A program made the position numbers and the translations under genes. DNA of 53,209 nt from Planctomycetia bacterium (GTDB lineage: Bacteria > Planctomycetota > Planctomycetia > Pirellulales > PALSA-1355): positions 1 through 53,209 of the forward strand of contig JBGQHN010000003.1 in assembly GCA_041497975.1 (NCBI GenBank), in the 5' to 3' direction. This document shows positions 1 to 53,209 of this stretch, piece by piece (the stretch's first letter is position 1; every line of letters begins with the position of its first letter). Below the pieces are notes generated by a model that had not been told where the DNA came from, did not search any database, and was given only the letters and a program-made list of their open reading frames with translations.

Positions 1-1
1 C

Positions 2-271
2 GCAATCGCGCGCCGCGTCGAGCTGGCGCAAGGCATCGTCAGCACGCGGGCCAGGCAGTTGGAATCGCTCAGTCCGCTGGCCGTACTGGGCCGCGGCTAC
101 AGTTTGACCAGCCGCGCGCTCGACGGCCAGCTCGTGCGCTCGACGCGCCAATTGAGCCTGGGCCAGCAGATTCGCACGCGCCGGGCCCAGGGCGAAGTGA
201 CTAGCCGCGTGGAAACCATCGAGCCGTCAACCGACGAATTGCCGCCGGAGAAATCGCCGCGCCAAGTGTGA
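2..271 (+). CDS. xseA: Exodeoxyribonuclease VII large subunit, C-terminal fragment (truncated at window start)
   Basis: LESLSPLAVLGRGYS motif typical of the XseA C-terminus; frame open from base 2; directly upstream of xseB. Confidence 0.9.
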   Translation, partial: AIARRVELAQGIVSTRARQLESLSPLAVLGRGYSLTSRALDGQLVRSTRQLSLGQQIRTRRAQGEVTSRVETIEPSTDELPPEKSPRQV

Positions 272-337
272 CAACGCTTGTCGCCGCCTGACGGAAGAGC
301 GAGGATGAGCAGAAACCCCTCTGCGATGCGATGCAAA

Positions 338-706
338 ATGGCCGCTAAAGAAACTGAAAACTCGCCGGCCCCGGTGGAAAGTTTTGAAGACGCGCTTGCG
401 CAACTGGAGGCGATCGTCCGCGAACTCGAGGAAGGACAGGTTCCCCTGGCGCTCGGGCTGGCGCGGTACGAAGAGGGAGTCAAACTGCTCAAACAATGCT
501 ATCAACAGCTCGAACACGTCGAGCGGCGCATCGAATTGTTAAACCGTGTCGATCCCGAAGGAAATGCGCAGTGTGAGCCTTTTGACGATAGTGCGCTTTC
601 CCTGGAGGAAAAAGCCCGCGCACGGGGCCAGCGCCGGTCGCGCGCGGCGGATTCCGACGAGCCACAAACTGAAGACGAGATGGACGGACCCGGACGTCTC
701 TTTTAG
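338..706 (+). CDS. xseB: Exodeoxyribonuclease VII small subunit with C-terminal extension
   Basis: SFEDALAQLEAIVRELEEG...YEEGVKLLKQC signature; xseA-xseB-ispA-dxs synteny; start placed at ATG 338. Confidence 0.92.
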   Translation: MAAKETENSPAPVESFEDALAQLEAIVRELEEGQVPLALGLARYEEGVKLLKQCYQQLEHVERRIELLNRVDPEGNAQCEPFDDSALSLEEKARARGQRRSRAADSDEPQTEDEMDGPGRLF

Positions 707-778
707 AATGAAAGACTTCGGCCGCGCTTTTTTGCGGCGAGAATGTTTCGATTTGGTGGCTTTGTTGAATCTATTTCG

Positions 779-1675
779 ATGATCGACTCCACCGCGTTTT
801 CGCTCGAGTGTTATAGCCAACTGGCGCGCGAGCGCATCGATTGCGCGCTGGACAACTACACGCGCTTCGATCGCGGATGTCCCGATCAATTGCGCGAAGC
901 AATTCGCTACAGTTTGCTCGGGCCGGGCAAGCGATTGCGACCGATGCTGGTGCTTTTGGCCGCCGAAGCGTGCGGCGGAAACGCCCAGCGCGCGCTGCCC
1001 GCGGCTTGCGCCGTGGAAATGGTGCACGCATATTCTCTGATTCACGATGACTTGCCGGCGATGGATGACGATGACATGCGGCGCGGACGACCGACGTGCC
1101 ACAAGGCGTTTGGCGAGGCCGTGGCAATTCTCGCCGGCGACGCGCTCGTGACCTTGGCGTTCGAAGTGCTCGCGCGCGACATTCATCCAGGGTCGGTCGC
1201 CGCGCAATGTTGCGCGGTGCTGGCGCACGCGGCGGGCGCGACGGAATTAGTCGGCGGGCAAGCCGATGATCTGGCCGGCGAATTCTCAAACGGCGGAACG
1301 GAACCGCTGGAGGCGATTCATCGTCGCAAGACCGGCGCGATCTTTCTGGCTTCGCTCGAGCTTGGCGCGCTCGTGGCCGGCGCCGACGTTTCGCAGCACG
1401 CCGCCTTGAGCCAATTCGGCCAACGCTTGGGACTGGCGTTTCAAATCACCGACGACTTGCTCGACGTCCGCGGCGACGCCAGCGCCATGGGAAAGCGCGC
1501 GGGCAAAGATTCGAACCGGGGAAAGCTCACCTTTCCAGGAATCCTGGGAGTGGAAGAGAGCGTGCGTCGAGCCGAGTCGCTGGTCAGCCAGGCGCGTGGG
1601 GCGCTTGCGCCGCTGGCGCCACATGCCAAGGGATTGGATGCCTTGGCACAATACGTTCTTGAGAGGAATCATTAA
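779..1675 (+). CDS. ispA: Farnesyl/geranylgeranyl diphosphate synthase
   Basis: GKRLRP, DDLPAMDDDDMRRG (FARM), KT and FQITDDLLD (SARM) motifs. Confidence 0.93.
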   Translation: MIDSTAFSLECYSQLARERIDCALDNYTRFDRGCPDQLREAIRYSLLGPGKRLRPMLVLLAAEACGGNAQRALPAACAVEMVHAYSLIHDDLPAMDDDDMRRGRPTCHKAFGEAVAILAGDALVTLAFEVLARDIHPGSVAAQCCAVLAHAAGATELVGGQADDLAGEFSNGGTEPLEAIHRRKTGAIFLASLELGALVAGADVSQHAALSQFGQRLGLAFQITDDLLDVRGDASAMGKRAGKDSNRGKLTFPGILGVEESVRRAESLVSQARGALAPLAPHAKGLDALAQYVLERNH

Positions 1676-1677
1676 AC

Positions 1678-3594
1678 ATGGACAAGTTGCTCTCCAAAAT
1701 CGAATCCCCGCGCGACCTCCAGGGACTCTCGAACGCCGACCTCGAACAACTCGCCGGCGAAATGCGCGAGGTGCTCTGCAACCTGGTCTCTAATCGCACG
1801 GCCCATTTCGCTTCCAACCTGGGAGTCGTCGAGCTGTGCCTCGCGCTACATACCACCTTCGACTTCAGCCGCGACCGGCTCATCTGGGACACCGGCCATC
1901 AAATCTATCCGCACAAGTTGATCACGGGCCGCTATCACGAGTTTGGGACCATGCGCACCAAGGGTGGACTGATGGGATATCCCAATCCCCATGAGAGCCC
2001 CTATGACTTGTTCATGACCGGACACGCCGGCTGCAGCATCTCCACCGTGTTGGGACTCAAGTGCGGCGACGACTTGACCAATGGCCAGGAAGAACGCCAC
2101 GCGGTGGCCGTCATCGGCGACGGCGCGTTCCCGTCGGGCATCGTCTACGAAGCCATGAACAACGCCGGCGGAATGCGCAAGAACCTGTTGGTGATTCTCA
2201 ACGACAACCAAATGTCGATCTGTCCGCGCGTGGGTGGATTGGGCGAGTATCTCGATCGGCTGCGCATCAATACGTTCTATACCGGTTTGAAAAGCGAAGT
2301 CCTCAAGATCCTGAACAAGGTGCCGCTCTTCGGCGATCCGGCCGAACGCTTTTTGGCCCAGGTCAAGGAATCGATCAAGGCCGGCCTGCACGGCGGAATG
2401 CTCTTCGAGGAGCTCAATTTCCGATACATCGGCCCCGTCGACGGCCACAACATTCCCCAGCTCCGCAAATATCTGACGATGGTCAAGAACGTGCCCGGAC
2501 CAGTCCTGTTGCACGTGGTTACCGAAAAAGGACACGGCTTCAAGCCGGCGGCCGAAGATCCGGTGTTCTTTCATACGCCCGCGCCGTTCACCTGCGAAGA
2601 TGAAGGCGTCGTGGCGTTCAAGAAGAGTTCAACCACGGCCTATACCGACGTGGTGAGCCAGGCGCTGCACGAGCAGATGGAGATCAATCCCAAGGTCACG
2701 GTCATGACCGCCGCGATGTGCCAAGGCACGAAGCTCGAGCCGATTCGCAAGACCTATCCCGACCGCTTTTTCGATACCGGGATTTGCGAGTCGCACACCG
2801 TCGCTTTCGCGGCCGGCCAGGCCAAGGCCGGAATGCGGCCGGTGGTCGACATCTACAGCACGTTCCTGCAACGCAGCTACGATCAGATTTTCCAGGAAGT
2901 GGCCCTGCAGAATTTGCCCGTCACGTTCGTCCTGGACCGCGCGGGGCTGACGGGCCCCGACGGACCCACGCACCACGGCGTGTTCGACTTGGGCTACATG
3001 CGACTATTGCCCAACATGGTCGTGATGGCGCCGGGCGACGCGAGCGACCTGCGGGCGATGCTCAGTTTTGCCCTGTCCCACGACAGCCCGGCCGCGATTC
3101 GCTATCCGAAGGCCGCCGCCGAAAAGGTCGATGGCGCGCGCACGCCCATCGAATTGGGACGAGCGGAAGTCATCGATTGGGGGCACGACGGCATGATCAT
3201 CGCCTGCGGCACGCTATTGGTCAACTGCATCAAGGCCGCCGCGATCTTACGCGAAGAAGGACTTGACGTCGGCGTCATCAACGCGCGATTCGTCAAGCCG
3301 CTCGACACCGAGGTCATGCTGCGTGCGATAACCACCAGCCCGTTCGTGCTTACCGTGGAGGAGGCCGCGTTGGCGGGTGGTTTCGGCAGCGCGGTATTGG
3401 AATCGGCGGCCGACGCGGGCCAAAACGCCGCGCACGTGCGACGGCTCGGAGTCCCAGATCGATTTATCGAACATGCCGAACGGGGCGAACTCTTGGCCGA
3501 CCTGGGACTGGATGCGGCGGGCATCGCCTTGGCGTGTCGGCAATTGGCGGCCCGGGTCGACAAAAAGACTTCCGAACGCCGCCGGGTCAGCTGA
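1678..3594 (+). CDS. dxs: 1-deoxy-D-xylulose-5-phosphate synthase
   Basis: DTGHQIYPHK, GDGA..N TPP motif, YSTFLQRSYDQ, DRAG, DGPTHHG. Confidence 0.97.
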   Translation: MDKLLSKIESPRDLQGLSNADLEQLAGEMREVLCNLVSNRTAHFASNLGVVELCLALHTTFDFSRDRLIWDTGHQIYPHKLITGRYHEFGTMRTKGGLMGYPNPHESPYDLFMTGHAGCSISTVLGLKCGDDLTNGQEERHAVAVIGDGAFPSGIVYEAMNNAGGMRKNLLVILNDNQMSICPRVGGLGEYLDRLRINTFYTGLKSEVLKILNKVPLFGDPAERFLAQVKESIKAGLHGGMLFEELNFRYIGPVDGHNIPQLRKYLTMVKNVPGPVLLHVVTEKGHGFKPAAEDPVFFHTPAPFTCEDEGVVAFKKSSTTAYTDVVSQALHEQMEINPKVTVMTAAMCQGTKLEPIRKTYPDRFFDTGICESHTVAFAAGQAKAGMRPVVDIYSTFLQRSYDQIFQEVALQNLPVTFVLDRAGLTGPDGPTHHGVFDLGYMRLLPNMVVMAPGDASDLRAMLSFALSHDSPAAIRYPKAAAEKVDGARTPIELGRAEVIDWGHDGMIIACGTLLVNCIKAAAILREEGLDVGVINARFVKPLDTEVMLRAITTSPFVLTVEEAALAGGFGSAVLESAADAGQNAAHVRRLGVPDRFIEHAERGELLADLGLDAAGIALACRQLAARVDKKTSERRRVS

Positions 3595-3765
3595 TCGAAT
3601 CAAACCCTCGGATGCACTCGTCGCCGCGACGAGCTAACTTTCCCACGGAATCGGCCCAACGAGCCGCTCGCCAGCGTGCGCTGGCTGCCATCGGCCGAGC
3701 GGACAAACTTCGGCCCGCGAGCCGCCTGCTTCCTTCCGGCCGTGCCGTCTTCTATGATCAGTCTC

Positions 3766-4650
3766 ATGGGCACACAGCGGGCCGCGACCGATCCAGCCGT
3801 CACCAGCAAGCGGATGAAACTGTTGCTATTGGCGGCCAGCGAACGCGGCGAACTGGCGGCGGAAGCCACGCGGCTTGCGCCGCTGGTCGCCGAGCATGCT
3901 GACGTATTGACGCGCGACCTGGCGCTGGGCGAGGACCTTTCGCAACTCGATTTCGATCTGGCAATCGTAGTCGGGGGCGACGGCTCTATGCTGCGAGCCG
4001 CGCATCAAATGGGCCGACGCCAGCGACCTGTTATCGGCGTAAATCTGGGGAAACTGGGATTCCTGGCCGATCTGTCGCCCGATGAACTTCTGGCTCGCTT
4101 GCCGGAGATTTGCGCAGGCCAGTTCTCGGCGATCGAGCAGCTGATGTACGAGTGCAGCGTCATACGCGGCGGGAAAGTGATCCACCATCGGCTTGGGCTG
4201 AACGAAGTAGCGGTGCTAGCCGGTCCGCCGTTTGCAATTCTAAGTCTCGATCTCTACGTTGACTCGGAATTAGTCACCACCTATAGTTGCGACGGTTTGA
4301 TCATTAGCACGCCGGTTGGTTCGACGGCCCACAACCTTTCGGCCGGTGGTCCGATCTTGCGGCAGGATCTGCAGGCATTTGTGATTTCTCCGATCAGCCC
4401 GCATACGTTGACCAATCGGCCGGTCGTTGATTCGGCCGACCGGATTTACGAGTTGGTCGTACCCAAGCCGCACGAGGGCACGTCGATCGTGGCCGATGGG
4501 CGGATGGTGTGCAAGCTGGAAGCGGAAGACCGCGTGCGCGTCGAGCGCTCGCTGGCGAGATTTCAACTTCTGGCTTTGCCCGGCCACACGTACTATCGCA
4601 CGCTGCGTGAAAAGCTCGGTTGGGGTGGACGGTTGCAGATGCGAGGTTGA
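3766..4650 (+). CDS. nadK: NAD(+) kinase
   Basis: GGDGS, GVNLGKLGFL, NE, DGLIISTPVGSTAHNLSAGGP; start uncertain (3754/3766/3814). Confidence 0.93.
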   Translation: MGTQRAATDPAVTSKRMKLLLLAASERGELAAEATRLAPLVAEHADVLTRDLALGEDLSQLDFDLAIVVGGDGSMLRAAHQMGRRQRPVIGVNLGKLGFLADLSPDELLARLPEICAGQFSAIEQLMYECSVIRGGKVIHHRLGLNEVAVLAGPPFAILSLDLYVDSELVTTYSCDGLIISTPVGSTAHNLSAGGPILRQDLQAFVISPISPHTLTNRPVVDSADRIYELVVPKPHEGTSIVADGRMVCKLEAEDRVRVERSLARFQLLALPGHTYYRTLREKLGWGGRLQMRG

Positions 4651-4697
4651 AGCGAATTTACCCGGCCGCCGCTCAAACGACTCGAAAGGATGCGAGT

Positions 4698-5714
4698 ATG
4701 TTGAGATTCTCTTATGTACTCCTATTGCTTGCTTGCGCCTTGTGTGGCCGCCAGCGCGCGTACGCGGACGAGCCAATCAACCCGGCCGACGATCCGGCGC
4801 CAGCCGATTCCGCGACGGAAACCGGCGACGCGCCGCCCGCTGACGCACAACAGTACGACTTGCAATACAAGTTCACGCCGGGCGAGGTGCTGCGGTCCGA
4901 AATCGTGCATCGCGCCGCCGTGCAAACCACGATCGACGGCACCACGCAAAAAGCCGAAACGCAAAGCAAGTCCATCAAATCCTGGCGGATCAACGACGTG
5001 ACGCCCGAGGGCAACGTCACGTTCGTCCACATGGTCGAGAGCATCGACATGTGGCAGCGCTCGCAAGGCCGTAAAGAGATTCGCTACAACAGCCAAACGG
5101 ACAGCGAGGCTCCGCCGGGTTATGAGGAAGTGGCCAAGGCCGTCGGAGTTCCCCTGACGATCGTCACCATGGACGATCGCGGAAAGATCCTCAAACGGCA
5201 GGAAAAGCGATCGCAGCCGGGTAGCATGTCGACCCAGATGACGATGCCCCTGCCGGATCATCCGATCAGCGCGGGTGAGACGTGGACCAGCCCCATCGAT
5301 ATCGACGTGGTCCTCAAGGACGGATCTACGAAAAAATATCATACGCGGCAGAAATTCACCTTGGAGAACGTCGTCGAGGGCGTGGCCACGATCGCGGTGG
5401 ATTCCCAGGTGCTCACTCCCATCTCGGATCCGGCGGTCGAAGCGCAGTTGATTCAGCGGCTTTCATCCGGAAGCGTACGGTTCGATCTTGCCAACGGCCG
5501 GGTTTTGGGACAACAGCTGGACTTGGACCGGCACGTGGTTGGCTTTAGCGGGCCGGCCAGCAGCATGCACTACGTGACGCGTTTCACCGAGGAAGTGCTC
5601 CCTCAGAATCAGGCGACCGCGCATCGCCCCGCCGTTCGCGGTGCGACGATTGAAGCAGCCCCTGATGCCGCCAACAAGCCGGCGGCGAAATCGAAAGCAA
5701 CGCCGCGCCGCTAA
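4698..5714 (+). CDS. Secreted hypothetical protein (DUF6263-like)
   Basis: N-terminal signal peptide (..RAYA|D), YDLQYKFTPGE start of a beta-rich domain, LPDHPISAGETW motif. Confidence 0.65.
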   Translation: MLRFSYVLLLLACALCGRQRAYADEPINPADDPAPADSATETGDAPPADAQQYDLQYKFTPGEVLRSEIVHRAAVQTTIDGTTQKAETQSKSIKSWRINDVTPEGNVTFVHMVESIDMWQRSQGRKEIRYNSQTDSEAPPGYEEVAKAVGVPLTIVTMDDRGKILKRQEKRSQPGSMSTQMTMPLPDHPISAGETWTSPIDIDVVLKDGSTKKYHTRQKFTLENVVEGVATIAVDSQVLTPISDPAVEAQLIQRLSSGSVRFDLANGRVLGQQLDLDRHVVGFSGPASSMHYVTRFTEEVLPQNQATAHRPAVRGATIEAAPDAANKPAAKSKATPRR

Positions 5715-6946
5715 CCGCCGACGCGCCGCGCCACGATGGCCGTCACCTGCTTGCCAACGCGCGCGATCAACAGCGCAGCCGACTGGCTTCCCGCCAGGTT
5801 CAGTTGCCGACGCGTGAGCGCCGGATCGAGCTCGACGCCGCGCTTCTTGATCTCCAACTGCCCGACGTCCAAAGATCGCAACAGTTCCTTGACGGGCTTG
5901 ACGCGAAACGGCAGTACTTCGAGCACGACGAAACATGCCAGCGCCGGATCGCGGATCGGCCGCTCGCCGGTCCAGTAGGCAACGCGCGGAGCGATAGCCA
6001 CTAATGCGTGCTCGGCTGCCAACTGCCCGCCCAGCTTCGCGGCCAACACGGCGGCGTCCGGCTCGAACACGTAGCTGCCAATTGCGCCGGCCAGCGGCGG
6101 TTCCAGGTCGTCAACTCCGACGATCGACCGCGCCGCCGCCGAGGCGCCAAGCACCGTCGCTCGACGTTTTCCGGCGTCACGTGCCAGACCGCCAAACCAG
6201 GCCACGAGCTGCCGGCACTGGCCGCCCCGGCTAATCCATTCGAGTTCCGCGCGCTGCGGCCAGCCATCTGGCATTTGCGCCGCCGGCGCCAATTTGATGG
6301 CGGCGTTCGGGTTTTGCTCCAGCAGTCGCGCGATCGCGTCCGATCGCGGCTCATGCAGTTCCACGCGCGTCGTGCGGCGGCCGCTGGGTCGACGGTCGGG
6401 ATCGATGTGCCAGGCCGCACTCTCGGCGACGTCCAGCCGCTCGACGTCGCGATTGCAAACTTCTGGGCAACGAGAGCCTGAGTCAGGCTCTTGGGGGCCG
6501 CCGAGCACAACTCGTGCATTGGCCGCCGCAAGCGTGGTCATCAGCGGATCGCGGTCGAAACCGGTTGCCGTGCCCCGGCGGGACAGGGCAAGCAAGTCGC
6601 CGCCAATTCCGCAACACAGGTCGAAGATTGGCTGTCCGGGCGAAAATCGCTCGGCCTTATGCGCGGCCACCCACTGGTCGGTCGATTGCTCCAAGGCGCG
6701 AGGCGTGAAGAACATCCGCCCGGCGGCCGAAAACTTTTGACTGGCTCGTTTGCGCAGCTCAACTTGCTCCAACACCAGGTGAGTCCGCGCGGGCGAAAGC
6801 TCCTTGCGCATTTGGGCCACCTTTGCCGTCAGCGAGGGCTGTACGGCGGCGGCCGAATACAGCCAGGGTTCAGCCGCCGAACTGGTCAACCAACGAAAGT
6901 CGTCCAACCGAGCCTGCGTCAGTTCAACAGCGTTTGATCTTGGCAT
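5711..6946 (-). CDS. Class I SAM-dependent methyltransferase with THUMP-like C-terminal domain
   Basis: ALEQST, DLCCGIGGD SAM motif, DPDRR, EPDAAV, EIKKRG. Confidence 0.85.
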   Translation of the reverse strand: MPRSNAVELTQARLDDFRWLTSSAAEPWLYSAAAVQPSLTAKVAQMRKELSPARTHLVLEQVELRKRASQKFSAAGRMFFTPRALEQSTDQWVAAHKAERFSPGQPIFDLCCGIGGDLLALSRRGTATGFDRDPLMTTLAAANARVVLGGPQEPDSGSRCPEVCNRDVERLDVAESAAWHIDPDRRPSGRRTTRVELHEPRSDAIARLLEQNPNAAIKLAPAAQMPDGWPQRAELEWISRGGQCRQLVAWFGGLARDAGKRRATVLGASAAARSIVGVDDLEPPLAGAIGSYVFEPDAAVLAAKLGGQLAAEHALVAIAPRVAYWTGERPIRDPALACFVVLEVLPFRVKPVKELLRSLDVGQLEIKKRGVELDPALTRRQLNLAGSQSAALLIARVGKQVTAIVARRVGG

Positions 6947-7081
6947 GGATACACATCAGCTTGCGCCGCGGAGACTTCGGCGCAATTGGCCTTGAACTTG
7001 CCGCCGCCCGCTCGATGATTACCATATCGATCGGCGTGTCACAAGCCGGCGGCGACGAAGAACCAGCGCGAATCGACATCC

Positions 7082-7678
7082 ATGGCCGAAGCGGACCGAA
7101 TGCTGGGATTGTATTTGCATTTGGCACGAGCCAGCCACATGCGCCGGCAGCCCATGGTCCGCGACAAGCTGTTGGTCTTGGCGGGCGTGCAGGCCCAACA
7201 CATGGGACTCGAGCAGATTTCGGCCCTTTGCCGGCACAAGATTTTGGCGCACAACACCCGACACCTGCTGCGTTGGTGGCCCACGCTGACGGCGGCCATG
7301 GAGGACGAAAAGTTCCAATCGTATTTCAAACAACTCAAACGCCGCTACTCGCCAGAAAAGATCGAGCACATGCTGCACTCGTTGGGAATCGAGTTGGGCC
7401 GCGAGCGTGAGGCCTACTTTAACGACTTGGAGTATGCGGCCGCCTTGCTCGATACGCGGCCAGACTCAATCGCCGGCATCCTGGCAAACAATCGCAGCGA
7501 ACAGGCCGACACCGTCGGCTCGGCGGGCCCGGCCGACGCTGCCGCGGCAAGCGCCAAGCAGGCTCGGGCACCGTGGACCGCCCGGCGGCTGCTCAACTTT
7601 CTGATTGTATGGGGGCCATGGATGCTCGTGGCCTTTGTGGCCTCGGTTGTAACGTTCGTGCGAGCACTGCTGCATTGA
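7082..7678 (+). CDS. Conserved hypothetical protein with C-terminal TM helix
   Basis: GC-rich-type codon usage, helical soluble domain, hydrophobic C-terminus. Confidence 0.7.
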   Translation: MAEADRMLGLYLHLARASHMRRQPMVRDKLLVLAGVQAQHMGLEQISALCRHKILAHNTRHLLRWWPTLTAAMEDEKFQSYFKQLKRRYSPEKIEHMLHSLGIELGREREAYFNDLEYAAALLDTRPDSIAGILANNRSEQADTVGSAGPADAAAASAKQARAPWTARRLLNFLIVWGPWMLVAFVASVVTFVRALLH

Positions 7679-7839
7679 AATCGCGCTCGATGGGGATTGT
7701 GCCGATTAAAGGTCGCGAAACGGATTGTCGCTGCGGGCAAATTGACTTGCCTGGCCGAGCCCCCAAGCAAGCCACACGGATCGCTCAGCCGATAAAGTGA
7801 AAAGATTGGCGGCGGACGGTTTTCGGGGTATTCGTGTCG

Positions 7840-8508
7840 ATGCTAAAACGCCTGTTTTTTTTATCGGTCATGATAGGCATGGTCGGGATGCCGTACCTGA
7901 TGTCCTCGTCATCGCAGTGGTGGAATTCTCTGACCTCGCAGTTCTCCGGGGGCAGCGCCGATGGCAAAGCCGCTGCGGCCAGCGCTGGCGCCAAGCAGCC
8001 TGGCAGCTCGTCAACGGCCAAGGGCGACCGGAACGGCGCCAAAGGTTTCGACACCGTGGCAAATTCGCGGACCATCGAAGGCCCCGCCGCCCAAAACCTG
8101 GCCGAAGTGATACAGTTCGATGGCTCGCCGGCATGGGTCATGGCCCGCTGGCCTCGCGTCACCGCCGGGCTGGCCGATCTGGATCTGCAGGGCTACCGGG
8201 TGCCGCTGGTCAGCGGCACGTCACAGGACGATCTGGCCGGATCATTGACGTACTACTTCGATAAGAATCAGCGCATGTCGCGGATCATTTTTCACGGCGC
8301 GACCGGCGATCCGCGCAAACTGATCGCGCTGGTCACGTCGCGCTACAACTTCGAGCCGCAAAAGACCGACGACCCCAGCCTGGCGTTGTTCCAGGCGAAG
8401 TGGAACGGCAAGCCGCACAGCGAGCTGCGAATCCGCCCGGCCCGCGTCGTGCGCGCGGATCAACCTTACGCTCGCTTCGAAGTCGACCTGGCCATGAAGC
8501 GGCCCTGA
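7840..8508 (+). CDS. Membrane-anchored hypothetical protein (DUF6690-like)
   Basis: N-terminal TM anchor; WVMARWPRV, GYRVPLVSG, DLAGSLTYYFD, G.TGDP motifs. Confidence 0.7.
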   Translation: MLKRLFFLSVMIGMVGMPYLMSSSSQWWNSLTSQFSGGSADGKAAAASAGAKQPGSSSTAKGDRNGAKGFDTVANSRTIEGPAAQNLAEVIQFDGSPAWVMARWPRVTAGLADLDLQGYRVPLVSGTSQDDLAGSLTYYFDKNQRMSRIIFHGATGDPRKLIALVTSRYNFEPQKTDDPSLALFQAKWNGKPHSELRIRPARVVRADQPYARFEVDLAMKRP

Positions 8509-8539
8509 TCCACTCGCTTTCATCACCGCCGCGGCGACA

Positions 8540-9529
8540 CTACTTCGTATCGGCAGATTCCTTCGCGCCTTCGGTCGCCCGTCGGGCTTCAAGCTTTTCG
8601 ATCCGCTCTTCCAATTCGCGAATCCGTGCCTCAAGGGCCTCGATGCGGGCCTGCGCTGGGGCATTGAGCGCGGGAGCCTCGCTGGGGCGTGGTCGCGGCG
8701 CGACCGGCCGGCCGCGCACTTGCGCGCCCCCAGCAGCGGTGGACGCTGGTTCGCTTAGAAAAACCGTCTTTCGAACCTCCGCACCGGCCTGCACGTACGT
8801 CAGCTCGATTTGGTCTTTGCGCGCGCCGCGGACGGCGGCGACCAGGTCCTGCGGCGCATCAATCGCTTGATTGTCGACGGCCGTGATCACGGCGCCCAAG
8901 GGAATACCCGCCCGCTCGGCAGGCGAGCCGGCCGCCAGCAAAATCACCACCGCGCCTTTCGTGTCCGACAGATTGTTTTGACGCCGCGCGTCCTCAGTGA
9001 CCGCTGACGTGCGAACTCCCAAGCGCGGTCCAGGCGGCGGATCGGTTGGTCCGGCCGGCCGGGCGCTCGGCCCAGGCAGCTCCTCGGGAGCCTTGCCGGC
9101 CGGCAACGGGCGTACGCGTCGGCCCAACACAACAACCTCGTCGCGCTCGACTCCGTTGCGTTGCACGCTAATCGTCAATCGCGCACCGACTGGCTTTCCC
9201 TCAATTGCCTGCGCCATGTCGTCCATCGCCAGGATCGGCCGGCCGTCGATCGACGTAATCACGTCGCCCTTTTGCACCCCGCTTTGGGCCGCAGGTCCGC
9301 CTGCGACCACGTCCACTACCTGCACGCCGCGACCCGCGCCTTGCCGTTTATTGACAACCAGGCCCAGGTAACCCGGTTCGGCCGCGCCGCGGGCATCAGG
9401 GTTTTGCGCCGCGCCGACCTGGTCGCGCAACAAACGTTCGACGCGATTCAAGATCGGTTGCGCACAAAGGACGCCACTCGAGACGAGTTCGCAAATGACG
9501 GCGCCCAACACTATGGAAAGCGACTTCAT
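8540..9529 (-). CDS. Secreted tandem-PDZ protein with C-terminal coiled coil
   Basis: Signal peptide; two PDZ units (GYLGL..GGPAAQSGVQKGDVI; RLGV..GSPAERAGIPLGAVI); RIEALEARIRELEERIEKLE. Confidence 0.85.
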   Translation of the reverse strand: MKSLSIVLGAVICELVSSGVLCAQPILNRVERLLRDQVGAAQNPDARGAAEPGYLGLVVNKRQGAGRGVQVVDVVAGGPAAQSGVQKGDVITSIDGRPILAMDDMAQAIEGKPVGARLTISVQRNGVERDEVVVLGRRVRPLPAGKAPEELPGPSARPAGPTDPPPGPRLGVRTSAVTEDARRQNNLSDTKGAVVILLAAGSPAERAGIPLGAVITAVDNQAIDAPQDLVAAVRGARKDQIELTYVQAGAEVRKTVFLSEPASTAAGGAQVRGRPVAPRPRPSEAPALNAPAQARIEALEARIRELEERIEKLEARRATEGAKESADTK

Positions 9530-9714
9530 GGTGCCACCTGATAAAGTAAATCGTGTTTTTGAGCATTGAGGCTATTATCGTCAGGCACGCGCGGCCAGGC
9601 CGCCGCACCCTTTCCAGGCGCGCATGGCAATTACGGCCCGTATCGGTCACCGGTTTTGCGCATTATAGTCGGTCTGTCGGTCACGGGATAACGCAAGCGG
9701 ATCGAGATAGTTTC

Positions 9715-10635
9715 ATGGTGGCAAAAAATCGCGGCGACTCGGATGTGCATGTCCACGCCGTACCGCCGAGCGATCAAGAGCGCGCGCTGGAGTTGGTCTT
9801 CGTGCATCTTCCGCCGGCAGAGCGGGAGCGAGCGATCGCGGGCGTCGTGGCCGAATCGCGGGCAGCGCCGCTAGCGGGTTTGTGGGGCGCGTATCGGGGC
9901 GAACATTTAGTCGCGGCCGTCTACGTGCAAATTCAGCCGGGCAAGACGGCAGTGGTCTCGACGCCGCGGACAACTTCCGATCAGCCGCCCGAAGTGATCG
10001 GCAAGCTACTAAAGCGCGTCGTCGCCGAACTGCCAAGCCAGGGCGTGAAATTGGCCCAGGCTCTGCTGGAAACCGATTCGGGCGCCGATGCCGAAGTATT
10101 GCGCAATGCCGGTTTTCAGCACGCCTCTAACCTGTTGTATCTGGTGAGCTTGCGCGGTTCGTTTCCCACGTCGCGTAGCCCAGAGCCTCTGGAGTTTATC
10201 GCATATTCGCCGCGCGACCACCTTCGGCTGGCGAACGTCGTCGAGCAAACCTACACGGGCTCGCTCGATTGTCCGCAACTCGACCGTGCGCGCGACATCG
10301 AGGACGTTTTGGCCGGATACCGTGCCACGGGTGTTTTCGATCCCGCGCGGTGGATGATCGTTGTCCACCAGGGACGCGACGTTGGTTGCCTGCTGTTGGC
10401 CGACTACCCGCCGAGCAATCAATGGGAATTGGTCTATATGGGCGTGGTGCCCGAGGCCCGCGGACGGGGATTCGGCGTGTCGATCATTCGTCATGCTCAA
10501 TGGCTCGCTAGAGAAGCCGGCCGCCAGCGGGTGGTGTTGGCGGTCGACGCCGCCAATTCGCCCGCGATCGCCGTCTACGCGTCGGCGGGCTTCGTAACCT
10601 GGGACCACCGCAGCGTGTTCTTGCGCATGTACTGA
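9715..10635 (+). CDS. Tandem GNAT acetyltransferase
   Basis: YMGVVPEARGRGFG acetyl-CoA motif A and VDAANSPAIAVYASAGF motif B; degenerate N-terminal GNAT. Confidence 0.85.
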   Translation: MVAKNRGDSDVHVHAVPPSDQERALELVFVHLPPAERERAIAGVVAESRAAPLAGLWGAYRGEHLVAAVYVQIQPGKTAVVSTPRTTSDQPPEVIGKLLKRVVAELPSQGVKLAQALLETDSGADAEVLRNAGFQHASNLLYLVSLRGSFPTSRSPEPLEFIAYSPRDHLRLANVVEQTYTGSLDCPQLDRARDIEDVLAGYRATGVFDPARWMIVVHQGRDVGCLLLADYPPSNQWELVYMGVVPEARGRGFGVSIIRHAQWLAREAGRQRVVLAVDAANSPAIAVYASAGFVTWDHRSVFLRMY

Positions 10636-10784
10636 ACGACTCGGCACGGCCGCTCATGCATACCAGAGGGTCTGTTCCTTCGAGCGAATCGTTGCCTGGT
10701 CGCAGCCGAGATTTTCAGCCAGGCGCGCAAGTCGTTGACTCGTCTGCAACTTGTGCAGCATGGCCGCAACTGACGCGCGCGGAA

Positions 10785-10843
10785 GAATCCACAGCCAACA
10801 AATTTTCCACGGTTACGAAACGACCAAAAAAAAATTCTCCACA
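10785..10843 (+). promoter_or_regulatory. Cluster of DnaA-box-like 9-mers upstream of dnaA
   Basis: GAATCCACA (10785), TTTTCCACG (10803), TTCTCCACA (10835) vs TTATCCACA consensus, around an A-tract in the intergenic region before dnaA. Confidence 0.55.
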
Positions 10844-11115
10844 CCATGGAAGCTTGTGTCGTCGGGCATTTCCCGACGATTCTTGCGCGGCGGGTTGAAA
10901 TCTATCGCGGGACCTTCCGAGACGCGTTTGACAGCACCGCTAGCGAACGTACAATCGGCGTCTCGGGTGACAAAGAACAGTCCCAGACAGCGCGGCTGTC
11001 GAAGGCAAGCGCGCCCGCTTCTTGGGCATGAGTTTGCATGGTGTTAGCGGCTCAGGCTCGACTCGTCACAAGGCAATTTGCGGCGAGGCAGGTGCGCGCT
11101 GGGGGTCCACAGGAA

Positions 11116-12534
11116 GTGAACACGGACGATAGGGAGATCGTAGCGACGATTCGCGCGCGCCTGGCGGACCGCATCGGGAAAGACCGTTGTGAAGTCTGGT
11201 TTGGCGCGACCACGCAACTTGCCGTGCGCGGCGAGTATCTCGTAGTTACCGTGCCCAACCAGTTCTTTCAGGACTGGCTGCGTTCCAATTTCCGCAAGGA
11301 CCTCGAGGCCGCCGCACTTGCGGCTTGCGGGAAACCGCTGCTAAGTGAGTTTCGAATTGCCGCTGGCGCCGAGGCGGCGCCGATCGCTCAAAACGCGCCG
11401 AGCGCGCCGATTTCGAAGCCGACTCATACACCCACGGCCGACCAGGTAAGCCCCGTCCCCGCAAACCACAACGGCCACGCCTCGCCAGCCACCAAACCCA
11501 GGCGGTTGGCAACTTTCGACACATTCGTGGCCGGAAACTCCAATTGCCTGGCTTACAAATCCGCGCAAATGGCCGCCGAACAGCCGGGCACGTATTCGCC
11601 CATGCTCGTGCATGGCCCGACGGGCACCGGCAAGACGCATCTGCTCGAAGGCACTTGTAGTGCGTTTCGAAAATTGCATCCCGGCGCGAGCACCGTGCTG
11701 CTTTCGGCGGAGCAATTCACTAGTCATTTTCTCGAAGCTCTGCATGGGAGCGGCATGCCGAGCTTCCGCCGCAAGTACCGCGGCCTGGCATTGCTGGCCA
11801 TCGACGACGTGCAGTTTTTCACGAACAAGCGCGCCACGCTCGTGGAACTGCTGCACACCATCGACACGCTATCGCGCGATGGCCGACAGTTGGTGTTTGT
11901 GGCCGATCGTTCGCCCGCGGCGCTGAAATCGTTAGGACCCGAACTGATGGCCAGGCTCTCCGGCGGCATGGCCTGCCGGATAGAGCCGGCCGATTACGCG
12001 ACTCGCTTGGGTATCGTGAGCCAGCAAGCGATGCGATTGGGACTGCGCGTGCCGGCCGAGGTCGAAGCCTACATCGCTTCGCACTTCACCACCCAGTCGC
12101 ATGAACTGGCCGGAGCGCTCAAGAAGTTAAAAGCGACAAGCCTGGCGCACGATCGCCCGATTTCGTTGGCGTTGGCCGAAGAGGCGCTGTTGGAATTGAT
12201 CGATCACCACGGACGCGTGGTCAAGTTGGCCGACATCGAGAAGGCGGTCTGCGACGTGTTCGGCATCAACTCCGAGAGTTTGCAATCTGGTCGCAAGGCC
12301 AGATCGGTTTGTTATCCGCGAATGCTGGCCATGTGGCTGGCCCGCAAGCATACGCGGGCCGGCCTGAGCGAGATCAGCACCTACTTCGGCCGCCGCAGCC
12401 ACAGCACGGTCATCTCCGCTCAAAAGAAGATCGAAGCGTGGATGGCCCAGGCGTCGTCGCTCAAGATCGCCAACGGTTCGCTGAGCCTGGAAGAAACAAT
12501 TCGCCGCGTGGAGCAGACGCTGCGGGTCGGATAG
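11116..12534 (+). CDS. dnaA: Chromosomal replication initiator DnaA (divergent, probably second paralog)
   Basis: Domain I VPNQFFQDW, TFDTFVAGNSN, Walker A GPTGTGKTHLL, Walker B IDDVQF, domain IV PRMLAMWLAR..FGRRSHSTV; GTG start at 11116 is a best guess. Confidence 0.92.
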   Translation: MNTDDREIVATIRARLADRIGKDRCEVWFGATTQLAVRGEYLVVTVPNQFFQDWLRSNFRKDLEAAALAACGKPLLSEFRIAAGAEAAPIAQNAPSAPISKPTHTPTADQVSPVPANHNGHASPATKPRRLATFDTFVAGNSNCLAYKSAQMAAEQPGTYSPMLVHGPTGTGKTHLLEGTCSAFRKLHPGASTVLLSAEQFTSHFLEALHGSGMPSFRRKYRGLALLAIDDVQFFTNKRATLVELLHTIDTLSRDGRQLVFVADRSPAALKSLGPELMARLSGGMACRIEPADYATRLGIVSQQAMRLGLRVPAEVEAYIASHFTTQSHELAGALKKLKATSLAHDRPISLALAEEALLELIDHHGRVVKLADIEKAVCDVFGINSESLQSGRKARSVCYPRMLAMWLARKHTRAGLSEISTYFGRRSHSTVISAQKKIEAWMAQASSLKIANGSLSLEETIRRVEQTLRVG

Positions 12535-12634
12535 CAGGCCGTTAAAAAATGGGACTGCCTCCGAGCCAGATCGCCCGAAAAAGCGTGAAAAATCAAGTCC
12601 GCGAGGTGCCTGTCCCGATTTTGGAACAGGCAGC
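12532..12634 (+). repeat. ~100-bp MITE/REP-like dispersed repeat, copy 1
   Basis: Shares AAAAAATGGGACTG(C/G)CTCCGAGCCAGATCGCCCG and CGCGAGGTGCCTGTCCC with the reverse complement of 40338-40440; imperfect terminal inverted repeats. Confidence 0.85.
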
Positions 12635-12654
12635 CAACTGGTCGACCGCTCGGC

Positions 12655-13944
12655 CTAGACAAAACGCGTCAGTCCCGGCTTGGCCACTTGCGGGAGCGGC
12701 ACTTCGGCCCACTCGTACTTCGAGGGTGTCAGATCCTCGGTCGAGTTGAGACACTGCTCCCACGTCAGCGTTTGGCCGGTGTAGCTGGCCATGCGGCCCA
12801 TGATTGCCAGCATCGTGCTTCGCGCCATGTACACACCATTGTTGAGCGGGTTGGCGGAGCGGATGCCCGCAAACAGCGCTCGATGTTCTTCTTCGTACAT
12901 ATTCGGCTTGGCGCCGCGATAGCGCCAGGCTTGGGGCCCTTCGATGACGGCGTGCATCATTTCCGCCGAGCCTTTGTTGCCCACCAGATGATCGGACACG
13001 TCGACGGAGCAGCCGCCCATCTGCCGGCACTGGGCAAAAAGCTTCACGCCGCCAGCGTACTCATAGACCACGGCAAAGTGGTCGTAGATATTTCCCCATT
13101 GCTCATCGACGCGCACCTGGCGGCCGCCCAGTCCGGTGGCGCGCACGGGCGGCTCGTCGTGCATGGCCCAGGCGGCTTTGTCGAGGCTATGAACGTGCTG
13201 TTCCACGTTGAAATCGCCGGACAGCCAGGTGAAGTACAGCCAGTTGCGCAATTGATACTCCATTGCACTCCACGAGGGCTGACGGCCACGATGCCACAGC
13301 GTGCCGGTGTTATAGCTGACCTGCATGGTCAGAATGTCGCCGATGGCGCCGTCGTGGACCCGCTTGATCAATTCCTGTTTTGGCGGGTCGTATCGGTAGC
13401 ACAACCCGGAGACGATCGAAAGCTTCTGTTGACGAGCCTGTTCGGTCGTTTCGAGCACGCTGCGCACTCCGGGGGCGTCGACGGCAACGGGCTTTTCGCA
13501 AAACACGTGCTTCCCCGAGTCAATCGCGGCCTTCAAATGCGCCGGTCGGAAATGCGGCGGCGTGGCCAAGATCACCACGTCGACGTCGGTGGCCAGCAAT
13601 TGCCGATAGGCGTCAAAGCCCACAAAGCAATGATCGGGCTCGACGGCAACTCGCTCGGGAGCCGTCTTCTTCAACTGCGATAGGCTGGATTGCACGTGAT
13701 CGGGGAATGCGTCGGCCAGGGCCGTCAAGCGAGTATTCGGGTCCGCGGCGAAGGCGTTGCCCACGGCGCCCGTGCCGCGCCCGCCGCACCCGATCAAGCC
13801 GATTTTCAGCAAGTCGCTGCCCGCGGCATGTGCCGCGCGTTCGATCAACAGATTGGCCGCCGCCACGCCCGCGACCGTCGTGGCCGAGCTTTTGAGAAAC
13901 TCTCGGCGCGAGGAAAGCCGATCTTGAGTCTGAGCGTCAAACAT
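12655..13944 (-). CDS. Tat-exported Gfo/Idh/MocA family oxidoreductase
   Basis: SRREFLK twin-arginine signal, IGLIGCGGRG Rossmann motif, HVFCEKP, EQHVHSLD. Confidence 0.92.
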   Translation of the reverse strand: MFDAQTQDRLSSRREFLKSSATTVAGVAAANLLIERAAHAAGSDLLKIGLIGCGGRGTGAVGNAFAADPNTRLTALADAFPDHVQSSLSQLKKTAPERVAVEPDHCFVGFDAYRQLLATDVDVVILATPPHFRPAHLKAAIDSGKHVFCEKPVAVDAPGVRSVLETTEQARQQKLSIVSGLCYRYDPPKQELIKRVHDGAIGDILTMQVSYNTGTLWHRGRQPSWSAMEYQLRNWLYFTWLSGDFNVEQHVHSLDKAAWAMHDEPPVRATGLGGRQVRVDEQWGNIYDHFAVVYEYAGGVKLFAQCRQMGGCSVDVSDHLVGNKGSAEMMHAVIEGPQAWRYRGAKPNMYEEEHRALFAGIRSANPLNNGVYMARSTMLAIMGRMASYTGQTLTWEQCLNSTEDLTPSKYEWAEVPLPQVAKPGLTRFV

Positions 13945-14109
13945 GTGTTTGCACCTTCAGGCGAGCGAGGCGGGATGTTTCGGGCGATGTAGCGATTGAG
14001 CAGAGACGGTCCCGATTATAGCTGACGTCCGGCTGTCCGAAAAAGAGTCGCCAAGGCCAAAATCCGCCGGCAATGGATCCAGCCCGCGGAAGATTTCGTC
14101 AACGCGGTC

Positions 14110-15252
14110 CTAGCGAAGCTTTTGCATCTGGCGCAGAAAATCGGCGTCCAACTGCCCCAGATTATCGCCGAATGCGGCCTGAAACTCTTGCAATCGCGCT
14201 TCGGGATCGTCCCACAAGAGAGGCTCCTTCTGGGACAGCATCTGCAAATAGGCCACGTACTCTTTGGGGTGATGATGAATCAAATAGTAATTCAAGGCCC
14301 ACGCTTCGGCGTACGCATCCAGCGCCGAGCGAGTGTCGCGGATCCGCTTGTCATCGCAAACCAGCGACTTCAGTGACGCGGCGGGGCGAACGGCCAGGTA
14401 TTCGCGAAAGCGCGCGAGCCGGTTGCCGTTGACGGCGCCGATGGTGCGCCACCCCTTGGGGCTTCGTAAATCGGGAGTCTCGAAAAAGACCGCGATTCCC
14501 TCGCTGACCCACAGCGGGATGTCGGCAAAGCGGGTCTGCAGGCCGCTGTTGAAAGCAATCTGGTGCGTGGCCTCATGGATGATCGTGGCCACGAGCTGTT
14601 CGACCTCCGGCCGGTCCAGCATCTTGTTGATCTGAGCCGCCGAACCGCGCCGATCGTCGGCGCTGCGCAGCGATTCGAGGCCGGTCAGATCGTACATCGT
14701 CACGCGGTTGCTGCGCAGGCTGTAATATCCAACGATCGACTCGGTGGAATTGCCCAGTTCGCTGCGCGCGTGTTTGGTATACGAAGCGGGCGTGTTGAAC
14801 ACGATCGCGACCAGTGGAAATTCCGGATCGTGCAGCTTGAAACCTTTACGCGTCCAGAAATTGGCAAAGCCCTTATACAGCCGTTCGAACAGGGCCCCGC
14901 ACCAGGCCGCGTATTCGCGCGAGGTATTGTGGCAAATCAGATAATGATGCGTCGAGTATATCTCGAAACCGGAGGGAAGTTCGCTCAACAGTTGCTCGGC
15001 CAGTTCATCGCGCGACAGCGGACGAAACGCCTCGGCGTCCTGTTTGCGACTTACCAATTGCTTGGGTTCGATCGTCCACAGCGTGCCGTCGCGCGTCATT
15101 AGCAACAAGCCACCGTCCTCGGCCGTGACGACCAGCTGTCCTGAAAGCGTCCGCTCGCGCCCGTCGCTGCGCAGGGTCACATATTCCAGCGCGCACAGCG
15201 AGCTATTTGTGAACAATACGATCAAAAGCGCGCAAGCAGCGAGTCGCTTCAC
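14110..15252 (-). CDS. DUF1570-type secreted putative zinc metallopeptidase
   Basis: Signal peptide; HEATHQ (HExxH) followed by PLWVSEGIA; YAEAWAL. Confidence 0.82.
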   Translation of the reverse strand: MKRLAACALLIVLFTNSSLCALEYVTLRSDGRERTLSGQLVVTAEDGGLLLMTRDGTLWTIEPKQLVSRKQDAEAFRPLSRDELAEQLLSELPSGFEIYSTHHYLICHNTSREYAAWCGALFERLYKGFANFWTRKGFKLHDPEFPLVAIVFNTPASYTKHARSELGNSTESIVGYYSLRSNRVTMYDLTGLESLRSADDRRGSAAQINKMLDRPEVEQLVATIIHEATHQIAFNSGLQTRFADIPLWVSEGIAVFFETPDLRSPKGWRTIGAVNGNRLARFREYLAVRPAASLKSLVCDDKRIRDTRSALDAYAEAWALNYYLIHHHPKEYVAYLQMLSQKEPLLWDDPEARLQEFQAAFGDNLGQLDADFLRQMQKLR

Positions 15253-15380
15253 GACGGTCCGTGGAGAAGAGCAGCAAAAGGGCCTCGAACACTGCTACGT
15301 ACCCAATCATAGCATGCCGCGTTCCCGACAAGCCATGTCAAGAGTCGCGGCCCGTCAGGAATTCGCTGCCCCAAGAATCC

Positions 15381-16961
15381 TTAGCCGTCTCGCGGCGCTC
15401 TGCGCGCAAGCACCGCGACGACCATCGCCAACAGGAAGAACGTCGCCAGCACGCTCAGCGAAACCCCTGCTACCCGGTCGTCGACGCCGTAGTGAATCAA
15501 GCCGAAAATCTGGATCGGCAACGTGATCACGCCGGGAGGCGCGACCAGGATGCTGGCCGATAGTTCTCCCCAGGCGACGGCCAGCGCCACGAGCCAGGCC
15601 ACTGCCACGGCCGGCCACCGCTCGGGAAGCGCGACGCGGAAAAACCTGGTCAGCGCCGTGGCGCCTTCTAACGTAGCGCTGTGCAGAGTGTCGGCCGGAA
15701 TCGTTCGCAGCGCGTACCACAGCACTAACGTGCAAAGCGGCAAGGCGCGCAGTGTCTGCGCGATGCAAATAACGGCAATCGAATGATCGTACAAGTAAAC
15801 GAGCCATGGCCATTCGGGCGTGTTGAAGCACGCGATCAGCCCCAGCCCCACCAGCGGGCCCGGGACCGCCAGGCCCAGAGCAATCGTCAACCACGCTCCA
15901 GCCGCGCGCCATCCGCCTTCGCGCGCGTTCCAGGCCAATGCCAGGCCGATGACAACGGCCGCGGTGGCCGCCAGGCTTCCGATGGCAATCGACCAGCCAA
16001 ACTCACGCGAGAACCGCAATGGGCTGTCGAGCACTACCACCACAAATTGTCGCGGCGACCAATGGCGCACCAGTTGCGGGCCGTGCCGCGAGACGACCAT
16101 GCCGGCCTTGGCCACGAGATTCACAAGCGGAACGCCGAAAAGCAACCCGACCGCCGAGAGTGCCACGATGCTCGCCGGCGCGCGCCACGGTCCGAGTCGA
16201 AAAACGCGGCTTTCGCGCTGCGAGGCGTGACGGTCCGGCGGCACGAGTCGACTGGTCAGCACAAGCCCCGCCACGATGACCCAAGCCGCGACAATCCCAC
16301 TCGGCAAAAGGTTCCACGGAGCGGCGCCGAGCGTGTCTCCCAGGGCGAATTCGGTATAGAGTTGCTCGGCAAAGGTGCGGACTTGAAACAAATCGGTAAC
16401 GGTCATTTCACCCGCCGTCGTGATGGCGACCCAGAGAAACGCGGCGACTATCGCTTGGGAGGAGCGCTTGAGCGTCACGCGGCGGAATACCCGGCCAGGC
16501 GTGGCATCGAGCAGCGCCTCTTCCTCCAACTCCGGCTCGGCCAGGCGCAAGCCCAGCCCCACGATCGCGACGACCCAAGGAATTGCGGCCAAAGTGTGGA
16601 CGGCAATGGCTCCGCGCCAGCCCTCCAATGGCGGCAACCCGCCGACCAACGACGTACACCATCCGTGCAACCCGAAACCGGCCTGCCAGGCCGTCGCCTG
16701 CAGGTACAAGGGGGTGAAGACGAGCGCCAGCAGCAACAGGCTTGCCGGCTTGCGTGCCACGACGTTTGACCGGGATAGCAGAAAAGCCAACGGCGCACCC
16801 AGAAGGACGCTAGCAGCGGCGACGGCGCCAGAAATCAGAATCGTGTTGCCGCCCAACTCGGCGGCTCGCTCATCGGCGGCTAAAATCGGCAAGCTCAGCG
16901 CGACGACCGCCAAGATGGCAAGACAGAGGAACTTGCTTGATTGCGCCGACAAAGGGTTCAT
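15381..16961 (-). CDS. ABC transporter permease, iron(III)/FbpB-type with duplicated domains
   Basis: Multiple TM helices and two EAA-loop regions (ELEEEALLDA; LHSATLEGAT..FFRVALP). Confidence 0.8.
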   Translation of the reverse strand: MNPLSAQSSKFLCLAILAVVALSLPILAADERAAELGGNTILISGAVAAASVLLGAPLAFLLSRSNVVARKPASLLLLALVFTPLYLQATAWQAGFGLHGWCTSLVGGLPPLEGWRGAIAVHTLAAIPWVVAIVGLGLRLAEPELEEEALLDATPGRVFRRVTLKRSSQAIVAAFLWVAITTAGEMTVTDLFQVRTFAEQLYTEFALGDTLGAAPWNLLPSGIVAAWVIVAGLVLTSRLVPPDRHASQRESRVFRLGPWRAPASIVALSAVGLLFGVPLVNLVAKAGMVVSRHGPQLVRHWSPRQFVVVVLDSPLRFSREFGWSIAIGSLAATAAVVIGLALAWNAREGGWRAAGAWLTIALGLAVPGPLVGLGLIACFNTPEWPWLVYLYDHSIAVICIAQTLRALPLCTLVLWYALRTIPADTLHSATLEGATALTRFFRVALPERWPAVAVAWLVALAVAWGELSASILVAPPGVITLPIQIFGLIHYGVDDRVAGVSLSVLATFFLLAMVVAVLARRAPRDG

Positions 16962-17164
16962 GTAGCTAGTGTACGCGCGAGAGGACGTCAGGACACATCG
17001 ATCGCCCCACCCTGCCCCGCGACCCATGGTCAACTGCCCATCCTTCCCAGTTTCGACGACGGCTGATTTGGAGACGATTCATCTGGAACGCCCAGGGGCG
17101 ATTTGTTACAAGCGGGCCGTCATTTCGGCTCTTCTCTCGTTTCCATCTCCCATTCTGAGCGCGC

Positions 17165-17872
17165 ATGCAGGGCCCGGTCCAAAACTTGGCGGTGCTGGCG
17201 ATCTGTTGTTGGCTGGCGTTGTGCTGCGGTTGCGCCGAGATCGCCGGTAACGTAAACGCTTTGGGCTCGCGACTGATGCTGAGGAAAACGCCGGAGCAGG
17301 CGTTGCACATCAAAACGCCCGCCGACCGGATGAAAGAGCTTAAACAACTGGCCAAGGAAGCCAAGAAAAAGAAGCCCGACGAACAACAGCAAGTGGTCGA
17401 CGCGTTGGCCAAGGAATTTTCTCAGGAGAGCGAGCCGATCGTACGGCGGCGCATCCTGCGCACGCTGGCCGTGTATCCGCAGCCGGCGGCCGGAAGCGTG
17501 ATCGTCGGCGCGCTTTCGGACAGCGACACGGAGACTCGCCGTACGGCGTGCACGTGCTTGGGAATTCGGGGCGACAAGCCGGCCGTGGCCGAACTGACTC
17601 GCGTGCTCTCCAGCGATACGAACCCCGACGTGCGAATCGCCGCCGTGCGCGCCTTGGGTCAAACGCGCGATACCTCTGCACTGGCTCCCCTGGCCGAAGC
17701 GATCGTCGACCCTGACCCCGCCATGCAGGCGCGGGCTCGCGAGTCGCTCTCCGCCGTCAGTGGCCGCGACTATGGCAACGACGCGCAGGCTTGGCGCGAA
17801 TATGCCAAGACGGGCAAGACGGCGGCTCCCGAAGTCAGCATCGCCGAGCGACTTCGTCGCACCTTGTTCTAA
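17165..17872 (+). CDS. HEAT-repeat lipoprotein
   Basis: Lipobox-like LCCGC; repeats EPIVRRRILRTL, DTETRRTACTCLG, NPDVRIAAVRALG, DPAMQARA. Confidence 0.82.
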   Translation: MQGPVQNLAVLAICCWLALCCGCAEIAGNVNALGSRLMLRKTPEQALHIKTPADRMKELKQLAKEAKKKKPDEQQQVVDALAKEFSQESEPIVRRRILRTLAVYPQPAAGSVIVGALSDSDTETRRTACTCLGIRGDKPAVAELTRVLSSDTNPDVRIAAVRALGQTRDTSALAPLAEAIVDPDPAMQARARESLSAVSGRDYGNDAQAWREYAKTGKTAAPEVSIAERLRRTLF

Positions 17873-18157
17873 ACAAGCGGTTTCGGCAACCGGCACAGGC
17901 CGCAGCTTTTTCTCAGTCGGCGCGGCACATCTGGCTCTTTCCGCACGTTTGGGAATCGGCCCTCCGCGGGGCAGGCGAAATCACGCCAAACCCATCATCG
18001 AAATCGGCCGGTCCGTCCGATATCAATACTCCGTCAGGCCGCTTGCACTCTCGTGCTTGTACCGAGGGAAGGCCAGGGAAAAACGCATCATAACTTCCTT
18101 AGAATGCATCCTCCCCACCCAAGGACGGCGTGGTTTGGGTCGATTTTGGAGCCTTTG

Positions 18158-19402
18158 ATGAACGGTTGGATTCGGCGAAGTTTATTGTCAGCGTCGGCTG
18201 TCGTGCTGTCCTTTGCGAGTGCCTGTTGGACGGGCCGCCTGATCGGGGCAGAACCCAGTTCGATCGCCTCGGTCGCCTCAGATTCCGGCAAGGTTCTCCG
18301 CCCGACGGCCATCCAGGCGCTCGACGAGCAAGGCGCGCTGCCGAGCGATCCGTCCTCGGCCGAACTGTCTCCCCAGCTAACGGCGCTTGGCCAGCAGGTG
18401 GCCCAAGCGCTGACGATGTACTACCCCAGGCATCAGAACACCCGCGACAACACGCCCTGGGAAGTGATGCACGCGATCATCGCCTATGGAGTCGACACCC
18501 AGTTGTTCAAGGGCGGCCCGGCCGGCCCGAAGGTCAACGCCGTCGGATGGATGTGCTTCAACTATCCATGCGCCGGCGAGCGGATGCTGTTCGTGAATCG
18601 CGACAAAGTGGATGCGCGGCGCGGCGTGGGCGTGCAAGGCCACGCGGGACAGTTCCTGGCCATCCTGGCCCAATCGCACGTCAAAGCCGATTATCCGCTG
18701 TTGGTCAGCAACAAGGAATTCACGCTGTCCGACCTGGTCGAGCACGAAAAGGAAACTTGCATGGCGGGCGAAGAGCTTACGTTCAAGCTGATCTCGCTGA
18801 TGCACTACCTCGATTCCGACGACACCTGGACGACGCGGGACGGGCAGGAATGGTCGATCCAGCGACTGGTGCGAGAAGAGCTTAAGCAACCGATTCGCGG
18901 CGCTGCCTGCGGCGGCACGCACCGCTTGATGGGATTCAGCTACGCGGTCAACAAGCGAATTCAACGGGGAAAGCCGGTTGTTGGCGAGTTTCGCCGGGCC
19001 CAAGTCTTTATCCAGGACTTTCACCGATACACCTTCAGCCTGCAAAATGCCGACGGCAGCTTCAGCACCGAGTGGTTTACCCGCCGCGGCGACAACCCCG
19101 ATATCGACCGCCGCTTGAAAACGAGCGGGCACATCCTGGAGTGGATCGCCTTCTCGTTATCCGATGACGAGCTGCGCGACCCGCGAATGGTCAAGGCCGT
19201 CGACTATCTGTCCACGCTGTTGTTGAAGAACGGACAGCACACGTGGGAGATCGGACCCTTGGGCCACGCTCTTCACGCCCTGGCTATTTATCACAGTCGC
19301 GTGCTGGGCAGCGTGGGTCCCGCGTGGCCGCAAAGTCTGGTCGAAAGCACGATGAACGACGCGGTTTTGGAAGCTCGTCGCCCCACCGAATCCGCCAAAT
19401 AG
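18158..19402 (+). CDS. Secreted conserved hypothetical protein, possible alpha/alpha-toroid fold
   Basis: Signal peptide after ATG 18158; PWEVMH, QGHAGQFLAIL, ACGGTH, LQNADGSF, GHILEW motifs. Confidence 0.72.
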   Translation: MNGWIRRSLLSASAVVLSFASACWTGRLIGAEPSSIASVASDSGKVLRPTAIQALDEQGALPSDPSSAELSPQLTALGQQVAQALTMYYPRHQNTRDNTPWEVMHAIIAYGVDTQLFKGGPAGPKVNAVGWMCFNYPCAGERMLFVNRDKVDARRGVGVQGHAGQFLAILAQSHVKADYPLLVSNKEFTLSDLVEHEKETCMAGEELTFKLISLMHYLDSDDTWTTRDGQEWSIQRLVREELKQPIRGAACGGTHRLMGFSYAVNKRIQRGKPVVGEFRRAQVFIQDFHRYTFSLQNADGSFSTEWFTRRGDNPDIDRRLKTSGHILEWIAFSLSDDELRDPRMVKAVDYLSTLLLKNGQHTWEIGPLGHALHALAIYHSRVLGSVGPAWPQSLVESTMNDAVLEARRPTESAK

Positions 19403-19696
19403 GTCGCGAGGCGCCAGGCGGCGCGGCCGGCGGGCAGGCGTGAAAAACGCCTCGCCATCGAACGGCTTTGCATAGACGCCCACGGTCGATCGTCCGCGCG
19501 CGCCGCCATCGATTCTTGCCGTTGCCGCCGCGCGGCAAAATCTTTACCATTGCGATGCCGTGCTTGGACCGCGCTGGTCTTGATGATTTCGCGCATGACC
19601 ACCGATGGGGGCGAGGCGGTCGGCGGTCGCTTTTGACCACGGGTCGACGCTGGGAGCTGGACTTTTCCGGGCTTCAACCATGAAATGCCCTGTGCC

Positions 19697-20626
19697 GTGA
19701 GAACATACAGGTTCACTGAACAATTTGAGACTGTAATTGACGTGGCATCCAAGTTGGCGCGGGCCGTGGATGCTGACGCGCTGTTGCTTCTGCTGGAGGG
19801 GCCCACCGACTGGGACCGGCTAAAGACACATGCGGGCGAAGAAAAGATCCTTGTCGCGGCCGACTTCGCTCCTCAGCTTGAAGGCGCCTCGGAGGCCGGC
19901 CTGGCCACGGTCGTGCTCAAAATGCCCGAGGCCCCGGTATATGAGAAATTGACGCAGGCATTGCTGGAAAGCGTGGCCGACGACATCCTCACGGCCGGAG
20001 CCCAGGTCGTGGCGCTCTACAGCGGTTTCGAAGCCGGCACGATTGACTCGATCAGCCTGATTCACCTGGGCGAACACCTGGGCCAGTTGACGGCCCGCGA
20101 TCTGCGCCAGCTCGAAACGCGCGTGCCACTGGACACGCTCAAGACGGTGGTCGACATGGCGGTGGAAGTTGGCCGCGAGGGCCGCGAAGGCAAACCGGTC
20201 GGAACCTTGTTTGTCGTGGGTGACTCGCGCAAGGTGCTCGCCAGCAGCCATCCGGCCGGCTTCGATCCAGTCCGCGGGTACAGCCGCAAGGAGCGCAATC
20301 TCGACGATCCGCGCGTCCGCGAGGGCATCAAGGAAATCGCGCAGTTGGACGGGGCGATCGTGGTCTCGGCCGAAGGCATCGTCGAAGCCTCGGCCCGCTA
20401 CATCGATGCTCCGGCCGACAACATCACGTTGCCCAAGGGTCTGGGCGCCCGGCATTGGGCGGCGGCGGCCATCAGCCGCAAGACCAATGCCGTGGCCGTG
20501 GCCGTCAGCGAGTCGAACGGCTCGGTGAGAATCTTTCAGAACGGCGAAGTCACGCTGCGCATCGAGCCGTTCCGCCGGCCAATGAAGTGGAAAGACTTCG
20601 AGTACGAACCACCCCCGGCCGAATGA
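19697..20626 (+). CDS. Diadenylate cyclase (DAC/DisA_N domain, DacZ-like architecture)
   Basis: EGREGKPVGTLF, KEIAQLDGA (DGA motif), GLGARHWAA, VSES; N-terminal regulatory domain. Confidence 0.87.
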   Translation: MRTYRFTEQFETVIDVASKLARAVDADALLLLLEGPTDWDRLKTHAGEEKILVAADFAPQLEGASEAGLATVVLKMPEAPVYEKLTQALLESVADDILTAGAQVVALYSGFEAGTIDSISLIHLGEHLGQLTARDLRQLETRVPLDTLKTVVDMAVEVGREGREGKPVGTLFVVGDSRKVLASSHPAGFDPVRGYSRKERNLDDPRVREGIKEIAQLDGAIVVSAEGIVEASARYIDAPADNITLPKGLGARHWAAAAISRKTNAVAVAVSESNGSVRIFQNGEVTLRIEPFRRPMKWKDFEYEPPPAE

Positions 20627-20661
20627 CGGACGCCGCGAGCGGGTTTGCGCGGAGCGCGCCG

Positions 20662-21357
20662 CTAAGCTTCCTTATCGCGCGGGATGTGTGGAGTCCCCAA
20701 GATCTCTTCCACGAGCTTTCGCGGCGCTCCAATGTCCAGCACGTGAACCGTGCCGATATAGCGCCTGGAGCCGGGCAGCAAAAAACCCGGCTTCCAGGCC
20801 ACGAACGTGCAGGTGTGTGCCGCTTCGATCGTGGATCGCGCCGGTTGACCCGTGTCGCAATCCAAACCGCTGGGCAAGTCGACGGCCAGAACCGGCACCT
20901 CGATTGCATTGATCCGCTCAATGGCCGCCGCCAGCTGCGGGCGTGGCTCGCCGGCAGCGCCGGTGCCCAGCAGCGCGTCGACGACCCAGGCAGCACCGGC
21001 GGCCTCCCGGTCGATATCGGCGGCCGTGGCACGCCGAATTGGCACGCCGCTCAAGTCCAGGATGCGAAAATTGACGGCCGCTTCGCCCCGCAGCGCCGCG
21101 GGATCGGCAAACACTAGGACACGAACGTCGTAGCCGCGCAGATCCAGGTGCCGCGCGATGACAAAGCCATCCCCGCCGTTGTTGCCCGAGCCACAACAGA
21201 TGACGACCGTTCCGGCAATGCCCAATTCGCATAGCGTATCAGCGACGCCGCGACCGGCGTTCTCCATCAGCGTCGCTGCCGCCATGCCATACTCCTCGAT
21301 CGCACGACGGTCGAGCTCGCGGGCTTGAGCGCGGGAAATCGTGATGGTGCTCATCAT
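20662..21357 (-). CDS. nnrE: NAD(P)H-hydrate epimerase (stand-alone YjeF_N)
   Basis: LMENAG, CGSGNNGGDG, VDALLGTG, AVDLPSG. Confidence 0.9.
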   Translation of the reverse strand: MMSTITISRAQARELDRRAIEEYGMAAATLMENAGRGVADTLCELGIAGTVVICCGSGNNGGDGFVIARHLDLRGYDVRVLVFADPAALRGEAAVNFRILDLSGVPIRRATAADIDREAAGAAWVVDALLGTGAAGEPRPQLAAAIERINAIEVPVLAVDLPSGLDCDTGQPARSTIEAAHTCTFVAWKPGFLLPGSRRYIGTVHVLDIGAPRKLVEEILGTPHIPRDKEA

Positions 21358-21765
21358 AGCGCCTGGCATGTCTTGGCCGCGGTCGTCGGCCACGACCGAG
21401 ACGGGTTTGACGGGCCCGATTCCATTATCCCGATAAACGGCGGCTTGGCCTACGTGCTATTGGCTTTTGTGAAGCCGCAAAAACAACGTGCGCGGCCAAG
21501 TCTTCGCACCCGTCACAAGCCGCACGGTTTGATCGCCGCAATGCCGTCACGACAGGCGTTTGCCGACCCTTCGGCAGTTAAATCACTTTTGGCACGTTCG
21601 GCGCGGAAACCGGCCCGATAGACCGAAAACAGCCAGTTTTTCCAGACACCGGCCGCCGCTGCCGCCGATCACTGTGTGCAGGCGGCCGGCCACGACATAC
21701 ATGTCGCTGGCCAGGTCGCGGTCAGTCATCGGTCAATTGTCGGTAACAGAGCGGAGGTTTTCACC

Positions 21766-21975
21766 ATGATAATTCGTTGCACGTTGTTAGCGGTTGTGGC
21801 GGCCGCGCAGCTTTTGGCGCCCTCCATCGTGTCGGCGCGGACTAACTTGACGCGGCGAGAAATCCGTCAAATGCCGATCATGGAACGTCCTTCGCGGCCG
21901 GGCCATTTCTACGGCAACACGGTCCGTCGCAACGCCGGGCGAAGCATTCAGCCCGTAGCGGCCGTCGAACAGTAA
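21766..21975 (+). CDS. Small secreted protein (69 aa)
   Basis: GGAGG RBS, signal peptide, ERPSRPGHFYGNTVRR core, followed by a terminator. Confidence 0.75.
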   Translation: MIIRCTLLAVVAAAQLLAPSIVSARTNLTRREIRQMPIMERPSRPGHFYGNTVRRNAGRSIQPVAAVEQ

Positions 21976-21979
21976 CACG

Positions 21980-22026
21980 AAAAAAACCGCCAGATCCTCG
22001 CAGGATCTGGCGGTTTTGTTTTTTTT
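21980..22026. terminator. Bidirectional intrinsic terminator
   Basis: Perfect 12-bp stem CCGCCAGATCCT-cgc-AGGATCTGGCGG flanked by an A-run and a T-run, between convergent genes. Confidence 0.92.
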
Positions 22027-22045
22027 CCGATCGTCTCGCAGCGAG

Positions 22046-23281
22046 TTAACCCGGCCAAAACCAGAAGGCGAAGGCCGTCGCGGCCGCTCCTTCGTAGAGC
22101 GCTGCCCGCAGACTGAGTGGAATCGGCTCAAGCAGATACGGAGCACAATTGCCCGGCCGGTAGTACCCCAAGGTATACATGCATTCGTTGGGCGGGTTGA
22201 GGCCCATCTTGTACGGCAACAGCGGCACGGACACGAAGAAGTGGCCGGCCGACATGAACGGCTGCAAGACTGGATTCCACGAGTGGCCATAACGCTCCAA
22301 CTGCACGTCTTCGAAGTACAGCGGTTTGTGGCACGTGCCGGTGGCCTTCCAGGCAAACGTGGTCGGTGCAAAATTCCGTCTGACAAACGTCGGCGCGTCG
22401 ATGTTCTCGCCCAGCTTGCAATCGCAAGGATAATCCTCGCCCTCGACACCTTCGATCACGAGTCCCACCACGATTTTTGTCATATCGCGACCTTGTAAAT
22501 CCCTGATCGCGCGTAAGCATACCGACTTGTAGTTTTTGCAGCCCATGTCGCCGGGCTCCGTGCTGATGCCTTCCCCCAGGTCGCCCGGTGGAGGCTGGTC
22601 GTCGGAAGGTGGCCTGGGAATGGGCTCATCGGCAAACGGGTCCGTGCTGGAGCGCAGCGGCTCTGGTCGACTGTCGGGCGGTTCCCTGTCGGCCGGCTCC
22701 TTGTCGCCCTGTACTCGGTCGCCCGGTGGCGCCGTCTCGCCGACCGTTTCCGACTTCACCCTGTCGTCGCTCTTTGCTCGCTCGTCGCTCACCGAATCGC
22801 CAAACGGGTCCGGCTCGCTGGAGCTGACTTGCATGACCAAATCGCGCAGCTTGGACCGCGGTGAACGCGTCGCGGGCTGACGCCTGATGGCCTGTACCAC
22901 CGCGGAATTCGCAGACAATCGCGCCGGCGGCGGACTGTCAGGCGTTTCCGTCGCTGCTGGCGTTTCTGTCGCTGCTGGCTTTTCTGTCGCTGCTGGCGTT
23001 TCTGTCGCTGCTGGCGTTTCCACCGCAGCCTTGATCGGGACTCCGCGAGTGTGCCACTTCAGTTTGCTGTTCGCGGGCGATGGCTTGGCAACTTCGCCGG
23101 CTTGTGCCGGCCGGCCAAGTCCCAGGCCGCCGACCAGGCACAGGGCCATCGCGGCTTGGAGGCCGCCACGGCAAAACGTTCGCGCGAGGCCCCCGGATAT
23201 TCTCCCGGCGGCCTCAATAGTTGTCGCCGGACGTGTACTGAGTACTGTAATTGGACGCTTCCTGCGTAATGGCAATGTCAT
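22046..23281 (-). CDS. Planctomycete-type secreted/membrane-anchored hypothetical protein
   Basis: Signal peptide, low-complexity linker, C-terminal [32 protein letters not shown] domain; start either 23281 (overlapping guaB) or 23149. Confidence 0.75.
22941..23021. repeat. 18-bp coding tandem repeat, 4.5 copies
   Basis: GGCGTTTCYGTCGCTGCT units (one GGCTTT variant) at 22941, 22959, 22977, 22995 plus a half unit; encodes [12 protein letters not shown]. Confidence 0.93.
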
Positions 23282-24695
23282 GTGGATGACTCTCCCGTAC
23301 TCCGGCCGCGGAGATCTGAATGAAACGTGTGTTTTTGCGTAGCTGCTCGATGCTCTCGGTGCCGCAATAACCCATTCCGGCCCTCAGTCCGCCGACGAGC
23401 TGGTAGACGAAGCTACTGAGCGGTCCTTTGAATGGAACCCGGCCCTCAACTCCCTCCGGCACGAGCTTATCGGGCTTGCGTTCGGTGCCCCGCTGTCGAT
23501 AGCGTTCGCTCGAGCCTTGCATCATTGCGCCCAGCGACCCCATCCCGCGGTAAACCTTGAAGCTTCGGCCCTGGTACAAAATCTGTTCGCCGGGGCTTTC
23601 GGCCAGTCCGGCGAATAACCCGCCGATCATCACTACGTGCGCGCCGGCCGCCAGCGCCTTGGTCACATCACCCGAATATCGAATTCCGCCATCAGCGATC
23701 ACCGGCACGCCGGATTTTGAGGCAACTTGGGCGACTTCGTAAATGGCGGTAATTTGTGGAACCCCAACTCCGGATATGATTCTGGTTGTGCAAATCGAGC
23801 CGGGACCGATGCCGACCTTGACCGCGTCGGCGCCGGCCGCAATCAAGTCGCGCGCCGCGTCGGCTGTGGCGATATTGCCTGCGACCACTTCGATCTCCCA
23901 GCGTTTCTTCAGGTTCTTGACCGTTTCGATCACGTTGGCCGAATGGCCGTGTGCGCTGTCGACCAGCAGCACGTCGACGTCCTTTGCCAACAGACTTTCG
24001 GCTCGTTCGTAGTCGTGTACGCCGATAGCAGCGCCCACACGTAGCCTCCCTTGCGCATCTTTACATGCGTTCGGGAAGCGCTTCATCATGTCGATGTCTT
24101 TGATGGTAATCAGGCCGGTCAGATTGTATTTTTCGTCCACCAGCAAGAGTTTCTCGACCTTTTTTGTCATCAAAATCTTCTCAGCTTCCTCAAGCGTTAC
24201 GGTTCCCGTAGCCGTTACAAGGTTTTCATGGGTCATAACGTCGGCAATCTTGAGCCGCGTGTCTTCGAGAAACCGCAGGTCGCGGCGAGTAATGATGCCT
24301 ACCAGCTGGCGGGCCGTGGTGGTGATGGGCACGCCCGAAACGTTGTGCTGATCCATAACCTCTCGAGCCCGGCCGACGCTGGCATCGGGCGGTAGCGTCA
24401 CGGGGTCGGTGATGATGCCGTTTGCACTGCGTTTGACCTTGTCGACCTCTTCGGTTTGCCGATCGATGGACATGTTCTTGTGGATGACGCCTAGGCCCCC
24501 TTCCTGGGCCAAGGCGATGGCCATCTCATTTTCGGTCACGGTATCCATCGGTGAGCTGAGCAAGGGGATGTTCAGTCCGATCCTGCGCGTCAGCAGCGTG
24601 CTGACGTCGACTTCAGAAGGAACGACCGTGCTATAGCGCGGTTCCAAGAGTACGTCGTCGAAAGTGATGCCCAACGAAGCCAGCTTATTTTGCAT
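23214..24695 (-). CDS. guaB: IMP dehydrogenase
   Basis: [19 protein letters not shown] pair, [11 protein letters not shown] catalytic Cys, YRGMGS, PEGVEG. Confidence 0.97.
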
Positions 24696-24728
24696 GGATC
24701 AGCTCTCCCTAATAGAAAAGAATCCGCG

Positions 24729-24757
24729 ATTATGGAGATCTGCGGCGAAATTAGCAA
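24729..24757 (-). promoter_or_regulatory. Sigma70-type promoter of guaB
   Basis: Minus strand TTGCTA-N17-CATAAT, with a GGGAGA RBS downstream. Confidence 0.6.
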
Positions 24758-24853
24758 CTTGCCCCGTCACGATGCCGCGCGTCTGCTGCGCTTGGCAGCC
24801 CCCGTCGTGTGGCGAAGTCGGGGACTGTAGCACGGAGTTGTTCAAAACGTGCG

Positions 24854-25654
24854 CTAGGGCTGCGGGTTGGGTGGCTCGGCTGTCGACGCGGCTGGCAGCG
24901 GAGGCGGCGGATCGGTCGTTGCGGTGGGCGCGTCCGAAGGCGAAGTCGCCCGCGAAGGCGGCTCGAGAAATGACGCGTTGAAGAATTCGGTCAAGTCGCG
25001 CTGTGACATCCAGTGGACCAGAAAATACAACATCATGAAACCGGTGACGACGACAGCCGCCACGATGCCCATCATCGCTGGCCGCTGCCACCCCGAGTCG
25101 CGGCTGGCGCGTCGTTTCGAACGAACTTGAAACGTCGCGGTCGTGGCCGAAGCAAATCCGTCGGTCGGGTCAATGTCCAGAGGCAGCACGTCGTCGACGG
25201 CGCTAGCGGTCTTGGCCTTCGAGGGAGACAACGTGCGGGCCGCTACCGCGGGTTTGGCGGCGTGCTTGGCCACCGGAGGGGCCACGGGCGTGGCCATTTG
25301 AATCGCGCTGGTGGCCGGCTGTGCCAAGGGCAGGTGTTTGCCCACCACAAGCGGCGATGCTTTTGGCACTGCGCCCATTTTCGCGCGCAACGCTTCATCG
25401 TACGCCGCCTTTTTCTCGGCGGTGAGCAGGCACAACCGGGCGGCGGCCAGTTCGTTCAAAATTTGCTGCGAGAGGGCCTGGTGCCGGCCCGATTGAAATG
25501 TGCGCACGTGGGCCATCTGCCGATCCGCCGCGTGATCGATGACGTCCACGTCGGTCTCAAAGAGCGCAATTCCCAAAAACCGGTAGTGATTCGGCGGCTG
25601 CTCGCTGGCCGGGATGCCCAGCCAGACATGATAGCCATTGAACGTATCGGCCAT
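24854..25654 (-). CDS. Hypothetical membrane protein with planctomycete J-like N-terminal domain
   Basis: FNGYHVWLGIP..QPPNHYRFLG..AARLCLL..KKAAYD, Pro/Ala linker, single TM helix. Confidence 0.75.
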   Translation of the reverse strand: MADTFNGYHVWLGIPASEQPPNHYRFLGIALFETDVDVIDHAADRQMAHVRTFQSGRHQALSQQILNELAAARLCLLTAEKKAAYDEALRAKMGAVPKASPLVVGKHLPLAQPATSAIQMATPVAPPVAKHAAKPAVAARTLSPSKAKTASAVDDVLPLDIDPTDGFASATTATFQVRSKRRASRDSGWQRPAMMGIVAAVVVTGFMMLYFLVHWMSQRDLTEFFNASFLEPPSRATSPSDAPTATTDPPPPLPAASTAEPPNPQP

Positions 25655-25911
25655 GAGGGCGCGACTCGCGGACAGGGAGACAGTGAGGCCCCCAAAAATA
25701 GGGAACATTATTATAAGGCATCGTGCGCGGCGTTCAAGCTTGCGCGAAGCCCATTGCGTGGCTTGAGCTTGTCTCGGTGCAAAGATCACTCGCGCCGAAG
25801 CTCAGCATACACTGCTCAGCAAACACTTGCCTGCGCTTGCGCGTGGGCTTCGCACGGCCACCGGGCAGGAAACGAAGGGCGTTGGGGCGTTCGGCGGTAG
25901 CGTGGCCCGTC

Positions 25912-26814
25912 TCAGCGGGCCCGTTTGGACCGACGTGCCCGCCGACCCCCCACGTCGCGAAACGAGTCGTCTAACTCGACGCCGTAGGCCACCAGCTCCA
26001 GCTTGCTGCGGCGCTCCATGCGCCCTTCACTGTCCAGCTTCTCGGAAGTTTGATGCACGACTTCGCCGGGAACGTCCGGGACGTGGACCGACCGGGTGGT
26101 CGTCGTGCCGCGGTCGTTCTTTTGCACAAGCTGAACGCGATAGGCCCTCTTCGGTTGGCCCAGCACCGGGTAGCTTTCGTTGAGTTTGACGACTTCGCTC
26201 AACGATTCTTGCGTCGGTTTGCCCTTGGCTACGTCGAAAGTCGTGCTGCGGCGCCGCAAAATGCGCGGCGTGGACCGGGACGAGTAGTGGATCAGGCTCA
26301 CCTCCTTGTTCGAGCCACCGAGAATCTCGATTTGCTCGGTTTCGCAGGCAATCTCCCGGCCGCTAACCGTGACGGTCTCTGCTTTGAGCGGTTTGATGGA
26401 TACCGTTTGGCCGACGCTCTCGCCGGCGTAACCCTGGCGAATGATTTGCGGCTGAGACGGGAAACGCTGGCCGGCCACTTCCACGGTGACTTCAACTTTT
26501 AACGTGACCTTTTCCGGGGTGATTTCTTCGACCGTGGTGGTATTGTCGGTGGTGCTGGAGTCGATCAGCTTTCCGTCGGGATCGAAGTTCTCGGTAACAA
26601 TGCGCACTTGCCGCCACGAGCCCTTGCCAAACCGACCCCACGCATGAGCCTGTTTGAGAACGCCCAAGTCGTCGGCGCAGAAACCGACGGAGCTCACGTT
26701 GATGCTGACCCAAGCCCACAGCAGGCAGCCGGCGAATCGTGTTCGAGGGTGCAACGGAGTAAACCCCACGCCATAAGCGCCCTTGGCCACGGTGGGCTTC
26801 GTCGGGCCCACCAC
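25912..26814 (-). CDS. Secreted hypothetical protein
   Basis: HAWGRFGKGSW, ETVTVSGREIAC and VPG motifs after a signal-like segment; start uncertain. Confidence 0.65.
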   Translation of the reverse strand: MVGPTKPTVAKGAYGVGFTPLHPRTRFAGCLLWAWVSINVSSVGFCADDLGVLKQAHAWGRFGKGSWRQVRIVTENFDPDGKLIDSSTTDNTTTVEEITPEKVTLKVEVTVEVAGQRFPSQPQIIRQGYAGESVGQTVSIKPLKAETVTVSGREIACETEQIEILGGSNKEVSLIHYSSRSTPRILRRRSTTFDVAKGKPTQESLSEVVKLNESYPVLGQPKRAYRVQLVQKNDRGTTTTRSVHVPDVPGEVVHQTSEKLDSEGRMERRSKLELVAYGVELDDSFRDVGGRRARRSKRAR

Positions 26815-26917
26815 CAGAATCGGCAGAAAACATGATAGCCGCGCGGGCGGGACATTGCACGTCCCGTGAGCCGCGAACTGGCAATTCTGGCCTGAAAAGT
26901 CGAATTTCTCGGCTTAA

Positions 26918-27445
26918 TCAACCGCCGCACGAGCTGCAACCGGCGGACGTTGTGCCGGCGGCCGTATGCACGCCCAGCGCCAAGAGCAGCGCACCGGCAC
27001 TGATTGCCACGTCGGCGACGTTGAAGATGCCCGTGCGCAAGGGTCCGACGCCCAAGTTGAGAAAATCGACGACCAGGCAATCGAAACGCACGCGATCGAT
27101 CAGGTTTCCCACGGCGCCGGACAGCAAGAGCAGGCACGCGGCGAAGGAAAGCAGCGAAACGCGCCGACGAAATAGCAGCGCGCCTGCGATTCCGACGGCA
27201 ATGACGCCGTTCAGGACAATCAGCACGCCCCACCGCCAGGTGCGTGGAAGTTGCCCGCCAAGTCCCAGAAACGCGCCCGGGTTTTCGGCATACTCCAGCC
27301 GCACCAGGTCGCCGCAGAAGCTACGGGGCGCTTGGCCCTTCAGCCGCGACATGGCGAAGTGCTTGGTAGCCTGGTCGCAACCAACGCAAGAAATGAGAAA
27401 GCCCAAGACCGCCAACCAGCACGCCGCGCGATATGCCGTGGTCAT
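26918..27445 (-). CDS. lspA: Lipoprotein signal peptidase II
   Basis: DQATK, NPGAFLG, GNLIDR, VVDFL, IFNVAD; AGGAG RBS. Confidence 0.92.
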   Translation of the reverse strand: MTTAYRAACWLAVLGFLISCVGCDQATKHFAMSRLKGQAPRSFCGDLVRLEYAENPGAFLGLGGQLPRTWRWGVLIVLNGVIAVGIAGALLFRRRVSLLSFAACLLLLSGAVGNLIDRVRFDCLVVDFLNLGVGPLRTGIFNVADVAISAGALLLALGVHTAAGTTSAGCSSCGG

Positions 27446-27560
27446 CAGAACTCCTGTTTTAGCTCGAGTCGCGAGCACGTCGGCGACGCACGTAAGGCTC
27501 CGGGTCGGCCTTCCTGACGAGCGGCCATTGGCGTCTCGCTCTCAGCGGGGATGGACCAGC

Positions 27561-27788
27561 TTAGCGGTCGCTGTGTTCGCGCCGGTCGGTCGAGGCCAGT
27601 CCGACTTCGGCCGCGGAAGGGAACGAGTCGTCGGCCACGGCCGTTTCCATGGCCTTGTCCGCCTTGAAATCGGCCCAGCCTCGCGCGAGCGTTGGTGCAC
27701 AACCAGGCGCCGCCAGGCATGCCAGGCCCACTAGCGCGGTCCAAAGCCGGCGATCGAGCTGAAGCGCCGCGCGGCAAGTGTCGTGCAT
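27561..27788 (-). CDS. Small putative lipoprotein
   Basis: Hydrophobic segment ending LAAPGC; DDSFPSAAEVGL motif. Confidence 0.6.
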   Translation of the reverse strand: MHDTCRAALQLDRRLWTALVGLACLAAPGCAPTLARGWADFKADKAMETAVADDSFPSAAEVGLASTDRREHSDR

Positions 27789-27872
27789 GCGAGATCGGAG
27801 TTCTGGAGTGCAGGTGATTGAGAACAAGCGTGCCACAACCGCTCGCAACCGACGCAGTCGAGTGGGCTTGGC

Positions 27873-28280
27873 CTATGGATGGATTTGCTTCAAAGACATC
27901 CATTCCTTAATGGTCTTGGGAGGCGGCGGCGGCTCGGGATGGAACAGCGATTGGAAAAAGCCCGGCTTTTCCTCCTGCGGTTTCTTGGCCCTTTCCATGC
28001 CGGTGGTGCCGCTCTTGCGAGTCGTGGTCTTTTTCGGCGTCAGCATGCTGGTCGTATTGCTCACCAATCGCTTCGTGCCGCTGCCCATCTTCGTGACGAC
28101 CTGCGGCGTCTTCAATATGCCGGCTTTGCCGGGAACATTCGATGTCTTTGCCGCGCTTTTCGATGAGTCGCTACCGAAACCGAACCAGCGGCCCAGCGTG
28201 GACTCTGAAGCCGCATGAGCAACGAGGGGACTGAACAACACAAGCGCCAGCACCAAGAAACCGGTTCGTGCGGTCCGCAT
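27873..28280 (-). CDS. Secreted basic hypothetical protein
   Basis: GAGGAG RBS, signal peptide ..VAHA|A, C-terminal EPPPPPKTIKEWM. Confidence 0.7.
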   Translation of the reverse strand: MRTARTGFLVLALVLFSPLVAHAASESTLGRWFGFGSDSSKSAAKTSNVPGKAGILKTPQVVTKMGSGTKRLVSNTTSMLTPKKTTTRKSGTTGMERAKKPQEEKPGFFQSLFHPEPPPPPKTIKEWMSLKQIHP

Positions 28281-28608
28281 CGGAAGAACTCCTCGGAAGT
28301 GACACCGCCCGACGAGGACAGCGGCTTTGGACCGTCGTAGCGGGCGGCGGAAGAATCGCAAAATCGCGCGAGCGCGTCCAGATGGGTTTTTGACTGCCCG
28401 GGTGCTCGAAAACGCCCAATCCGCAGCCTGGCCCGGGCCGCTCGTGGGCTCACGACCGGAAAAACCGCTGCAAAGCCTCTTAGGGCAAGCAACGTTCCTT
28501 GCAGGACTCGCCAGGTGGTCTTAGATTATGAAGGCGGATCGGACCGCAAGCGGCCTGCCCGGATCGCTGCAACTCGTCGTCTCATCTCACTTTTCTCGAT
28601 TTTGAGCC

Positions 28609-29418
28609 ATGCTCCAGCAGACCATCGGTTTTATCGGCGCGGGGCAAATGGCGCGGGCGCTGGCCGTCGGTTTCGTTAAGTCGGGGCTCGTGGCAGCCGA
28701 GCGAGTTCTGGCCGCCGACCCCTCGCAGCCGGCGCTGAAAGCATTCCAAAAGACGTTGCCCGGCGCGCGGACTTTCGCTGACAATGCTAGCGTGTCGCAA
28801 GGGGCCGACGTGCTGTTTTTGGCAACCAAACCACAGCAGCTTGCCGACGCTCTGGCACAATTGCAAGCCACCACGGGCGGCAAGCTTGTCGTATCGATTG
28901 CCGCCGGGGTGAAGTTGGACACTCTGGCCGCCTCGCTGGCGGGCGCGCGGTTGGTCCGCGTCATGCCGAATACGCCCTGCCTGATCGGACAAAGCGCCAG
29001 CGGCTATTGCCTGGGTCCAGGCGCCACGCCGGCCGACGGCCAGTTGGTCGCCCAACTTCTCAGCGCCGTGGGGCGTGCTTACGCAGTGGATGAAAAATTG
29101 CTCGACGCCGTGACCGGGCTTTCGGGCTCCGGACCGGCATTCGTCTATGTCATGATCGAAGCCTTGAGCGATGGCGGAGTGCGCATGGGCTTGCCGCGCG
29201 ACGTGGCTTTGGCGCTGGCCGCACAAACGGTCCGCGGCGCCGCGCAAATGGTTTTGGAAACCGGTGAACATCCCGGAGTGCTCAAAGATCGCGTAGCGAG
29301 TCCCGGTGGAACGACGATTGCCGGGCTGCAGGCCCTGGAATCCGGCGGGCTGCGCGGTACGCTGATGGCCGCGGTCGAAGCAGCTACTCGCAGATCGATT
29401 GAACTGGGTCAAGTATAA
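28609..29418 (+). CDS. proC: Pyrroline-5-carboxylate reductase
   Basis: GFIGAGQM, SIAAG, RVMPNTP, SGSGPAF, VASPGGTTIAG. Confidence 0.97.
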   Translation: MLQQTIGFIGAGQMARALAVGFVKSGLVAAERVLAADPSQPALKAFQKTLPGARTFADNASVSQGADVLFLATKPQQLADALAQLQATTGGKLVVSIAAGVKLDTLAASLAGARLVRVMPNTPCLIGQSASGYCLGPGATPADGQLVAQLLSAVGRAYAVDEKLLDAVTGLSGSGPAFVYVMIEALSDGGVRMGLPRDVALALAAQTVRGAAQMVLETGEHPGVLKDRVASPGGTTIAGLQALESGGLRGTLMAAVEAATRRSIELGQV

Positions 29419-29509
29419 TGAGGCGACGGCGAATGGTCGCGGGGCGCCGTGTCTGGCGGCCCGCGGTTCTCGACGGCGCATACGAGGGCGTGGATGGGGA
29501 ACAACTGAG

Positions 29510-29746
29510 ATGTCCATTTTCTGCGTGGTTGATGACAAACATATCCCCTTGTATCGAGTGATGTGGGTTGCCTCGACGCCGCACTTTTGCGGCGCCGACG
29601 ATTGCGAGCGCGAAGGACAGTATGAAATCCGGCTCGAGCAAGGCGAGTCGGTGTGGGCCAAGCAGCAGGAGCGCGACCAGATGTTACAGTCGCTCGAAAC
29701 CTGGCAAGGCGGCCTGGGTCCGCCGGAAGAAGAATGGGAATCCTGA
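29510..29746 (+). CDS. Small conserved hypothetical protein (78 aa)
   Basis: ATG 29510; DKHIPLYRVMW, PHFCGADDCEREG; coding-like codon usage. Confidence 0.75.
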   Translation: MSIFCVVDDKHIPLYRVMWVASTPHFCGADDCEREGQYEIRLEQGESVWAKQQERDQMLQSLETWQGGLGPPEEEWES

Positions 29747-29775
29747 AGCGGCTTTCCGCCGGGCAGGCACGCATG

Positions 29776-30264
29776 ATGTCCACCTTCGAGCGCGAGGAAT
29801 TCAAGTGGCGCGAAACCTATTTCGTGCTGTTCGATTCCGCCAAACGTCCCACGTTGAAGAAGGTGGAGCGTATGCTGCGCGACTTGAGCGAGCGATTCGA
29901 GCTGTCCAACATCCGCGCCGACGAGGACGGCCGCTTCGAATCGATCACCGTCATGTCGCCCGACGACTATGCGGCGCTCGACATCAGCTACGAATCGGGC
30001 GAGGAGGTGCTGGAGCAAGGCGCATTGCTGCAGCAGGAAATGAAGAGCTCGGCCAGCGACGACGAGGAACGCGCCAAATTGGCCCGGCTTTCCAAGTGCG
30101 ACGCGCGATTTGATTTACTGCACTTCGAGCAAACGAGCGGCGACGAGCCGGAGGACGAAGGCGACGAAATGCTCGACCCCAGCGCGCTGTTAATCGTGCT
30201 GGATGCCCTGGTCGAGCTGACCGGCGGCGTGGGCGTTGATCCGCAATCGGGTACGCTGCTATGA
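29776..30264 (+). CDS. Acidic conserved hypothetical protein
   Basis: MSTFERE.FKWRETYFVLF..LDPSALL..GVGVDPQSG. Confidence 0.75.
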   Translation: MSTFEREEFKWRETYFVLFDSAKRPTLKKVERMLRDLSERFELSNIRADEDGRFESITVMSPDDYAALDISYESGEEVLEQGALLQQEMKSSASDDEERAKLARLSKCDARFDLLHFEQTSGDEPEDEGDEMLDPSALLIVLDALVELTGGVGVDPQSGTLL

Positions 30265-30382
30265 TCGATCGTGCGCGCCATTAATCGGCGCCGTCCAGCG
30301 TTCTTGCGTGCGTCCGGGGGGCGGCGGTCGCACAAATGCAAACGCGCCACCGGCGCGACAAGCCCCCTTTTTCGATTGACTC

Positions 30383-30946
30383 ATGCTCGCCAAAGACATC
30401 AAGAACGGCACGGTCGTCAACTACAACGACGCGCCGTGCATCATCGAAACGATCAGCGTGCAAAGCCCTTCGGCGCGGGGAGCGGCGACCATCTACAAGT
30501 ATCGGGCCCGCAACCTGGTCACCAAGGCGAAAATCGACATCGTGCTGCGCGGCGGTGAATCGCTGGACGAAGCCAATTTCGAGCGCCGGCCCATCAAATT
30601 CATGTACGCCGACGCCTCGCACATGCACTTTCTCGATTCCCAGGACTACAACCAGTATTCCCTGCCACTGGCGGACATCGAATACGAGTCCAAATTCTTG
30701 ACCGAAAACCTGGAAGGCGTGCAAGCGCTCATCTACAACGATGAGTGCGTCGGACTGCAGCTCCCGGTCGTCGTGGAACTGAAAGTCACGCAATGCGATC
30801 CGGGCGTAAAGGGCAATTCGGCCACGGGACGAACCAAGCCGGCCACGTTGCAGACGGGACTCATCGTGCACGTGCCCGAGTACCTGGCCCAGGGTGAGAT
30901 CGTCAAAGTCGACACGCGCAGCGGCGAGTTTCTGTCGCGAGCGTGA
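30383..30946 (+). CDS. efpL: Elongation factor P-like protein (EfpL/YeiP subfamily)
   Basis: EF-P C-terminal GNSATGRTKPATLQTG..VPEYL..VKVDTR; loop SPSARGAAT rather than canonical PGKG. Confidence 0.85.
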   Translation: MLAKDIKNGTVVNYNDAPCIIETISVQSPSARGAATIYKYRARNLVTKAKIDIVLRGGESLDEANFERRPIKFMYADASHMHFLDSQDYNQYSLPLADIEYESKFLTENLEGVQALIYNDECVGLQLPVVVELKVTQCDPGVKGNSATGRTKPATLQTGLIVHVPEYLAQGEIVKVDTRSGEFLSRA

Positions 30947-30963
30947 AGCGCTCCTGCTCAGCA
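30940..30963 (+). repeat. 24-bp direct repeat, left copy
   Basis: AGCGTGAAGCGCTCCTGCTCAGCA identical to 31632-31655; includes the efpL TGA. Confidence 0.95.
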
Positions 30964-30967
30964 TTCG

Positions 30968-30995
30968 GGGTGGCACCGACAACTTGTTGTCGGTG
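30968..30995 (+). repeat. REP-like palindrome (left)
   Basis: GGGTGG foot then CACCGACAAC-tt-GTTGTCGGTG. Confidence 0.85.
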
Positions 30996-31077
30996 TTGCG
31001 AAGCAATGGGAGGGATTTCAAGTGGGCTCGCAATGGCATAAGTTGCCGCGATCCCAGCGGACGCGTACCGTGATCAC

Positions 31078-31587
31078 ATGGCGAAACGGAGAATCTACGA
31101 CCAGCAGCGACGCGCGTATTTTGTCACGTATTCGTGCTATCGACGGCGGCGGTTACTCGACGACGACCGTGCAAAACGGATGGTGCTAGGCACCCTGAAC
31201 GCGCAATTGCGCCGCTTGGCTGGAAGGTGTGTAGGGTTCGTTGTCATGCCCAACCATGTGCATGCCATCGTCTGGTTTTCTGAGGAAGGCCAGTCGAGCG
31301 AGTTCATGAAACAATGGAAGAGAACCAGCAGCCTGCGGATTCGACAACTTTTCACCAACACCTTGACCGCGTACGCGGACCATGTCGCGCACGCGCCTGT
31401 TTGGCAAGCCAAGTACTACGTGTTCAACATCTACAGCCGGCGCAAGATGGAGGAAAAGCTGGCCTACATGCACCAAAATCCGGTTCGGGCGGGACTCGTA
31501 CGCAATGCTTGCGAATGGCGCTTTAGTTCGGCGCGTCATTATGAATTGAACAAGTCCGTGGGCGTTAAGGTCGGCTGGCTCGAATAA
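31078..31587 (+). CDS. REP-associated tyrosine transposase (RAYT, Y1 HUH family)
   Basis: YFVTYSC, VVMPNHVH (HUH), VWQ, YMHQNPVRAGL (catalytic Tyr), WRFSS. Confidence 0.92.
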   Translation: MAKRRIYDQQRRAYFVTYSCYRRRRLLDDDRAKRMVLGTLNAQLRRLAGRCVGFVVMPNHVHAIVWFSEEGQSSEFMKQWKRTSSLRIRQLFTNTLTAYADHVAHAPVWQAKYYVFNIYSRRKMEEKLAYMHQNPVRAGLVRNACEWRFSSARHYELNKSVGVKVGWLE

Positions 31588-31602
31588 CCTCTTGTGCCTG
31601 CG

Positions 31603-31631
31603 GCACCCCGACAAAAATGTCGGGGCCACCC
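31603..31631 (-). repeat. REP-like palindrome (right, inverted)
   Basis: Reverse complement GGGTGG-CCCCGACA-tttt-TGTCGGGG. Confidence 0.85.
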
Positions 31632-31655
31632 AGCGTGAAGCGCTCCTGCTCAGCA
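31632..31655 (+). repeat. 24-bp direct repeat, right copy
   Basis: Identical to 30940-30963. Confidence 0.95.
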
Positions 31656-31656
31656 G

Positions 31657-32457
31657 TCAAGACCGTGCGTCGGGCCGTTCGAGCTGGGCGTAGCCGGCGT
31701 CGCCCGCGGGGATCAACCGCCGCGGCTGACCACTCCACCACACCATGACGCGCCCGACCAGCCGCTCGTCGGTAGCCAGCTCGACCACGGCGTCGGCAAT
31801 TTCGTCCAGCGACGTCAGCACCTCTGGCACACCTTGCTCGCGGCGCTGTTGGGGCGTCAGGGCATCGAAATACTCCTTGACCTCCGGTGTCGCCACCCAG
31901 TCGGGAACCAGGCAGTTCACTCTGATCTTCTCGCGGTCGGCCAGCGGGGCAAGCATGGTCGCAAGTCGCAGCACGCCGGCCTTGGCCACGTCGTAGCCTG
32001 GTGAGTTCGAGGGCTTGTGGCCGTGTCCCACGGCCGAGGTCGAGCCGATGTTGACGATCACCCCGCCCCCGCGCCGCCGCATGGCGTCGATCGCGTGCCA
32101 GGTGGCGTACATCGTTCCCAGCAGGTCGACCTGCACGGCATCGAACCAGCGCGCCAGCAGCCCTTGGCCCGGATAGGGCGCCGACGCGTTGTTCACCAGC
32201 ACGTCGACGCCGCCGTAGGTTTCTTCGGCAAACGCGACGAGCGCGCGGACATCGCCCTCCACCGCCACATCCGCGCGCATAAACACGGCGCGACCGGCGA
32301 CCTCGCCGATCAGCCGGACCGTCTCTCGACCGCCCGGCTCGTCGATGTCGCACACGACGACCGCCGCGCCGTCGCGAGCCATGCGCCGCGCGATCGCGCG
32401 GCCCGAACCGGGGCCACCCGCTCCGGTGACAATCGCCACTTTGCCGGCTAGCTGCAT
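31657..32457 (-). CDS. SDR family oxidoreductase
   Basis: TGAGGPGSG, LVNNA, IGS, YDVAK (YxxxK), IRVNCLVP. Confidence 0.9.
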   Translation of the reverse strand: MQLAGKVAIVTGAGGPGSGRAIARRMARDGAAVVVCDIDEPGGRETVRLIGEVAGRAVFMRADVAVEGDVRALVAFAEETYGGVDVLVNNASAPYPGQGLLARWFDAVQVDLLGTMYATWHAIDAMRRRGGGVIVNIGSTSAVGHGHKPSNSPGYDVAKAGVLRLATMLAPLADREKIRVNCLVPDWVATPEVKEYFDALTPQQRREQGVPEVLTSLDEIADAVVELATDERLVGRVMVWWSGQPRRLIPAGDAGYAQLERPDARS

Positions 32458-32529
32458 AGGCCGCACCGGTAGACGCCGCTCACGGCACAGACGGCTGGGG
32501 ACGCCCCATTTGCGTGGACCGATTCGCGG

Positions 32530-32670
32530 CTATTTCTTGTTCTTACGCTTCTTGGAGGTCATCTTCTTGCTAGCTTTGGTTTTGGCAGGCGCCGATTTCT
32601 TCCCTCTGCCGAATGCCGTTTCCCAACCGTCCGAGTACTTCTTCGTTGCGCCAACACGAACAATAGTCAC
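32530..32670 (-). CDS. Small Lys-rich protein (46 aa), absent from ORF track
   Basis: GAGGTG RBS 7 nt before GTG; MTIVRVGATKKYSDGWETAFGRGKKSAPAKTKASKKMTSKKRKNKK. Confidence 0.75.
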   Translation of the reverse strand: MTIVRVGATKKYSDGWETAFGRGKKSAPAKTKASKKMTSKKRKNKK

Positions 32671-32798
32671 GGTAGTTCACCTCGAATCTTTTCTGGCCTT
32701 GAAGTCACCGCGGCCCGAGCGGCCGCGAACACGAATCTCGATTCTTTAGATATAGAAGCAAACGCGACGCGCGGTCAAGAGTCGGCGACACAGGGATG

Positions 32799-33290
32799 CT
32801 AAAACAGCGGTGGGCGGCCCAACTTGCGGCGAATGATGGCCCATTGCCCCGCGTGCATTACCCAATGCGTGCCCTGCATCGCGAAGACGTCGCCAATCCT
32901 TTTCAAGAAACTCCGCAAGCTTGGCGGCGATTCCTTGCTTAGTTCTTCGTCGCTCATCGTCTCCAGCACCGCCAACGTACCGGCCCGCTGCTGCTTGAAT
33001 AAATCCAGATACTCGGCCTTGGTCAAAAAGGCCTTTGGATCGTCGCTGCCGGCCGTCTTCTTGTCGTGCTTCTCCTTGAAGCCCGCGGGCAACTTCGGCA
33101 TTGAGCCTGGTCGAACCGCTTCCAGCATCATGTTTTCAGCGGCGATCAGGTGGCCGAGTTGCCAGGCGATGTGATTGGTGCCCGGGATGGGTCGAACCAA
33201 CAGGTCGGCGTCGCTTAAGTCCGCGAGGTACGACTCGACCAGATGTTGCCCGCCGTTGATTGCCGATTTGAGAGCTTGTTGGGTGTCCAT
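32799..33290 (-). CDS. DinB family protein
   Basis: NHIAWQLGHL and HWVMHAGQ His triad; RRKLG C-terminus. Confidence 0.88.
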   Translation of the reverse strand: MDTQQALKSAINGGQHLVESYLADLSDADLLVRPIPGTNHIAWQLGHLIAAENMMLEAVRPGSMPKLPAGFKEKHDKKTAGSDDPKAFLTKAEYLDLFKQQRAGTLAVLETMSDEELSKESPPSLRSFLKRIGDVFAMQGTHWVMHAGQWAIIRRKLGRPPLF

Positions 33291-33618
33291 GACGTGAATT
33301 CCTGGTTAATGATCCGGGCCATTGCCGCCCCGCCGCGGTCGACCGGGAAGTGTGCATGACGCTTGCTTCGAGTGCCCCAAGGCCATTGTTCTAGCGTGTC
33401 GAACGCGGAAATTCCACACCCACCGACCAGCCGGCCCGCCGGCAAGAAACGATCGACACATTGCTCCTGCGCCAGCACCCAGCGCCCAAAAGCGAAAATC
33501 CAAAATCTTCTGGGCAACTTTTTCGGCTTCCGGCCGACAATAGGATAAATCGACGCGGGCCGCCGCCGGCCCCGGGGATAGGGACTCTCACAACTTTTTC
33601 GAGAGAGGAGAAATCGCC

Positions 33619-34185
33619 ATGCGCGTCTTTAAGGTCCTCGGTACGCGCCACTACGGCCGGCAAATTCAAGTCGCCAAGTACACCAAGCACGCCAACGGCG
33701 TCCACATCGAGATCGCCCACAACGTGCCGTCCGAGGCCGGCAAGGTGCTCCAATGGGTACAGACCGTCTCGGACAACGGATCGTTCTTCAAGGATTGCCG
33801 GTTGAACCCGCACGTCGACCCCTATGGCAAGGGCGGGGCCGTGAACACAACCAACTTGCCCGGCTTTCCGGGCGAGTGTAAGGCCGACGATCTACTGCCG
33901 TTCTACTACACGGACGCCGAGATTACAGCGGGCAGCGGGGCGACGCTCAACGATACGCCGGGCGAAGCCCGCCCAGCCTCCGGCCGCACGTGGACCAACT
34001 TCGTCACCGCCTTGACCGAGGTGACCGACAAGACCGTGCATCACCTGGTGGCCGTCACTTGGGGATACGACCTGTTCCCCGACGGCACCGTGAAGGAAAA
34101 CGGCATTCACCGCGCGACCCGAGAAGAAATGAAGGCCCACGGCCAGACGCTGAAGAGGATGTATCCCACGTACCGCTATACGTAA
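33619..34185 (+). CDS. Hypothetical protein
   Basis: Strong GAGGAG RBS and biased codon usage; no family recognised. Confidence 0.8.
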   Translation: MRVFKVLGTRHYGRQIQVAKYTKHANGVHIEIAHNVPSEAGKVLQWVQTVSDNGSFFKDCRLNPHVDPYGKGGAVNTTNLPGFPGECKADDLLPFYYTDAEITAGSGATLNDTPGEARPASGRTWTNFVTALTEVTDKTVHHLVAVTWGYDLFPDGTVKENGIHRATREEMKAHGQTLKRMYPTYRYT

Positions 34186-34208
34186 GAATGTATGAAGACT
34201 ACCCCAGC

Positions 34209-35882
34209 TCAATGCTTGAGCTTCTTATAGCGGATCCTATGCGGCTGATCCGCTTCCAAGCCAAGCCGCTCCTTGCGCTGTGTTTCGTAGGTATCAAAGT
34301 TCCCTTCGCACCAGTGCACGTAGCTGTTGCCCTCGAACGCCAGGATGTGGGTCGCCACGCGGTCCAAAAACCAACGATCGTGGCTGATCACCACCACGCA
34401 GCCGGCAAAATTGAGGATCGCTTCTTCCAATGCTCGCAACGTGTCGACATCCAGGTCGTTGGTGGGTTCGTCGAGCAGCAGGACGTTCGAGCCGCGGCGC
34501 AATAGCTTCGCCAGGTGCACTCGATTGCGCTCGCCGCCGGACAGGTCACCCACTTTCTTCTGCTGATCCGGGCCCTGGAAATTGAAGCGGGCAACGTACG
34601 CGCGGGCGTTCATCTTGCGGCTGCCCATCTCGAGCGTGTCGTTGCCGCCGGAGATTTCTTCATACACCGTGCTGTTGGCGTTCAAGGCGTCGCGGTTCTG
34701 ATCGACGTAGCCCAGCTCGACCGATTCGCCAATGCGGATTTCGCCCGCGTCGGGCTTTTCCTGGCCGATGATCATGCGGAACAGCGTGGTCTTGCCGACG
34801 CCATTGGCGCCGATCACTCCCACGATTCCACCGGGGGGCAACCGAAAACTCAAGTTTTCGATGAGCAGCTTGTCCCCATAGCCCTTGGAAAGGTTCTTGG
34901 CCTCGACCACCAGGTCGCCCAGGTGTTTTCCGGGCGGGATCTGGATTTCCAATTCGGTCTCGCGATCCTGGAATTCCTGCCGCGACATTTCCTCGTAGGC
35001 TTTGATGCGGGCCTTGCTCTTGGCTTGCCGTGCCCGCGGGGCCATGCGGATCCACTCCAGCTCGCGATCGAGCGACTTTTGGCGCGCCGAGGCCGCCTTC
35101 TCTTCCTGGACAAGGCGGTTTTTCTTTTGCTCCAGCCAAGACGAGTAGTTGCCTTCCCAGGGAATGCCCTGCCCGCGGTCGAGTTCCAGGATCCAACCGG
35201 CCACGTTGTCGAGAAAGTAGCGGTCGTGGGTGACGGCGACGACGGTGCCGGGGTATTCGGCCAGGTGCCGTTCGAGCCAGGCCACGCTTTCAGCGTCGAG
35301 ATGATTGGTCGGCTCGTCCAGCAACAGCAGGTCGGGTCGCTGGAGCAGGATTTTGCACAAGGCGACGCGCCGCCGCTCGCCGCCGGAGAGCGTCGCCACG
35401 TCGGCGTCGCCCGGCGGCAGATTCATGGCGTCCATCGCAATTTCAACCTGGCGATCGAGTTCCCAAGCGTTTTGGGCCTCGATTTGGTCCTGCACCTTGG
35501 CCTGTTCGGCAAGCAGTTTCTCCATTTCCTCGGGGCTGATGTCCTCCCCAAGTCGTTGGTTGATTTCATCGAAACGCCGCAGCACTTTGCGCGTGGGCTC
35601 GACGGCCTCCTCGACATTGCCCCACACGTCCTTGTTGGGGTTCAGTTGCGGTTCTTGGGATAGGTAGCCCGCCGTGAAACCGGCGGTCAGCGTGGCCTCT
35701 CCGTCGAACTCGCGGTCGGTACCGGCCATGATCCGCAGGAGCGTGCTCTTGCCGGACCCGTTGCGGCCCAAGACGCCGATCTTGGCCGACGGATAGAAGG
35801 CCAGCCAGATGTTCTTAAGAACCTCCCGCTGACCGTACTTCTTCGTCAAGTCGGCGATTTGAAAAACGTATTGCTTGCCCAT
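34209..35882 (-). CDS. ettA: Energy-dependent translational throttle ABC-F protein
   Basis: [14 protein letters not shown], two LSGGE motifs, [18 protein letters not shown] linker, PHRIRYKKL end. Confidence 0.95.
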
Positions 35883-35946
35883 GGGGTAGGGACTGGGGTT
35901 CAGGGGGTTGGGGATTCGGGTCGTGGACCCGGGTCGTGGACCCGGG
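35883..35946. repeat. G-rich ~7-bp periodic tract plus 13-bp tandem repeat
   Basis: GGGGTAGGGACTGGGGTTCAGGGGGTTGGGGATTCGGG then (CGGGTCGTGGACC)x2. Confidence 0.75.
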
Positions 35947-36084
35947 ACAATGCGGTAACTCAAGGGCGTGCGTGCTATGCAACGACGAGCGAGGCAAGCG
36001 ACCGGACACGAAACATCAAGTGATTGATAGTCTCAAAAGAAATGATAGCGACTCTCGCGGTGCGTCAAGGCGCGGTCGGGGTCG

Positions 36085-36119
36085 CCCAACCCCCAAACCC
36101 TAATCCCCGGCCCCCAAAC
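36085..36119. repeat. C-rich heptamer tract
   Basis: CCCAACC CCCAAAC CCTAATC CCCGGCC CCCAAAC abutting the guaA stop. Confidence 0.75.
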
Positions 36120-37706
36120 TCACTCCCATTCGATCGTCGCGGGCGGCTTCGAGCTGATGTCATACACGACGCGGTTGACGCCGGGCACTTCATTGATAAT
36201 CCGCGTAGAAATCTTGGCCAACAGATCGTACGGCAAATGGCTCCAGTCGGCCGTCATGAAATCCTCGGTCGTGACGGCACGCACGGCGACCGTATCTTGA
36301 TAGGTGCGGGCATCGCCCATGACGCCGACGCTTTGGATCGGCAGCAGCACGGCGAAGACCTGGGACGTCGCGCGGTAAAGTCCGGCCGCTTTGACCTCAT
36401 GCACCACGATCGCGTCGGCCTCGCGCAGCGTGTCGAGCCGCACCTTGGTCACTTCGCCCAAGCAGCGAACTGCCAGGCCCGGGCCGGGAAACGGATGGCG
36501 CCACACGATTTCCTCGGGCAACCCGAGCCGCAAGCCCAGGCGGCGGACTTCGTCCTTGAACAGGTCGCGCAGAGGTTCGATCAACTCGAAGCTCAGGTCG
36601 GCCGGCAATCCACCCACGTTGTGGTGCAGCTTGATCGTTGCTGCCGGGCCATCGACGGCGGCGCCGCTTTCGATGACGTCGGGATACAGCGTGCCCTGGG
36701 CCAAAAAGCGGGCGCCTTCGATCTTGGCCGCCTCGTCGCTGAAACAGTCGATGAAGGCGTGGCCGATGCGACGACGTTTTTCCTGGGGATCCGTTACCCC
36801 GGCCAGCGCCCGCAGGAACTTGTCCTCGGCCTTGACGACGTGCAGATCGGTCTTGAAATGATTCGAGAACTGCTCGATGACCGAGAATTCTTCGTTCTTG
36901 CGCAGCAATCCGTTGTCAATCAGGATGCAGGAAAGTTGCGGCCCGATGGCGCGATAGATGAGCGCCGCCACGACCGAGGAGTCGACGCCACCGGACAGGC
37001 CGCAAATCACGCGATCGGATCCAACGCGATTGCGAATTTCCTCGATTGCCTGGTCGGCAAAGTCGCCCAACTGCCAGGTCCCCTTACAACCGCAAATTCT
37101 GGTCAAGAAATTGGCCAGCACCTGCGAGCCCAGCGGCGTATGGGTCACCTCCGGGTGAAACTGCAAGCCGAATACCGGCAAGGACGCATGTTTGACCGCG
37201 GCGACCGGGCAGGTGCTGGTTTCGGCCAAGGGCACGAAATTCGCCGACATTCCGGACACCTGGTCGCCATGGCTCATCCAGACTTCGATGTCGTCGGGCA
37301 CGCCGTCGAACAAGTCGGCGTGCGAAGTAATGTGCACGTTGGCCCGGCCGAATTCGCGCTTTTTTGCCCCGTCGACCTTGCCACCCAGCGCTTCGCACGC
37401 CAGATGCAACCCATAGCAGATGCCCAAGATGGGGATGCCCAGGCGAAATATTTCGGGATCGCATTTCGGCGCGCCGGCGTCATAAACGCTGGCTGGCCCG
37501 CCGGAGAGAATGATGCCGCGCGGAGCGAGTTCGCGCACTCGCTCGGCGGTGATGTCGTGGCGTAAGATTTCGCAATAGACGTGCTGCTCCCGCACCCGCC
37601 GGGCGATCAGTTGGGCATATTGCGCACCAAAGTCCAACACCAGGACCTTCTCATCGGCCACCAGTGCCCCTCGATGCTCACCCGCTACAGCGTTCGTAAG
37701 CGTCAC
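36120..37706 (-). CDS. guaA: GMP synthase (glutamine-hydrolysing)
   Basis: [45 protein letters not shown]. Confidence 0.97.
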
Positions 37707-37947
37707 GCTTCGTTCGGCCTATGCGTTGCCAAGCGCGCCACCGTCGAGCGGGGGCGGTCGTTGGCCCAAGTAAACGAAAAGACCCGTCCAACGAGACGGG
37801 CAACAAAGAGCTGATTATAGGGCCCTCGGCCCGCGCGGGCTAGGGCCGCGTGGCGCGGCCATTTGCTTGTCGCCAAGTGTGCCACTATAGTCTAGGCTCA
37901 CGCGGCCGGCCTGGTCAGGCGGGCTGGCGAACAGAGTTGGAAAACCC

Positions 37948-38721
37948 GTGCTTATCTTGTTGACGAACGACGACGGCATCTATGCGCCCGGCCTGGCGGC
38001 GATGGAGCGCGAGCTGGAGCGCCTGGGCGACGTGTACGTCGTCGCGCCGGCCACCGAGCAAAGCGGTGTGGGCCATTCGATCACGTATTTGAATCCGCTG
38101 GTTGTCAAGGAATTATTCGAAGGCCGACAGCGCCGCGGTTGGGCGGTCGAGGGAAGCCCGGCCGATTGCGTCAAGATCGGCATTTTCGAATTCTGCCCCC
38201 GGCTGCCCGACCTGGTGATCAGCGGCATCAACGGTGGGTTGAACGCGGGCATCAACGTACTCTATTCGGGCACGGTGGCTGCGGCCATCGAGGGGGCCTT
38301 TTTCGGGATCACGAGCGTGGCGGTCTCGCTGGAATTCGACGAGCACGCCCGGTTTGACCGGGCCGCCGGGCTGGCGCGAAACGCCCTCGAAGAAATCCTG
38401 CGGAAGAAATCGGCCGGGCCGCAACTTTATAACTTGAACATCCCCACCGCGGCGCTCGAGGCCCCCAGATGTCAGGTCCGCGTGGTGCCGATGGGGCTGA
38501 CGCGCAGCGGAGAACAATACGAAAAACGGATCGATCCGCGCGGCCGGAGCTACTTTTGGGCGGTTTCGGACCCGGTGGAGCACTTCGGCGGACATGAAAC
38601 CGACGTTTCGGCCCTGCGAAAGGGGTATGTGACGCTCACGCCGCTGGATTTTGACTTGACCAAGCGGACGCTTTTGGCGGAAATGGAGCAGTGGCAGTTC
38701 GATCTTTCGAACGCGCGTTGA
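37948..38721 (+). CDS. surE: 5'/3'-nucleotidase SurE
   Basis: LLTNDDG, GSPADCV, SGIN, YSGTVAAA.EG, NLNIP. Confidence 0.95.
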   Translation: MLILLTNDDGIYAPGLAAMERELERLGDVYVVAPATEQSGVGHSITYLNPLVVKELFEGRQRRGWAVEGSPADCVKIGIFEFCPRLPDLVISGINGGLNAGINVLYSGTVAAAIEGAFFGITSVAVSLEFDEHARFDRAAGLARNALEEILRKKSAGPQLYNLNIPTAALEAPRCQVRVVPMGLTRSGEQYEKRIDPRGRSYFWAVSDPVEHFGGHETDVSALRKGYVTLTPLDFDLTKRTLLAEMEQWQFDLSNAR

Positions 38722-38754
38722 ACTTTGTGGGGCATTATCCGAACGGAGAAGAGC

Positions 38755-39309
38755 ATGAGAATCGTACTGACCATTAGTCTTATCGCTGGAATGGCCGCGC
38801 TGATGGGCTGCGAAGCCAGCGCGCCTAGTACTGCGGCAATGCAAACGGCGCAATCGACGGCGCCGCCGCCCCCACAGCCGGCTGCGCCAGCCGTAGCTGC
38901 GGACAATCCCGAGGCGACGGCCGACTCGCCGGCATCAACCGAAAAAGCGCCGGCGGGCCAAGGCGCCACCGCCGAGCCGGAAGCCGATGCAGGTAATTCT
39001 GAAAGAGCAACAGTCGGCGCCGGCGCCAAGGGACGCGATTATGGCGGACCGGGATTTGTCACGACTCCGATCGAGGCCCTGTTCCGAGCCGACGACCTGA
39101 TCGTCTTTGAAACCCATATTCCCAACAACATGAAAATCTACAAGGCCGAACACGACAACAAGGGTCCCAAGACGCACGAAGAGTTCATGCAGGTAATCAT
39201 CAAGGACGGAGGCGTCAGGCTGCCTGAACTCCCGGCCGGCGACGAGTATTGGTATGACCCCAAGACCGAGCAATTGATGGTCCGGCATCCGAAGCCCGAG
39301 CAACCTTAG
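38755..39309 (+). CDS. Putative lipoprotein
   Basis: LMGC lipobox, Pro/Ala linker, LPELPAGDEYWYDP C-terminal motif. Confidence 0.75.
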   Translation: MRIVLTISLIAGMAALMGCEASAPSTAAMQTAQSTAPPPPQPAAPAVAADNPEATADSPASTEKAPAGQGATAEPEADAGNSERATVGAGAKGRDYGGPGFVTTPIEALFRADDLIVFETHIPNNMKIYKAEHDNKGPKTHEEFMQVIIKDGGVRLPELPAGDEYWYDPKTEQLMVRHPKPEQP

Positions 39310-39380
39310 GCGGTCGCCGTAGCAGGGCAATTCGCCGTCCGCGCAGACTTAACGGGCGGCGACCAAGCCCGCGGCGCTAT

Positions 39381-39920
39381 TCACCGTTCCTTGCGCTCGC
39401 GAAAGTCCGCGTCGCTGTAATCGGCGATCAGCCACTTCTCGCCACGGCGCTCGAGCCTGACTTTGAACTTGCGGAACATGTGTTCGTAGGGAACGACGCC
39501 GCGCTTGTCTTGGCCCTCCACCCGGCCCGTAAAATAGGCGGTGGCCGACGGCGGAATCGTAAGGCGGTTGGGCCGTATTTCCAAATCGCCCCCGACGTGT
39601 GCCCGCGCGACGGTGAATCGCGAAAGCGCCGAGCGCACTTCGCCCAATCGCGGGCAATCGGGCGAAAAAGCGGCCAGCACCGCCGGCACGTCGTTGGCCT
39701 CCAGGTCGCCGGCCACCGCACCCAGTGCGTCCTCGATCGCTTCCGTTTCGGTAACGATCGTTCGCTCGAGAATCACCATTCCCGTCGTCAGAGCGAGCAC
39801 GACGAACATGGCCACGACGATTGCCCCCCGCCCCGTGCGCACTAGGGCAATCGCCAATAGGGCCTCTAAGACCATGCCGAGCATCAGGCTCGGCCAGGGA
39901 CTTTCGACAAACAAGGCCAT
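39381..39920 (-). CDS. Membrane protein with NTF2/SnoaL-like C-terminal domain
   Basis: Two N-terminal TM helices; helix-then-beta domain ending RRGEKWLI. Confidence 0.65.
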   Translation of the reverse strand: MALFVESPWPSLMLGMVLEALLAIALVRTGRGAIVVAMFVVLALTTGMVILERTIVTETEAIEDALGAVAGDLEANDVPAVLAAFSPDCPRLGEVRSALSRFTVARAHVGGDLEIRPNRLTIPPSATAYFTGRVEGQDKRGVVPYEHMFRKFKVRLERRGEKWLIADYSDADFRERKER

Positions 39921-39932
39921 GCGCTGCCTCGA

Positions 39933-40277
39933 TCAATCGGGCCCAGTCGCGCCCGCGCGCGGTGCGTGTTTGCTTCGCCAGAGCATGGCCGAGGAGACGA
40001 TCAACATGCCCGAGAAAAGAACCAAGAGGGGCCACAGAGGAATAATCAATTCGCCGGCGGCCGGGGGCGGAGCGGCGCCCTCCTGTCCTTGGGGGCGCGC
40101 AGCGTTTGAGCCTTCCACTTGCCGCCGCTCGATTTCCTGGCGCGCGTAATACTGCATCTCCAGCCGTCGCTGCCGCTTCGCGTATTGCGGCAGAATGACC
40201 AGCAGGCACACGACGCCCGCGGCGGAAAACAACATCGCCCAGAACCAAGGCGAATCGGCAATCCCAGGGCGTGCCAT
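39933..40277 (-). CDS. Small two-TM hypothetical protein
   Basis: GGGAGG RBS; DSPWFW, YAKRQRRLE, LIIPLWPL. Confidence 0.68.
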   Translation of the reverse strand: MARPGIADSPWFWAMLFSAAGVVCLLVILPQYAKRQRRLEMQYYARQEIERRQVEGSNAARPQGQEGAAPPPAAGELIIPLWPLLVLFSGMLIVSSAMLWRSKHAPRAGATGPD

Positions 40278-40337
40278 ACGGTGCGTCCTCCCAAGACCAT
40301 TATGGCATATGCCGTCACGTCTCGGTCGAGCGACGTC

Positions 40338-40437
40338 GCTGCTCGTTGAAAAAGTGGGACAGGCACCTCGCGAACATTGATCCTTCAGGGATCGCGGGCG
40401 ATCTGGCTCGGAGCCAGTCCCATTTTTTCACGAGGCG

Positions 40438-40440
<3 letters not shown>
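40338..40440 (-). repeat. ~100-bp MITE/REP-like dispersed repeat, copy 2
   Basis: Reverse-complement match to 12532-12634; begins at the eno TAG. Confidence 0.85.
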
Positions 40441-42098
<1,658 letters not shown>

Positions 42099-42211
42099 GA
42101 TCGTTTGGCTCTCTGAATTACACGGAACGTACCGGCCGTTTTGCTTGGGCGAAGTGAGGCATTGTGAAATACAAGACCCGCAAACGCAATGGGGAGCAGC
42201 GCCAAGCGGCC

Positions 42212-43312
42212 TTAGCAGATCGTGGCCTGATCGACTGCCGATTCGGCAAGGATCTGCAGGTCGATCGCGATGCCCGGACCGGGAGTCTTTGGTAGCAGAA
42301 GGCCCAGCGTTCCGGCCTTGGTCGGCTTGATCGACGCCGCTTCGCCCGGCTTGTTCCAAACAGCGGTATGAAATGCGACCGCCTCGGCCGGCGCGGTAAG
42401 GTTGGGCAAGGTGCCCAACGCGGCCGCCGAGTAATAGGCAAGCGCGCCGCTGGCTCCGCCGCCGAGCGCGCAGGGCACGCGGGCCTCTTCGCACACTTCG
42501 CGAATCGCTAAGGCGGGCGTCAGTCCGCCCACGGCAGCCACGTCAATCCGCAATTGCCGGCAACTACCCAAGTCGATCGCTTGTTCGACTCGCGCCAGCG
42601 AAGTCACGCTCTGGTCGAGGCAGATCGGCGTGCGGATCGCTTGTTGCAGCATCGCGTGACCGACCAAATCGTCAGCCGCGAACGGTTGCTCAATGAATTG
42701 CAGAAAAAAATCTTCCAAGCGATAGAACATTTCCTGCTGGCCGAGGCTGCACATGCCGTCGCAATCGATGGCGACCGGCGCAACCGCAAACGTTTCCCGT
42801 ACGGCCCTGACCACCTGAATGTCCCAGCCCGGCCGAAATTTGAGCGTCACGACCGCGTAGCCGGCGTCGACGGCCGCGCCGACGTCGGCCAGCAGGTCGT
42901 CGATCGATTCCTTGGGAAAAAGGCTAATGCCCACAGGAATGGCAATTCGCGAACCTCCCAGCACCTCAAACAGCGGTTTGCCTAGTTCCTCCGCCCTCAA
43001 GTTCCACCAGGCCATGTCCAGCGCGGACTTTGCCCTGGAGTTGCCCTGAAACGGTTCGATCGCCTTCTGCAAGTCGTGCCCGGAGTTCACTTCGCGGCCC
43101 ACGATGGCCGGCGCCATCCAATCGCGTATGCAATCAAACGCGCCGCTGGCCCACTCCGGAGCCTCAAACGGCCCAACCGTCAGGCTCGCTTCTCCAAACC
43201 CGATCCGATCGCCGCTCGACATGGCGACCAACACGGATTCGAGCTCGGCGCCAAAGCTCGACGTGAAACCCGTTAGCCGGACACGGAACAGTTGTATCGA
43301 ATCAATGTGCAT
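42212..43312 (-). CDS. Enolase-superfamily protein, OSBS/NAAAR (MenC)-like with divergent active site
   Basis: GFGE, GNSRAKSALDMA, EQP, TPICLDQS, VGGLT, PGPG. Confidence 0.75.
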   Translation of the reverse strand: MHIDSIQLFRVRLTGFTSSFGAELESVLVAMSSGDRIGFGEASLTVGPFEAPEWASGAFDCIRDWMAPAIVGREVNSGHDLQKAIEPFQGNSRAKSALDMAWWNLRAEELGKPLFEVLGGSRIAIPVGISLFPKESIDDLLADVGAAVDAGYAVVTLKFRPGWDIQVVRAVRETFAVAPVAIDCDGMCSLGQQEMFYRLEDFFLQFIEQPFAADDLVGHAMLQQAIRTPICLDQSVTSLARVEQAIDLGSCRQLRIDVAAVGGLTPALAIREVCEEARVPCALGGGASGALAYYSAAALGTLPNLTAPAEAVAFHTAVWNKPGEAASIKPTKAGTLGLLLPKTPGPGIAIDLQILAESAVDQATIC

Positions 43313-43340
43313 GCGGGTTCGGTCGGCGGCAATCGTGCGA

Positions 43341-44846
43341 TTAGGCGCGCGATGAGTTCATGCGACTTTCAGTGATTTCCACGGCTTTGAGCAGGCCGCG
43401 GGCCTTGTTGAGCGTTTCTTGATACTCTCCGCTCGGCTGGCTATCGGCAACGATTCCGGCGCCGGCCTGGATATAGGCCCGCTTACCCTGCACGACTAAA
43501 GTCCTCAGCGCGATGCAGGTATCCATGTTGCCGTTGAAGTCGACGTAGCCCACGGCGCCGGCATAGGGTCCGCGACGGTGCGGCTCGAGCTCATCGATGA
43601 TTTCCATGGCCCGCACCTTGGGGGCGCCCGAGACGGTGCCGGCCGGCACGCAGGCCCGCAGGGCGTCAAAGGCGTCTTTGCCCTCGGCCAATTGCCCGCT
43701 CACGTTGGACGTAATGTGCATGACGTGGCTGTAGCGCTCGATGGTCATCACGTCGGTCAATTCGACGGAGCGGTAGCGGGCGACCCGTCCGACGTCATTG
43801 CGTCCCAGGTCGACAAGCATCACGTGTTCGGCCCGTTCCTTGGGATCGGCCAGCAGTTCCTCGGCCAGCCGCAGATCTTCCTCCTCGTCGGCCCCCCGCC
43901 GACGGGTGCCGGCCAAGGGTCGCACGGTCACTCGCCCGCCCACCACGCGAACCATGATTTCGGGCGAACTGCCGACCAGGGTCACGCTGGGGGTGCGCAG
44001 ATAGAACATGAACGGGCTCGGATTGACGACTCGCAGTGTGCGGTAGATCTCGAACGGGTCGCAGTGAATGTCGAGCTGCAATCGCTGGCTGATGACCACC
44101 TGAAAAACGTCGCCCGAGCGGATGTATTCGACGCACCGCTCGACGGCGCGCTGGAAATCGGCTTGAGAGAAATTGGATTCATAAGCGATCGTCGGCTGTC
44201 CGCCGGTTTCGATGTCGGCCGGCGGCAGGTTGCGGTCGGGCCTTTCAAGCTGGTCGACGATCTCATCGATTCGCCGCTTCGCGTCGGCATAGGCGGCCGC
44301 CTTGTCGGAGTCGAAACGGTCCAGTCGCGCCATCGCCACCACGACGTTGGTCTTATTCACGTGGTCAAACACGACCATGTGGTCGTAGAACGCGAACGAC
44401 AGGTCGGGCAATTGCCGGTCGTTGGCCGGCGCGTTGGGCAAGTCTTCGGTATAGCGAATGACATCGTAGCCGGCATAGCCGACCGCGCCGCTGGTAAACG
44501 GCGGGAGTCCGGGCACGCAGGCGGAACGAATCGCCTCGACGCGGTTTTTCAACTCGTCCAAGGGATCGGCCGCGGTGAATTCCTCGCGGCCCGCGGCCGA
44601 GTCAACGGTGACGCGATTCCCGCGAGCCTCGATCTGCAAGAAAGGATTGGCGGCCAGAAAACTGTAGCGGCCGACTTTTTCGCCGCCAATCACGCTTTCG
44701 AACAGGCAGGCGCTGGGCCCAAAGTCGATCTTATGGAAGGCCGAAACGGGCGTCAGCGTGTCGCCCAGCAAGCGTCGAAACACCGGCACCAGCTCGACGC
44801 CGACGGCCAGTTTCGAAAACGTGGCGAAATCCGGGGAATACTTCAT
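43341..44846 (-). CDS. trpE: Anthranilate synthase component I
   Basis: LTPV, LFES, GRYSF, GDVFQVV, NPSPFM, EHVMLVDLGRND, GTVSGAPK, QAGAGIV. Confidence 0.93.
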   Translation of the reverse strand: MKYSPDFATFSKLAVGVELVPVFRRLLGDTLTPVSAFHKIDFGPSACLFESVIGGEKVGRYSFLAANPFLQIEARGNRVTVDSAAGREEFTAADPLDELKNRVEAIRSACVPGLPPFTSGAVGYAGYDVIRYTEDLPNAPANDRQLPDLSFAFYDHMVVFDHVNKTNVVVAMARLDRFDSDKAAAYADAKRRIDEIVDQLERPDRNLPPADIETGGQPTIAYESNFSQADFQRAVERCVEYIRSGDVFQVVISQRLQLDIHCDPFEIYRTLRVVNPSPFMFYLRTPSVTLVGSSPEIMVRVVGGRVTVRPLAGTRRRGADEEEDLRLAEELLADPKERAEHVMLVDLGRNDVGRVARYRSVELTDVMTIERYSHVMHITSNVSGQLAEGKDAFDALRACVPAGTVSGAPKVRAMEIIDELEPHRRGPYAGAVGYVDFNGNMDTCIALRTLVVQGKRAYIQAGAGIVADSQPSGEYQETLNKARGLLKAVEITESRMNSSRA

Positions 44847-45047
44847 CGCGGCCGCGGCGAATGAGAGTGGCAGTGGCGGTTGTGCCTGAATCCGTCCATG
44901 CGTGACAGACACATCTTGGGCAGGCATGGGTTCGGTCCGTTCAGCTTAGCAGGCGCCCGACGGCGCGACAACGCGGCTAGCACGCTTCGCCGCTCGTCGT
45001 ATTTCTCGTGAAATTCTCGGGGGGATTGACGCGTCGCGCCATCCGCC

Positions 45048-45075
45048 TTGACACCCTTGAGGCTGTTGTTAGAAT
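45048..45075 (+). promoter_or_regulatory. Sigma70-type promoter upstream of mcsA
   Basis: TTGACA-N16-TAGAAT with extended TG; a second TATAAT at 45102. Confidence 0.55.
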
Positions 45076-45189
45076 CCCACTGGCTTTGCCCGGCCCCACG
45101 ATATAATTGATCTGATAGACGGAGCCCGCTCACATTATCGCGATCGTCAAGCCGCGGGCGGCCGCTTCAGACAGTTCTTGGGGACTTCC

Positions 45190-45705
45190 ATGAAGTGTCA
45201 ACAGTGCAATAAGACGGCGACCTTTCATATCACGGAACTGACCAAGGGCAAACCGCAAGAACTGCACTTGTGTGAAGAGCACGCGCGGCAGTATCTGACC
45301 CAGAGTGAAGAAGAACCGGCGGTCGCTCCCAGCCTTGCCGGCGTTCTGGCTCATCAACTGGCGGTTGGCCAGACCGCCGAAGAACTCGCTCGGCTCGACC
45401 AGCGCTCCTGCCCGGTGTGTGGCATCACGTTTTACGAATTCCGCAACCAGGGGCGGCTGGGCTGTCCGTACGACTATGTTTGTTTCCAAGCGGAATTGGA
45501 GCCGCTTATCGTCAACATCCACGGCGAAACGGAGCACGTCGGCAAGAAACCCGCTAAGTATCCCCAGGGAACCGAAAAACGCACGCAACTGATTCGCCTG
45601 CGGCGCGAAATGAAGGAAGCCATCGGCGAAGAAGAGTACGAGCGTGCATCGCGATTGCGCGACGAAATTCGTGCCATCGAGGAGGCCGCGCCCGGAGACA
45701 AGTAG
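45190..45705 (+). CDS. mcsA: McsA-like protein (Zn motifs plus UVR domain)
   Basis: CQQC, LCEEH, CPVC, GRLGC, H.GK.P, EEYERASRLRDEI. Confidence 0.9.
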   Translation: MKCQQCNKTATFHITELTKGKPQELHLCEEHARQYLTQSEEEPAVAPSLAGVLAHQLAVGQTAEELARLDQRSCPVCGITFYEFRNQGRLGCPYDYVCFQAELEPLIVNIHGETEHVGKKPAKYPQGTEKRTQLIRLRREMKEAIGEEEYERASRLRDEIRAIEEAAPGDK

Positions 45706-45774
45706 CCGCTCGCGCGCTCGACCGCCCGGCCAACCGAGCGCGGCTTGACCTTCCGAAGCCGGATTGGAACTCAT

Positions 45775-46854
45775 GTGGTAGATCTCAACCAACTAGTACG
45801 CACCAGCGGCGAATGGCTTCGGGGCTCCGGACCTGAATCCGACATCGTCATCAGCAGCCGCATTCGACTGGCGCGCAATCTGGCCGATTTCCCGTTCATC
45901 AGCCGGGCCACCCAGGCCGACCGCGGCGAGATCGAGGCCATCCTCCGCGATCGCATCTTGCACATTCAAGAGTCGGGCGAGCTGGAGTACGTCAACGTCA
46001 ACGAACTCAAGGGCATCGACCGCCAGTTTCTCGTCGAACGCCAATTAATCAGCCGCGAGCACGCCGAGAGCGAAGGTGCCCGCGGCGTGGCGATTGATCG
46101 CCGCGAACAAGTCAGCTTGATGATCAACGAAGAGGATCACTTGCGGATTCAGGTCATGCACAGCGGGTTGGACCTGGACGCCGCCTGGCGACAGATCGAT
46201 CGCATCGATTCGCTGATCGCCGAGCGCGTGATCTTCGCCTTTCACCCGAAGCTGGGATACCTGACGGCCTGCCCCACCAACGTGGGTACCGGCGTGCGCG
46301 TGAGCGTGATGCTGCACCTGCCGGCACTCGTCATCACGCGGCAGATCGACAAGGTCTTCCGCAGCCTGCAAAAGATCAGCCTGGCGGTTCGCGGCCTGTA
46401 CGGAGAGGGCTCGCAAGCCATGGGCGACTTCTACCAGATCAGCAACCAGATCACCCTGGGCAAAAGCGAGACCGACCTGGTGAAACAAGTGGGTGACATC
46501 GTGCCGGTGCTGATCGACTACGAACGCCAGGCACGCGACTTTTTGGTCCGCGAAAGCCACGAGAACCTGCACGACAAAGTGAGCCGCGCCTACGGCATCC
46601 TGCGAACGGCGCAAACGATCAGTTCCGAGGAAACGATGCACTTGCTCTCCAGCGTGCGGATGGGAGTCAATCTCGGGCTGATCGACGACCTGCAAATCCC
46701 CATGCTCAACGAGCTGTTCATCCACACCCAGCCCGCCCACCTGCAAAAGCTGCGCGGCGTGGAGCTGGACACGGCCGATCGCAATATCGAGCGGGCCCGG
46801 TATCTGCGCCGCCACCTGAACAAGGAAGACGGCGACAACGCGGGAAAGAACTAG
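45775..46854 (+). CDS. mcsB: Protein arginine kinase McsB
   Basis: SSRIRLARN, NEEDHLRIQ, YLTACPTNVGTG, RGLYGEG, YQISNQ. Confidence 0.95.
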   Translation: MVDLNQLVRTSGEWLRGSGPESDIVISSRIRLARNLADFPFISRATQADRGEIEAILRDRILHIQESGELEYVNVNELKGIDRQFLVERQLISREHAESEGARGVAIDRREQVSLMINEEDHLRIQVMHSGLDLDAAWRQIDRIDSLIAERVIFAFHPKLGYLTACPTNVGTGVRVSVMLHLPALVITRQIDKVFRSLQKISLAVRGLYGEGSQAMGDFYQISNQITLGKSETDLVKQVGDIVPVLIDYERQARDFLVRESHENLHDKVSRAYGILRTAQTISSEETMHLLSSVRMGVNLGLIDDLQIPMLNELFIHTQPAHLQKLRGVELDTADRNIERARYLRRHLNKEDGDNAGKN

Positions 46855-47354
46855 CCGGCCGTCATCTTGCGGCGGATTGCCGGCACAATCTCGCTCGGCA
46901 CAAATCGCGCCAGCTCTTCATCGCCCGCCAGGGCCGCGATCTGCTTGATCAGCGAGCTCGAGACGTGCGAATACTGCTCGTCGGCCATCAGAAAAACCGT
47001 TTCGACCCCCGGGTCGAGCTTGCGGTTGGCCAGCGTCATGGTGAACTCGGCCTCCGTGTCGCCCAACGAACGCACGCCGCGCACCAGCACCCGGGCGCCG
47101 CACTGCCGCACAAAACTGACGGCCAGCCCGGAGAACGATTGCACCTCGACGTTTTTCAAATGCAGGACGCTGCGACGGACCAATTCCACGCGTTCTTCGG
47201 GCGAGAATAGCGACTGCTTCTCGATGTTGACGCCGATGCCCACGATCAGCTTGTCGACCAGCCGGCTGCTGCGCTCGATGACGTTCAGGTGTCCCAGCGT
47301 GATGGGATCGAACGACCCGGTATAGACGGCGATTCGCGAATCGGAATTGGTCAT
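46851..47354 (-). CDS. coaD: Phosphopantetheine adenylyltransferase
   Basis: YTGSFDPITLGH, LVRGVR, VSSSLIK. Confidence 0.95.
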   Translation of the reverse strand: MTNSDSRIAVYTGSFDPITLGHLNVIERSSRLVDKLIVGIGVNIEKQSLFSPEERVELVRRSVLHLKNVEVQSFSGLAVSFVRQCGARVLVRGVRSLGDTEAEFTMTLANRKLDPGVETVFLMADEQYSHVSSSLIKQIAALAGDEELARFVPSEIVPAIRRKMTAG

Positions 47355-47438
47355 GAGGCGGCCCCCTGGCGAGGTCGAGCTATCGCAAGCCGGTGCGCAA
47401 TTCTAGCTTGCGGCTGGAGGCCGAGCGAGAGCGGCCCG

Positions 47439-48797
47439 TTAGCTTAAATCCATGGACAGCCAGTGGCGATAGGCGGCACGGGTCAAAATCAGCCCGATCG
47501 CCACGCAGACGGTGGCAAAGGTGGTGAAGAAGAGATATCCAGACATCCAGCCGTACCGGCCGGAGATGCGCTGCAACACCGTAGCGACAAGAAGCGGGGA
47601 GAAAAACGCCAACCCAAGCGACACGACAAGGACGCCGACAAATAGCGGCATCCAGGCTCGAAATCGCAACGTGGCCAGCCCAGTGCCAAACAGCAGCATG
47701 GACACGCTCCACATGGCCGTCGCGTGAGCGGCCAGGCCTTTTGTAAACTCGAAGCCCGCTTGTTCGATAAGAATCAGATAGCCGCATGCGGCGACGATCG
47801 TGGCCACGCTCGTCCACAAACAGAAATCGAGCGCCATCGCGACAAGTATCTGTCGCAAGAACGGACCGCGCGCCGCGGGGTACATGAATTCCTGGGTGAG
47901 CGCATTGCAGCGGAAGCGCCACGAGCTGAAGGGCGCAAAGAGCATCAGCCCCGTGCCGACCGTCATCACCACCCAACCGCCTGACGGCTCGCCGAGGACA
48001 TACCAACCCACGGGCACAAGCGCAATGATCGCGATCGAGAACAGCGCCAGTTCGGGCCACGAAATCGTGCTCGGAATCCGCCGCCAGGCGATTGACGCTC
48101 CACGGCCGGCGCCAGCATTCAGCCGCCGATCGAGCGCGGCGTCGCGCCAATCGCGCAGCCGATTCATCCAGGGGTTGCCGGAAAGCTCCACACTGGATTG
48201 TTCGAGCGAAAAGTCATCGCTCACGGCCACGGCCCTGTCCGACAGGCGCGCGAGCCGCCACGCCGCCAGGGCGTATCCCACGACCGCCAAACCAATCAGC
48301 CCCCAATAAGCGCCCCACTCGTCGCCGGCCATGAATCGCAAGGCGAACGTATCGCCCCGGTGGCGAGGTATGACCATCCATACTACGAGCAAGGGAGCTG
48401 CCGGTATGAGCACGATGGTCTTGGGCCACAGCACCACCGCGGCCATCAACACGGCCGCCAGCGCGTGTACGCTAATCACGGGCAATGGGCTGACGTGTAT
48501 TTGCGCCGCCTCCCACCAGGGCACGGCAATCCACACCAGCGCACTTGCGGCCACGGCCACTACGAAGTGCGGGACGAAGAAATCGGGCATGAGGTGCGCC
48601 TGTGGCGTGGCGAATTGCCGCCGCAGGTGCAGCGCGCCCAGCCCGGTAACGATGCACGCGAATAACACCGAGCTGGGGAGCGGAATGTGCGGCATATCCG
48701 GGGTGCGCAGGCCGGCAAACGCCAAATAGCAGCCACCGAAAATCCAGAACCTGGGACGGCGCACATACGAGTGCACGACGTGGGCATACTTATTCAT
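47439..48797 (-). CDS. Polytopic membrane protein, probable ABC exporter permease
   Basis: About 12 hydrophobic segments; overlaps the ABC ATPase stop. Confidence 0.72.
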   Translation of the reverse strand: MNKYAHVVHSYVRRPRFWIFGGCYLAFAGLRTPDMPHIPLPSSVLFACIVTGLGALHLRRQFATPQAHLMPDFFVPHFVVAVAASALVWIAVPWWEAAQIHVSPLPVISVHALAAVLMAAVVLWPKTIVLIPAAPLLVVWMVIPRHRGDTFALRFMAGDEWGAYWGLIGLAVVGYALAAWRLARLSDRAVAVSDDFSLEQSSVELSGNPWMNRLRDWRDAALDRRLNAGAGRGASIAWRRIPSTISWPELALFSIAIIALVPVGWYVLGEPSGGWVVMTVGTGLMLFAPFSSWRFRCNALTQEFMYPAARGPFLRQILVAMALDFCLWTSVATIVAACGYLILIEQAGFEFTKGLAAHATAMWSVSMLLFGTGLATLRFRAWMPLFVGVLVVSLGLAFFSPLLVATVLQRISGRYGWMSGYLFFTTFATVCVAIGLILTRAAYRHWLSMDLS

Positions 48798-49674
48798 CGT
48801 GCAGCTCCAAGAAAATCTCCTCGAGATTCAAGTCTTGCACCTCCACGGTGGCGTGCCACTCGGCTTCCATCTTGTCGACGAGCTCCGGCGAGTGAGAGCG
48901 AACCGTCACCAGCGCGCGGTTGCCCTCGATTCGCTGCCGCAAAATGCCCGGCAGCTCGAACCGCTCGGGAAACGTGTTGCGCGAACTGAGACTAAGCCGC
49001 TTGATCTGGTCCTTGAGCTCACCCAGTTCGCCGAAGAAACTGATTTGACCGTTTTGCAAAATTGCCACGCGGTCGGCGACGCGCTCGACGTCGCTCGTGA
49101 TGTGCGTGGAAAAGATCACACTGCGCTGGCCGCCGGCGGCAATTTCGAGCACGAACTTCAAGAACTCGCGCCGCGCCGAAGGGTCGAGGCTGGCGACCGG
49201 CTCATCCAGCACCAGCAGTTGCGGCTCGTGCCCCAGCGCCAGCACGATGGCCAGTTTTTGCAGCTCTCCGACCGATAACGTGCCGGCCCGGCGGCTGAGC
49301 GGAATCTCCCATGCCCGCACCAGCCGATCGACGAGCTGCGGATTCCAACGAGCATAGAACGAGCCGGTGTAGGCGATAATGTGCCGCACCTGCATCCAGG
49401 GGTAGAGCTGCGGATTCTGCGCCACGTAGCCGATGTGCTGCTTGGCGCTGGCGCTTAAGTTCCAGGCCGGTTCGTCGAGCAGGGTCACGGTGCCGTGTTG
49501 CGGCCGGGCCAGCCCCAAGGCGCAGCGCAACAGCGTGGTCTTGCCCGCCCCGTTCTTTCCCAACAGGCCCACCACGGAGCCGGCGGGAATCTCGAGCGTG
49601 AGCCGGTCGAGCACTGCCCGGCCCGAGTAGATTTTCGACACGGCCCGCATTTCCAGCACGATGTTTTGGTTCAT
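48790..49674 (-). CDS. ABC transporter ATP-binding protein (YtrB-like)
   Basis: GKNGAGKTT, LSVGE, LDEP, STH, NLEEIF. Confidence 0.93.
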   Translation of the reverse strand: MNQNIVLEMRAVSKIYSGRAVLDRLTLEIPAGSVVGLLGKNGAGKTTLLRCALGLARPQHGTVTLLDEPAWNLSASAKQHIGYVAQNPQLYPWMQVRHIIAYTGSFYARWNPQLVDRLVRAWEIPLSRRAGTLSVGELQKLAIVLALGHEPQLLVLDEPVASLDPSARREFLKFVLEIAAGGQRSVIFSTHITSDVERVADRVAILQNGQISFFGELGELKDQIKRLSLSSRNTFPERFELPGILRQRIEGNRALVTVRSHSPELVDKMEAEWHATVEVQDLNLEEIFLELHDE

Positions 49675-50075
49675 TTGAGGTCGAGCTCCTTGAGCACGCG
49701 GTCCAATAGCGCTTGCACTTGTTTCCCGCTGAGCGACAACTGATAGGCCTCGGCCGCCACCTGGCGCAGCAGCGGCAGCAATTGGTCTTGCCGCTCGCGC
49801 AGCGTGCCGTTGCGGGGCGCGTCGCCGCGCGGCACGATGCGCATTCCTTGTCCGCGCACCAGCTCGACGACCCGCTCGCGCTCCAGCAAGGAATATGCCT
49901 TGGAGACAGTCATGGGATTAATTTCAAGTTCGGTGGCGACTTGTCGCACCGAGGGCAGAAAATCGTCCGCCCCAAAGCGTCCGCTGGCGACGTGGCGCAG
50001 GACCTGGTCGACGATCTGGCGATAGATCGGCAGGCCCGAGGTGGGAAAGACGCGAAATAGAAAATCGGCGGCCAT
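49671..50075 (-). CDS. GntR family regulator, YtrA subfamily
   Basis: PIYRQI, LPSVRQVA, INPMTVSKAY, RGQG; short C-domain; precedes ABC genes. Confidence 0.92.
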   Translation of the reverse strand: MAADFLFRVFPTSGLPIYRQIVDQVLRHVASGRFGADDFLPSVRQVATELEINPMTVSKAYSLLERERVVELVRGQGMRIVPRGDAPRNGTLRERQDQLLPLLRQVAAEAYQLSLSGKQVQALLDRVLKELDLK

Positions 50076-50080
50076 GCGCA

Positions 50081-50111
50081 TTAGTGTAGTAATACACTAA
50101 CGAGCGTGCAA
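50081..50111 (-). promoter_or_regulatory. Promoter with overlapping palindromic GntR/YtrA operator
   Basis: Minus strand TTGCAC-N17-TACACT; inverted repeat TTAGTGTA-gtaa-TACACTAA at 50081-50100. Confidence 0.82.
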
Positions 50112-50135
50112 GAGGGCGACCGAAAGTTTTCTACG

Positions 50136-52838
50136 TTATTGTCGACCGCGGTCGACGACAGGCTTGGCGCGGACCTGCTCCAGGATCGTTTCGGCGTGCC
50201 GTCGCGTGGTGGCGTTGTCGGACTTCGCCGCTTCTTCGAGTGCCGGGACGACCGTCTTGTCCATGTTTTGCAGGGCCTGCTCAGCCATCGTATTGATGGG
50301 ATCTCCGCGGTCCAAAAGGCCGAGCACATCTGGCATCATCGCCGCGAGGAGTTGTTTGCGTGGATTTACAGCGACTCGTCCGAGGCCTTGATTCTCGTCA
50401 AGGACGGCCCGCACCGCGAACATCACTTCGTTCGGATCGTCCGACGCGAGCCACTCGCGCAGGGCGGCTATCAACTCCGGCGGAACCGGCTCCAAATCCG
50501 AAAGCATGATCGCCGCCGTTTGGCGCACTTCGACGAACGGGTCCTTAAGCATCTTGATACCGATCGGAAGTACCTGTTTGCGTTCGACAATGTTGGACAG
50601 GATCGCCAGCGCGAACCGTCGTTCGTTGGCAATGTTGCTTTCCAGCGACTGGAAAACCGCCGGCAACGCATCATTGGCCGGCATCTTCCGCAAGGCGTCC
50701 ACGGCCACTTCAGCATCCGCATCTCCAAATCGCATGGGATAATCTCGCGCCGAGCGCAAAATCAGTTTCGCCGCTTGTGGGCCATTGCCATGCGCTCCAA
50801 AGGCTGCCAGGGCGCGAATTGCTTCGGCCCGCCGCTGGGGGCTCAAGTCGTTGCGCAGCTCTTCCGCCCAACTGGCAAAATCTTTCCCCTCGTAGCGCGC
50901 CTGCGCCTTGTCCGTGGGCGTGCGGCCGACGGCGGGCGCCGGAGCGAGAGCGTAGCGCCGTGGTGACGTTTGGGAGTCGAATTTCTGCGCGTCGTGTGCC
51001 TGAAGCGTGTTGAGAAGGTCGAGTTTGCGCTGGTAAAGTTTCAATTGATTTCGAAGAATGCGCAGCCGGAGTTCTAATTTCGCCTCGTCGCCACTCATTC
51101 GAGCGATCTCGCCCGAACTGATGGTTCCTGGAGAAGTTTTCACGGCTTGCACCGCGTTAGCGTGGGCTTTATTGGCGGCGTGAAGTTCAATCTCGGCTTG
51201 CGCGATCTGCCCGAAAACCTCCGATGTTTTTATGCTCAAGTCCAACGCCTGCATCTCATCCGCGACTTGTTCTCTTGTGATTGCCATTCCGGCATTGCGC
51301 CGTGACGGCTTGCCCTCGGCTTCGGCCAGCCAACGTTCGGCCTCGGCAACATAGAAATTCGTGGCCCGCATCTCTTTCGCGTCAGCGCCAAGGGTGCCGG
51401 CCTTGTATAGCTGGGCAATCTTTTTCTGCAGAGAGCGCATGCGATCCAGGTGGCCTCGCAAGGCGGCGACCGCCTGCTCCTCGTCGATCGCGGTAATTTC
51501 CGCCGCTTTCAACCAGCGCAGCGACCAGTCGTAGACCGTCTGCATCGGAGCCGTTTGGGCTTCGAAGGCAGCCAGGTTCTCCTCGTAGGCGCCGCGGGCC
51601 TCTTCGACCATTTTTTTCCCGGTCGTCAGTTCGGTCCAGTTGTCTTCATCCTCTGTCGACGTATTGCCCGCGCCCGACGAATCGTCTGTGGCCTGCTGCT
51701 GCAAGACGTTGAGGTACGGCGAGACAGTAGGCCCGTTTGGCTGCTGGCGCATCAATTCGTCTGCCCGCCCTTCCAACTCGTGCGGCTCTCGGGCGACAAG
51801 TTGCAACTGCACAAGACTTGCCGACGCCACGCACAGGCTAACGGCCACTAGCGACATTTTTTTCACCGAGGAGCCCTCGCTTGTTGACCCGGCGAGAACT
51901 CGCCGCACGCGCACCGCCAGGCCGCGGCCGCGAACTGCCGAGCCATAGGCTTGCTGCTGGAGGGGTGTTTGTCCCAAGCGGACTAGCAGCCTCGCATACT
52001 CCGTGGGCGACGCTTCGCCGACGGCCGCGCGGTCGCAAGCCCATTCGGCGGCTTCTTCGAACCGTCGCACTGCCCACCAGCTTGCCGGATTGAACCAATG
52101 CGGCAAAGCCAGCAGCCGCGCGACGAGCGACTTCCACGCGTCGCCGCGCAGATAATGTGCGAACTCATGGCGCAAAACCGCTCGACGCTCCTCGATGCTC
52201 AGCTCGCGCCACAGCGTTTCATCGACAATCAATTGATAGCCGCGCGGCAGGCGGCACAACAGCGGTCCCAATCCGCTGGCCATGCGCAGCGGAATCGGCC
52301 GCCGCAGGCCCGCTTCCGCCTGCATCGCGTACCATTCGGCCTGGCTGGCCGCATCGGCCGCTGCGCACCTTCGCAGCGACCGCCAGAAGCGCAAGTAGCC
52401 TGCCAGCCACACCGCCAGCAAGACGACGATGCCTGATACCCACGCTGCCGCAAGCACGGTCCAATCGACGTGCCAACTGACCGGCTCCTGGGCCGCACGT
52501 TGCGGATTGCTGGCGCCTGGCTCGACAACGGTGGGATCGCCCAGGTCGAGCAAAAGGGGTTCCGGCGGCATCGCCGGATCGGTAGCGGCAGGCCGCAGCG
52601 GGACCTTGACCAGGCGTATCGCAGGCGCGGTCCGGGGTGCCTCGTACCAGGGCACTGCCAGCGGGACGCGCACGAACGTCCAACCCATCAAAAGCACCAA
52701 CAGCCAGGTCGCGCGGTGCGCCGTGGGCCAGACGGGCCGCGTGATGCGCACGCCAATCTCCAACGCCAACGCCGCCACGCCCAGGTAAACGCTCGTGCGG
52801 CCAAGAGCCACCAACAGTTCGTATGCGCTCTCGCTCAT
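50136..52838 (-). CDS. BlaR1/M56 family metallopeptidase with coiled-coil and HEAT-repeat C-terminus
   Basis: TM helices, HEFAHYLRGD, HWFNP, EWACD; HEAT repeats near the C-terminus. Confidence 0.88.
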   Translation of the reverse strand: MSESAYELLVALGRTSVYLGVAALALEIGVRITRPVWPTAHRATWLLVLLMGWTFVRVPLAVPWYEAPRTAPAIRLVKVPLRPAATDPAMPPEPLLLDLGDPTVVEPGASNPQRAAQEPVSWHVDWTVLAAAWVSGIVVLLAVWLAGYLRFWRSLRRCAAADAASQAEWYAMQAEAGLRRPIPLRMASGLGPLLCRLPRGYQLIVDETLWRELSIEERRAVLRHEFAHYLRGDAWKSLVARLLALPHWFNPASWWAVRRFEEAAEWACDRAAVGEASPTEYARLLVRLGQTPLQQQAYGSAVRGRGLAVRVRRVLAGSTSEGSSVKKMSLVAVSLCVASASLVQLQLVAREPHELEGRADELMRQQPNGPTVSPYLNVLQQQATDDSSGAGNTSTEDEDNWTELTTGKKMVEEARGAYEENLAAFEAQTAPMQTVYDWSLRWLKAAEITAIDEEQAVAALRGHLDRMRSLQKKIAQLYKAGTLGADAKEMRATNFYVAEAERWLAEAEGKPSRRNAGMAITREQVADEMQALDLSIKTSEVFGQIAQAEIELHAANKAHANAVQAVKTSPGTISSGEIARMSGDEAKLELRLRILRNQLKLYQRKLDLLNTLQAHDAQKFDSQTSPRRYALAPAPAVGRTPTDKAQARYEGKDFASWAEELRNDLSPQRRAEAIRALAAFGAHGNGPQAAKLILRSARDYPMRFGDADAEVAVDALRKMPANDALPAVFQSLESNIANERRFALAILSNIVERKQVLPIGIKMLKDPFVEVRQTAAIMLSDLEPVPPELIAALREWLASDDPNEVMFAVRAVLDENQGLGRVAVNPRKQLLAAMMPDVLGLLDRGDPINTMAEQALQNMDKTVVPALEEAAKSDNATTRRHAETILEQVRAKPVVDRGRQ

Positions 52839-52881
52839 CTCAACCTTCGCTTTCTGCGCTTTTCGCTCGCGGCAAGACCAC

Positions 52882-53208
52882 TTATTTTTTGGATTTCGTC
52901 GATGGTTGCGACTGGCGCTCGGCCTGGGCAATCAATTGTTTCAATTCGGCCAGTTCATCGCTCGATAACTGCCGATCTCGCACCAGGTGAGCAATCAACG
53001 GCACGACGCTGCCGCCGCTCACGCGTTCCAGCAACAGGTCGAGGTGATGTGCGCTGACTTCCTCGGGTGCGACCGCGGCGGCGTAGCGGGCTGGCCGGTC
53101 TGCAGTCCGCGTGACCACGCCCTTGTCGACCAGGCGATTGAGCCGCGTTTGCACGGTGGTATAGCCGATCGCGCGGCCCAGGCCAGCCTGCGCCTCGGAG
53201 AGCGCGAC
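52882..53208 (-). CDS. BlaI/MecI/CopY family repressor (5' truncated at window end)
   Basis: GYTTVQTRLNRLVDKG, GSVVPLIAHLV, LSSDELAELKQLI; upstream of the M56 gene. Confidence 0.9.
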   Translation of the reverse strand, partial: VALSEAQAGLGRAIGYTTVQTRLNRLVDKGVVTRTADRPARYAAAVAPEEVSAHHLDLLLERVSGGSVVPLIAHLVRDRQLSSDELAELKQLIAQAERQSQPSTKSKK

Positions 53209-53209
53209 C

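Follow-up and report, generated by a model that had tools for sequence, protein, structure and literature searches.

REP-associated tyrosine transposases (RAYTs, or TnpAREP) are Y1 HUH enzymes whose genes lie between inverted REP hairpins, an arrangement known as a REPtron (E. coli TnpArep, PDB 4ER8; Nunvar 2010; Ton-Hoang 2012; Corneloup 2021). They are usually single-copy and vertically inherited (PMC5581495), no evidence of tnpAREP mobility has been reported (PMC8266576; PMC2817692), and the described models are mostly proteobacterial. TnpAREP enzymes cut at CT and CA, guided by the foot tetranucleotide (PMC8266576). The IS200/IS605 insertion sequences, such as IS608 and ISDra2, share the Y1 HUH fold family, subterminal hairpins, small size and short non-autonomous derivatives, but carry both end hairpins on one strand and make no target duplication (PMC2817692). 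For BIME amplification, a model has been proposed in which TnpAREP nicks, a host polymerase extends the 3'-OH, and a second cut on the new strand is followed by transfer onto the first phosphotyrosine; the same work reports cutting at a distance from the REP (Ton-Hoang et al. 2012, Figure 7B; PMC3333891). This model would duplicate whatever lies between two cuts of variable spacing, but it was proposed for adding REP units in tandem, not for inserting a RAYT unit into unique DNA with duplication of host sequence, and it has not been shown in vivo. An analogy for nick-primed synthesis with template switching is a eukaryotic virus (2009) whose insertion, driven by an HUH nickase of a different class with a helicase domain, leaves a variable partial duplication of the target.

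Here we describe a RAYT unit in a member of the Planctomycetota, within a 53,209-nucleotide stretch (the window; contig JBGQHN010000003.1 of assembly GCA_041497975.1), that is flanked by an exact 24-bp duplication. The features of the locus, in window coordinates, are as follows.

30383..30946, plus strand: EF-P family gene (EfpL-like), whose stop codon (TGA, 30944-30946) and last 4 coding bases lie inside the left repeat
30940..30963, no strand: left copy of the 24-bp target duplication
30964..30967, plus strand: four letters (TTCG) between the left repeat and the GGGTGG foot; CG is probably the element's own C-N end, whereas TT is unaccounted for and is absent from the empty allele
30968..31015, plus strand: left end, a REP hairpin (foot GGGTGG 30968-30973; stem 30974-30995, with arms 30974-30983 and 30986-30995), then a small second hairpin and an AGGGAGG-type box
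31078..31587, plus strand: intact RAYT gene (169 aa, HUH motif HVH, catalytic Tyr in YMHQNPV)
31588..31631, minus strand: right end, the same REP layout on the other strand (stem 31606-31625, foot CCACCC 31626-31631)
31632..31655, no strand: right copy of the 24-bp target duplication, whose first two letters (AG) could equally be the element's own end
31657..32466, minus strand: short-chain dehydrogenase/reductase (SDR) gene, convergent with the EF-P gene, with its stop at 31657-31659, one base after the right repeat

The observation of a REP-RAYT-REP unit between perfect 24-bp repeats, made in the original prediction, is confirmed. The two copies of the 24-mer are the only ones in the 4.49-Mb genome, even with up to 3 mismatches allowed and by BLAST, and none of 100 shuffles gave two matches. 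Both hairpins fold better than shuffled sequence (z -4.2 and -3.65), whereas the target stretch has no significant fold (z 0.2 and -0.45), and we therefore dropped the idea that a hairpin or terminator was the target. Two details required correction. A C two bases outside GGGTGG is present at 19 of the 21 ends found in this genome, so the element proper is probably 30966-31633 and not 30964-31631, which leaves TT as extra letters on the left and makes the duplication 22-24 bp; homology of other copies to this one begins at 30965-30968, with loose ends. In addition, the neighbour that had been called efpL matches Pfam EFP_N, EFP and Elong-fact-P_C and passes the EF-P subfamily model, but its best NCBIfam match, EfpL, scores 198.5 bits, below the cut-off of 216, and efpL is thus a likely name only. 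The convergent gene matches Pfam adh_short and NCBIfam SDR models.

The protein is a RAYT by the curated family model (NCBIfam NF047646, equivalog, 107 bits against a cut-off of 80, residues 5-150) and matches Pfam Y1_Tnp (E 2e-10), whereas it falls below the cut-off of the IS200 model (NF033573, 33.3 bits against 55). Its best solved relative is E. coli TnpArep 4ER8, with HVH aligned to HMH and YMHQNPV to YIYINPV, the catalytic residues of these enzymes, although their catalytic role was not tested here. As in REPtrons, the hairpins are inverted and carry a conserved G-T-R-G foot, which is GGGTGG here and GGGTGG or GGGTAG in homologous loci, where the same layout recurs with co-varying stems. 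The REPs are dispersed singly and in pairs: we found 21 foot-plus-stem matches in this 78%-complete genome, including at least 7 short left-end/right-end pairs of 162-287 bp, some keeping the last bases of the RAYT gene and resembling REPINs or MITE-like REP doublets, and 92 matches in the same-genus species G004, against 0 for the reversed control pattern. Usually there is one copy per genome in the order, and close homologues are patchy, occurring in 47 of 401 genomes. The locus does not fit the picture of a single-copy, immobile, vertically inherited gene, since the genome holds two full-length copies, one of them broken, and the unit is present or absent among co-occurring strains; this picture describes behaviour, however, and is not a defining property of the protein family. 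It departs from IS200/IS605 elements in its inverted end hairpins and its 24-bp duplication.

Failure of sequence data to support both repeat copies had been named in advance as grounds for rejection, but independent Logan contigs from four sediment metagenome runs (X1 to X4) bridge both junctions. Contigs of X2 and X3 span 30433-30994 and a contig of X1 spans 30900-30994, while contigs of X2 and X3 span 31432-31998 and 31432-32200 without a difference. Lack of a single-copy empty site would likewise have counted against the reading, and such a site exists. In X4 (depth 8.9) and X1 (depth 3.5) a contig joins 30946 to 31642 with two other letters between, giving one slightly variant copy of the target in a strain that differs at 3+7 positions in the flanks. 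No empty-allele contig was listed in X2 and X3, from which nothing follows, as contigs show presence and not absence. Three same-genus species (G005, G002 and G004) also have the EF-P-like and SDR genes convergent and adjacent with no RAYT between them, although their intergenic DNA is not alignable at 80-85% identity and so cannot show a single 24-mer. An exact search for the 24-mer in JGI metagenome contigs gave 0 hits, and a 20-mer shared by the filled and empty alleles gave 3 hits there, all in unrelated contexts, with no conspecific DNA in that collection. A scan of genome contigs with the protein returned only 2 loci, with relatives in Pirellulales/Planctomycetaceae.

The duplication is not confined to this locus. 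A second, decayed full-length copy in the same genome, on contig C80, is flanked in the same geometry by a duplication of about 182 bp (182 and 180 nt, 89% alike, abutting both ends) of DNA otherwise unique in the genome, and two same-genus relatives, G006 and G001, hold it as a single copy; a comparison of 50-nt flanks by exact words did not detect this duplication. Among 65 homologous RAYT loci in other Planctomycetota, two more have this layout, in genomes G180 (23 nt) and G640 (82 nt), with exact repeats unique in their genomes, but relatives of G180 and G640 are too distant to give empty sites. In the three cases with identical repeats the RAYT frame is open, whereas in C80 the repeats have diverged and the gene is broken, as expected if the repeat dates from the insertion. 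In all four cases the left target copy ends in C-N (CA, CG, CT and CC), the dinucleotide type that RAYTs are reported to cut, although this is a post hoc count on four cases with a chance of about 0.004-0.008 by our own estimate. The right-hand junctions show no common cut-site rule, and a rule of insertion at CG with a 2-bp duplication fits only 2 of 9 paired copies and was dropped.

Most loci, however, give no support: only 4 of 67 RAYT loci examined show the layout, although eleven of these had a flank shorter than 900 nt and short old repeats would escape the E<=0.001 filter. Close relatives of this very element, in genomes G032 (two copies) and G253, show no flanking repeat. Of the 7 short pairs tested in this genome, five have none within 500 nt, and an eighth pair, on contig C143, showed none by eye; the two on contig C33 are best read as an ordinary tandem duplication on a short repeat. 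A 26-nt flanking repeat at locus L069 proved to be the inside of a tandem REP-pair array and not target DNA, and the same holds, as judged by the presence of REP motifs and by eye, for the long repeats at loci L058, L059, L061, L062, L065, L075, L082, L096, L099, L104, L124 and L125.

The original interpretation, that the whole REP-RAYT-REP unit recently inserted by a route that leaves a long duplication, is supported by these data, with independent support from the three further cases. The specific routes then offered, staggered nicking or circle integration at an att-like site, were not tested here, but a repeat length varying from 23 to 182 nt argues against a fixed-stagger cut and against a fixed att site. 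We propose that the 664-668-bp REPtron-type unit, each hairpin having a GTGG/GTAG-type foot, entered the short gap between the EF-P-like and SDR genes as a whole, recently and in one lineage of a Pirellulales-like planctomycete living in sediment, copying 22-24 bp of target so that both neighbouring genes stayed intact. In this view, the duplication is a recurrent signature of whole-unit insertion in this RAYT family and not an accident. RAYT would cut single-stranded target DNA after a C-N dinucleotide and join that 3'-OH to the 5' end of the element strand, held as a phosphotyrosine, forming the left junction. The other junction would be completed by host DNA synthesis, either displacement synthesis primed from a second nick or gap filling between two uncoupled joins on opposite strands, and either way the stretch between the two entry points would be copied twice, with a length that varies from event to event. 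Short non-autonomous REP-pair derivatives lack the target duplication seen around full-length units, and move or arise without it. Our data show that the insertion is real and polymorphic, that the duplicated DNA is single-copy host DNA and that the layout recurs; that RAYT acts at the target, and every step of this route, is inferred, as no enzyme activity, circle junction or raw read was examined, and cleavage and rejoining of REP DNA are supported only indirectly, by the C before the foot and the C-N ends. We give this reading a probability of roughly 0.55.

Among the alternatives, the least unlikely is that host repair made the duplications and RAYT did not act at the target, either because a double-stranded copy of the unit was captured in a staggered double-strand break whose overhangs were filled in, or because a replicating strand switched template onto the unit and back again upstream. 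The extra letters at the junctions (TT or TTCG here, 2-5 nt in C80 and G180, and 178 nt between the left repeat and the left foot in G640) look like filler or captured DNA, the variable repeat length would fit, and the right repeat here starts with AGCG, four letters that also follow the right foot at 3 other ends in this genome and at both G032 copies and could be microhomology. Yet all four events involve the complete unit, cut within a few letters of both REP feet, which random breakage and capture would not respect; the left target copy ends in C-N each time; and no microhomology is visible at the G180 and G640 right junctions. Recombination is less likely still, whether by integration of a circle carrying the unit plus a piece of flank into the homologous empty site, by unequal exchange between two insertions a short distance apart, or by tandem duplication of target plus unit followed by loss of one unit. 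Single-crossover integration by homology gives exactly this geometry, a tandem target-unit-target-unit array exists on C33, and TnpAREP, said to cut at a distance (PMC3333891), could take flank DNA along. However, 23-24 bp is at or below the usual minimum for homologous exchange, and each route needs an earlier insertion at the same site, itself unexplained. No form with two units or with the target deleted was listed at this locus, a weak argument since contigs drop rare variants, and both repeat copies are identical yet differ from the empty allele in the same way, which fits copying in place.

That the filled site is ancestral, with the RAYT an ordinary vertically inherited gene and the empty allele a deletion between the repeats, appears very unlikely. 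Direct repeats around an inverted-repeat-ended segment do favour slippage deletion, but the empty allele carries a variant of the 24-mer with two other letters in place of three, which deletion between identical repeats would not give, all three same-genus species with the two genes adjacent lack the unit, the homologues are patchily distributed, and the origin of the repeats would be left unexplained. An assembly artefact is a remote possibility, raised by the fragmented metagenome-assembled genome (489 contigs), since separate contigs from several runs carry each junction, the C80 repeats are only 89% alike, which an artefact would not produce, and the same layout occurs in two other assemblies.

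How REPs and their transposases spread has been an open question since RAYTs were described, and the dissemination mechanism is stated to be unknown. We found no report of this insertion signature for RAYTs or IS200/IS605 elements in the papers searched, which did not cover subscription journals or Supplementary Figure S7 of PMC3333891, on units that took up tnpAREP, which may bear on this claim. It is tempting to speculate, although we consider it doubtful at present, that RAYT units are not frozen and can transpose whole by a mode not described for Y1 HUH enzymes, in which each strand's 5' REP end is joined on its own to a target 3'-OH, the two entry points are not coupled, and repair synthesis leaves a target duplication of 23-182 bp that lets the unit land inside gene ends without breaking the genes. 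The locus offers a natural filled-versus-empty pair, an intact enzyme gene, defined ends and a repeatable junction signature seen in four independent insertions, and thus concrete substrates for cleavage and strand-transfer assays and a prediction of variable-length target duplication with the left join after C-N. If the signature holds, it would add a target-duplicating mode to single-strand HUH transposition, and it would also give a simple way to find young RAYT insertions in genomes.

Within the window, the 24-mer is found exactly twice, at 30940-30963 and 31632-31655, and none of 100 dinucleotide-preserving shuffles gave two matches. The whole 4.49-Mb assembly (489 contigs, 78% complete) contains no third copy even with three mismatches allowed, as was also seen by BLAST. 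The two copies enclose 668 bp, and the locus is organized as follows:

30383-30946, EF-P family gene, whose stop codon is contained in the left copy of the repeat
30940-30963, left copy of the 24-mer
Next to it, four letters, TTCG
30968-30973, left hairpin foot, GGGTGG
30974-30983 and 30986-30995, arms of the 10-bp stem of the left hairpin, followed by a small second hairpin
31078-31587, open frame of 169 aa
31606-31625, stem of the right hairpin, part of the mirror image of the same end
31626-31631, right hairpin foot, CCACCC
31632-31655, right copy of the 24-mer, ending one base before the stop of the next gene
31657-32466, short-chain dehydrogenase (SDR) gene, convergent with the EF-P family gene

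Both end hairpins fold much better than shuffled sequence (z -4.2 and -3.65), whereas the duplicated stretch itself has no notable fold. The EF-P gene, named efpL in the original prediction, scores best against the EfpL model but falls below its cut-off. The observation of a transposase unit between inverted hairpins, flanked by an exact 24-bp duplication, is confirmed.

Support for both repeat copies had been set out in advance as a condition the insertion must satisfy, and we examined it by aligning Logan contigs of four sediment-metagenome runs (X1 to X4) to 30400-32200. At the left junction, a 562-nt contig in both X2 and X3 covers 30433-30994 with 10 differences, all within the EF-P gene at 30593-30784, and a 95-nt contig in X1 covers 30900-30994 with none. 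At the right junction, contigs cover 31432-31998 (X2) and 31432-32200 (X3) without a difference. One of these runs may be the source of the assembly, but the contigs were built independently of it. The clustering of differences at 30593-30784 in X2 and X3, with none from 30785 to 30994 or across the right-hand contigs, looks like a recombination tract between strains.

An empty site, likewise named beforehand as a requirement, was also found. X4 contains a 744-nt contig at depth 8.9 that runs 30778-30946, then two other letters, then 31642-32200, with 3 and 7 further differences, and X1 contains a contig with the same joint at depth 3.5. This is an empty site with one slightly variant copy of the target, in a close but distinct strain, and X1 contains both alleles. 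The two copies of the 24-mer in the filled allele are identical to each other and both differ from the empty allele in the same way, which speaks for copying in place and against the empty allele being a deletion between the two repeats. In three other species of the genus (genomes G005, G002 and G004), the intergenic DNA is too diverged to show the 24-mer, but the two genes are convergent and adjacent, with an unaligned stretch of 45-136 nt between them and no RAYT.

The protein passes the NCBIfam equivalog model for REP-associated tyrosine transposases (107 bits against a cut-off of 80) and fails the IS200/IS605 model (33 bits against a cut-off of 55). Its best solved relative is E. coli TnpArep (4ER8), with the HUH and tyrosine motifs aligned. 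The ends behave as REPs. The pattern of foot plus stem occurs 21 times in this incomplete genome, and at least seven pairs of 162-287 bp consist of a left-type and a right-type end (two on contig C33, two on C107 and one each on C190, C375 and C143), while several single ends lie at contig ends. One of the contig ends, C422:1-46, carries a left end 100% identical over 46 nt to the one in the window but with a different flank, and may be a third, recent copy that the assembly could not resolve. In homologous loci across the order the stems differ but stay paired, and the foot stays GGGTGG or GGGTAG, the classic GTAG-type tag. So this is a RAYT with cognate REPs, a REPtron, and not an IS200.

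Close homologues (E<=1e-35) occur in 47 of 401 genomes of the order, mostly once per genome, and at E<=1e-40 they occur in 14 of 401 genomes sampled across the phylum. Two related loci place relatives in Pirellulales/Planctomycetaceae. In the only same-genus homologue, 53% identical (locus L022, contig C140 of genome G009), the REP after the gene is in the same orientation as the one before it, not inverted. G004 has 92 matches to the hairpin pattern (GGGTGGC-N-CCGACA), mostly of the left-end type and mostly single, against 0 for the control pattern, and no close RAYT (E<=1e-30) was found there with this query; this is either a REP population without its enzyme or one served by a diverged enzyme. 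A second RAYT paralogue, 33% identical, is present in the genome under study (C119:7602-8081 and flanks) with its own REP family, having the foot GGGTGC and a different stem. A similar REP sits in the EF-P/SDR spacer of G004 (locus L011) and downstream of the EF-P gene in genome G019 (locus L019), and this gene end may therefore be a recurrent REP landing place.

Whether homologous units are also flanked by duplications had been proposed as a check, and the duplication is not a one-off. A comparison limited to 50-nt flanks suggested that only this copy had a flanking repeat, but a wider comparison showed otherwise. The genome's second full-length copy, on contig C80 with feet at 1245 and 1906, is 85% identical in DNA to this one and its RAYT frame is broken. 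It is flanked by 1061-1242 and 1909-2088, the left copy ending 2 nt before the left foot and the right copy beginning 2 nt after the right foot. These flanking copies are 89% alike and occur nowhere else in the genome. In genomes G006 and G001 the same neighbouring genes, an alpha/beta hydrolase and an acyltransferase, are adjacent with a single copy of this stretch and no unit. The right copy contains about the last 110 nt of the acyltransferase frame, and the duplication therefore kept that gene whole.

We then compared 900 nt on each side of the RAYT gene in 65 homologous loci, 28 from the order, 17 from the phylum and 20 more from the order; L068 and L079 were dropped for lack of flank, and eleven loci had one flank shorter than 900 nt. 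Most loci have either no direct repeat or repeats that are REP-pair arrays. In many, including L069 (G371), L062 (G057), L065 (G239), L082 (G240) and L096 (G697), the RAYT gene is flanked on both sides by whole REP pairs in direct orientation or by tandem arrays of them. Two loci have the same layout with unique DNA. In genome G180 (L126), a 23-nt exact repeat lies at 1367-1389 and 2093-2115, the left copy 4 nt before the left foot and the right copy beginning 5 nt after the right foot, and it is unique in that genome. In genome G640 (L106, contig C172), an 82-nt exact repeat lies at 315-396 and 1235-1316 and is again unique in that genome. Its right copy lies 5 nt after the right foot, whereas its left copy is separated from the left foot by 178 nt of purine-rich, essentially non-repeated DNA (397-574) of unknown origin, which may be captured donor flank. 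The repeat covers the 3' coding end of the upstream gene, whose orthologue in genome G497 ends three codons later. In total, 4 of 67 loci show the layout; in the three with identical repeats the RAYT frame is open, and in the one with diverged repeats it is broken.

The short pairs of this genome gave a different picture. Of the seven pairs tested, five have no flanking repeat within 500 nt, and an eighth pair, on C143, was only read by eye and showed none. The two on C33 (19848-20330) stand in tandem, each preceded by the same stretch of about 50-56 nt made of GGAGGCC-type heptads. This target-unit-target-unit layout looks like a BIME-style tandem amplification and can be explained by slippage on a short GAGGCG-type repeat.

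The original prediction, that the whole unit inserted recently by a mechanism leaving a long duplication, is supported and widened by these further cases. The repeat lengths of 23, 24, 82 and about 182 nt argue against a fixed stagger like that of DDE transposases, and also against a fixed att site. In all four cases the left target copy ends in C-N (CA, CG, CT and CC), although this count is post hoc and rests on four cases, and the right-hand junctions show no such rule. TnpAREP enzymes cut after CT or CA, chosen by the foot tetranucleotide (PMC8266576), and a C also stands two bases before the foot at 19 of 21 ends in this genome.

We therefore favor a model where RAYT cuts single-stranded target DNA after a C-N and joins that 3'-OH to the 5' end of the element strand that it holds. 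The other junction would be finished by DNA synthesis, either displacement synthesis from a second nick followed by strand transfer, as in the Figure 7B model for BIME amplification (PMC3333891), or gap filling between two uncoupled joins on opposite strands. Either way, the stretch between the two entry points would be copied twice. The insertion, its empty allele and the recurrence of the layout are what our data show, while every step of this route is inferred, none having been demonstrated here, and the mechanism is left undecided. The few extra letters at the junctions, and the 178 nt in G640, could be donor flank taken along by cutting at a distance, which has been reported in vitro (PMC3333891). 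An analogy is adeno-associated virus, which integrates by its HUH protein Rep with partial duplication of the target.

Other explanations were considered. Capture by host repair, or template switching without RAYT at the target, explains the filler letters and the variable length, but it does not explain why four events all respect both REP ends. Recombination, whether through a circle carrying flank DNA, unequal exchange, or tandem duplication plus loss, gives the right geometry, yet each of these routes needs a prior insertion at the same site, and 23-24 bp is very short for homologous exchange. Deletion of an ancestral unit is contradicted by the variant empty allele and by the empty sites in other species, and an assembly artefact is excluded by the independent contigs, by the diverged C80 repeats and by the other assemblies.

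Previous work has found no evidence of tnpAREP mobility and regards the dissemination mechanism as unknown (PMC8266576), and RAYTs are described as behaving like housekeeping genes (PMC5581495). RAYTs at novel chromosomal sites have been noted, with duplication or horizontal acquisition suggested, but we saw no junction data in that account (PMC3686654). IS200/IS605 elements are said not to make larger target duplications. Our literature searches, which did not extend to supplements or subscription journals, found no report of target duplications around RAYT units. What we describe is a true RAYT/REP system, but one that is mobile as a unit and has a variable long target duplication.
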